Source of the DNA: Paraspadella gotoi
Lineage: Eukaryota > Animalia > Chaetognatha
Length of the DNA: 64,000 nt
Direction of reading: 5' to 3'
Assembly (NCBI GenBank): GCA_051294375.1
Contig: CM119265.1
Location: forward strand, 6,081,309 to 6,145,308
The position numbers and the translations under genes were made by a program. Below, one piece after another: positions 1 through 64,000 of the stretch. Each line of letters opens with the position of its first letter. Within the stretch, counting starts at the first letter, position 1. The notes below the pieces were generated by a model. The model was not told where the DNA came from. It searched no databases and saw only the letters and a program-made list of their open reading frames with translations.

Positions 1-173
1 GGTTTAAAACAAATTACGATTCGCGGCGGGTGCGTGCAACTGGTTTTTCATTCGCGATTCTTCGATTGAAATGACAAAAGACTTTGCGGCCTGGGTCGCG
101 CGAAACTCTCACTGATTTATCGACGACGCTCGGGAAGCCGTCCTTCCTATTAATTGCCAATTTCGGGAAGAAT

Positions 174-3100
174 ATGGCTTTACAAGGGGTTGAAGAGATG
201 AAGGTTCCGCCGAACTGTAAGGTAGTATGAATTGTATTTTGACATATTTTTACTATTTATTATTATTGTATTTTATGATCTAACGTTCTTCTCGTCAGTC
301 CCTTCTCGAAGACGACATATCCAAGGATGAAATCATCAGGAGGCTCAAACTCATCGCCAAGGCCTTCCAGGAAATGGGCCAGGATGATACGGAAAAGTAC
401 CCCGACCTCGCTCATCACTTGGCCACAGAATTTTACATGGATCATCATTCGAAAGATGTCAAGCTTTTGGTCGCTTGTTGCATCGCTGATATTTTTCGGT
501 TGGTCAAATTTCTATCTATGATAAGATTTCCCGATCGTATTATTTATTCAAAACATCCATATACCTAAATGGTATATCTAACTTGATAGTTTTTTAATTC
601 TGTCTTGTCTTTTAAATAATATTTCTTTATCAGTATCAACGCGCCTGAGGCCCCCTACGTTGATCCTCTCCACTTGAAGCACATTTTCATGTTCATCATT
701 TCGCAATTGCGCGGACTGGAGCACACGCAGAGTCCGCTATACAACCGATACTTCTACCTTTTGGAGAATCTCGCTTGGGTCAAGTCCTTTAACATCTGTC
801 TGGACTTGGAGGACAACCAGGAGATATTCTGCAATCTCTACAAACTTATCTTCTCAATCGTCGGAGACTCTCACAGCGTCAAAGTCAAGAACTTTATGCT
901 TGACATGATGTGTCCCTTGATTACAGAAGCAGATATGGTCTCCCAAGAACTTCTCGACGTTATTTTGTCCCAGGTGGTTCAAAGATCATACTTATTAGTT
1001 AATGTATCATCGTCTTATTCTCTCGTTTTACACCATTTTCAAATCCAAAAAAAAGATTGTGGTTTTAAAATGTATTTATTAATATTTTGTGCAGATCGTC
1101 GGCCCGGCTAAAAAGGCCAACAAACACGCTTGCGCGCTCAGCAAAGAATTACTAAAGAGAACTGCGAACGCTATCGAACCCTACATCCAGGGTTTTTTCA
1201 ACAACGTACTAATTTTGGGAAAAACTTCTGAATCTGAAGTCTCCGATTATTTGTACGACTTGATCTATGAGCTGTATCAAGTATGTTATTAACGATTTAA
1301 AACAATTTTTGGAGATTCCTCATCAGCGTAACTTTTGTTTCGCCTTGATATTTACAGATAGCTCCCACCGTCTTGAACGCAGTTCTTCCACAGCTTGAAT
1401 TCAAGCTCAAATCCAGTGAAGACAGCGAGCGGAGGTAAAAACGAATAAAAAATACTAATTTGTTAATGTTTTCTTTAAAGGTTTAATATAAATACCTTTG
1501 TTGACATTGTTTCTAATAGTAACTAAAACCAAAAAAACTTGAACCATAGATCGGTGACGAAATTATTGGCGCGCATGTTTTCCGATTTGGGATCGCAGTT
1601 AGCTACCCAGAATCCTCCTTTGTGGTATTGTTTTCTTGGTCGCTTCAACGACATTTCTCCAGGTAATAAGCACGTCAAAATTTTATTATTTAATAAGATA
1701 AATTTTAGAGGATGAATTGTTAAGATTTGTTACCTGTTGTGTTGCGTGTTTATAGTTGATAATTGATAAATGATGACAAACTGCGCAAAATCTGAGCGCT
1801 CCGTTGTTTTTTTCGCCCGCTTGGGCTTGAGAAAAATCACGTCGAGCTCATGATCTTATCTTTCTCTGAATTCTTCCGCAGCACGTAATTTCCTCTTTGA
1901 TTATTTTTGCTCAAATCGTTTCATGAATTAATTTCTCTCGTTCAGCCGTACGTATTATCTGCATCCAGTTTTCACTCCATTTTTTGCTGAATCAACCGGA
2001 GTTAGTCAAAGAGATCGCAGAACCCTTGAAGGTAAATCCCACCCGCCCTGTTTACAAACGAAAATACAATCCACGATCAAGTACTTCATCGACTTATGGT
2101 TTTAGGCTCGTGGTCACGATGCGGAAGAAAACGTACGCTGGGAGGCGGTCTTGTCGATCGTCGCCGCCGCCAAAAAGGATTTCAAGTGCGTCCCCGACGA
2201 GATTCTGCAGGTCATCAAAGAGAGAACTCTCGACAAGCGTTTCAAGATTAGAAAGGAGGCGTTGCAAGGCTTGGGTATGTCGCCCTTATCGTAATGAAAA
2301 GAAATTTCCATTACTGACATGCCCTGAATGTTTTGTTCGCGATGGATGGATAGGTCATGTCTACAGACGTGTCGTTCATGCCGACGAGCCCGATGCCAAA
2401 GATCAGAAAAGGGTCTCCTGGATCCGAAACAAAATCATGCATCATTATTATCAGGTTGTTTGAATTAAATAATAAATACGTATTGATTTATATTTTCTCC
2501 GTCGATACATAAGCATTATTGCAAACTAATTTTGTTTAATAGGTTAACATCGAGGATAAACTTTTGGTGGAACGATTGGTCACTACTTGCCTCGTTCCTT
2601 ACAATTTCCCGCCCGAAGAGAAACAAAAAAAGCTCTTTGAACTCTATGTCAGCCTCGATGAAAACGCTCGTAAGGCCTTCGGCGAGATGTTCAGGTATTG
2701 TCTCGGTTTGTGGTTGCCGTTTATACTTACTACGAAATTATTCCCACCTCCTTTGTCAGATGTCAGCACATGATGCGCGAATACACAAAGCAGTTGTTGG
2801 AAGACGCCGCCGATACTTCGCAGTCGGCGACGGAGGAAGAAAAAGTCGAGAACGAAAAGACCCTTACGAGAACCTTTATCTCCATCGCGCGCAACCTGGC
2901 AGACCCCATGCGCACTCAAGATCACATGAAAAAGTATGACTCAAAAGAAGATACTATTGAATTAGTTTTGCGCCAAGTAATACTAATATTTTTTTTTCGA
3001 GGTTCCACGAATTACTGCGCTCAGACACCCAAATGCAGAATCATCTCCACACCATACTTGCTCTCGAGTGCACAGTACGACTGGCAGAAGAATGCGGGAG

Positions 3101-6100
3101 AGAGATATTGCGCAAGATGGGAAATCCCACCACTACCAATCTCTTTTATCACTGCATAAAGTAAGACCTTACGAGCGGAAGTGTTTATCAACGCGAATTG
3201 AACGCTGTTAATTCTTTTTTTTTTTTTTTCAGAGCTCTTTTGGAACGAATCTCTCCCGTGCTCGTCGACAAGCCCAATTTGTTGGCTCTTCTTCGCCTCG
3301 TTGACAACGAAATTCGCGGAAATCGTGAATTGAACGCTGTTTCATCTCCCGGCAACCATGGTCTGCTGGGAATGCAACTTTTACTGGCTCTGGCCACGCC
3401 CTATCCGGGCGCCTTCCGAAACGAAGAGTCCTTTGGGTGAGTCAATTTTCAGCATTTAACCACAAACGAGGTTCGCGTTTGGGGAGTTTGCTTAAAGCCA
3501 ATATAAAAATTATTTGACTCAGGATTCTCCTCGGAATTCTCAAACAGAAGCAATCGGAGTTGCAAGATTACTCTTTACAAATCATCAGCCTCGTCGGAAC
3601 CCAGTTGCAACTTATTTTCCCGAACGTCTCTTCGCAGATGTTTCCTATCCTTCAAGATAAGATCAAAAATGGAACTCCGAGAGGTGATGATAAAGCTTTT
3701 TTTTCCGAAAAAGTTTAATTCCAACTGTTTCTTACTCAACCTCTCGACAGCTTCCAAGTTCTCCATTCGCGCCTTTGCCCAAATCTACGAAGGCCTGGCA
3801 GAAACGATGTTAGAACCTATTTTCGCGCTGGTCAAAGACTCCCTTTCCCACGACAACCCCAATTTGGAGACGCTTATTTGCGCTCTTGGACATCTCACTC
3901 TTGCCTGCCCTGAAAAGTTTGGGCCCGACATGAAAGGCATAGTCGCCAGATTCATCGTCAAGGAGATACTCATGCAAGACAGGTTAGGCGATCTAATTTG
4001 TTTCTTGTGAACTCCCAGGTGTTTACAGATTTATTATCGAGGAAAAAATATATATTGGTTGTACCAATTTCATAACACGAAACTATTTTTAGAACCCCCG
4101 CCAATCCCGAAGACCCGAAGAACACTCAGTCCTTCGTTCAGCCCGAAAACCTTTCTCGAGAGACGAAACTTAAGATTCAATCCATGAAGATGCTCGCGCG
4201 ATGGTTGTTGGCCATCAAGGGCATGCACGGGGCCAGGCAGTCTGGTAAATAAATAAAAATGTTTCTCGTGTTGTTATTGATTAATATTAACAACAATCTC
4301 GGCATTCCTGAATCCAGGCCAATCTACTCTTCGTCTGCTTCACACCATGATTCTCCACGAGGGTGACCTTATGGAGCGAAAGCGAATTCCCAAGGGCGAG
4401 TTGGCGGCCCTGCGTCTCGTCGCCGGCCAGACCGTTTTAAAGCTCGCTACCGAAAAAATATACGAGCATCTTATTGATCACGTGAGTATTACGGCTAAAA
4501 TCGGTGTAGAAAAGTATTGATGATGGTCGCCTGATGACATCACTGCGCAAATCTGATACCGCCGACGTTCTTTTGTTTTCATCCTCGTCTTCCGTTTTCG
4601 ACGTCATCGGTGTGCGTTTTGATTTTTCGCGATTCTGCGGATTGTTGACGCGATCCAGATGTCGTCGATTTTGAAGTGACAGGATAGAATCGAAGAACTC
4701 CGGTCATGATCTCGCTCTTTTATTTGAAACTGAGTACATTTTTTGCTCTTATGTCATTTGTCATTTTCTTAACTTTTTTTAATTGGAAAGATTTCTTTCT
4801 TAAAATTAGGACAAATTCCAAGTGATGGCGCTTCTCATCAACGATCCGTCGAACGACGTCAGAACTCGCTTCATGAGCAAACTCCACAAGGGCCTCATGT
4901 CTCTTAAGCTGCCGCTTCAGTACCTTTCCATATTCTCTCTGTCCGCTAACGACCCTGTCAAGGAGAACAAAATCCACGCCAAACGTTGTCTAATTCAGGT
5001 AACGGGACATATTGTACTTTTAAGCTGTATGCTCTTACGACTCAAGAATTAACGAAATATTCTTTTATTTTGAAGAACATCACCAAACGACGGGAGATGA
5101 TCAAGATGAACAACTCGGCGGCGACATCGATGCCACACATCCTCCCTGATTACGTTCTCCCCTACACCATCTTCCTCCTCGCCCACGACCCCGATCTGAC
5201 GCATCATCGCGATGTCAACGCTCTCAAAAACATTCAGGACTGCCTCTGGTTCATGCTCGAGCCTCTCATGAAGAACGAGAGTTACTCTTACAATTTTTTC
5301 AGGTTGCTTGTCTTAAAATAAGAAGCTTAGCATTTCGTCAGCTACAAGTAACCTATTCCAAAAAACTATTCTAGAAAAATGATCGAGAACATAAAGCAGT
5401 GTCGGGATGCCACGAAACCGAATGACGTCGAGGCAAACAACAAACTCTACTGCGTGTGCGACTTGGCGCTTCACCTCATTATGAACAAACCCCACTCCAT
5501 TGTTTTAAAGGTTAGATTTTTTTATAAGTCACTTGTAGTTTGTTTGTTTCTTGTAGTTGCGATAGATGAGTGTAATATATGTAACTCTACTTTTAGGATC
5601 ATCCGGTCGATCCAATCTTGCCTAAGAGACTCTATACTAGAAGCGATAGCGACATTCCCAACACCAAAATGTATCTGCCGACGGATTTCATGGGTAATTA
5701 ATAATTATTTACGTATTTTTGGGATGGGATTTTATGATTGTGAACATAGGAATTTTTTATTTTTATATATTTTTATTTACCAATGGCAATGTATTATTTT
5801 TCTAATTAGGCGGAACGAAAACCCCAATTTCTCGGTCAACGAGAAGAGATGAGGACAAAAACTGGCAAGGGCTCAGGGTTAATCAAGGCTCTGTTCTAGC
5901 GAACACGAAAGTAAGAGCTGTTCGAAAGTCAATAGATGTAGATGTTTTTTTTATTTTTTTATTTACATAGATAATTATTGCGTAATTTATATATCTATTT
6001 TACAGGAAAGCGCCGCTTTTAGTTACACCGGTTCTTCAAAGACTTATGGCAAATTGCTAAAGGAAGAGAACGAGAGTAAGTTGGAAAGTGGAATTAGGAA

Positions 6101-7403
6101 ACTCTTGCTTCTTAACAAGAAAGTTTTCTCCCATCAGGCAATACTTCTCTCATCGCGAAAAACGGCGTTAGTGAAAAATTCGAGGTGGAGACCGTTTCTT
6201 TCGACGCGGCCAAAAACAAAGAGGATCGAACCTTCGTGCGAAAACGACCCTTTTTGGACACCATTGAGTCGAGCCAGTCCAGTCAGTCGAGTTAGTAGCG
6301 AAACTTCTTCCCCTCCCCGGTTCGATTTACGCAGTTGGTAATTTTCAGCAATGTTATATTCTTTTTCCAGGTTCCTCAAGCCAGGCCGCAGTCTCCGAGA
6401 CTCCTCCCTCTCCCAAAAAAGTGCGTGAGGCAGACGCGGCCGCGGCGGCGACGCTGGCGGGCATGGCCCCGACTTCAACGGTTGTCATGACCTCCGATGG
6501 GATCATGACTAACAATCCGTTAATCGCGACGGACGCGTCGCCGGAGAAGGTAATTATAAGTCAGTATTTTGGGGCGTGATAATTTTCACATCTGTTTCTT
6601 ATTATTTATGCACAGCCACAAGTCTCGGATGGTCAGGAGCAACTTATCATGGTCCCCAACACTCACGCCATAATCCAGGGCGATGAATCCACCATACATC
6701 ATATCGACGCCGAACAGCTCCAACAACTGATTCAGCAGCAGCAACTGCAGCAACAGGCGACGGGTGGAGAGGGCGGTCAAATGACGGTGGTGGAGATGCA
6801 AATCGACGTGGGCAACGGGCAGACTTCCACCGTGGGGATCCCCGTTGATCCTAATACGCACCAAGCGGTTGTGTCGCAAGGTGGCGTTATGACCACTTTG
6901 GCTGGGCTCAGCGCAGTAGACCTATTGACGCAGGTCAGTCCCGATAAGTCCCTTTGGTTTCTTTCTGGACTCAAAATAGAATGTAAAGATTATTTATGTT
7001 TTTACCCTCCCTTTTCCAATTTCAGCAGGCGGCCAGCACCATCGTGACTTCCGGCACCGAGGCCACCATGGAGGCCCAAAACCCCTCGGAGCTCGTGTTC
7101 ACGACGATGACGGACGCCAACGGCATGGAGGCCATGACCCTTGGCCCGGACACTCAGATCATTACCACCGTAGACGGAAGGCAACTCGCCGTGCGCAACG
7201 GAGTTATTCAGGGCGAGGTGCAACTGGCCACTGCGGCCGACGGCGCCGGACTTCACTCGGGAATGACCACAGTCATACTCAAGGATCCCGAGGAGATGGA
7301 GCCCATCGTTTCCTCGGCCGAGGGGCACACCATCTTGACTAACGAGGAAGGAATTCCCGTGGCGGTGACGACGGCGGACAACGGACAAACCCTGACGCAA
7401 TAG
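174..7403 (+). CDS. PDS5: Sister chromatid cohesion protein PDS5 (multi-exon, >20 short introns) with a Q/T-rich C-terminal extension
   Basis: Spliced translation gives [16 protein letters not shown]|[17 protein letters not shown]...[50 protein letters not shown] and [10 protein letters not shown], all typical of PDS5A/B. Exon 1 is 174-221; last exon about 7026-7403. Internal boundaries traced by hand. Confidence 0.95.
1761..1873 (+). ncRNA. Intronic box C/D guide RNA, U91/SCARNA17-like, copy 1
   Basis: C box ATGATGA 1770-1776; guide ACTGCGCAAAA 1780-1790; D' CTGA 1792-1795; hairpin GCTC..GCCC-gctt-GGGC..GAGC about 1798-1847; C'-like ATGATCT 1850-1856; D CTGA 1866-1869. Lies in PDS5 intron 1663-1945. 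Confidence 0.75.
4514..4737 (+). ncRNA. Intronic box C/D scaRNA-like guide RNA, U91/SCARNA17-like, copy 2
   Basis: C-box motifs TTGATGA 4517-4523 and CTGATGA 4531-4537; guide CACTGCGCAAA 4541-4551; D' CTGA 4553-4556; long imperfect hairpin about 4558-4704; C'-like ATGATCT 4706-4712; D CTGA 4730-4733; GTAT/GTAC terminal stem. Lies in PDS5 intron 4482-4809. Confidence 0.8.
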
Positions 7404-8160
7404 GGTGGGGGGGGGGGAAATAGCCCGAGACTGGATGCTCCGTAGGAACTAGAAAGTCATCGAATGCATTTTTTTTAAATCCGTACTTTCCGACAATTTC
7501 TTAATTTTCATATTTTTTCTTTTGCTTCCGTATTATTGTTTTCGTGTCAATGCGTTTTTTAAAATCTTTCGTTATGTACGTGTAATAAGTGCAGATGTAC
7601 ATTGGGCGAATCCAGTCTTGTATTCCATGATACGCCCGACTTCGAAATTGTTTAAAAAAATCACGTTACTATTCTATTACATTGTGAATACATACAGGTT
7701 AGATAATAGCGATCAATTGTAGCCGGTGTTCTAGTAGACGTGTAAAATTTTCTCCCATTTCGAAGTCTCGTTCCACTTGTTTACGGTAATGTCTTTTTGA
7801 TTGCCACGGATTTTGAATTTGTTTCACATTTTATCATCACTATTTACATTCGTAAAAATTTAAAGAATTGTTTGTATGGGCCTTCCGCATTAAAATCTGT
7901 CTACAAATGAGCAACAGTCACATATGTAAAAGCCTTTGGATCTATTTATTAATCAGGGAAGATGCTAATCGATGCGTAGCTTGCTAAAACTGCACATTGG
8001 ACTTTTGACAGAACGTCTTTGAAGCAGCACTTACAATGTTATCATGAATTAAGCTTTTTTGATTCCATTACTAGCAGTTTTGGCTGACTTTTAACGTTTT
8101 ACATCATACAGACAGCTTGTTAATTTTGGTTCATCTCAGCTTTCCTAATTTACACGAGTC

Positions 8161-8853
8161 ATGGCGACCTTAGGATTGCCGGTTCCCGAAGCCAACGTTC
8201 TTTCTACTGAGCCTGAGGCGTCCATCTCGATGGACGGGTCTCCCTTCTACAAGGGCCGCCTCGTTGTCGCGGAAAGTCGTCTCATCTTTGTCGTCCCCCC
8301 CGGCGAGACTCTCTCCGTCGACTACAACAACATTTGCCTTCATGCCGTCGAATCCGCCAATGAGACATTCTCCAAGTGTATTTTTCTTCTTCTCAATTCG
8401 AACCATGGCGAGACCGAGGAAGAAGATGATACAGAGGAAGAGGATGAGGCGGAAAACCCACTCGAGAAAATTATTAAAGATAAATCTTCCGAGTCTTCGC
8501 CTCACCATGGATTGCGCGAGAATGTCACGTCGATTCGTATTCTCGTGCCGGAATCCCACTTGATTAAGATTTACGCCGACATCACCGATTGTGCGGTTTG
8601 GCACAACCAGGAAGACGATGTCAGCGATGAAGAAGAAGACGAGGAACAAGACGAATTCGATTCTGAGGAAAACGAGGATGAATTGGGCGAGAGCGAAGAT
8701 TCGATGGAATTAGGTCACGTGAACGTCGCAATGTCCAACTCTTTTCCCGCCGACGAAGACATGACTTCGAGCGGAAGGCGAATCCTGCGTCATCTCGAGT
8801 CCATCATGGTTCGCGCCGAAAGTAATTTGCCCGACCTTGGACTGCAACACTGA
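8161..8853 (+). CDS. CLNS1A: Methylosome subunit pICln (Voldacs/PH-like domain), intronless
   Basis: GRLVVAESRLIF...LSVDYNNICLHAV...KCIFLLL, an acidic tract, IRILVP..LIKIYADITDCAVWH, a second acidic tract and C-terminal ILRHLESIM follow the pICln layout. Confidence 0.85.
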   Translation: MATLGLPVPEANVLSTEPEASISMDGSPFYKGRLVVAESRLIFVVPPGETLSVDYNNICLHAVESANETFSKCIFLLLNSNHGETEEEDDTEEEDEAENPLEKIIKDKSSESSPHHGLRENVTSIRILVPESHLIKIYADITDCAVWHNQEDDVSDEEEDEEQDEFDSEENEDELGESEDSMELGHVNVAMSNSFPADEDMTSSGRRILRHLESIMVRAESNLPDLGLQH

Positions 8854-8948
8854 TCAAGTTGCACCAACAAGGATCTTTATTTTATTCCGTTTTATCTTTG
8901 GATTAAATATTACTGCTTTTAATTTTTAAAAATTACACAAGAGAACTA

Positions 8949-9662
8949 CAGGGGTGGAACTCTATATCTAGACAAAACTTAACGTTCTGCCCAGTCTGAA
9001 CGATTTGAGATACAATAATAAAATGAGTGGCAAAAGTTTTTTCTGTTATATACATGGAAACCAAATAAATTTTTAAGCTATGACAGTATTATATCTTATC
9101 TTCAATTCACCTGATTTTAAACTTTTCTTCACTATCCAAATTAAACCTATTTAATTGTTTTCAGGTAAGTAAAACAAAATTTTAGGAAGATTTCTTACCG
9201 TTTTGACCCTTTTATGATGCATTCAGAAATCTTATATGATTAATTTAATTATCTGACAATATCGTTAATAATTTCTTAAATTAAATTAAGTTTTAATAAA
9301 AATTAAACTATAACAGTAACTTACCCGAACCTTACATGCTTACTTCAATTTTTTTTAAACCAAAATGCAATGTACACCTTGCTAGAAGCATTTTATACTA
9401 CAAAGAAGTACTTTCATAAATATTTTTAACTCTTATGTCTTAGAATGAGATTAAACAATAAGCATTCAAACATTTTTTTTCCAAACCGCGCTGTTGCCTT
9501 TGCTGCTTTAAAAAAAGCATATCAGAGAATTTCAAAAGAATTAATATATCGTCTAAAAGCTAAGAAATATAATACGAATATTTATTCGGATTTTAAGAAT
9601 GAATAAGTATTTTACTGTAATGATTTTTTAAGATTTTGTCTAGATATATGGACCCACCCCTG
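8949..9662. mobile_element. Tc1/mariner-type MITE (family M1)
   Basis: TA|CAGGGGTGG..TATATCTAGACAAAA at the left end and TTTTGTCTAGATATA..CCACCCCTG|TA at the right end; TA target duplication; second copy at 21368-22223. Confidence 0.85.
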
Positions 9663-9699
9663 TATATCTATCTGTTCCTCTTTACTTTCTTTTACAGCC

Positions 9700-11190
9700 A
9701 TGGGGATCAAAGGATTATGGCCCCTTTTAAAATCGGCAGGTCGACCAGTTCAACTCTCGGACCTCAGCGGTCTGATTTTGGGTGTTGACGCTCCCGTCTG
9801 GGTTTTGCAAGCGAAGCGAAACTTTCATCCTGTTTTGCGCCTGTTTATTTGGCGCATTTCTAAGTTGCTCAGAGTCGGGGCTCGTGTCGTCGTCGTTTTC
9901 GACGGACGAAAACCAGATTTGAAATCGGAAACGATCGAAACGCGAATGTTAAATGCGCGACGTTACTATTCCATCAAGCCGAAAAGCATTCGTCCCGATC
10001 TCAAAGACGATGCTTTGTCGAAGACGAGTTTAAACTTGATGAGACTCTTGGATAGCATGGGCATACCCTGGTTGCGAAGCGAGGGCGAGAGCGAAGCCTG
10101 TCTCGCCAAAATGAACGCGAGCGGAGTTGTGGACGTCGTCCTCACCGGTTTTTTTTTTTTTTTTTGTTTTGTTTTTTTTTTTTTTTTTTACATTCTAGAA
10201 CAGAAGATTTTTTTTTCTCGAAGTTGGCCGTGGACGGAGGGGTGGGGGGGTGAGTGACAATCTTTAATAACTTATAGATAAAAAAAATAACGATCGTTGA
10301 AAATGAAATCGACATCTATTGGCCAAGATATAACAGTTATATTAATGAGACTTAGAACGTAGTAACTTATGAAAAATTTCCTTAGTGAAAAAATCTCCTG
10401 TTTCTTTAATTAAAAAGAGGACATTGATGCCTTTCTTTTTGGCGCAAACCGGGTTTTACGAGGATTTACCGTCGACGAAAAAAAAAACCAAATGCTTTTA
10501 TTTGACGCGTGCGATCTCAAAGCTCGTCTCTCTATCAATCGCAAAAAGCTCGTCGCTCTCGCTCTCTTAACTGGATGCGACTATCTGCCTCGCGGAGTGC
10601 CGGGGGTAGGGCTCTCGAGGGCATTTCGGTTCTTAAGCTCTTTATCGAATGACGTCGACTCTTTAGAACGGTTGCGCCAATGGAGATCGCTGACTACGAC
10701 GGAGGAAGAGGCGCCCGTGGTGGAGCGTAGATCCGCTCGTTTGAGAATTGCTAATAAGCCGAAAAATAATTTTCGGCGATGGTCAGCGACTGACACTCAA
10801 ACGCGATCCAATCTCGAGATATCAATTGCCAAGTTGGCGTTGCTCGACCCTCGCTTCCCCGACGAAAACGTGATCGTCGCCTTTATGGGCGACAATCGCG
10901 GCGTGGAAAGTGAAACTGATCTCGCGCGTCGCCCGGTTTGGCACGAACCCAATTTTGGTGCTTTTCTCGATATAGTGACGAAAAAACTGCGTTGGAGTGA
11001 GGTGGAAATTAGGCGAGTCTTCGCGCCTCTTCGTCTTAAGTGGAAAAAGGAAAATGGTGAAACTCGCGGAGGCTGGAGACGATGCGAAATTTGCGACGCC
11101 AGGCTATGGTTTTCTGATTATAGGGAGCACGTTAAGGAGAAACATTTGTTGGATTGCGAGGTCGTTGTCGAAAAGAATATGACTATATGA
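9700..11190 (+). CDS. GEN1: XPG/Rad2-family flap endonuclease / Holliday junction resolvase, GEN1-like (exons 9700-10147 and 10418-11190)
   Basis: MGIKGLWPLL, GVDA, VFDG, GESEA, T(E)DIDAFLFGA across the splice and LLTGCDY-GVPGVG (H3TH); the acidic active-site positions are retained. Confidence 0.85.
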
Positions 11191-11424
11191 GTATGACCTC
11201 AGAAGTATGAGTGTCTTTTGTTTTTCCAAGAGTTTTCCGACGGTGTTTTGTCATTATTAAGTTGAAGAAAAAAAACTGTCTGTTCATTTTGTCACCAAAT
11301 GCGGATGTTAAGAATTATATAATTTCTCTAGAAAAAGTAATTTTAACCTTAAAGTTATTAGTATTATGAACATATAATAAAAATACAGTAGCATCCGTCA
11401 AGAATTTCTCAGAGGGCAAGCTCT

Positions 11425-11690
11425 ATGAAATTGGTACAACCAATATAAAAATTATCCATTCATTTAATAAATAAGCTATCTTGCCCCTGACTTTGGACAG
11501 GCTTTGGTGGTTTAAGGCCTCCATCACTCTTACAAGATAATGACATAGCAGGTCCCTGCAAGCTTTCAATCAAGACTCTCTCACAGTCTCGTTTATTCAC
11601 TCCCAGAGTACCTGGCTTCCCTATCAATGAAGTGGAAAATATTTCAAAGAATGTTTCAATTGTATGAAAAGACCACTCCCTTAAGTATTC
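11425..11690. repeat. Dispersed repeat family R1
   Basis: GAAATTGGTACAACCAATATAAAAATTATCC...GACTTTGGACAGGC recurs at 26268-26446 (same orientation) and 48932-49195 (inverted). Its terminal motif occurs alone at about 4050, 30730 and 48853. Confidence 0.85.
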
Positions 11691-12339
11691 TATAATATAG
11701 GAGTTAGTCTATAACTCCTATAGTTAGTTATTTGGGTGGGGTTTTTTGATAAATAAATAAATAAATAAATACTAGGGCGTAGAGATTCCTTAACCGTTAA
11801 TAAAGGTGAAAAGAAAAGTTTAACTTTACCGTTATCTTTATTTTAACGGTTAAAATCGGTTAAATTGTATTTTTTCTTATTTTGATATTTTTGTAAAGAA
11901 TATATTGTTTTCTTTAACTTATTATGTTTTTAAATCAATTTTTCTTTAAGTGAAGCGCTCAAATCAGACTCGCGTTTTTTGGAATACGAATAAAAGTTTT
12001 TATATTTTTACTTAGTAAAAATGTCCAATGATTTGAAAAAAGACGGACGGCTTCTCTCCTGTCTGGAATCATTTTGAGAAAAAGGTTGTGAGAAAAAATT
12101 TGTCTAGTCAAATTTTTTTCGGAAAATTTTTGGGCTGAAATGAGTTGTGAATAAGGCGCTAATTTTTTATCATTATATAGTAATATTGTAATTTTAATAG
12201 CAACAATAAATCATTAAAATCGAACTTTTTAAAAAAAATTATTTTTTTACCTAAAAGTAGACCTTGAAGACTAAAGTTTTGAACCCCCGCCCCTATTGAA
12301 TTTTGGGCTGAAGATGACTATCCATAACTTTTATAACCT

Positions 12340-12515
12340 CCTCTAGCAGCCATGGAACGGGTCCTGGGCTTGGAACCAGGCTTGAGGGTTTGCCACACCC
12401 CCAAGGCGGCTTACGGCCGTCCTCACGCTTCTCGCAGGTTAGGTACTGGGTTGGGATTGAACCCGGTACCTCGTGGTCATGAGCTGGTGGCTTTACTCAA
12501 TGAGCCACCGGGTCA
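12340..12515 (-). mobile_element. tRNA-derived SINE
   Basis: On the minus strand an A-box-like TGGCTCATTGAG and B box GGTTCAATCC have tRNA-like spacing, followed by a non-tRNA body. Confidence 0.65.
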
Positions 12516-13323
12516 CAACTGAAAGTGTCATGCTTATAGGCGGGGTGAGCCTAGGTAATGCCCGACTACAGTGTAAAAGAAAATAAATAATTTTAAGAAA
12601 AAACATAAAAAGGACTCCCCGGTTACTTGTATTCCAAAGCTGTAAAGTATCTGTTGAATATATTGTTAAATCTTTAAGCCAAACATCAAAGAAATGGGAC
12701 GCGGGTATTGGAGAAAGCCTCTTTAATACCACCAATTTTAAAAAATGAAAGAATTAAAAAGCTTTCTTCTTAAGAAAAACAACTTTAAAACGCCTCATAA
12801 TGACACGAAGAGGAGAGATGAAGTTTAAGAGAGAAACAGTCACCTCATTAGAATCTTTTTTAATTTAAGAATCGTGCAAACGCTTCTCTCATTAACATGA
12901 AAAAATACAATTTAAGTTTTAAAATTGATATTTCTACTTAAATAATTGCTGATTTTTTTTTTTTAAGTAAATGCCATTTTTGAAGCGGGGAACAAACTAG
13001 TTATGTTCCGGTGTTCTTTTAATTCATTATTACTTTTAAAATAGATTTTTAAAAGTATATATATATATATATGTGGGATTTGATCAAATCCCACATATAT
13101 ATATAAATACCCAATTTACCCATACTTTTCGATTAGAGCTTGCTGTCTCAGAAATTCCTGACGGATGCTAATGTACATTAGTAGATGTAACATATTAGTG
13201 CAGAAATTTCAATAAAAATACTTTTTGACCTGCTCGATCGGGTTTTTTTTTTCCACGTTTTATTTTTAAATGTTATTGAATTATTAAAAGGTGCAGTTCA
13301 TTTTTATTCTTAAACGTTGCGAT

Positions 13324-14454
13324 ATGTTTTCTGTTGTATCTGTGCTCCGCCAAACTCGACATTGTCGCTTTTGCCGATTGTCTCTCCGTCCGACTTCCGC
13401 CGTCCCGACTACGGTCCACTCGCGTTCTGCCTCTGTCGAAGTCATCGACTCAATAACCGTCATCCCCGGCGACGGAGCCCACCCGGAAATCATCGATCAT
13501 TGCAAGAACATCCTTCGCCACATGAAGATCCCAGTCAAGATAGAAGAGTTCAAGTTTTCTTATCAGCAGAATAAGAGGAACGAAAACGACGATGTTAAGG
13601 CTATCCATCAATCCATTAGAAAGAACAAGATCTCACTCGTCGGCCACATTAGTCCTCCACCGGTTGACTATCAGGGCGAGAGCTTACACCTCATAAACGT
13701 CTTCAACCTTTTTGCCAATGTGACCTGGATCAAAAGTCTTCCTGGCATTGAGTACAAGCACGGAGAAGTTGACTTTGTCATCGTCAGAGAGCAATTAGAG
13801 GGAGAGTACAAGAAGAAAGAGCATGCCGTTTGGTCCAAGGATTCCGGCACGGCTGTGGAGTCTCTCAAGGTGATCTCCCGGCAAAACTCGGAGCGCATCG
13901 CCCGGTTCGCCTTCGATTACGCCACAAAATGGGGACGCAGCAAAGTTACTGCCATCCACAAGGCCAATATAATGAAACAGGGGGACGGTATGTTCCTGCA
14001 CACCTGCCAGAGAGTAGCCAAGCTGTATCCGGACATCGAGTTTTCCGATATGATCATTGACAACGCGTCCATGCAGATGGTGTCCAACCCTCAGCAGTTC
14101 GACGTAATCGTCACCACAAATTTGTATGGAAACATCCTGGAGAATCTTGGTGCCGGCCTCATCGGTGGAGTAGGCGTGGTTGCCGGCGAAGATTGGAGTC
14201 ACGAAGAGATCATGTACGGAATGGGGGCGCGGCATCCCTATTGGAAAGCCGCGGGAAAAGATATCGCCAATCCGACTTTTATGCTGCTGTCGACCTCGAA
14301 CATGCTTAGAAAGCTCTACTTTTACGACGAATCCGCCGCCTTGAGAGAGGCCATTTATAACGTTTACAGGGAAGGAAAGACTTTGACGGAAGATTTTAAG
14401 GGGACCGCCACAGGAGCTCAGTTCCTGGAAGCCGTGAAAAAGCACTTGGGATAA
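13324..14454 (+). CDS. IDH3B: NAD-dependent isocitrate dehydrogenase subunit beta-like (mitochondrial), intronless and divergent
   Basis: Arg-rich presequence; VREQLEGEY, RIARFAFDYA, VTAIHKANIMK, MIIDNASMQMV, NLYGNI, GARHP and IANPT. REQ and ARHP fit the beta subunit. Confidence 0.85.
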   Translation: MFSVVSVLRQTRHCRFCRLSLRPTSAVPTTVHSRSASVEVIDSITVIPGDGAHPEIIDHCKNILRHMKIPVKIEEFKFSYQQNKRNENDDVKAIHQSIRKNKISLVGHISPPPVDYQGESLHLINVFNLFANVTWIKSLPGIEYKHGEVDFVIVREQLEGEYKKKEHAVWSKDSGTAVESLKVISRQNSERIARFAFDYATKWGRSKVTAIHKANIMKQGDGMFLHTCQRVAKLYPDIEFSDMIIDNASMQMVSNPQQFDVIVTTNLYGNILENLGAGLIGGVGVVAGEDWSHEEIMYGMGARHPYWKAAGKDIANPTFMLLSTSNMLRKLYFYDESAALREAIYNVYREGKTLTEDFKGTATGAQFLEAVKKHLG

Positions 14455-14859
14455 TTTTATTTTTGTATGCTGGGGACAACCATGTTATTTTCTTTTATTG
14501 ATCAATCATATTTATTAACTAGTACCTTTCTAACGAAAAACATTTCGGGACCTTTGGTTTGGATTGTATATGGCATTTCCTGCAAACCAAAGTTTTTTTC
14601 GAATTCGAGTAAAAATATTAATGACACCAAATTTATTATAAATATCATCACATTTACATACAACGTTGGATTGTTGGCTCTTGAAATATGAAAATAAATA
14701 TAATTCTAACTTATAGTATGTTACTTAATTGTTTCGTCTGAATCATTTTTGCTATTATGAAATAAGACCAATTTTTTGAAATTTTTCACCCTTTAATCTG
14801 TGAAAATTTTACTATTAATGTAACTGACCAAAATATTGCTCGACTTAGGTAAAAATGGG

Positions 14860-15429
14860 ATGGGGTCCAACGTGAATAGCGATGATTATTATGAAATTTT
14901 AGGCATCCAGAGGACTGCCACCCAGGACGAAATTAGAAAAGCTTACAGAAAATCCGCTTTGCAATGGCATCCCGACAAGAACCCCGGCAACGAGGAGAGA
15001 GCGCAAGCGGTTTTCAAAAAAATTTCCGAAGCTTACGAGGTTCTTTCAGACCCGGCTCGTAAACGTCAATACGATAATGCGGGAAAAAACCTGGCTAAGA
15101 AGCGGTCGCCGAGAAACCGGCCCAAATTTGGATTTGGAAATTTTCGTTTTCAGTTTCCAGATCCGTTCGAGGTTTTCCAAGACGTTTTTGTTTCTGGGGG
15201 CGACGTTAGGATTAATGTCTCCTCGGGAGGTGGGCGCGCTGCAGGGCGAAATTCTCAGTCGACTACTACAAAGGTTTTGAACGGTAAAGTTACAACTACG
15301 ACTACCACACAAACCGGAACCACGACGTCAAAAAAGACGACGACGATGCACAACGGTCACGTCGACGTCATCGTCGAGCGCAACGGGAGGGTCGTGTCGC
15401 ACACGGTGGACGGAGTGGAGAAAATTTGA
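14860..15429 (+). CDS. DnaJ/Hsp40 class B co-chaperone, DNAJB6/B8-like, intronless
   Basis: [27 protein letters not shown], the [10 protein letters not shown] motif, an S/T-rich region and a beta-rich C-terminus. Confidence 0.9.
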
Positions 15430-15789
15430 AGATATTTAGGCTTGTGTGTGTGGGATGGCGAGGGGTTGTTCCAGCGCTAGACAAAAAATAACTCATTAAT
15501 CATACTGAGCATTTCAATTTATGAAGATATACTGAGACGCCAGGAGCTACTAAAAATTATATATACACGGATTTAAAATAGGAGTGAAATGAAAGGATCA
15601 AATACTGTGGATAAATTAGCCTGTTGCCTAACTATTAATAAGAATTTTTTTACAATGAGTTTAAAATTGAATTAACAAATAAGAGAGGAAAAATGTTGCA
15701 AGAAAAGCTGCTGGAAGGCAAGCGCACCAGTTGCTATGTCTGATGTAAAGTGTAAAGTGTAAATGTAACATGTAAAGTATTCTCAATTT

Positions 15790-16410
15790 GCTTTATAGTT
15801 GGGGTCGCCCCACTCAATGGGGTGAGTCAAAAATTTAGAATGATTTTATGCTCAAACGAAAATTTATACATTTTGAAGTATACTTTCAATGGACAAAACA
15901 TTTCTTATATGGCTCTATACCCAAATAATTAATTTTTTAATATTTATTTATAAATAGGAAAGGCCAAAATTTTTTTTTATAATTTTTAAATTTTAAGACT
16001 AGATTCAGATAGCTCATAAAAAGTTGTCTACACAAAGTATAATTCTTTTTTAAATATTTTTATGATAAGTGAGTCAAAAATAAGAAAAACCGTAAAAAAT
16101 CATCATCATCTTTCGATGATTTTATCATTTTTTTAATATTTTCACATAAAAAACGTAAGAATTTTTAAAAGCTGTAATTATATTTCTTGTTTAACTTTTT
16201 ATGCTCTTGCAGAATCCATCAAAAAATTTTAAGATTTCAAAAAAAAAAGTTTATAATGTAAAAAAAGACAAGTAATATTTAATGTATTAATCAAGATGTA
16301 TAATGTAAATTTTTTTTGAAAATGATTGCTTAAATATTTAGTCAAGACAACTAAAAATACTTTGCTAATAGTCGAAATTTTATATTATCTCTGGAGTTGG
16401 TCCCTATTTA
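15790..16410. mobile_element. Degenerate palindromic AT-rich element (MITE-like)
   Basis: Imperfect inverted similarity, for example about 15980-16026 versus about 16192-16240; ends are poorly defined. Confidence 0.4.
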
Positions 16411-16668
16411 TAGGAACATAAACGTCAGGGACTTTTCAAACTAATGAAATAAACAAATATTAATCACAGTCAGTCAGTTAAGATTTATAACAACTCTTTT
16501 CATTTCAATCCCATTTGAAATCCGTGAAATGTAATAAGGTAATAATATTTACAATTATACTTACATGTAAACATTTAATAATGTATATATAAGTGCTAAT
16601 ATATCTTGCTCCTTTCTGAGTACCTTCCAGCTATCGCATTTAACACATCGAATCGATCAAAGTGCAAA

Positions 16669-18206
16669 ATGCCTCCCAAGAAGAAAAATGGATTTTACTG
16701 CTTCATGGAGGAGTTGTTGCGAGCCAAGCAATCTCGCGGGGAGAGCGTCACCATGGCACAGATGACGGGAATCGCCAGTCCTATCTGGAAGACGATGGGG
16801 CCCGATGAGAGGGCCAAGTACGTCGCTCTGGCTAAGGGCGGTGGAGCGGAAGACTTTTCGTCGGCTGCTCCGGTTGTCGACAGACGCAAGAATAACCAGC
16901 GTCAATTCATGGCCGACAAGGACGAAGAGATTCGTCAAAAGCACGATCTTTTCAAAAGTCGTGAGAACGAGATTAAGGCAATGACTTTATCCTGGCCCCC
17001 GGGTAACGCTCTCATTCACGAGCGCTTCTACGTCATCAGCTTCGAGTACTTTGTCAAGACGCAGGAAAACGTTTACTTCCCCTGTGAAGTGGCTGCTGCG
17101 CAGTTTTCGCTGCGCGAGGGAATCGTCCGCTGCTTTCATTCCTTCATCGATCCAGGATCGGTGCCCCTTGGATACACTGGCGCGGAGAGGAGCCGTTCCG
17201 AAGAGCGTCATCATATTTGCCCGTTTGATCGCTTCTCGGATTCGGTGTTCAATTCAGAAGACCCAGACGACGTGGACAAATTGCGGAGAAATTACGCGAA
17301 TCACGTCGACGTTTACTCGCGCCTTCTCCGCTTTTTTACTGACGAAGGAGGAAAACGAGAGCGAAATGTTTTCACTTTTTCCGAGGAGGTCGTCGTCGTC
17401 GAAGCCTGCTTGGATTGGCTCTACCAGAGGGCCCGGCCCGAGCTGGGGCTTCGGGAAAATGTGATGCCTCGGCCGCTGCGTCTCTCCGGCCTAGTGCAAC
17501 AGATGTATAGTCACTCAAAATCCGAACTCGTCACAGAAGTTCCCGGCATCAACTCGATTCAACTCTTGCTGACTCAATCCGTATGGGACTACACGCCAAA
17601 GATTCGCTGCTTCTTTCACGAAGAAAAGGACGTTAAGTTTTGCACGTTGGCTCAGGTCAAACGCTGGTGCTACGCAATCTTCGACGGCATGAAGACGGAA
17701 AGTCAATGGTATCGCTTCCAGTTGACAGCCAACCACGTGCCGCCCACAAGCAAGGACGTATTTACCGTCGTCGCTATGGCCGAGCCCGACAAATCCTTCG
17801 GCATCAGTCGATTCGAGGATTTTGGCGCCGCCTCCGCTAACTTTTGTCGCACAGATCAGCGTCCAGAATATCGGGACACGAAGGTCGTGTACCAAGAAGG
17901 AAGTAAAGCTGAACAGAACGAAGTGGAACCAGCAGACCCTTGGCCGTCCCTACGACAGGTGCCTATAGTGGTTTTAGAGCCATGGATTTCTAATTTTCCT
18001 TTTCTTTTCCTACTTACTTTTCATCTCAGAGCACAGAGCCAAAGTCTCCTCTATGGGTTAGCGGCGCTAATGGCGGCGTCCCTGCACCCACGAGACCTGC
18101 GTTCGGGCGAGGCGTTGGGAGAGGCTTGTATCAACCGCCGAACAAGCGCGAAGAAGACAAAGTTGCCAGACATGGCAGGGGCAGGGGAATTTACCCTGCC
18201 CCATAG
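16669..18206 (+). CDS. MAEL: Maelstrom (HMG box + MAEL domain), piRNA pathway; exons 16669-17958 and 18030-18206
   Basis: MPPKKKNGFYCFM..WKTMGPDERAKY (HMG box); PCEVAAAQFSLREGI..FIDPG..PLGY; IRCFFHEEKDVKFC (ECHC motif); spliced tail contains GRGVGRG and GRGRG. Confidence 0.93.
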
Positions 18207-18499
18207 CGTTTTGTTAGCTGGAAAACGTTCAGACATTAAATTTTTCTCTTTCTACTTTTTATTATCCCATTGGTCCACAATACCATTAAAAAACACCTTT
18301 TGTTTCTGATCGGATTTCGCTGGTGATTTCAAATCATTTTTTCTTTCATTTTGATTTTCTAGGTACATGCATTTCGACAAACTCTGTATGTTCCCTGTGT
18401 ATTTATGTAACTAAACGTAAACATCACATTGAAGACTTTCTAAAGTGAAAAAAATGCCAGCTGACTATGAGCGCTTACCGATTTATTGCCTAATAGAAG

Positions 18500-20285
18500 A
18501 TGAGGGGAACTGAAATCAGTTTACTCGGGATGCGATTGACGAGTGCGCGGAAGAAATTAAGGGAGCGTGATAATGTGAGAGCACCACTACAAGCCGAGAT
18601 CTTGACGATCAAGAAGGAATTACGATCTAATCAGACTGATCAGTGCGGAAGCGACGCCGACCTCTCCAAGGAAATACCCGCTCGTAGGGCTTGGTAATAA
18701 TTTCAATCTTGATATATGTTGATTGCTGAAATTATATAATCGGGAACTGGAACCTAACCACTGTAGTAACCAGTCAGTTATTTTATTTTTGCTTTTTAAA
18801 AGTGAAGTTTTCGAATGTTCTGTTTTTTTACAATAAATAATATTATATAATATTAAATAATTTTTTACGTGCTCCCTAAACTCCATCCCATAATCTCTCA
18901 TTCTATCCCGGGACGCCGTCGTCTTCGAAACATTGACGGGAACCAGGCGGGTAGCGCTTTGCTAGATTGACCCGCGTTTTCCGATTAATTTTAGAAGTTG
19001 TCGTTTCAGTTTCGCCAAACTCGAATCTCTTCCGGGTCCTGAATACTCTATGGAAATCGACTCAGAAACGACGGACTCGGGCATCGCCGTCAGCGAGGTC
19101 TTTAGTTGCGCCGCGAGTACTCGCGGAGCAACTCTCTCACTTTTCGGTCGGACTGTCCCACTTACGTTAAAAGAGTACATAACTCGCTTGTACTTGGTTG
19201 CTCATTTGTTATGACAGGAAAAACCCTCAAATCTAAGCGACTGGCTAGAGCCGCCTTTTGTTTTTTGTTGCGGTCAGTCCGTCGGTATGTCGGTCTGTCC
19301 GTCGGTATGTCGGTCTGTCCGTCGGTCTGTCCCACTGATGTTAAAAATGCATATAATTTGTTTATAGTTGTTTGCTCATTTGTTAAGACATGTTAAAAAT
19401 ACATGTGAATACACGGGATAAAATGTAATATGGCGTAATTCAGTTAATTTAGTTAATTAATTTAGTTAATACTTGGCAGATATTACTAAATGCGTCTAAA
19501 TCAATGCGGCATATTTCTTGTAATGTCGGGTTGTTTGAGTTGAAACTTAGCAGAGAAGTGATCAACCATACTAAGACCCTTGTTATACATAAATTTCACA
19601 GTCTTGTAGTCGCGCGATCACAGGGAAATACGCAAATTAAGTCAGTTGTGTGAAATTTTTTTTTTCTCTCGACTTAGGCAGCTGAAAAGGAAAGGTTGAG
19701 GTCATTGACAGAAGACTGGGAGATCGTCATCGATTCTGACGACGACGATGACGGAGTTCAAGTTTTGTCAGTCTTTGGCAAGTTGATGAACTCACTCACA
19801 CACCCACCCACTCCTGGACTGTTTATTCTGGCGTTTAATCTGGCGTGCTTGTTTACTGAGTGCTGTAGTGGGTGATTTTTTTTGTCAGTTGATTTCACCT
19901 TACATCAACCTTCCTTCCTTCACTCTTAAAGAAGAATTTTCTTACCAGAAGACAAACCTTTTCCATTCCAGGTCCCCGCCCGAAGCGAATTAATTACGCT
20001 CGTGTCAAACGATTGGATAGAGAGTATCGGCTGATGGTGCAGAGCAGCAATCGAGCCTCTGACAGCGATAAGCAGCGCATCTTGGATTTTATGGATGGCG
20101 GCTGGCGTCGGCCAAAAAGCCGCAGTCGCCGCTCTGGAATCGAGTCCATCTTGCTCGGAAAAGATATCGAACTTATCCAGCCCAAACCTGACCTTCCCAA
20201 GCAACTAGCAGTTGTGGATACCGTTTTATTTCTCGATCACGACACGGGAAAGTTGAGTTCGACTAAATCTTGGAAACCAGTTTGA
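18500..20285 (+). CDS. Protein with an acidic linker and a NELF-A (WHSC2) C-terminal-like domain. Proposed exons 18500-18692 (uncertain), 19010-19097, 19678-19777, 19972-20285; alternative start ATG 19050
   Basis: The last exon, MVQSSNRASDSDKQRILDFMDG..IESILL..VVDTVLFLDHDTGKLSSTKSWKPV*, aligns by eye with the NELF-A C-terminus as recalled (MFKTANKVTRPEKALILGFMAG..LVDTVFEMNYATGQWTRFKKYKPM). Exon phases are consistent. Confidence 0.7.
19100..19260 (+). mobile_element. Short dispersed element, DINE-1/HINE-like (copy also at about 59660-59830)
   Basis: TTTAGTTGCGCCGCGAGTACTCGCGGAGCAACTCT hairpin head, GTCG/GTCY repeats and a shared CCTCAAATCTAAG..GCCGCCTT end. Confidence 0.65.
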
Positions 20286-20660
20286 CTTAAATATCATGTG
20301 GAGTTACGGTATCTAACAAATTTTGTATACTAATTTCAATGATATTGAAATGCGAATCACGTTAGTTCGCAATTCGTAATAGTTTCATGATAAAAATAAT
20401 TAACTATCTTTTATTATCCAGTGCAGTGTTGATAGTGTTATAATATTTTATCTAATAGTAATTAGAATTTCGTTATATATGCAATGAAATATGCATATTT
20501 ATCTTGCTACTTTTATTTATTAAACATGAGTTTTGAATTTTTTTCCTTTTAATGTTAGTATTTGAAGAAGTTTTTCTGGGAAGAAAACGAAAAGTTTCTC
20601 GTTTCGTGTCTCTGTTTTCGTGCTTTTCCGAATTCATGACGTTAAAAATTATGCGGAGTC

Positions 20661-23600
20661 ATGGACGAAGCTGAACAATTAACGGGTAATTTTCTTATTT
20701 TAATTTTGTTTTAAAACATTTCGTAAACCTGCGGTGATCTCACTGATAACTTTTTAAGAACGGTTTTAATATATATGCTCCGAATATGAACTTTCGTATT
20801 GTAGTATAGTTAATATTTATTTGATAATTTTAACTGTTATAACCAATGTTTTATTTAACTTATTTGTTTACGTTATTCGAATAGGTTTTGTATGTGAAGC
20901 TTATGTAGGACTTTAAAGTTTGTTTTACTTTTAAGTAGAAATGCATTTTTGTTATAATTTTTTAATTAATTTCATTTATTACTTCATTGCATGCCCTGGC
21001 TTTTCCTTTATTAATTTATCAAACGAAACGAAAGAACGGAAGTCTTCAATCAAAAGTTTAATCTACTCTGGATTTTTGTTTTCCAACCCTATTTTGAAAA
21101 CAGCCTCTGTTCAAGGAGCTTGTCAATAAAAAAAATTTCAAATATAAACCCGTGATACTTATAGTTATACTAATCATGTGGCTCCCAGGAGTTTCCCTTT
21201 TTCGTTCCGCCATGGGGTTTTCTCGATCTGAGGATAAGCTGGGAAAAGCGGCGCTTCAAGAAAGAAAGAAAAAACAAGATCTTTATGCCCAAGAAGACCA
21301 CGAGGACGATGATGACGAGGAATCTAATTCTGAGACTGCAGGTGTGTCTCGTTCTAATTCTTATGTTCAGGGGTGGGATCATATATCGAGACAAAATTTT
21401 AAAAACTCTCAATGATTTTTAAAATCTGAATAAATATTTGTCTAATACTCTCTCTTAGCTTTTATATTAATCTTTTTGAAATTCTTTAATATAATGCTTT
21501 TTTTGATGCAGCAAAAGCAACTGCTCGGTTTTCTCCGCGCGGTTTGGAAGAAAAATGTTTGAAAACTTATTGTTTAATTTCATTCTAAAATATAACTGTT
21601 AAAAATATTTTTAGTAGTACTTATCTATAATATAAAAATGCTTCTGTCAAGGTTTACATAGCATTTTGGTTTAAAAAAATTTTCAAGTAAGAGGGTAAGG
21701 TTTGGTTAAGTTACTGTAATGGTTTAATTTTTATTAAAACTTACTTTTATCAAAAAAATTATTAAAGATATTGTCAGATAATTAAGTTAATCATGTAAGA
21801 TTTCTGAATTCATAATAAAAGGGTCAAAACGGTAAGAAATACATAAAGTATTTGACGATACTCGTTAAAATCTTCCTAAAATTTTGTCTTACATGCCTAA
21901 AAAAAATTAAATAAGTTTAATTTGGATAATGATGAAAAGCTTAAAATCATGTCAATTGAAAATAAGACATAACACTGTCATGTTCAGAAACGACCACTGA
22001 AAAATATTAAAAAGTATGGCTTTTATCATATGCTATAAAATGCGCGCGTATAAAAACGAGTAACTGTTTTGAAAACATCCACGACGGCTAGGAGTTGCTT
22101 TAAAAATTATTTTGTTTCATTGTATATAAAAGTAAAAAGCCAAAAAAAAACTGTTGCCCCTCATTTTATTATTGTATCTCAAATCATTCAGATAGGGCAG
22201 GACGATATAGCGTCCCACCCCTGTACGGTATGTATTTTTTTTGGAAAAAAATTGCAAAAGCCTTGGAGGCCAACTTTTGACTCTTCAAAGACTTTTGGTT
22301 TAACTTCATCTGTAATGAGTAAATACATGTTAAACTTAGATCAATGAACCTTTGTGTACAATGTACAATGTACATATCTATATTGTATATTTTGTAATTT
22401 ATTGCCATAAATCTTGGAAGAAAGATTGGGTTTTTAGAGAGCAATAGAAGTTAATCCAGATGATATTTCGGCTTTCGCCCCCCCCCCCCGATTTATTTTG
22501 AACGACAGATGAAGCCGAGGGCGAATCGGACAAAAGCCCGATCGTAGTCCTTCAAGGACCGAGAGGTCTTGTCGTGATGAGAAGGGCGCGGGTCGCTAAA
22601 GCAATGAAGGAGAAAAAGCTGCTCGACCAAGAATTGACAAAGGTTAATTTAACAGGGAACTCAGCTCGAGAAGGTAAATTTCAAAAGACATATAAGTTGG
22701 TGTTGTTTGACATCCTGATTATAATAGGCACGTTATGGTTCGGCACCCTCGTGGCCACCCGCTGGGAAGCTGAGGCCCTACGAAGTATTATCCAATCAGT
22801 CGGAAAAAAATCGTTATCCGGACGTTGATGAAATGGTCATTTAAATATACGTTATAAATAGAATTGGCTATTATTATTATTAATAATAAACGTAAGCAAA
22901 TTAATTAGAATTTTAATATACAGGTCCTCGTTGATGCTACCCACTCCTTGCAAATCAACGACAAAGGAAAAATGTCACGGAAAACCAACAGGTTCGTTTA
23001 AGTTGGTGCCCTTTACAGTCGATGTAAGAAACAAACGTAACGTGCGTAACGTCACGAGTTCAAACGCAGGGTACTACCTGAAAAACAGAAAGGTAAGCTT
23101 TTGTTGGTATGATTTAGTCTAGTATAAATTAGTTAGTATAATTTAGTTGTTTAGAATAAATTTATTAGAAGTTTTTGTTGTGTAAAGCACATAAATTAAT
23201 ATTAATACTTCTCCCAATAGTTGCAACTTTGTTTACGTTATATGTTTATTTCCGTATATAAATTATAATTTGTCAATGTTCCAACTGGTTATTGATGTTT
23301 ATTGAAAATTAATCCTGATAGAAATTTTGTTGTAGGTATATTAATGACTTTGACTGTGATTTAACAAGAATGTTTACTAAACTAAACATTGTTTAGTGAT
23401 GTTTTTATCGACGCAATTGCTTTGCGTTTGTGACTATTTTGCTGTAGTTTTGCAAATAAGTGGCGTCGTCGTCGTTGTTGTCGTCGTAGATGTTCCAATT
23501 TATAGATCGCCTTTTTGATGATTAAATTTGGGTGTATAAAGCTGAAAATTTATATACAGCTTCTCATCATCGAGGTCCTTGAAATTGGGTGAGGACGTTT

Positions 23601-26600
23601 ATTAAATATGTTTTGTTTACGTTTTATTCTTTCTTTCTTTCCTTTCTATTCTTTCTTTCCTTTCTATTCTTTCTTTCCTTTCTATTCTTTCTTTCCTTTC
23701 TATTCTTTTTTTCCTTTTTATTCTTTCTTTCTTTTCCATTCTTTCTTTCCTTTTTATTCTTTCTTTCTTTTCCATTCTTTCTTTCCTTTCTATTCTTTCT
23801 TTCCTTTTTATTCTTTCTTTCCTTTTTATTCTTTCTTTCCTTTTTATTCTTTCTTTCCTTTCTATTCTTTCTTTCTTTTCTACTCTTTCTTTCCTTTCTA
23901 TTCTTTTTTTCCTTTCTATTCTTTTTTTCCTTTCTATTTTTTTTATATTTATTCTTTTCTTCTTTTTCTTTGTTTCTAAATTAATTTTCTTTTCTCAAAT
24001 TTGATTTTTTTTAGTATCAAAATTTGTCGTCAATCCAGATTTTTCTTATGCGATTGCGACGATCCTTATGCTTTTAAAATTTTTTTTCAAAACGTTCAGC
24101 CGCTAATTTTCGAGGTTCTTTTTTTTTTTCAGGAAGCAAAGTCGGTCAGTTTGCTGAGGCGAATGACTTTACCCTAGCACACGTTTCCCTTCGTGAAAGC
24201 GCGGAAAAATGGAATAGATCGGAAAATAAAAAAATAGAAGAAAAGTTACTCAAATTTAACCAAAAGCAAGACCTTTTCGCCCGAAAAAGACAAAGTATAT
24301 TAGAAACTCTTATAGTTGTTATTCATTCGCAACTTTATATTAAATACTCTTTTTGATCTCTTTAAGCCATGCTGAAAAGACCATCCTGGAAAGACCTGAG
24401 TCAGTTACAAGGAACCGAAAAAGACCATGGGGTCGATAAGACGCAAAGTAAAACCGATGTTTACGCGACTGGACACGGGTTTGCACCTATTTAGTTTTAT
24501 GACCTGACCTGACCTGATGTGATATGATCGTTCGAACGCCTCAATAACTCAGGGATTTGCTTTTTGGGTCATCAATGATGATGTCGACCAAGACTTTTTA
24601 TACTGGCCTCTCCTCCTATAACAACTTCATAAGATCAGTGGCTGAAGAAACAGAAGAACAACAACAATCAGATGGTTGGTTATGTACAATTGTACATATA
24701 TAAATATTTGATGTATTATAATATTAAATTATTTTCACACTCATATGTAATGAATCTCTCTCAGTATAACTATATAGTATATAGTATATAGACACATTTA
24801 AATCCGATTCTTTTTAAGATAGAAACTTCAGGAAAACGGCATTCTTTCCTTTTTTTCCTTCTATCTGAATATATGACTTTTGTTAGACTTTTTAAAATTC
24901 TTGGCCCTTCCCAGGAGCGCCAAAGTGCCACGAGCATCAAAATTCACATATATTCGTAGATTTCTTGAACAAGTTTTATTTAAATTTAATTTTCTAATAT
25001 AATTAGTTCATTCCTGACTAGAATATTGCATTGCAAGTTAGTTAATATATTAAAAAATAGTTTTAGGTGCTTATTATGTTGAAAAACTATTTTTACAAAC
25101 CGGAAGTTATCAAAAACAGCAAAAATTAGTTCTAAAGCTACGAACTACTTTTATAAATTCGTTAGATATGTTACATGTTCTTTTTTATCATTTTATTCAA
25201 AAGTTTAATTTAAATATTTTATTTAGTTATTAGATATTGTTTAATTATGCAGACGCGCAAGCTTTTTTACTTTAACTTTGATGTTTAAAATGGCTGATAA
25301 ACTTTCATTGTATTTTATGTCAGATACCTAAATCAATAATACCAATATATATTGTTATAATAGAGAAATATGGTGTAAAGACATTATTAAAAAAACATTA
25401 AATGTAATCGTTGTTCATCTTCATCTTTATTTCAAACTCAATTTAAAAACAAAAAGAAATAAAAAAGTGAATAAAAAAAAAGTCAATCTCTTGAACCTTT
25501 GAACCTTCCCTAAATCATGGTGGTGGATGATCCCAACCACCACGGCCGCATAATGACTCCCCGTCTCCGCTCGCTGAGACAGAGGGAGACCTCTGGAAAG
25601 GCAATAAGCAACCAATGCCCTCTAATCACCTGTCGCAACTATGATTCTCCTCAGAGAAGTTGTCAACCCAAATGACAGCTTCAGATGAATAAAGGGGAAA
25701 GCTCAAGTCCTCATTTAAAATCAGCACGGACAATAAACACATTTTTCTTAACTAGCTTTAAAGCTACAAATCATAGGTGACCACCATTCGATTCATTTTT
25801 TTATTGCTCTATCTATATATGTCACTTTTGATATACTGGATTCCTGATTTCTGGAACAGGCAGCTTTTTATCTCAAGATGTATATTACTATCAGGAATAC
25901 TGAGATTGAGAGAGAGTGAATAGGAAATGAAGGAAAAAGAATGTTTAGGTTCAGTTAATTGTTTAAAATAGAACTATTATTTAAATATAAATGTAGAAAA
26001 TATTAACTTGAAAAAATTATAAAAAACTGTAATAGTAACTAACATTAACTAAATAAATTTCATTTAATACAAAAAAATTTTTGAATTAAAAAATAAAAGG
26101 ATAGATAAGAATAGATAAGAGATAGAAGGGAAATAATAAGACATAAATTAATAAGAGAGCTCAACATAAAGATAGCCACCCCTACATGGACAAATAAAAG
26201 GTAGTACCGATAAGATTGGGTCATGAGAGGGTCAAGTCAACCTCAGTTTCTTTACCGACTAAACTGTTATGAAATTGGTAAACCAATATAAAAATTATCC
26301 ATTCATTCAATAAATAAGCTATCTTGCCCCTGACTTTGGACAGGCTTTGGTGGTTTAAGGCCTCCATCATTCTTACAAGATAATGACATACAGGTCCCTG
26401 CAAGCTTTCAATCAAGACTCTCTCACAGTCTTGTTTATTCACTCCCTGATATATGTGGGTAACTGGGTCAGGTAATGTTTCCGTGAGGAACAGATCTAGT
26501 GCGACTCAATTTGACTTTAAATACCTGCCAGTTGCCCTCTTTTCAGGTAAGGTAGGCCAGGGCCTGTCCGTGCTGATTTTAAAATTTGGTTGCTACAGGT

Positions 26601-27947
26601 GATTAGAGGGCATTGGTTGCTTATTGCTTTTCCAGAGGTCTCCCTCTGCCTCAGCGAGTAGAGACGGAGTCATTGTGCGACCGTGGTGGTCGGGATCATC
26701 CACCACCACAATTTAGAGAAGGTTCAAGGGTTCAAGAGATTGACTTTTTGTTTATTCACTCTTTTTTTTTTCGTTGTTTGTCTTTGCATATTTTTTTGTT
26801 TTCGTGGTTTTTAAATTGAGTTTGAAATAAAGATGAAGTCTTTTACAACAACGATTACATTTAATTTTTTTTTGTAATGTCTTTACACCATATTTCTCTA
26901 TTATAACAATATATATTGGTATTATTGATTTGGGTATCTGACATAAAATACAATGAAAGTTCATCAGCCATTTTAAACGTCAAAGTTAAGGTAAAAAGGC
27001 TTGTGCGTCTGCATAATTAAACAATATCTAATAATTAAATAAAATATTTAAATTATACTTTTGAAATAAATAATAAAAAAGAACATATAACATATCTAGC
27101 AAATTTATAAAATTAGTTTGTATCTTTAGAACTAATTTTTTGCTGTTTTTGGTAACTTCCGGTTTGTAAAAATAGTTTTCAAACATAATAAGCACCTAAA
27201 ACTATTTTTTTAATATATTAACTAACTTGCAATGCAATATTCTAGTCAGGAATGAACTAATTATATTAGAAAATTAATTTAAATAAAACTTGTTCAAGAA
27301 ATCTACGAATATTTGTGAATTTTGACGCTTGTGGCACTTTGTCGCTCCTGGGAAGGGCCAAGAATTTTAAAAAGTCTAACAAAAGTCATATATTCAGATA
27401 GAACGGAAAAAAAGAAAAAGAATGCCGTTCTCCTGAGATTTCTATCTTAAAAAGAATCGGATTTAAATGTGTATATACGTAATATATAGGCATAATATCG
27501 AGAGCAACCAGCAGGGCTTCCACCAAAGGAATGGCGGAGGAAACCAAGGAGAATCTCATTAAACAAAAAGAGCAGGTGATGGATTCAAAAATTAATTTAA
27601 CGTTTAATGACATTCACTGTAATAATTAAAACATCATTTTGGAATATATTGTAATCTTTTTCAAATTCTTTTATTTCAAGTTGGATGCTTTACTGAAAGA
27701 TCCTTCGGCTCTCGACGCATCGGTGTATGGAGCAGATGGAAGCTTGAGAACCCTGTACACTCTTCCCCCACTCGAGGCTACCTGCAGAGAGGTTTATATA
27801 TGCTGTGAAATTGTGAATGAACTGAAATTCTTAGCTATTAACCCTTTTCTAATTCCAATTTAGGCAAGAAAAGCAAGATATTTGCGTGACCAGAAGTTTG
27901 AAGTTTCCGAGTTGAATGTTGACGAAATATTTCCGACGGGAAAATAA
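20661..27947 (+). CDS. Multi-exon gene with a CCDC190-like C-terminal motif
   Basis: Phase-consistent exon chain from MDEAEQLTG, including a 23-nt micro-exon at 23070-23092, to ..VYGADGSLRTLYTLPPLEATCREARKARYLRDQKFEVSELNVDEIFPTGK*. The DGxLRTxxxxP..EARKARYLR..EL..EIF pattern resembles the CCDC190 C-terminus as recalled. Confidence 0.6.
21368..22223. mobile_element. MITE family M1, second copy (inverted), intronic
   Basis: CAGGGGTGGGA...CCCACCCCTG|TA ends; the interior is the reverse complement of about 9080-9510. Confidence 0.8.
23625..23935. repeat. 18-bp pyrimidine-rich minisatellite (TTCTTTCTTTCCTTTCTA)n
   Basis: About 17 tandem units are directly visible. Confidence 0.95.
24788..27476. 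mobile_element. Foldback element, about 2.7 kb, with about 850-bp inverted arms
   Basis: 24792-25640 is the reverse complement of about 26589-27472 (ACACATTTAAATCCGATTC.. / ..GAATCGGATTTAAATGTGT). The spacer contains an R1 copy. Confidence 0.9.
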
Positions 27948-28219
27948 TCATTTCCATTTTTATATTTAATTTTTTTCGTAATATCACTACCAGTGTTCTT
28001 TTTAGAATATTTCTCGTTTTAATTCTGCTATCGTATTATTAAAAACAACTTTTACTTTTTTTAGAAAAATGTAATTTACTCGGAATTTTATTAAAATTTG
28101 TACCGATGTTTTTTTGTTTTTTTTTTCCTTCATCTATTCTGTTGACACAGATTGAAACGTTGATGGAAAAGTAAAGTGTCATTTCTAGGGAATGCCTACT
28201 AGTCTTTTGCATAAAAATA

Positions 28220-28335
28220 TGTCAGAAGTGGGATTCGAACCCACGCCCGCATTCGCGGACCAGAAATCTCGGTCTGCTTTTGCAGATAAGCTTAGAGCTT
28301 GAGTCTGGCGCCTTAGACCACTCGGCCATCCTGAC
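28220..28335 (-). tRNA. tRNA-Leu(CAA) with a 32-nt intron (28266-28297)
   Basis: GTCAGGATGGCCGAGTGGTCTAAGGCGCCAGACTCAAG[intron]TTCTGGTC..GTGGGTTCGAATCCCACTTCTGACA, followed by a T-run terminator. Confidence 0.96.
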
Positions 28336-29527
28336 AGTTAGTGGTAATGTTGTTTTAGCAGATTATATACTTTGTATTCATTCAATTTTTGTCAATTGTT
28401 CTCTCTTTTTTTTCTTTTTTTTTTGAACCTTTTGAACCATTCCAACCATTCAATTTCTTTAAAAAAGCTAAAACGAGAAGTCTTCAATCCGATTCTTCGA
28501 ATCCGTCATTCGTGGCTTCACCATCCTTTCGGCCAATCCCGACATCTCGGTTTGCCCTGTTGTCGTCCTAGGTTGAATTCTCTCGAGACTCGACTCGCAG
28601 AAAGAGAAGCGAGAAGCTGCAACCACCAACATAAGAGCAATGCTGGATTTCGACTCTCGCGCCTAGCTTCGCTCTGCCTGACGCATTTCCTGTTCCGCGG
28701 CCGCCGCCGCGCCAGTTACTAACACGACGCATCCGCGTGGAACACGACGACCCGCCACGTGAGCCTGAGCCATAGCGTCGTTTTTTTATCGAAACATTAT
28801 TTACTTAAATTATATGAAAAATGCTTGCTATTTTCAATTGTATCTTTCCCGCGTTAAATTTTGTGGAAGAAAAAGAACGCGGGGAAAATGACGGTGTATT
28901 TTTTTTCCTCTTTCTCCCGTTCGAGTTATTTTAAATAGAGAATTTACTGTTTATTTGCTGGCTGAGGATTTCATCACATCCTCTTTTCGTTCTCGACCCC
29001 AAAAACGCCTACACTTTTTGGTCTTAAATGCGTGATTTCTCACGAATTTTATTACGATTTTATGTTTTCTGGGGTTAATTGTATGTTTTTCAAATTGGCT
29101 TACCGGCAAACGGGGGGGGGGGGCTTGAGAAATAAAGGGAGTTCGCCTCTCGGATCTCACGATCGATCGCGAATGAAAAATTGTTACGAGGTTTTTTCGC
29201 CCTGGAGAAGTCAAGGCACTCATTCGCAACGATTCGTTCTGCCAGTAAAATAACTCCTTCAATTCGATCTTAACTAATCCCCTCCTCCTCCTCCTTTCTC
29301 GAGTCCAATGCAAACCGCCTCCGAAGGCCCCCTTCCGCGCTCGAGTCTGCCTTCAATCGAGGAGCGAGCCATCCTTGGTTCACGTGGGTTATTTCTTGTC
29401 GCTTCGGCGCCCGTATTGTCGACTCTGGCCAAAACACTCGTGGCATTCGCGTGCTTAGTGTCGTCCCAAACTCGATTTATTTTTTAAAGCCGGATTTTCC
29501 GCTCCCCTTTTTGGTTCTTTTACATTC

Positions 29528-29905
<378 letters not shown>

Positions 29906-31656
29906 TACTCCATCCAATCGGCTCAGGTCGTTGATTCGTCACGCGAATCGTCTTCAAGCTCATCTACTCGACGACTTCTTTGTCCGGTTTAATTTTTCGT
30001 ATATACACTCGTGCGTTTAATTTATATTTCAGTTTTTAATATTATTAATATTGATACGCAAATAATTAATTTAATAATTTAGTATTTATATTATATTTAG
30101 ATTATTTTATTGGCTTACATCCCTCTACGGTCTGCCTTATTTTAATTTTATGTTGAACTTTGAACAATTTTTTAAAATTTTTGTTACGATTTGAATGATT
30201 GTTATAAATATGTGCTTAAATTCAATAACCAGAAGAGCAATGTGGGAGATCACTTTAATGTATCCCTGGGTACTTACTATTCTTCTCTTCAGAATTAACC
30301 GGTTTAAATTCTTTCTTTTTAAGTACAATACAATTGACTTTTGTTTAAAATCGTGGAATGTTTAAGTTACTAAATTCTTTCGTTTAATTTTTAAGTGACG
30401 AACGCACCTTGGAGGATGCGCAAAAATTAACGAGAGAACGAAAGAAAATCGTAAAAAAAAATGTAAATCGTTTTGTAATTGATGATCTCCTTGCTTCAGT
30501 TCGACGTCGAAAAAAATTTTTGACGAATTTTTTTGGTTTCGATTAATTGAGGGGAAAAATCCGTTAATTCGCTCATAATTCAGTTTAACGGTTTAACCCC
30601 TCGTTATTTTCCCATAAATCCTAAAAAATTCGGGCAGAGAGCTATTTTTTGTTAATGTTTGGGGTATCTTTACTATTCAACGACCGCAACCAACCTCTAG
30701 CATCGAATCTCAGTAATATATAATATATATATTGGTTGTACCAATTTCATATATTTTTTGCGCAATAATTTAAATTTATTAATTTTATAATTAATAATAA
30801 TTGTTTTAAATTGTTTTAAATTTATTTTAATTGTTATTTATATGTTTGATGTAGAAAATGAATTGTTTGTTTACGTACAACGAGTTTTACAATAAAGTCG
30901 AAACGTGTCCGAAATTTGTATCTTAATAAAACTCGTTGTCCGTAAACAAATTCATTTTCCGCCTCAAACAAATGACGCAACAAAGTAAAAAGAAAAACAA
31001 TATTTTTATTTTTAATGTAAAAATAAGTCCATGTTTTTTTATTATTTTGTTTCCTTTTTGTGCAGATTTTTTACAATTTACCGCAATCAATTGAGCATTT
31101 TCTTCGTTCGAAACTGACCGACCGACTAGAATATAAAGAATTCAAAACGATATCAGATCGAGCTCGCTGAAATTAAAATATTGAAATATTTCTACAGCAA
31201 AAAGTTATTAAGCCTCCTTCCATTGGAGACTGGCGCGACCGGACCACGGACGACCAGAACTACGCGGACCGGCGTTAAAAGATTCAAAACTTTCTCTTTT
31301 CACTCTCGTCCGATACCCCCTGAAAAAAGCGAAGTAAGAATCTCGCACATTCCGTCACCATGGAAACTCTCACCGTCTCCAGTTTCACTGCTCTCCGAAT
31401 CGAACTCGTTTCTAACGCTTTTGTTCCGACCGCCCTTTTGCTGCGGTTCCGCCTCCTGCCGCTCTCCAAGGCCGGCTCGTGACGGGACACGCCCACCCAG
31501 TCGGTGACGCCTCCGACGCGACCTACTCTCTCACGCATGCTTACCTCACTCGTTAAAATCTTTAGGCGATAGTTTTCTTTGTTGAACCTTACTACGTAGT
31601 TTTTTTTCGTTGCCACCTTTCACCTTTTGTCTCGCGCCTTTTTTTTTTGTTTGGCC

Positions 31657-34600
31657 ATGGATTCGTCCACATTCTCCGCTCCGTCTTTTCTACCCGAGTT
31701 TACGGGTACGACCCCGTCCGTTATGACAGGTAAAACGATGGCAAAGATGGATTGAACAATGAACATTCCTCTGATAGTAAGGCAATGCCCTACTTTTCCA
31801 TACAGCTTATTACCACGACGTTGTTTGGGTCGTTATCGTCGCATTCATCATATCTTTTTTTTTGGCCATGGCCATGGGCGCCAACGATGTGGCCAACTCT
31901 TTTGGAACTTCCGTTGGATCAGGGGTACGGGAACTGTTTTTCATTGACTTAAACTAAACTTGTAACTTGCGTGTTGTACTAAATAATTTTTTTGCTCATT
32001 TTATATAGGTGATCAGTCTGCGGCAGTGTTGGCTTTTAGCAACCGTTTTTGAGATATTGGGCGCGACTCTGTTGGGCTCGAGAGTTTCGGAGACGATGCG
32101 CAAGGGTATTCTCGACGTGAGGAAATACAACGGGTCAGAAGACGTACTGATGGTCGGCAATATCGCCGGCTTGGCAGGTTGGGTTTCTTCTACGATGTTA
32201 TTTGCAATTCATGATATTTTGTACGGTTTTTGGTCTTCGATAAATCAGGTTCCGCCATCTGGCAATTCATCGCTACCTATGCTCGACTTCCCGTCTCCGG
32301 GACTCACTCCATCGTCGGTGGAATCTTGGGTTTTACCCTTGTCCAGCATCAAATGGAAGGGGTCAACTGGAAAAAGGTCGGCATGATCATTGGTTCCTGG
32401 TTCATCAGCCCCGTCATCGCGGGGATTGTCGGTGAGGATGGCTTCCTTCCAGTTTGAGTATTGCCGTTTTTTCCCTCCATTTTGTCTTTTTCTAATTTGA
32501 GGATTTCCCCCTTTAGGGACGGCGTGCTTCATGTTCGTCAAACGTTTCATTCTTGTTAAGGCGAATCCCTTAGAACAGGGTTTGTTTTATCTTCCCTTAT
32601 TTTACGGGTAAGATGACTTAAAGCCTTTTTTACAAATGTCGTGTCCACTCTATATCGTCCGTGAATTTCTCTCTATTAATTTCATTCGGCAGGCTGACTT
32701 GCTTTTGCAACGTAATTTCTATCGCCCTTTCGGGTCCGCCTCTTCTGGGCTTCGACAAGGTACCGATATGGGGCAAGTTTGTCCTGGCATTCGGCCTCTC
32801 GGCCGTTTTGGCTTTGCTCGTGCGCTTCGTTCTCGTTCCCTACCAGAGGAATGAGATCGTACGAAACCTTGAGAAGAAGAAGAAAACTAAAACTTCCCCG
32901 GAAGAACAGGTTAGCGCTACTGGTTCGCTTTTTACTGATTAAATTTTTCGTAATAACTATTTGTAACAATTAATACAGCTAAACACCAACCAGAACTCTT
33001 CCAACGAAGCCAGCTCGCAAGTTCCTACGGTGACCATCACTCCGACGGAAAAGCTAAATATCAAGTTGATTCCCAGCGGCGTTCCAGGAATCTCGGATGA
33101 GGTGCGTCGCGATTTAATTATTATCTTTCAGAAAATTTACACCCTCCTTTCCGCCTTTAACAGAAGAGCGGCTTTCCACGAATCGACACGTCCGACTCGA
33201 ATCGACCGCTTCTCAGCGGCTCTGCGGGCGGGTCAGAGGTGTCGACGAGGAACCCGACCCCGGCCGGGTCGGGGGCCGTCACGCCCCAGGGGGTTCCCAT
33301 CGGAACTGAGCTGCCGTCGGGGATAGATCCCAGACTCATCAGAACCAAACTTTTCAACAAGGTGAAGGGGGGAAAAGTAGTTGAAAGGAATTCCGAGTGC
33401 GCAGAACGATGCCTTTTTGTTCTGGACGAAATGTCACATTTTATATGCGATTTTATTCGAATACAACGAGGTTGATTCAGTACAATGGCAACAGCCGGGT
33501 TGCCTGTGATGCCAATTAGATAGGGTTGGCTTTGGGGGCTTCCGACCCTCAGTGACGCCTCCTGTAACTGACGCGGTTACCCTAGGACGATCTCGCATTG
33601 CCAACGCAGAGGGAAGTCGTTGGGGTGGTGCGTTCCCCCTCTGAGCCAATGGGATTGACTGAACGATGGTGGATTTTTTATTTCAAAAAATTTCGGGCGT
33701 TCGCTCCAACAGAAGGCTTCATTTTTGTGACTAGAATCTGTTCCCACCAAACTACCCAGTCTTAATGACGATATACATGGAACTGTCATAGCATGTTTCA
33801 ATGAATTTGGTCCAGTATTTTTCTTGGAACGGGTTCTGGTCACATAAAGCGGATACCTTATTTTATGAAGCCTTCTATATTTCGTTATAAAATATATTGA
33901 TTTGAAAGCGAAGATTTAAAATTTTTTTTCTGTCCGACCCGCTCGTAAAGAAGGAATGGCAGCGTTTTCCGTGTTCCTTTCCTAAAAGTTCCACCAGTGA
34001 TGTGGTAAGGTTTTGTTCTTTAGATAATAGTCGTTTTGAATTTTTTTTTACCCCTATTGTTGACCGTTTTGTCCGTTTTGCCTATTTCTTTTAATTTGTG
34101 ATCTTTGAAACTAACCTGGGAAGATGAGTATCAAGCTAAAGGTAGGTTCCGACTAGTCTCTCATCAGGGAAAAGAGGTAAGTAGGGTAAGGAATATATTG
34201 GTAATAGGTAAGTACTAAGTAGCTATAACAAAGGGAACAAGGGTACATAAAATGGAGAGAAGGGAGAGGGAAGGGTTGCAGACCCCGAGAGCGAGAGAAG
34301 TTGAACTGCCGATCTCCAAGACTCTGATCCGTGACTCGGGGATGAGGAGGGGACGGCGAAGGGAGGAGGAGGAGGAGACGTTGAGAGAAGACCTGGGGGG
34401 GAGAAAGGCCCTGGCGATAGGGTGTGCCTCTATCTTGCTAACGATACAAGGAAACGATTTGATGGCATGATATTTTTTTTTTATTGCCTTTTTGTTTTTT
34501 CCTCTTTCTTGTAAAATCCTCAAGTTTGCCTTAAATTCACCCTTCCCTGTTGGTTTTAGTTTTGCCTTGTTTTGAATCTTCTCACCTCCTTTAAAAAAGG

Positions 34601-34878
34601 TTTTGACGTCCGCTCGTGACTCCAAGCGGATCGTAGATACGAAGAATACCGTCTACCAGCATTCGTCATTGTCTACGCCAGTCGACGATCCCGTCCATTC
34701 AATCCCAGGTGAAGTGTCTTCTAATTTTTTTTAGTCGCATCTGCTCATCGCAGATTCCGACTCTATAATCCACTTTGTCGGTCCGTCGGTCCACCCCACC
34801 AATCTTATCGGGCATTCACTTAGATCATGTCAGAACATCAAATTATGTCCGTCTGTCCTCCCTTAGCAAAAAAAAAAG

Positions 34879-34912
<34 letters not shown>

Positions 34913-37053
34913 GTGTTGTCTTCTGGAAATAGAGGGGCATCTATACAATACAAGGTTATATTACTTCCTGCCCTAGTTTTCTAAATAGATATTACACATC
35001 ATTTATGTAAGAAAATCATTAATGAGAACCTCATAATATCTAAAAGGCTGAACAGAAAGGGATGGAATGGGTAATTTTTTGAGGGGGGACTTAAGGTTAG
35101 GTCTAATTTTTTTAAAAAATATATATTATATTTTGGGCCGCTACTTTCGCGACTCTTGTCTCGTAATTGTCATCACATGGCAATAAAAAAAAATATCCCC
35201 GTAACCAGTCGACGACTCGAAGGTGGCGCGGACGTCACCAACGTCACCCACGATAACTGAGGTGTCCCCCGCTGTCGTCCTCGACATTAACGAGAAAAAG
35301 ACCGATGACACCGACAAGGAGAAATGCAGCAACGCCGCCGGGCCGACAGTTAGAGACGACGGACCTGTCGCCGATAAGGACGTGTACTTCGACGATAGCC
35401 TCGCCGGTCAGACCTTCATCCCTTTTGTCAAAACTTACAAATATTCTGACTTATTATTTCATATACTTCTTTTAGACTTGCGGAAGGATAGTCCTGCGAT
35501 AGCCGAGTTGTTCAAGTATTTGCAGATCTTGACGGCCTGCTTCGGCGGGTTTACCCATGGGGGCAACGACGTCTCCAACGCCGTCGGTCCTCTTATCGCA
35601 ATTTGGATGATTTACCAGGTGAGAAAACCGTGATGTCAAGTAATGTAAAACAAAGCTGAAACCATCTGTTTAGAACGAAAAAATAATACAGTATGGCAAC
35701 AACCGGTCTGCCTGTGATGCCTATTGGAATGATGACTGTTTGCTTTGGGGGCTTCCGACCCTCAGTGACACCTGTCTCTGGCGCGGTTACCCTAGGATGG
35801 TCTTTGCCAACGCAGAGGGAAGTTGTTAGGACTGAATGGAACGCAACGCTTGGGATGGTGCATTCCATCTGAGCCAATGGGATTGGCTGAACAATGGTGG
35901 ATGTGAGGCAGTGTGAATATACTGCCACAGGATCCCCGGGCCAAGACATCACTCTGGTTTTACAGGCCTGAGAGGTGACTGACAAAACTGCTACCATAGT
36001 GGAAGAGAGAGCGAGAGTAGTGAGGGCAGAGGGGTTTGACGTAGCGTACCCGAAGTCGGCAGGGCATAGGCATTTGTCGTAGCGTACTCTGAGAAAGTTA
36101 TGTGTTCGATAATAGGGTTCATCACTTATGGCAACAGCTGGGATTGGGATGTGGCATTTCACTGTTGGCTTTGGGGGCTTCCGACCCTTAGTGACGCCTC
36201 CTGTCACTGGCGCGGTTACCCTAGGACGGTCTCGCTTTGCCAACACAGGAAATGAAAATGGATGGAATGCAACGCTTGGGATGGTGTATTCCTCCTGAGC
36301 CAATCGGATTGACTGAACAAATTGATTTAAAAAAAAATGTAAAATTGATTATAACCATATGGGAAAGAGTTTTTGGAGGATTTTTAACTTTTTATGTTCA
36401 CAGGAACGCGTATTAATATTACTACTAATTAAAATAAATTAATCATTAGTTACTATAATTTCTTCCGTATATTTTCTATCGTAGGAGGGATCCGTAGCGA
36501 CGAAATCGGATCCTCCAACGTGGCTTTTGCTCTACGGAGGGTTGGGAATCTCCTTTGGCTTAATTGCATTCGGTACTTGATTTTATCTCTAAATTTTTTC
36601 CTTCCTTCAAATTTTTACTTTTAATCACCAACCACGTTGGGTTTAGGCAAGCGCGTGATCAATACGATGGGGCACGACTTGACTCCAATCACACCGTCCT
36701 CGGGGTTCACCATCGAAGTGTCCTCGGCGCTCACCGTCCTTCTCGCTTCCAACATCGGAATCCCAATCTCCACGACTCATTGTAAGGTGAGAAAATGTTC
36801 TAGTGAAGCGCTGTATTTTTAAATGCTCTATTGCCAGAACAATTTTCTGGATATCCAATTTAACCGTTTTGACATTAATTCTATCTCCGCCCTCATATAG
36901 GTGGGCGCGATCGTAATGGTGGGACGATATCGCGCCAAGGAATCTGTGTCTTGGTCATTGGTCAAGAAAATCCTCCTCGCCTGGTTTGTCACAGTCCCCG
37001 TTTCAGGCTTCATCTCCGCCGCCATTTTCGCCGGTTTGCGCGAGGCGTTGTGA
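31657..37053 (+). CDS. SLC20A: Sodium-dependent phosphate transporter, SLC20/PiT family (multi-exon)
   Basis: [72 protein letters not shown] and AWFVTVP. Confidence 0.95.
33484..33672. mobile_element. Interspersed retroposon-like repeat, family A
   Basis: ATGGCAACAGCCGGG..GGGGGCTTCCGACCCTCAGTGACGCC..CTGAGCCAATGG; further copies at 35693-35940, 36128-36320 and 46025-46265, all in the same orientation. Confidence 0.85.
34727..34870 (+). mobile_element. DINE-1/HINE-like element fragment
   Basis: TTTTTAGTCG..CTGCT..GCAG..CGACTCTATAA head plus GTCC repeats; related to about 41390-41490 (-) and 62270-63428 (+). Confidence 0.7.
35693..36320. mobile_element. Two tandem family-A copies in an SLC20 intron
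   Basis: The same core motif starts at 35693 and at 36128. Confidence 0.8.
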
Positions 37054-40000
37054 ACTCGAAGTAGCGTGCTAACGGCCTGGGAAATATAAGATAAATTTTA
37101 AATAATTAGTAAATAAATGGAACTAGGCAGGCAGTCGGACGATTTTTCCTTATTTGCGTATTTTTATTTTATAATTAAACTTTGTAAAAAGCTAAATAGA
37201 ATAACTTCATTACATATTCGTAATTGAGAATAAGCTTATAAAACAGTTTGCAAGAACTTATACTTACTTTTTTAAGTTATAAAATTTTTTCTCATTATAA
37301 ATTTATATTTATGAAAACGTTCGATTTCATAATGGAGTGCTGTGCAGAAAAAAAAAAAGAAAATGAATAATTTTCCATATATTTTAACAGGAGGCCTTGT
37401 TAATTCAAAACGAAAAAAGTTTGTCAAAAACTGAATAAAATCTGTCATGATTTTTTTTTTAAATTTCTCCAAACTTAATAAATTATATTTGACAATAAAT
37501 TTCAATATTTCGCAGAGAACTGAAACTTACTCTTAGTAGTAGATACAATTGATGCTGAAGATTCGGCGTTGATTTATATTATATTGTAAATGATAAGCCG
37601 AAGAAAATAAGAAGCCTAGATAAGATTAAGAAATGCCAAACTCTTCTTGCCCTTTTCGAAATAATACGTACGCGCTATTCTTTTTTTTTCATAGTTTTAT
37701 CTGAGTTTTCTATTTCATTCAACGTCGAAACTAAAATAGTTGCGCGCTCTCTATGTATACCAGTTTCAATTATTCACTTAACGACACCGACGACGAGGGA
37801 CGAACGCTCAACGACCGTCGAGACTCGCGGGGCGCGAGAGTCGACGAGGGAAATCGATAATCTCAACTCAAGTTTGAGGTGACGCATGCCATCTTCGTTG
37901 GTCCTTTTTTTTCTCTATCCTTGTCCAAGATCTGGAGGAACGTGCTCATCATGATTAACGTTACTTGGGGCGTTAATCCTCGGTTTCTCCCAGTCGATTG
38001 CTTATTATTAACTTCCTTTCATTCAAATTTTGTTTCCTAAATTTTTTTCTTCTTTTAAAGAACTCTACTTTTTAAATTAATCTAATACGACTTAAAAATT
38101 AATCGGTAATAATATTATTTTAATTTAGAGCAAAAGTTTTATGTCTTGCGAGAAGAATTCGCACTTATCATTTCATGCTTGCCTTATATATTCATTAAAT
38201 GAACTAGTTTGATAAAGGTCGTCTGTATTAAAAGGCTCTTTATATTTACCGTCATGTTTTAACCCTGCATTTAACCTTTTCTTAAATATTGAATCTTTGA
38301 TAGCTGTATATCGTTTTGTGATATATTAAAGGCATTTTAATAATAATATTATCCACAATGAAGAGATCGTTGCTCTTTATAAAAATAATAGGCTATTTTT
38401 CGCATGAATTTGCGGTGATATGCTTGGCTTAAAATGACGACTTGGGAATTAACTTCTTGAGAATTTGAAAGTCGATCTGAAATTGAGTCAGAGTGAGAAG
38501 AATAAGACTAATAAGTTTATATAATATATTTTTTAACGCTCAGGTTTAATTTTTAAAAAATTAACTGGATCTCGACAAAAAGTTAAAAATTGTAAAATTT
38601 GATAGCGTGTATAGCATGTCAAGATTCAACTACCATTTTTGAAATGGCGCAGGATTGAAAATGGCGTTTGGTTTTCAAGACGGCTTTATGTAAATGTGGA
38701 CACTTAGAAATAACTAGAACTCATTCTTCCTAGTTTTCATAATAATACTCACGAGATATGAAATTACAAATTTGGCTTTTTCAAGGCCGTTTAACATTTT
38801 TTGGCAGTCAGCGGCTTTTAACAGTATTAGGAAATATTATTTGCCCATTTGTGTACAGTAATGTGTTTTGTGTATTTTTTTCATTGTCAGCTGATGAAGA
38901 GATTGACGTTGATTTTGAAAAGTGAAAAAAGAAAAAAGGAAAAAGAATTTCGCGAATCGTATTGCGAAAAAGAAATTTTAGTGCGATTAATTTAAAAAAG
39001 TTATTCCGAAACTCTTTTATGGCAGAATAAGCATACTATTTATTAAAATCAAAAATTGTAGAAACCAAGTTTCGATATTTTCTGTCTTTTGTGCCTTAAA
39101 ATTCCATTTTCTAATGATTAAAAATTAGAATAAAAGATCAAGAAAAATCTTTAATATTATAACTTCCTCTTGACTTTTACATTTTTATTTTTTTTTTTTT
39201 TTTTTGGTGACTTTGTCCTTTTTATTCATTTTTTTATTATTACTAAAGATTGTGTGTTAATGTTAAAACAATCTTAATAAAAAAGTTCAAAGTCATGTTA
39301 TGGATGTCGTAAACGTATTAGCGCGAAACCCGATGGGATTTTTTACATGGTCAGAGGTTGTTGTTTATTCATAATTTCAGCTCATTTTATATATTTATCT
39401 CAAATCAATATTGTTTGAAAATGTTTTGATTAAAATAATCGCTTGCCGAATCTAGGATTGCATTCTTTACTTATTTTTTTAGTAAGGTTATGTAGGATTC
39501 TAGTTTTTGTGTTTGTAGCTTCCAGTTATCAGAGAAATACTTATTTTGTGGGGAGTTTTAGTAATCAACCAAGCAATTTTAATTAAAACCAATTTTCAAT
39601 CCAATAATTAAAAATTTTTAACGATGGTTTGGTTAGCGAAGTTTAAAAGGCATGAGAGCCCTTAGGATTTGGCATTGTAGATTATTAGGTCCCGAAAACG
39701 AAAGTTTTTATTAGTTTTTACATTTATAAATTCGTTGTAAAAACTAATAAAAACTTTCGTTCTGGCTAAATTAAGCATCTATATTATCTATATATCTATA
39801 TATATAATCTATAGCATCTATATTATTTGTTTGCTCTGTTTTCTTTCAGAAAAAAAAGATCTGTATTGTATTGTAATTGTAAGGGAAGGTTTTTTTTGAG
39901 AGAGAACATTTTGTTAACCAGTGTTAGAGGACTCCGCTTGTCTCGTCTGTCGCCTTAAAAAACAGCTGAACATTTTGGGGTTTGAATTAATAAATTAGTT

Positions 40001-42903
40001 TCTTAGTCTCAACATACTGTTTTAGCTGCGAGTAATTGCAGAATAACTGAAGTATGTCACTTTTTGGTATGTTGATCGGTCCTTTGGTCAGTAGAGCGTA
40101 TGAAAATTTCAATGGTCAATCATGAAAAACGTATCACCAGTGAATATTAATTTATAAGAAAAATTAATTTTTATTGTTAATTTTCGTAATAGGCTATATT
40201 TATATACTTAAATATTCTTAAAAAATCCTAAATTTCAAAATGGATTTGATAGCAGATTTAAATTCCTCATCTAAAGTTAATAAACGAAAAGAGAGAAAAT
40301 AAGTTAATAACGCATAAAGTTTTTTTCTGGAAACAAAAAAGAGAGAGAGACAGATACAGATTGAGCCAAAACTATAAATGACCAAAAGACCCAAAAATGG
40401 GTTTCCCCCTTTTAATTTTCATTTTTCCAGTTATGGCTTGACATAGGCCCCCCAGTCTTCATTTAAGCCTTCTCCCGGTCCACTGCTGTGACGTCGAATT
40501 TCGAGCACTTCACGGATTTCAATTAAAGCTAAATTTAAACGTTTTACTTTGCTTTATTTGTCAGTTCTGATACATATTTTAGGCATAATTTTTCTTTCGC
40601 CGACCTGGGTTGGGGAGAGTTTTTTTAATGTGGTATATATAATATATTATATATATATTTATTATATTTGTACATGATCATTTAAAAAAAAATCCTTAAT
40701 TACTCTTAAGCTTAACCAAAGTTTTTTTTTGTAATATCAAACTATAGTAATGATATATGCAAATAAAAAAATAACCAGTCGGTGAAATTACAATTATGCC
40801 TTAATTTAATAATATTATATTGATATAAAACAAGTTTGTGCAAAAAATGCCGGATCTGCGGATCATTATCGATAATTAATTAATTTATTAAAATGAATGA
40901 ATTAATTAATTAGTTAATTAATAATTAATTTGATCCGCCATTGTTTTTTGTTTTTAGGTCTTTTCGTTACTGTCCACGACGAAAGCAACGACGACAACAA
41001 TAATGATTGATTGAATGATTGTTTGAATAATTAATTGATAAATAAATTTATCAATTGAATAATGAATTTACTGATTAATTAATTGTTTGACTAATTAATT
41101 ATTTGATGTATAATTCATCTTGCATTTACAATTAATTTAAAAATAAAAAGAAGCATAATCATTAATCAATGAGTGAAACAGGTTTTTTGTTTTTTCCATT
41201 TAAACTCATTTCCACTCGGACGATTCCATCGAAACTTAATTTCCAGCTTAATCACACACTTTTCTACCCACATAAAAAATTTCAAATCAAGGTAAAAATC
41301 ATGAGTAATTGGCGTTCAAAGCTAAGGGGGGACGCACAGACAGACAACATAATTTATATTTATAATGCATTATTTATCATAATTCGATGTTCTGACATGA
41401 TTTAAGTAACTTACCGACAAGATTGGGGGGGCGGACCGACAGTGAATTATAGAGCCGGATTCTGCTCTAAGCAGATCCGGATAAAAATATTTTGTTTTAT
41501 TATTGAAGCCTCTTATCTTTCACGACAATGTTTAGCCTTATCTTTTAAAACTAACAACTGTCGCTCCTCTAGCCCGTTGCCACTTGCGCCTTTGCCGTTT
41601 CGGGCCCCTTCACTCTTGCCATCTCTACCGACTTCGTTCGGCCCAACGAGCCGCGAAATAAGACGCCCGCTTTCTCTTTTTCTTTCCTTTCTTTCCTCAA
41701 TTCTCGATTTACGAAACGAATTTACCGCAACGCGTTATCGTGGTGTGGTCCCCGTAAGCCTTCAGGGGTGACCGACAGGTCGTCATTTCATTAGTACAAG
41801 TCGTATATATAGGCCTGTAGGCCTATATGCAAAAAATTATGCATTATTTGGTATGTAGGTCATTTCCTCGTGAGCCAGGTAAAAAAAGATTTTTTATAAC
41901 GCCTCACTTTGAAGTTATCTTGTACACTCCAGCGCAAAACAATAATAATTACTTTTTCACTTAAAAAAAACCTTATTAGATGGCTGAATTTTATAAATAT
42001 ATAAAAATATAAAATAAAGCGATTGATCCAAATCCCAATAAAATTAATTATTAAGCAAAGCATTCGAAAGTTGGTAAAAAAAATTGAAAACAAAAATTAG
42101 TTTCCGTCAAGAAAAGTTAATGATTTTTTTTATTATAAAATGTTTATATTTACGATGATAATATAAAATTGGCTGAACAAATTCAGCATAGAATATCTGT
42201 AGTGATAAGTATTAATTTTTTTTACCTAAATCAAATTAAAATAAGTAAGGAAACTATATATAGAAAAACGATCTTTTTTTATCAGTTAGAAAAAGAAGTA
42301 TCATCAACTTGACCTTTAAAAATCACTTTTCCCCCAATTCCGTTTTCAGACTCTGACAGTATTGCTGTATTCTACTTCTTGAGTTGAGCCAATTAATTTT
42401 ATTTTGTACTAATCGATAATTTTTTAAAAAAGGTATTTTTTATAAATATTTTTTCGAGAATTGTCAATTCTCTAATCACTACTAACAACGAAAAAGAAAG
42501 GATTACTTCAAAATATTTTTTCAAAATAAATAGTGGGGTATTTAAAGCTAACAAGTGGCTATTTTTTTTTGCGCCGCAGTTTACGGTAAATCTTCATAAT
42601 ATTATCAAATTTTTACCTATGGAGGACAAGTATGAATACTATTCATTGAATAGAGAAAGCCAGAAAACAAAAATGAAAGAATTAAAAAAGCTAGTCTCTA
42701 CCAAATGTGACAAATGACAGATCGTCGTTTGAAGGGCTGCTATCTTGTTTTCTTTCTCTACCCAAAATCTAATCTCACCTCCTTTCATTTTACTTCGCTC
42801 AATCGAAAGAGCAAGCAAAGAAAAACGGGACATCATTCGGCAAACGTTGCCATCCCTTTATCCTTTCTCACATTTCCTCCTCTTCTCTTTTCTTTCATCT
42901 TTT

Positions 42904-43075
42904 ATGGCAACCGGGAGACATGTGCTATGCCCGGGGTGGCATCTCCCAACAGCTGGCGCTCAGGATCACCCCATGTCACTGGCGTGTTTATACCGACAGC
43001 ATCACATGAGGGGATTGAACCCGGAACTCACGGTTGGTGAACATGTACTTAACTGTCCAAGCCAATGGCACAAAC
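42904..43075 (-). mobile_element. tRNA-derived SINE sharing 3' motifs with family A
   Basis: Minus strand has A-box-like TGGCTTGGACAG and B box GGTTCAATCC; it ends in ..GTTGCCAT like family A and shares TGTCACTGGCG. Confidence 0.6.
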
Positions 43076-46024
43076 TGAGTTTTACCAAGCTATACGGGAG
43101 GCGAATTTAGGATTTGCCACCTGTTCCTTATTAGTGATGTTAGACAGAAATATAAAATTGGCCGATGACCTCTTAGGATAGAAACATAGCTTATAAAATA
43201 AAAACCTTTTCCTCCTTACTTGTAACTGCTTTTCCGATAACCTTGCTGCTTCTCAAAATTTCGTTTTTCAACCCATTAACAATGGTTTGATGACGCGTTC
43301 AAAAGAGAAATAACCATTAACCAACCATTGCAAAGTTTCTCTGTTCGAGGCTGCGACGACGACAGATGAATATTCGGAACTGGGAGCCCCGATTCTCCCC
43401 TTTTTCCTTTTGACTTTTCCCAGTTTAGGAAAAAAATTATGACTGACGTCGGAACAAAAAATATGTACTGTTTTTGGTGAAAGCTTTATGAAAGAGGACG
43501 CAGGACGAGAAATGCTGGGTGTGTGAGGTTTGATGACTTAGTGACTAAACATGCTTTTGTTAATCGTCAGACTGTAAAGATCCGTGTCCATACCAATAAT
43601 ACCATACCATAACTGCGATAATTATGAATATTAGTTCTAATAAAAGCTTAAGCATAACATTCGTGTTTACTGATTATAAAGTATATGTGTATTCGTTATA
43701 AAAACATTGGTATAATTTACGGAAGTAAAATTATGCAAAGACGTCTATTCCAGAACCTCGACTCCTTCGCTATTCGGACTGCTGAATATGGCTCCGCTCC
43801 TCATCGTCCATTGCACCCGAAGGAGATGGAGTCGTTTTCAAAATCGTGAGTCGAAAGATGGCACCCTGAGGGAAGACAGCGACGATTTATGACGAGTTAA
43901 AAACGAGGTGCCAGATGCCATCCGCCTCCGTCCATTTATATTGGGCTGTTAATACTAAAAAAAAAAAAAGTACAATCAGTCAATCTAAAAACTGAGTGAG
44001 TAACATTGGTCTTCGTGCAATACCCGCCAGAGATTCTTCATAAGAGCTTCCCACCTTAGAACAAAGAGTTCAGCCGACTCTACCCCGCCGTACCCCGGTC
44101 GAGCGTCACGCCATTCACTTCGGGAGGGAGCTCCGAAATTTACCCCAGGGGGCCGCGATGGTCGTTACTTCGAAATCTCGGCGGAGTCCGGGAGGATTTT
44201 TTTGGCGGGAAATGCGAGGGAGAGAGAGGGTAAGCCGGAGGCGAAGAGAAGTGAAGGGAGGAAGGCAGCGAAGTGATGGGGTTAGGAAAAAAAAATTACC
44301 CTAAACCCCCTTCTTTTTTTTTACTGAAATAAAGTGAACCCATAATCTTGAGATCAGATCCGACGATTTTTAAAATGGCTTTCTCTGAAAGCTAAACCGA
44401 CATTTTTTTTCTTTAGCTCCCTTTATCGACTGTCATTATGTCCCCACCTTCGTTATATGCACAACTTATTTTCAACGTTAAAACCTTTAAAGAAAAAAAA
44501 TTTCTGCTTTAGATTAAAAGATACCGAAGTGAAAAAAGTTAAATTTAACTATTAAGTTATTAAAAAAAATAGAAAAAGATCGAAATATTCAGCATTTTTT
44601 TAAAATGACGGCTCCATTCTTCATAAGCCTTTTTTCTCACTTTGGCTAAAAGTAATAGAAAATAAATTTTGATCATGTGGCGAGACACCAGAAGAAGCAA
44701 GTGATTAAGAAAAAAATATTTAAATACGTATATCATATATCTAGAAAAGTATCTTGTTGAAGTCACGCGTTCGAGGCCGCGAAAACACTAGTCGCCTGAT
44801 GAATAAGTATATCACAAATCCCGTAATTCCTGAATGATAACATCGTCATGAGCTATAGTCATCACGCGCAAACGCGAGAAACCATAATGATAATCATCAC
44901 CCAACGAGCGTCAACAACTTAAGACGGCGTCTTTTGTGTTATAGACGATGAAAAGGCTCGAGGGTTAATGAGCAAAACCGAAAATGACCGAGATGAATGG
45001 AGAGATTCGGAGAGCAAGAAAGCTTGAGCTTCTATCTCTGTTGTCTGTCATGCGAGACTTTTCAGCTTTTCAGCCAAAATAAAGGGGTAATTGAAACCCA
45101 CAGAGACTTGAGAAGTCCTTGCCGACGCCAACGCAGACCTTATGTACATCCGCCTGAGCCAACCCTCCGCCGACTGCTGAGTTTCCGAGGCGACGGCGAA
45201 GATGACGATGCTGATAATCATGGTGATGATGTTGAAGAAGCGAAAAGCGATTAACGTCGAATGGAACAAAAGTCAAACATTCGAATTTTCATTGCTCCGT
45301 CGTCGTCGTCCTCGTCTGATAAGAGGCGGGGTCGGAGTTGAATATATTATCTCGCACTTATGGTGTACAGCGCAAAAGGGGAGAGGAGATCGGTGATAAT
45401 TTTGGAGGATCTATCGTATTCCTTAAGAAATTATTGCATATTTAGCATATTCTTATTTATGACTAAAACTTTGACCTCGGTAAATTTAAGAAGAAAATCT
45501 TAGAACTCATTGTTCGGACGAGAGTAACCGGGAAAATAAAATTGGTTCGAACTGACGAACATATTAAAATATCAAAAGGAAAGGTATATTTATTAGAGTG
45601 ATGTGAAAATAATAAAATTTTATAAAATTACAATTTAGCATATAGAACATGAAAACAAAAACTAATAAAAATATTTAGGTAAATTTATTTTTTAATTTTA
45701 TACAATAGTGGGCACCAGTAAGCTATATTTTTATATAGTAATAAGTCTATAAGAGTTGAAATTTCAAAATGCAAATTTTTAAATTTTAAGGTGTGGCGAA
45801 TCCTAAATATAAGAAGGTATAATTCTTTTTTGAAAATTTTTTCATTAAGTTGGTCAAAAATATAAAAAAAACTATATTTAAATTTTAAGACGCCAATTAT
45901 TAATTTCCAGCTAAAAAATATATTTTTTTATAATTTTAACCGACGTAATGACATAATTTTTAAAAAAGATTTACATTTTCTTTTCTCAACTTTTAACAAT
46001 GAATGATGGAATATGAATCTGCTA

Positions 46025-46265
46025 TGGCAACAGCCGGGTTGCCTGTGATGCCCATTGGGATGGGGCATCTCACTGTTGGCTTTGGGGGCTTCCGACCCTC
46101 AGTGACGCCTCCAGTCACTGGCGCGGTTACCCGTTGCCAACGGAGAGGGAAGTCATTAGGACTGTGGATGGAACACTACGCCTGGGATGGTGTGTTCCCC
46201 CTCTGAGCCAATGGATTTGGCTGAAGGATGGTGGACATGAGGCGGTGTGAATATACCGCCACACT
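46025..46265. mobile_element. Family-A repeat copy
   Basis: Near-identical core to the 33484 copy. Confidence 0.8.
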
Positions 46266-47796
46266 GCTCAGGTAATCTTGTTTATTTACTCTGTAATTCG
46301 AAAGGAAACAATTAAATATCAACCAACAATCGTCTCGGTCTCTCCTCGTTTCAGTTAACACTTGGATCTAACTCTAATAAACGATAAACAGCCTCTTTGA
46401 ATCCTCTTTGCATGAAGTTCCCATAGGTTTTCACTTCACTGTATCTGCAGGGCATCGGGCGTGCGAGTCCTTCAAGTAATCGTGGATGAAAAGAACATTT
46501 TGAAGGCGAATTGGCAAGGCGCAAAATATATTTGGCGGCACGGCACGACAGTTAATGAGCAAATTTGGATGAAGGATAATCTCTAAAAATCTTTAAACTA
46601 TCGCCATATTACAAACCTAACGAGTAAGAAAGCGACGCAAAATGAGCGAATCGCATTCATCGTCCTTTCCCGCCTTCCGTCTTGAAGAAGAGGCGTGGGG
46701 TTGGCGCCCGACTTAATCGACGAATCGCCCACGCGAACGAGTCTCGCACGCGGATCTTTGCACGCGCTCCAGCCACGCCCGCCCGTCGCACCCGCTATTT
46801 CAAATCGGGGTCATGGGAGACGCCTTTGGGGCTCTTCCTTTCACCTACGTTTTATCGCCCGTAATTAGACATTTAACCGACACGTTTGACTTTTTGCGCG
46901 AAGTTCTTTCGCCATAAATATATCTTATTCCGTTAGGACATGGCCTAATCTTTTAATTTTATTCCATCCCTACCTGCCATCCATTTCGTCTCCGTCTCAT
47001 CTCCGCTCGAGACCGTCGACGAGTTACGGTCAACCTTTCGCCATGGCCTCGTGGGACTCGACTCCACGCCTACATTGGGCGCCAGACGTTTTCGAGTGTT
47101 CGCGCTTTTCAACAGTTTTGACGAGTCCGACTTTACGCGCGCCTCTCGTCCTCACCTTTCTGCAAAACCTTTTGGCCACACCTCATTTCTGGTTTTAGCT
47201 GCACCTTTTCCCCTACTTTATTCAGATGAACCTTTTTTTGATTTTGGGCTGCACTTTTTTGGATGTACTTATTGGATACATAAATATGGGATCCGTGTTT
47301 TTGCACTTCGAGGCAGGCCCTTTTGGCAACTCTCGTAATAAAATCGTTAAAATTCACCGACATTTTTATAGGTTTTATACGATGGACATTGGACAGTCAT
47401 CGATCGGGAAAAGAGAACGGCCCTCAGTTGCCCCGTTTACCTAGAAGGATTTCTTAACCGTGCAATTTCCGCGCACCCTTCAAGACTCACTCCTCTCATT
47501 TTCGGGGGGGTGGCGGCGGCGAAGATCAAAGGGATTCCATCAGCCTTTGCTTCGCACCTTCGAGCGAAATCGTGAGGAAGGGAAAGGATATGGAGGAGGA
47601 GGAAGAAGAGGAGGAAGAGGATAAGAAGTAGGAAGAAGAGGAGGAAGAGGGGATGATGGGGGAAGTGAAGAAGGAAAATAAGAGTGGAGGATGTAAAAGA
47701 AGTGTTCATGGGCAAAGGCAGGGCTGTGTACTGCTTGGTGCGTGTGTTTAAATAAGATGATAAAAATAAATGCTACAGCAAGTGTCGATATACCGT

Positions 47797-47859
<63 letters not shown>

Positions 47860-48931
47860 CAAGGACTTCGTTCTCAAGTAAGAAAATTAAAAAAATGAAG
47901 AAAGGGGGAAAAAATTACTTCAAAAAATTAATTTTAGGCGGGAAAATTGACGCCTCGAGTTCAATGTTACGTCACGTCGGGTGAGGGTCACGTGACGTAA
48001 AGCCACGTGCCTTGGCGCAGACAGGGCCGACTTCCGCTTTCGTCCTCGAAAATTATGACGACGACGACGACGACGATAATAATGAAGACGAAGAAAAGGA
48101 CGACTAAGGAAAACCGATATTACGAAAAATGACGGAAAAAAAAACGACGACAATAACGACAACAACAAATTAATGGAAACGGCAAAGGTTATATAGAAAC
48201 GATATTAACGTCGATAATGAAGAAACTGCGACGACGTCGACGAACACATTTTTCGTTGTGTTTTGATACTTTTACTTTTAATACTTTTAATACTTTTAAT
48301 TAGGTGATATTCGCTTTTCGCGCCGTCCCTAAGGCTGAAACATACAAACTAATAATAATCTATACTAACATGATAAAAAAAAATTCTACGTCCTATGATT
48401 CACGCTTTGCTCAGCCCATTCCCAACCGTCCATAACGAAGACGAGGACAACGTCGTTGTCAATGTCGTCGTCGGCGGCGTCGCTTTCCCAGCCAAGGATC
48501 GCGACGTCATAATCGTTAATACTTTTTCGAGGTGAAGAGTTATAAGGAAGACGAATGGTCACCGGTAAGGCTGGCGGTCATCAGTGAGATAAGAGGCATC
48601 AAAATAGAAGACGGGGACGGAAGGAGACAGACGGGGGTGGAGAGAGAGAAACGTGGGGAGAGAATAGGATTAAGAGAAGGAGAGTTTGAGACTGAAAGAA
48701 AGAGACAGAAAAAGCGGAGAGAGGCAGAACTGCTTTAAATTTAAAGCCAAAGAAACGGGTGTTTTATGTCTCCTTGCAAAAGCAGACAGAACCAAAAAAA
48801 TATATATATATATTTATATATTTATATAAATATATATATTTAAATATATATATAGTTGTACCAATTTCATAAAATTCAGCTCCTTGTATTTTGATGCTAG
48901 TGCGGAGTACAATAAGTATTCCCCGATCTAA

Positions 48932-49195
48932 TACTTAAGGGAGTGGTATTTTCATACAATTGAAACATTCTTTGAAATATTTTTCACTTCATTGATAGGG
49001 AAGCCAGGTACTCTGGGAGTGAATAAACGAGACTGTGAGAGAGTCTTGATTGAAAGCTAGCAGGGACCTGCTATGTCATTATCTTGTAAGAGTGATGGAG
49101 GCCTTAAACCACCAAAGCCTGTCCAAAGTCAGGGGCAAGATAGCTTATTTATTAAATGAATGGATAATTTTTATAATGGTTGTACCAATTTCATA
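48932..49195. repeat. Repeat family R1 copy (inverted)
   Basis: Reverse complement of 11425-11690. Confidence 0.85.
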
Positions 49196-51874
49196 TATAT
49201 ATACACTACTATTGTCATTATCATTATGCATCGCTCTCGATGCTCTTATAAGTTATATCCTTCGGCTAAAGTTGGAATTAAGAGTACCATGAAAGCGGAG
49301 GGGAATTTAAGGCCAAAAGGAAAATGACAAATAATCTACATTTTATTGCGTTTTATTGTTGTTGAATTAATTCAAACTCTTTCTCAATGTGTCTTTGTTT
49401 AATTTTTATCGAACTGATTCAAAATTCCCGCGAGGGCGATGTCGGTCTTTTCCTCGGCCATATTGTCGGCCATTTCATCTCCCATCCTCGCGAGAAATGA
49501 GGGAGAGTCTTTGACGAAGTATCACGAAAGTGGAAGTGAGCTTGTATGAGGAATGATCATTTCCCCGCGGCGAACGACGACGACGACTAATGCTGAAAAA
49601 TCGTCGGATATCAGGGCCAATGGCTCCAATGTCGACCAAACTCTTTTTTTTTTACCTTTTATTTTTCTAATTTTTTTCCTTTTTTCCCCCTACTGATTCG
49701 AGGTCCTTTTTCATATTTTCTAAATTCCATTTCTTTCTCCGTTTTTTTTTTTTATATATCGCTTACTTTTTTCTTCTCCTCATCTTTTCTTTTTTCAAAC
49801 AAAATTTGTTTTCTACCTTTTTCTTTCCTTTTTCTCTTGTTTCTTTTGTTTATTCTACTTCTTTGTCGACACCTTATTACTTTTCTCTTTTTCCTCTCTT
49901 TTTCCTCTCTTTTTTCTCTACTTTTCTATTTTGCCTCTAATCTTCACTACTTTTCGCACCTTTTCTTACTCGAGATCGCTACGCTGGATTTTCATTGGCA
50001 TCGTTTGCATAAAACTAAGATTTTTTTCCCCCTGGAAACTAAGACTCTGTAGAGGCCTCACCCGCTTCTCGGAATATTCCCCCATCCCCCCTCGCCCCGT
50101 TTCTTTTTCTTTCTACCTCCTTTTCTCATTCTGCTAATTTTTTACTACCCCCCCCCCAAAAAAAAAACTGATTTCAAGAGAAACAACAAATTTTCCTCCC
50201 TCCCTTCAATTCATTTTTTTTTCTTCCGAAAAACAAAAGGATTCATTTTGCCTTTTTTTTTTCCTCCTCCGTCGGATGGCGGTCTGGTCTGAGGACGATG
50301 TCGTCGTCCTCGTCTTTGTCGTCGTCTTCGCGGCCTCCGTCGCCAACGTCGTTTATGATGACGATAATTCTGGCATTGACGTTCGCTGCTGATTAAAGAC
50401 TAAATACAAAAGGAGGATGGAACTGAAAAACAAAAGGGGAAAAGACGAGGAACGAAACGTTTAAACAAAAACAAAAACACTAAACAAAGAAAAAACAGAG
50501 TGGGAAACGGAGAGAAATGTGAGAAGCGAAATAGAGGGAGAAAGAGAGGGAAAAAGAAGATATGTAGAGAAACGAAAAGGGAGAGAAATGGAGGGAAAGA
50601 AAGTGCAAGATTGGGAGAAAGAGAGAGGAATAGAGGGAGATGGAGGAAAGAAGAGAAGGAGAGAATTGAGAGCGAGAGAGAGAGGCCGAGACAAACAAAA
50701 GCAGTCAAGCCCAATGGCAAGGGACCAAAAAGAGATCTTCCCTTTGAATAATTTAGCCTTTGATCGGTTTATCAGGTTTTGCGACAAGCTTGACCACAGG
50801 CTGAACGTTCCAATGATACAATCTCTTTGTAAACTACCCTCTTTTATGTAAATTTTAATGCTGGTTTTGTAAAAATAAAAGTAAAATAGAAATGATAAAT
50901 TAGACACTTAAAAAGAATTCACTGAAACCCTTTGGGAGTTGTACTGACAAAGAAGCACAAAATACATCCAACGACCGAAAATGTTTGTTATAAATATTTT
51001 ATTAGGACATCTAGTCAACTGGAAACTCACTTTGGAATCATATATGTCACCCTTTTTTCATTCAACCTTTCTACTCAATCCTTTCCACTGCTTTCGTCCA
51101 TTTGCTTGCGCCAAATTAATTCCGCAAGAGCGACGACGATCTCGCTGATTCGTCGTGACTATGCCCAGTGCGCACGCGCGTGAGAACAACTGAACATCTT
51201 TCGCTCAATTAAGATTTTGCATGATTGACCCTTTAGAGACGAAACACAGCGAAATTAAGTGGCTATTCTTTCCTATCTCACTCGCTCCCTCTCCGTTCAG
51301 TTTTCATATTATATTTATGTAATATTTAGATAGACGAAAATAAATAAGTCAATTGCTGGAATCTCGAATCGGATTTTCTCTCTCTCTTTCTTTGTCTCTC
51401 TCTATCTCTCTTTCTCTTTTCCCTCCCTTCGATTTTGTCTCTTTGTTTTTGTTTTTGTTTTTTTTTGTGGATCGCTCTTTTGTTTTTTCTGCTGGAAAAG
51501 ACAACAGAACGACGCCGTGCGGAGAGATGGAGAAATACTCGTTTTAAATCTTTCTAAACGCAAAAGGGAAAAAAATAAAAAACATTTACCGCAAACGTTA
51601 AAAGAAAATGAGAGAGGGTTTAAAAAGAAAAGACTGCCGGCAATTTAGAAGTTAAAGAGACTCAAATAATGGGACTTCGTCCTCTTTTTTTGTTCATTTG
51701 TTTCCAGGTTTTTTTAAATTCTTTTAATTCGATTTTTTTAGAGAAGCTGGAGACGATTGGAGCAGAAGTTTCCTCCTTTTCTATGTAGCATCCTGAGCGA
51801 AGGTTCTTGGAGCTGGGAATAAATCGATGAAAGAGGAGTCTCTCTCTCTTTCTCTCGCTCTCTCTTTCTCTCTT

Positions 51875-51918
<44 letters not shown>

Positions 51919-52250
51919 TCTCTTTCTCTCTTCTCTCTTTCCTCTCTCTCTCTCTTTCTCATTCGCTCTCTCTCTCTCTCTCTCTAACTTACTATCTCTC
52001 ACTTTTTCCTCACTCTCTGTTTTTGTTTTCCTTATTCTGCCCCCAACGAAGAAGTAGTCACAGAATAGGTTCAATTGAAAGTCTTTCTCCAAAATTATGC
52101 CATTACTTTAACTCAATGTAATGATTAAGTTACTTCAGATATTAGAAGATAAGGTTCAATGTCTCATATTTAAATGTAAAACACTTCAAAGCATTGCATG
52201 AGAATTTTACACATATATCTAATAATTTGTGAACAAAACTTTAGACATTT

Positions 52251-52298
<48 letters not shown>

Positions 52299-52301
52299 AC
52301 A

Positions 52302-55300
52302 TCAAGGGCCTCCTCGGCGTCTTCGCACTTCCGCCACCACAGAGATCAGCGCCTCCGGCTTCAGCTCGACGACGGGATCATCCCCGAGCGCGGCTCCGTC
52401 GTACAACAGCGTCAGCGAGGCTTTTCGAGCGTTCCTGACTTCCACTCCCGCTCCGAAATGGTGTCCTAGGGAGAGGGCGGAACCGTTGGTGGCGCCGCAG
52501 AACTTCGAAACCTCGTCGTTTGGCGGGTAACGAGAATCGAAAGAAGGTCTGAGAAGAATAAAATATGTATACGCCACATCTTATTTACTTTTTTTTCCAA
52601 AAAAAGTTAAAAGTGTAATCCCTAATGCCGGGCAGACAAACCAAACCGAACAAAACCAAAAAAAACCATTGTCGCCAATATTTTTGTTTACCTGGATAAC
52701 GTAAAGACGGTCTCGTTGCCCGGCAACGCCTTCGACGAATCGTTCGAACCCGAGGCGAGATTCGGCAGCGGACGAAGAGACACTAGATCCACGTCGCAGG
52801 GAAACGGGATCGCCGGTCTCGAGGACGTCCAAAAAGAAGTTTGCTCAACCTGCGTCGTAAACCGATCTTGTTATCTAAACGTAATGATTTTATTGACATA
52901 CTATCCAAGACAGGGTTGGCATTAAAAACCAAAAAAAAACCTAGCTAAAAAAAAAAAAAAAAAAACAACTAAAAAGTGTATTTTTTTAAAATTACTTAAT
53001 GTTTTAATGAGAAACATTAAATTGTTGAAAACCTGCGCCGCTTCAGCCGCCGCCGCCGACGCCGCCGCTTCGACCATCGTCCGCTCCGCGCTGTAGAAGA
53101 TCTCCACGGGCGAATTAAGGCGCCGGCGGAGATTGTGAGCGCCGAGAGAGAGGAGCGGAATCGCCGGCGCCGCCGCCTCAGTTCTCCCGCGCTCCTCCAG
53201 AATCAAAGCGTACCGCAGCGTCGAAAGTTGGTTGTCGAGAACGCCTTCTCCCATTCCACGACCGTCGTCCCGCAGCAGGCGCCGGTCCTGCATCGCCTCC
53301 AAGCTGCCGGAACCCTGCGATGAGGCCCCCTGCGGCTGCGCGGAAAGCAGCGTCAATCGTCTCCGGCCTTCGCCGCCCGGTCGGTCCTCGATGAAAGCCG
53401 CCGTCGGCATCGGGTAGAAGTTGCCAGGGATCGGGAGTTTGGTCAGGCGTCGGCGTTGCATCATCGCCAGGCCGTTGGAGTCGGTGAAGAAGTCCACACC
53501 GGAGTCGATGTTAGTGTCGATGCGCATGACAGGCTCCAAGTTACTCGATTTGCTGAAGCGAAGAGAGTGTCGAATCCTTTGGTTCAACTCTCGGGGATTC
53601 GGGAGATTTCGACCGAAGGCTCGTAGGGGATGCGATTCTTTAACGTGGAAAGACTACATCTCTAGTGTGTTTAATTACCTCGAATTTTCGTTCCTAACTT
53701 CGTTCATCGATTCGTTCATCAATTATTAATAACTTTGAAATACAAAAACATTTTTCTACATTTATTCTTGATTTCTTCGTGATTTATTTATTGATTTACT
53801 TAATGTCTTTGTATTTCGAAGTGATGAATAATTAATGAACGAATCGATAAAAAAGTTGTGAACGAAAAATCGAGGTATTAAACTCACTAGAGAAGTACAG
53901 TCTTTCCACGTTAAAGAATTGCATCCCCGACGAGCCTTCGGTTGAAATCTCCCGAATCCACGAGAGTTGAGGCAAAGGATTCGACAGATGTGCTTAATAT
54001 AATAATCGTAATAATATTGTAATATTAATAAGTTTTTAATATAGCCTGTCGAGTTTTGAGTGTTCAAAGTCAGGAGGCAAGATTGTAAATTGGTAATGTC
54101 AATTACACAATACTTTGTGATGACCAATCGTTTTTAAAGTTTCTAGCCTTTTTTTTAAGTTTCTGCGCTGAAGAAAACTAGAAAAAAGAGTCGAAACATG
54201 TCCGTTTCAAAATAAAATTCGTCGTTCGTAAACAAAAATAAACTTTGTTTTCTCTCACAAGTTTCGAGTTAACCGTTAATTTGTTATAAGATTATCACAA
54301 GCGATGTGAAATCGCTCGCCATTAACTTAAACCGACCCAACAACGCAAGATCATGAGTTCATTTTAATCTCTGAATCTTATTCCAATTCTTTCTCCCCAT
54401 CGAAGCAACTGTAGAAGACGAAGAATGTAATAATAAATATGAAGAGAGAGTGAAGAATTGTGACGATGTAAGAGAAGTAGAAAAGAAGTGAGTCTAGCTC
54501 TCTCCTGATCCACTTTTATCATCGCCCGGACCAACTTGACCTTACGGTCGCCTCGGCCCTATTACTGTGTCCGGTCAATCTAAGGTCATTGCCAAAGCTA
54601 GGGCAAAGTGACCGTGTGGAATAGACCGGCTCGAAGAAAGAGGAGAGAGGAAGGGTTTAGAGAGAGAGACCGAAGGTAAGTCGCCTCACAACTTACCCTT
54701 TGAGCAAAACGCGATTGGTGATCCGAAGAGATTGAAGCAACTCTGAGTCGGCGCAGGCTTGACGAGAGAGTGGCGGAAGAATCTCCGAAAACCATATGGA
54801 CTTGGCCTATAAAAATTAATTTTGTTATCAATCAAAAGAAAGTCTATATATTCCCGTTGATAGACAAATCATTTGACACAAGACTTAAAACTTGCTAAAA
54901 AGTCTTTATCGCTGATAATAATTCTTATAACTTTTCTATATTTTTTCAAAACAAATTTGTTCAGTAAAGCATGACGGCGATTTATTTCTTATCAGCCGAT
55001 AAGGCTCACCGGGTAGCCGTCCAGCCTTTGCCCTCCGACCATTTCGACGACGTGTTCGATCATGGGAAAGACGACCCTGACAGTCGTCACCAGGGGTCCC
55101 GAGACGATCGCAGCCTCGCTCGGCGACGAACCCTCCTTCGCTCGACCCGAGGGTTTGAATATGTAGGCGCCGCCCTTCACCGACGGGTACCACCAAAACC
55201 CGAGTCGCGCTTTGGAATCTGTCCGCCCCGCGGGACCAGCCATCATCATCCTCCTCAACAGACCCGCGCTGATTTCAAACTCGGCCGCTAGGCAACCGTT

Positions 55301-56149
55301 GCTGATCGTAAAGCGGCTTTTTGGTGGCCAATGGGCGACGGTTACGAAAAACGCGCGCGATTCCAGGGCGTGGTTTCGATGTCCGAAAACTGTTACGTTG
55401 GAGACAGGAAACCAAGAGGCAGCATTGGCCGACGACGCTTGGACCGAACGAACAAACAGCCTCTTTATTTCAAAAGGTTCCATCTTGACCTCGAAAACCA
55501 ACTCGTAGATATTTAATTCCAAATTTCCCAGATTCGTCCAGACGGGATCGATCTGATGGCGCACGATCTTTCTCGCCTTCACTTCAACGTCGCGTCGATT
55601 GACTCTCAGTCGAATTATTTCCCGCCGTTTGAAAGGGAGAGCGTTGGATAGGACGACGAGAGTGACGGAAGGAGCGTAACCTCGAAGGTCGACGGTGATA
55701 GGCGTAACTCCCACCTCAGAGAGATCGGCGTTGAGGGTCACCCGAAGAGCGTTATCAACTTCCGTGCCCCGTCCAGTCCTAAATTCCATGAGCGACGAAA
55801 TTGCGCCAATTAACGCCCTCTGCGCTTGCGCGAAACCGTGGCAGAGACGTCGGGCGATGTCCGCGGCGTTATGCGCCTTGGAAGTCCCGGTGACGTCGTC
55901 GTGATGCTGGAAGAGGGCGAGTTCCTGGTGGGCTCCGCGCAGGTCTTGAAATTCGCGCACTTTTCTCTCTCGGCGGGAGGAAGGATAGTCGCGGTTGTCG
56001 GCCGAGAGAGTGAAGAACACGTCGGCTGCGCGGAGGAGGGACTCCAGGCGGCGACCGAGGACTTTCCAAGCCATCCGCGTCGTGAAGTAGCTGGAGGAAG
56101 AAAAAGGGAGAAATAAAGAAAGAAGAAAGATAGAAAGAAAATAAGAAAA

Positions 56150-56248
<99 letters not shown>

Positions 56249-57689
56249 GAAAGAACGAAAGAACGAGAGAAAGAAAGAAACAAAGAAACAAAGAAAGAAA
56301 AAAAGAAAGAAAGAAACAAGAAAGAAAGAAAGAAAGAAATTATTTTTAGATATCATTATTTTTTATTATTTAATAACCGCCATTAGAGTGATATTTTAAA
56401 GTTGATTAGAACAGAAAAGAGATAAATTTTAAAATACAAAAAATCCGTCAAAAAATCAAAAAATCCTCAAGATCGGTTCCTCCTTACATTACCCTACATA
56501 GTACTTACCCACTCCAATGTGAATTGTCATAGTCGTTGTACGTAAAGAAATCTCCGCTGAGTGTCTTCAGTTGAGAACCCTTTCGCAAAGCCTCGTCCGC
56601 GGCGTCGAAGTATTCCGAGGGCGTCCCGAACTTGGCCGTAACGCGAAGCTCGTCCGAGTGTTTGTTGAAGTAGTCGAATAGCATGTTCCAGTTTTGGAAC
56701 TGCCGGTCAAATTGATTAGCTTGAATGAAACGGAAATCGTTTCCCAACATAACCAATACGACGTTGTGCTTAAACCACAGCGACTTTTTTCGTAATTGAT
56801 CGAGGAGTTGGATCGCCTGATCTCGCACATTTCGTGCATCGATGGGTTTGGCCGAATTCGGTTTCCAAAAATCGTATTGTGAACAAATCCAGAACATTGG
56901 GCCACAAGAGTATTTGATAGTGTAGGTTTGAAGAGGGTGCACGTAAACCCGGAGATCGCTGACGCCCTCAACGTCCCATGACTGGCGCCATAGAAACTCG
57001 GCGTCGGAATTCGTGTCCAGGTACTCCTTTATCTTGTGGTGGATCCGATTGATAATGGAGCGCTTCACGCCGGCCTCGGAGCGGATTCGAGCCGCAATGG
57101 TCGAATAGCCGAATGGATCGATGTTGAAGCTGGTCTTCGGTGCGAACCCCAATTTCTGCCGCAAAAAGAGGTGGCCCTCCAGCATCTGGTCGACGAGCGC
57201 ATATCCGGTGGGGTTGGCTTCGTCCGGCATGACCCAACCCCCTCCAACGATCTCGAAGCGACCCTCTTTCAACAGGGCCTTCAGCAGATCGCGCATGGTC
57301 GAGTTGGCCGCGTCCCACCACCAAGAAAGGTAAATCGACTCGGCCCAGATGAAAGTCAATTTCTTGTGCTGATGGAGTTTGACCACCGCGTTGGTGATGA
57401 TGTGAAAAGAGTCCTGGAAGAAGTTTTCCGCGGCCGTCTTGTACCAGCCAGGGTCCGCGTGTGAGAAGGGGAAGAGAATGACGCGCAACGGTTCGTCCCG
57501 TCGCCGCGAAATATTGTAATCCATGTCAATTTTGGACCAGTCCTTGTTCCCACCTCCGCGTTTCGGCATCGGGAGAGTTTCGTAGAGTTGGAGGGTGGAG
57601 ATGTCGACCGAGGCTTTGCCTGAGCCGTTGTGGTAATTTATACAGACATCCTGAAAAATTAAGGAAATATCAGACAGTGGGAGTCTGGT

Positions 57690-57755
<66 letters not shown>

Positions 57756-57983
57756 GTCTACCCATTTAATTTCGAAGCTTTGGACACTGGACAGTGGACA
57801 CCCATGCTGAATTACCTTGAGATTGACTATATCGGACAATCCTTCGGCCGAGGGCTTCATCAAGATACAGACCAAAAGGCCACTGAAGAAAAGGACGATG
57901 CTCAGCGTCGCGCAGCACAAAAGTGGCTTCCTTCGACGAATGCGGTCGAGTTGGCGAGAAAATCGTACTGAAGTTTCGGCCAT
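52302..57983 (-). CDS. MAN2A: Golgi alpha-mannosidase II-like (GH38), type II membrane protein. Exons about 57983-57816, 57650-56508, 56090-55010, 54807-54697, 53552-53033, 52849-52693, 52548-52302
   Basis: N-terminal TM segment; SHADPGW, GRFEIVGGGWVMPDEA, IDPFGY, SCGP, LGNDFRF, WSGYFTTR, FQHHDDVTGT, GNFYPMPT, DRRLLRDDGRGMGEGV and FPCDVDLVSLR. Confidence 0.93.
53568..53986. mobile_element. MITE/hairpin element with about 185-bp inverted arms
   Basis: TGTCGAATCCTTTG..TACAAAAACATT versus AATGTCTTTGTA..CAAAGGATTCGACA. Confidence 0.85.
54165..54205 (+). other. Degenerate minimal type I hammerhead motif (Penelope-like element relic)
   Basis: GCG CTGAAGA aaact-agaaaaaag-agtc GAAAC AT GTC CGT; the downstream flank resembles 30895-30955. 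Confidence 0.5.
56148..56247. repeat. (AAAT)n microsatellite in a MAN2A intron
   Basis: Directly visible. Confidence 0.95.
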
Positions 57984-60900
57984 AACGTAGAAACTTGTAA
58001 TAAAAATAAAATGGAGTAATGTACAGATTTGAATACTTTAGCGATTGATTTTACTTAAAGGTTTTTTGGTCGTATCTGCAGCAAAAAGTTTTTAGTAGGT
58101 AAAGTGGGTCTTCAAAACTGTTTCGCAGTGCTGAGAGCGCATTTTGAAATCCGTGCTTAAAAGAAAATCCGTCCGTCCATCAGTCTCTCCGTCCGCCCAG
58201 TCTCTTGCTAATTTAAAAGCTCTAAGCTCTTAAAATTTTTCTTTATATTTTATTTGATTAGTTTAATATGATACGATCATGGTAAAGTGAATTAGTCCAT
58301 TTTGGTGAAATTGTTATTTAAAGTAAAAGTAAGAGGAGCGAACGATCGGAATTCTAAGAGTTTTCAACCGGGAGTCAGATTCGGGAAAAATCTTCTATGG
58401 CGAAAATCTTCCAAAGATTTATTAATTTCCGAAGATTTTGGTTAATATTTTCTATATTTATGGCCGGATTTTTTTGAAACTTAACAATAGCAATATTGCC
58501 ATCATTCTACATTGGCCGGTATAAGAATATATTAAAAAAACCTCTGGCTTTTTTCATCAGAGCTTAGTCCTTATATTTAGGATACTGTTTTCTAATTTCT
58601 GTCTTTAAAATATAGTTTTAAAATTTTAACCAACTTAACAAAATAATTTTTGAAAAAGATTGATATAATTTTTTTTATTAACTTGTATGAGTAATCTGAA
58701 TTTGTTCTCAGAATTAAAAAAAAATTAAAAAAAAAATTGAAAATTTGACATTATATAATATATATAATTATATATGTAGTATTATATACAAAATAAACTG
58801 AAAGGGCTACGACATCAATAAAAAAGAAAAATAAATATAGTTTTTAAGATATAATAGTTAAATTTTGATTCGAAACTTTCACTTCATCCTGTCTAAAGAT
58901 TCGTTCCTCTACTAGTCCATCAGATGGAAATGCTGTCTCTTTTTCCTCGCTTTCTAATTCTAAATACGTCTTTTTTACCTTTGCATAACGACTTATCACT
59001 CCTCTCCATTTATATCTTTTTTTCCTCTCACACCTTCTTCACAACTCTCGCTCGATAAAAAGAATTAAAAAAAAATCCAGGATGATTCTTCTCTTCTCTT
59101 TTCTCCTCCTCTCATTTTTTCTTCTAATGAAGTCGCACACGTCCTCACAAATTCTTACTCGAGATAAGTATATCGAACTTTTTTCTTTCTTTCGATTCTC
59201 TCACGATTAGGAAGGTTTTAGAAGTATCGCCCTTCGTATAGGTACGTTTGAATGTACATCGTACAGCTAGCGACTGGAAACGTTAGCACTAAAAGTCACA
59301 GAATTTGTTCAACAAAAATGATTTTCATTTTTTAAGTAAGTCGGATACATTTTTATTTTGATATATTCGTTCCGAAAACATAAGCGCTCGTTTCTCCTAT
59401 TTTCTCTCCCGAATAAACTCCCTCTCGCTTCGATAAATTCCCCCCTCTGCCTCTTTCCCACCCCCCCCCCACTTCCCCCCATCTCTTAAACGAAGACGCC
59501 TTCGCTTCTATAAATTTCTAGGTAGGGCTCCATTCGACGTCATCAACGAGATAAAAGGGTTAAGCTAAATGACGTTTGGCTCCTCCCCCTTTTCTCTGCC
59601 ACCCCACCCACCACCCTTCAACGACGCCATCTTGCCACACAGTTGTCACACCTTTAGTTTTTCAGTTGCGCCGCGAGTACTCTGGGAGCAACTCTATAAG
59701 TGACTTTTCGGTCGATCGGTCTGTCGGTCAGTCTGTCCCAGTTATGTTAAAAATGCATATAAATTATATATTATAATTTGCCTATAGACAGAAAAAAACC
59801 TCAAATCTAAGGGACTGCTTGCGCCGCCTTCAGGAATTTCTGAAACAATAAGAAATAAAAGACGAAATTTGGATGCAGTGCATGTCATAAATACAGGAGC
59901 AAATAAATTTTTTTAGTCATGTCATGCCATATCATGTGATCAAAAAGAAATGCACGTGAAAATAAAGTTACTGCGGCGCAACACATTGGATTTACCGTTC
60001 TTCTTTTTTTTTAATTTTCCCCACACCTTTGCCTCTTCCACGCCCACCGACGATCGTTGTCCCCCCCTGGCTTTTTTTTTTCTCGATCCATTTGAGTTTA
60101 TAGTTTTTTTTGGGGGGGGCGGGGGGAAACGCGTCATCGAGCGCCTTGATGAAGCGAAGCGGGCGGAAACCCTCGGGGGATCGAGCGGGGTTGAGTCTAC
60201 CGAGGAATAACGGTGCGCTGTTGTCTAGAGGCATCTTTTGAAGATCAGAGGCGCAATGGGCGTTCATATTCTCAATTTATTTCAATTTTATTTATTTAAA
60301 TTGATTGATTTATTCATCTATAGTTAATATTCAAAACATTAAATCCTAACTCTCTTCTCGCGTTTTATGCTCTATGAGCCCACGAGCCCGAAACAATCTT
60401 CAGGCTTAACCTCACCTAATCCTCGTCTATTTTCACCCGCTGCTTTTAACTTAGCCAAAAGTCAAACTCCTCACCCAATTCCTCATCAAATTACCTCACC
60501 CCCTCTTCCACACCCCGATCCTCTCTTTTCACCCCCGAAACCTTCCCCGACCCCGTCGAGCGTTAATGGTGTCGCTTCGCCTTTAAACTTTTCACGTTTT
60601 TTTTTTCCGCCGCTTTACTTTTCTTTACCCTCTATTTATTTCTTTTATTCATCATTATTCTTTTTTTTTATCAACTTATTTTTTTGCCTTCGTTTTCTTA
60701 TGTTTTTTTTAGCTTTTATTATATTTTTCCTTATATCCAATATATTGTCTTCATTTTGAGTTTTTTTTTACATTAGTCTTCATATATCAATTATAAATTA
60801 TTAATTCTCTGTTTTTATTTTTTTTAAATTATTTAACCATTTTTTTGGTTTTCATAATTTTTCGTTTTTATTTTTTTTTTCATGGAAGCATAATCGAAAA

Positions 60901-61676
60901 ATAAGACAGAATAATTTTTACAGTAGATCTTCGAATGATAGATTCATGATATTTTCATTAACGTCTAAAATAAAGTTGTCATTTCTAGGTGGTAGTTATT
61001 ACTAATTCGTTATTACTAATGTTCGAAACACAACGAATCGAAAGAAAAACAATTCATGACGATCGATGACTATTATAAAAATAACGACGTTAGTCAAACC
61101 GAAGAATTAAATATTGATAGTTTATTAACAAAGGAAGTGATCACATTATATCGGAGAGATGACGCGGCAAAATTTGTCATCGTCGTCGTCGCTGTGGAGA
61201 CGCATTACGGGTAACGATTCAAACCTACATTCTTTTTTATGAGAGTAATCGCCGGGGAAATTTGTTCGAATAGCGGCTTCATAAAATCGCGAAACTGCGA
61301 AAGAGAAATCCACCCAAATATTCATAACCTAATCTCCCTCTTTCACTCTTACGTCTCACCCTGCCGTCTCGCAATGCCGTCTCGCCCTGCCGTCTCGCCC
61401 TGCCGTCTCGCCCCAGACCTTCCATTAAAACAGGATATATAATATATATACAGTGATGGGTACATCGAAAAATAGTTGGGATTTCGACGTCATTAAGTTT
61501 TTTTTAAAATTTCCGTCGGGGAAGTGAAAAAAAGTAAAGATCTTTCTTGCTCAAAGGTTCTTTCTTTTTTCCTTATTTTTAATTTATTTTTTTTAAATTC
61601 TTCGTAAGACTCGACTAGTCTTGAGCTACAATTAATTGCCGGAGGGATCATGCTAAAAAATTCTCTCTCTCTCTCT

Positions 61677-61754
<78 letters not shown>

Positions 61755-62011
61755 AATCTCAATCTCTCAATAAAAGTCAGAACGAAATTATTTTGGCCGG
61801 GGTCAAAGGTTAAAGGTAAGATTTCCTCCTTTTAGAACTACTTTTCAGGTTGATAATGATTCCTGATTACTGATTTACTAATGGTTAACTATGAAGTATA
61901 ACTTATAGTCAAATGTAACACATACATAGCCTATCAACAAAGCAAAATAGAAAATCGATAAAAAAGTATTTTATGAAGAAAAAAAACGCGCTCTCTCTCT
62001 CTCTCCTCTCT

Positions 62012-62085
<74 letters not shown>

Positions 62086-62269
62086 CGCGAATCAGTGACT
62101 ACAATTTGCAGAAATGCAAATTTCCATCGTTATTCTGTCGGCGATAAAACATCTGCCTTTCTTCACAGTTACCTTTATTTCTTTCGCTTGTTTAAATCAG
62201 AATTTTTTTTCTTTTCATTTCTTATTTTTCCTTTTTTATTTATTTATTTTTTTTTCGTAATCGGAGTCG

Positions 62270-63428
62270 TTTTTAGTCGGATCTGCTTATCAGCAGATCC
62301 CGACTCTATAACTCACTTTTTCGGTCCGTCGGTCCGCCCCCTCAATATTGTCTGGCACACACTTATATCATGTCAGAACATCGAATTATGATAAATTATG
62401 CAAAAAAAATGATGTCCGTCCGTCCGTCTGTCCTTCCGTCCGTCCGTCCGTCCGTCCGTCCGTCCGTCCTCCGTCCGTCCGTCCGTCCGTCCGTCCGTCC
62501 GTCCGTCCGTCCGTCCGTCCGTTCCGTCCGTCCGTCCCACCTTAGCAAAAAACACCAATTACTCGTGATTGGATGGATGGATTTAAATGAAATTTTGTGT
62601 GAGGATAGGTAAGTGTGTGATTGAGCTGGATATGAAGTTTCGATGGAATCGTCCGAGTGGAAATGAGTTTAAATGGAAAAAAACAAAAAAAATATATTCA
62701 CTATTTGAACACCAATTGCTCATGAGTGGATGGGCTGATTGACCTGGAATTTTGTATGTGGGTAGGAAAGTGTGTGATTGAACAGGAAATCAAGTTTCGA
62801 TGGAATAGTTTGAGTGGAAATGAGTTTAAATGGAAAAAAACAAAAAACCTGTTTTACTAATTGATTATGCTTCTTTTTCCTTTTATATTAAATGTATATG
62901 CAGGATGTATTAATAAATCAAATAATTAATCAGTTTAATTAATCAATTAGTAAATAAATTAATCAATAATTAATTAATTAGTCAATCAATCCGTCCATCC
63001 GTCCCATCTTAGCAAAAGCTCCAATAACTCGTGATTGGCTGGTTGGATTGGAATTAAATTTTGTGTGTGAGTAGGAAAGTGTGTGATAAAGCTGGATATA
63101 AAGTTTCGATGGAATCGTGTGAGTGGAAATTAGTTTAAATGGAAAAAACATAAGTCGAATTTACTAAAATCTTTTTACTTATTTTAACCAATAAATATCT
63201 AATTAATCATAATTGGATGGATAGATTGAGTTGAAATTTTGTGTGTGGGTAGGAAAAATGTGTGACGAAGCTTGATATAAAGTTTCAGTGGAAACGTACC
63301 AGTGGAAATGGGTTTAAATGAAAAAAATATGAGTCACATTTACTTGAATCTTTTTATTTATTTTAACCCATGATAGATTGAGATGAAATTTTGTGAGCCA
63401 GTAGGAAAGTGATTGAAGAAGCTAGATA
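62270..63428 (+). mobile_element. DINE-1/HINE-like element with a (CCGT)n tract and a tandem array of about 160-190-bp units
   Basis: TTTTTAGTCGGATCTGC..GCAGATCCCGACTCTATAA head; (CGTC)n at 62414-62537; the unit ..GAAATTTTGTGTG..GTAGGAAAGTGTGTGA..AAGTTTCGATGGAA..GTTTAAATGGAAAAAA is repeated about 5 times. Confidence 0.7.
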
Positions 63429-63698
63429 NNNNNNNNNNNNNNNNNNNNNNNNNTCAATAAAAGTCAGAACGAAATTATTTTGGCCGGGGTCAAAGGTTAA
63501 AGGTAAGATTTCCTCCTTTTAGAACTACTTTTCAGGTTGATAATGATTCCTGATTACTGATTTACTAATGGTTAACTATGAAGTATAACTTATAGTCAAA
63601 TGTAACACATACATAGCCTATCAACAAAGCAAAATAGAAAATCGATAAAAAAGTATTTTATGAAGAAAAAAAACGCGCTCTCTCTCTCTCTCCTCTCT

Positions 63699-63774
<76 letters not shown>

Positions 63775-64000
63775 TCTCTTTCCGCGAATCAGTGACTACA
63801 ATTTGCAGAAATGCAAATTTCCATCGTTATTCTGTCGGCGATAAAACATCTGCCTTTCTTCACAGTTACCTTTATTTCTTTCGCTTGTTTAAATCAGAAT
63901 TTTTTTTCTTTTCATTTCTTATTTTTCCTTTTTTATTTATTTATTTTTTTTTCGTAATCGGAGTCGTTTTTAGTCGGATCTGCTTATCAGCAGATCCCGA
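63429..64000. other. Assembly gap (63429-63453) followed by a near-exact duplicate of 61767-62303
   Basis: An N run, then TCAATAAAAGTCAGAAC..CAGATCCCGA, identical apart from the CT tract. Confidence 0.9.

Follow-up and report, generated by a model that had tools for sequence, protein, structure and literature searches.

Two putative intronic box C/D RNAs in a PDS5 gene with U91-like guides predicted to target adjacent nucleotides of U4 snRNA

Two elements resembling the U4-directed U91 (mgU4-8) RNA were found in separate introns of a PDS5 gene within a window of 64 kb, which is the whole stretch of DNA analyzed here. We consider it reasonably probable from the features described below that the first, copy B (4514..4737, forward strand), is an intronic guide of the U91 (mgU4-8) type that would pair with nucleotides 4-14 of U4 snRNA and direct methylation of G7, and that its twin, copy A (1770..1869, forward strand), would serve nucleotide U6 of the same snRNA. 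The components of this reading differ in strength: copy B is very probably a real C/D RNA gene, U4 is probably its target as predicted from the guide, and we favor G7 with moderate confidence as its main predicted site. Together, the two copies likely represent a U91-like guide that was duplicated and whose predicted site is shifted.

The exons of the host gene of both copies match the Pfam family PDS5 (PF20168), and among the matches listed the nearest PDS5 relatives are those of annelids, molluscs, and arthropods, at no more than 77% in one exon and at ~52% over 1036 residues, which suggests a protostome invertebrate as the likely source. Copy B lies in a phase 0 intron of 328 nt (4482..4809, forward strand) and copy A in a phase 1 intron of 283 nt (1663..1945, forward strand), which rank first and second by length among the 17 introns listed, compared with 65-135 nt for the remaining ones. 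Both splice joints, including the GT..AG joint 4481-4810 of the copy B intron, are present in run X9, which is presumed to be RNA and shows such joints, none of the runs listed being on record as RNA. The intron 4482-4809 is absent from the spliced contig of this run, in agreement with an earlier sequence-only reading of the window that had placed copy B in a PDS5 intron. Runs X10 and X11, from related organisms with exons ~80% alike, match the PDS5 exons only. A short repeat within a PDS5 intron (4040-4075) is matched by many X8 and X9 contigs with loose ends. Just 3′ of PDS5, an acidic open reading frame of 230 residues extends without interruption (8161-8853, forward strand); we presume that it resembles pICln/CLNS1A, a snRNP assembly chaperone. 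Elsewhere in the window (28220-28335, reverse strand), a tRNA scores 49.8 bits with the Rfam tRNA model. It has a long variable arm and a long insertion in its anticodon arm and is probably a Leu tRNA with an intron; none was reported by ARAGORN run in bacterial mode.

Copy B, a predicted box C/D RNA of ~210-225 nt, was delineated on the forward strand by its sequence, boxes, and hairpin fold. Box C (TGATGA, 4532..4537) precedes box D′ (CTGA, 4553..4556) by 15 nt, likewise in copy A, and this spacing is 15-18 nt in U91 and in the metagenomic look-alikes described below. Between the two boxes lies the guide CACTGCGCAAAT (4541..4552). D′ is followed by an imperfect, unbranched hairpin of 147 nt (4558..4704) with 53 pairs, of which 11 are G.U and none of these consecutive. 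Box C′ (ATGATCT, 4706..4712) is the same heptamer as in copy A and in the consensus of Rfam snoU2_19, and box D (CTGA, 4730..4733), preceded by unconserved sequence, lies 76 nt upstream of the 3′ splice site. Copy B has the box C/D class features of terminal C and D, internal D′ and C′, and a target complement of at least 10 nt directly before D′ (11 pairs with human U4). The segment between D′ and C′ folds with -57.4 kcal/mol (z -4.48), none of 200 shuffles being equally stable, and the whole element (231 nt) gives a z of -2.37. The anatomy proposed by the sequence-only reading was recovered at the stated positions, including the two outer and two inner boxes with the guide (starting at 4532, 4541, 4553, 4706, and 4730), the six stem pairs (4558/4701, 4567/4693, 4581/4681, 4598/4663, 4605/4658, and 4613/4648), a hairpin estimated at ~145 nt, and the distance from box D to the 3′ splice site of the X9-supported intron. 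The hairpin occurs once within the 64-kb window, and its origin from a transposon or repeat was rejected on this ground.

The 5′ end of copy B is uncertain because two C boxes are present; the 5′ flank of the upstream C-like box (TGATGA, 4518..4523, forward strand) pairs weakly with bases 3′ of box D (duplex of -3.9 kcal/mol). As a terminal stem, which is weak or non-canonical in both copies, copy B forms weak duplexes with either C box and copy A practically none. Copy B begins 36-50 nt into the intron. In intronic C/D RNAs, box D is typically situated ~70-80 nt upstream of the 3′ splice site, and the 76 nt measured in both PDS5 copies are inside this range.

Copy A had been overlooked by the sequence-only reading, which described copy B alone. 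It consists of box C (1770-1776), guide (1777-1791), D′ (1792-1795), a hairpin of 54 nt (1796-1849; z -3.44), C′ (1850-1856), and D (1866-1869). The two copies have the boxes, the guide, the 15-nt C-to-D′ spacer, and the splice-site distance in common and are otherwise little alike. The word CTGCGCAA is found twice in 64 kb, each time in a PDS5 intron. Likewise, the window contains two 10-nt complements to U4 nucleotides 1-20 that end at most 3 nt from a CTGA, and these are the two PDS5 copies; the same test on 300 Markov resamples gave a mean of 0.013, with one complement in four resamples and two in none.

Pairing was computed against the 5′ end of human U4, as given by a primer in PMC4338353, and the U91 loop sequence was that of a probe in PMC5612246. 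With this human reference, the copy B guide forms 11 Watson-Crick pairs with U4 nucleotides 4-14, the complement claimed earlier from the sequence, and the pairing presumes UUUGCGCAG in this animal's U4. The copy A guide forms 10 pairs with nucleotides 4-13, with a mismatch at guide position 2, and the core at nucleotides 4-13 common to both pairings is UUUGCGCAGU. By the guide rule stated in PMC8162545, the fifth base before D or D′ faces the modified base. For copy B this is C4548, opposite U4 G7, and for copy A the fifth base is opposite U4 U6, in both cases on the human U4 reference; the same calculation for human U91 returned C8, its established site. The copy B guide contains one extra A relative to U91, so that its D+5 target is G7 instead of C8, and the copy A guide contains two, leading to U6. 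The outcome of a G rather than a C register is independent of numbering and presumes that the U4 of this animal keeps the human core. Human U4 is known to be methylated at C8; its sites in PMC7960923 include neither G7 nor U6.

Methylation at both position 5 and position 6 is documented for some D′ guides, such as yeast U18, snR13, and U24 and several in Arabidopsis (PMC8053127), and the exact U4 site is therefore not settled by sequence alone. Position 6 of the copy B guide is opposite C8, the established human site, and copy B could be a plain functional equivalent of U91 that methylates C8 through this position, alone or together with G7, the register shift being only apparent. We regard this as rather improbable: in the cited position-6 cases position 5 is modified too, and copy A and two of the look-alikes (L034 and L074) could reach C8 only through position 7, the latter two pairing through position 2 and leaving no slack. 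G7 stays our preferred prediction for copy B.

It is far less probable still that copy B is an ordinary snoRNA for rRNA or another RNA with an incidental match to U4. The best pure Watson-Crick run of its guide was 8 in 48 eukaryotic rDNA-bearing loci (145,311 nt), in which full 18S, 5.8S, and 28S were confirmed across three loci. The rDNA compared comes from other eukaryotes, not from this animal, which leaves this alternative its small share, but nothing in these 145 kb is comparable to the 11-12 perfect U4 pairs formed at the same site as in U91. The D-box guides are unconserved, and their rRNA matches are wobble-rich only. Forty-eight contigs of bacterial and archaeal species genomes (L125-L172) carry eukaryotic 18S, that is, contamination.

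A scan of metagenomes with the guide pattern, which permitted the C8 register, covered 15 of 64 parts and yielded 120 loci. A recA-type context was recognized by pattern in 83 of these loci, and both of the two that were checked matched Pfam RecA, indicating bacterial coding matches; another 33 were rejected (nine examined in full). The other four, located on animal-like contigs, were kept as apparent relatives. They were chosen partly by U4 likeness and comprise two related pairs, equivalent to two independent cases; none is in PDS5, and tblastn with three PDS5 proteins against the 120 loci gave no match. Two are in the G7 register (L098 and L026), two in the U6 register (L034 and L074), and none in the C8 register. 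L034 and L074 occupy an intron at an equivalent position in eIF4B-like genes (recognized by homologues of the host exon for L034 and by flanking-exon likeness, with no Pfam match, for L074), possess box C′, and have a box D separated from the splice site by 78 and 85 nt, respectively. Their guides form 12 of 12 pairs with U4 nucleotides 3-14, including a G opposite U4 C3, a base unspecified in the search pattern, and the block from box C through the guide to D′ is the best-conserved part of both introns. In L098, a terminal stem and a D box accompany the hairpin (z -4.87). Its homologue L026 (104 of 156 columns) lacks box D, the sequence continuing into an unrelated reading frame; this contig may be chimeric. 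In viral contigs, the pattern scan produced four matches, none with a downstream C′/D pair of the type sought, and the U4 and 18S patterns produced none.

The host gene is not fixed, being eIF4B-like in two other animals, and so the link to a cohesin-regulator host suggested by the sequence-only reading is without weight. The long hairpin, which it had treated as a scaRNA trait, is strong in copy B, but its length is unconserved, ranging from ~35 to 147 nt among the look-alikes and copies. In both window copies, a word TTGAT-A/G-AT is located 14 nt 5′ of box C (1755-1776 and 4516-4537), and a doubled TGATGATGA is present in L098 and L026. The D-box guide regions of L098 and L026 have ATCGAG in common, possibly a second guide of that lineage which is lacking in the window copies.

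The weak terminal stems and the position 2 mismatch of copy A would be expected if one or both copies were decaying duplicates without a working RNP. This is very unlikely given that all four boxes are intact in each copy, that the spacing of 76 nt is equal, that the hairpins are significant, and that the registers are matched in other animals. A small probability, slightly higher than that of decay, is assigned to a non-methylating role in which the RNA binds the 5′ arm of U4 (or U6-directed guides) and serves as a chaperone or sink, similar to the 'regulatory RNP' proposed for human mgU4-8. The presence of three registers across animals suggests that pairing outweighs the site, and processed human mgU4-8 is nucleolar and its 5′ loop contains eight bases present in U6, according to PMC5612246. 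Against this, each register recurs in unrelated hosts, and the guide is flush with a perfect D′, the usual geometry for methylation.

Expression of the methylation guide that we favor is hinted at, weakly, by X9 cover inside copy B, where the depth is 3.2 and 2.6 in two bins compared with 146 for the mRNA. This cover would extend from ~4547-54 to ~4706-12 with a depth of ~4 if a single contig is assumed. No cover is present over copy A, and the other introns in 1560-4960 have no residual depth except at the 4040-4075 repeat, which speaks neither for nor against expression. The contigs show neither ends nor strand, and the cover in copy B could come from unspliced pre-mRNA or DNA. In the proposed mechanism, the PDS5 pre-mRNA would first be spliced at both host introns, as the spliced X9 contig shows. 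The RNA would then be trimmed from the intron and bind the C/D core proteins, as the boxes and the 76-nt spacing suggest, and the loop before D′ would pair with the free 5′ arm of U4, as computed for human U4, before U4 anneals to U6; this arm is the strand later engaged in U4/U6 stem II. Fibrillarin is predicted to methylate the base opposite the fifth guide position, G7 for copy B and U6 for copy A, and the hairpin would be an insert of variable length between D′ and C′.

Tentatively, we propose that stand-alone intronic U4 guides form an ancient, mobile family in invertebrates, in which the U6 and G7 registers were kept; this animal would have both in one host and methylate two neighboring bases in the U4 arm of U4/U6 stem II, neither of which is modified in human, and the vertebrate C8 register would be a third one, later fused into SCARNA17. 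This predicts 2′-O-methyls at U4 nucleotides 6 and 7 in invertebrates, within the U6-pairing arm. In a RiboMeth-seq study, 20 end nucleotides were excluded from scoring and inspected by hand, and methylation at nucleotides 6 and 7 may thus be easily missed. If true, the proposal would reveal a guide that shifts its target in one-base steps on one helix and would suggest that the U4 half of SCARNA17 descends from an intronic RNA with a single domain. Its scope is a detail of snRNA maturation; the mechanism itself is not new.

Among known guides, relatives of U91 in invertebrates may already have been described, for example by Marz et al. (2011), who reportedly compared unusual scaRNAs across animals. 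Our literature search, largely confined to the main text of open-access papers, found no description of the guide sequence or of guides for U4 G7 or U6. A comparison with Rfam gave no family at gathering score and no U91/SCARNA17 model even at an E-value of 10, a comparison with these models having been suggested by the sequence-only reading. Weak matches to snR40, ceN40, and archaeal sR families were rejected, as only the boxes and a few bases were common. The top weak match of copy A was snoU2_19 (RF00494, the 5′ domain of SCARNA9; 17.8 bits against a threshold of 39, E-value of 1.5), which has the same scaffold of AAAU-CUGA, stem, AUGAUCU, and CUGA and a guide for U2 G19 that differs from the guide of copy A. 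In Arabidopsis, A67 is the only U4 methylation site shown. In Drosophila, mgU4-65 is the sole U4 guide among seven earlier scaRNAs, and of seven new ones the six named in the headings of the same paper include none for U4 (PMC3884663).

Vertebrate U90 and mgU2-47, as described in PMC4041459, are intronic RNAs with a long apical hairpin and a snRNA target, like copy B, but have a different target and a stem of GU/UG dinucleotide repeats, the Cajal-body signal, that copy B lacks. Neither a (GT)3 run nor consecutive wobble pairs nor the Drosophila CAB motif within two mismatches was detected in copy B. The scaRNA label given to it earlier is unproven because the known Cajal-body signals are absent, and we lean slightly against the RNA being a Cajal-body resident. 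An intronic U4 guide was already proposed earlier in chicken, where GGgCD77, predicted computationally in intron 11 of RFWD2 (PMC2653536), is a C/D RNA as is copy B but has its guide at the 3′ box and C8 as its predicted site.

The closest known counterpart is human U91/mgU4-8, the 3′ domain of SCARNA17 (mgU12-22/U4-8). Copy B is like it in the C-guide-D′ order, seen in the probe of PMC5612246, and in the U4 region, with guides spanning U4 nucleotides 4/5 to 14/15; the U91-like layout claimed by the sequence-only reading stands in this order, but not in the register, which the extra A displaces. The C-to-D′ spacer is 15 nt in copy B compared with 17 nt in U91, and the D+5 sites are G7 in copy B and U6 in copy A compared with C8 in human U91. 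The human RNA is a capped Pol II two-domain transcript (PMC4041459), consistent with the independent transcription claimed for it earlier, whereas copy B is intronic and stand-alone. A U12 domain as in SCARNA17 would have no room in copy B, which begins so close to the 5′ splice site, and the 147-nt insert between D′ and C′ further distinguishes it from U91.
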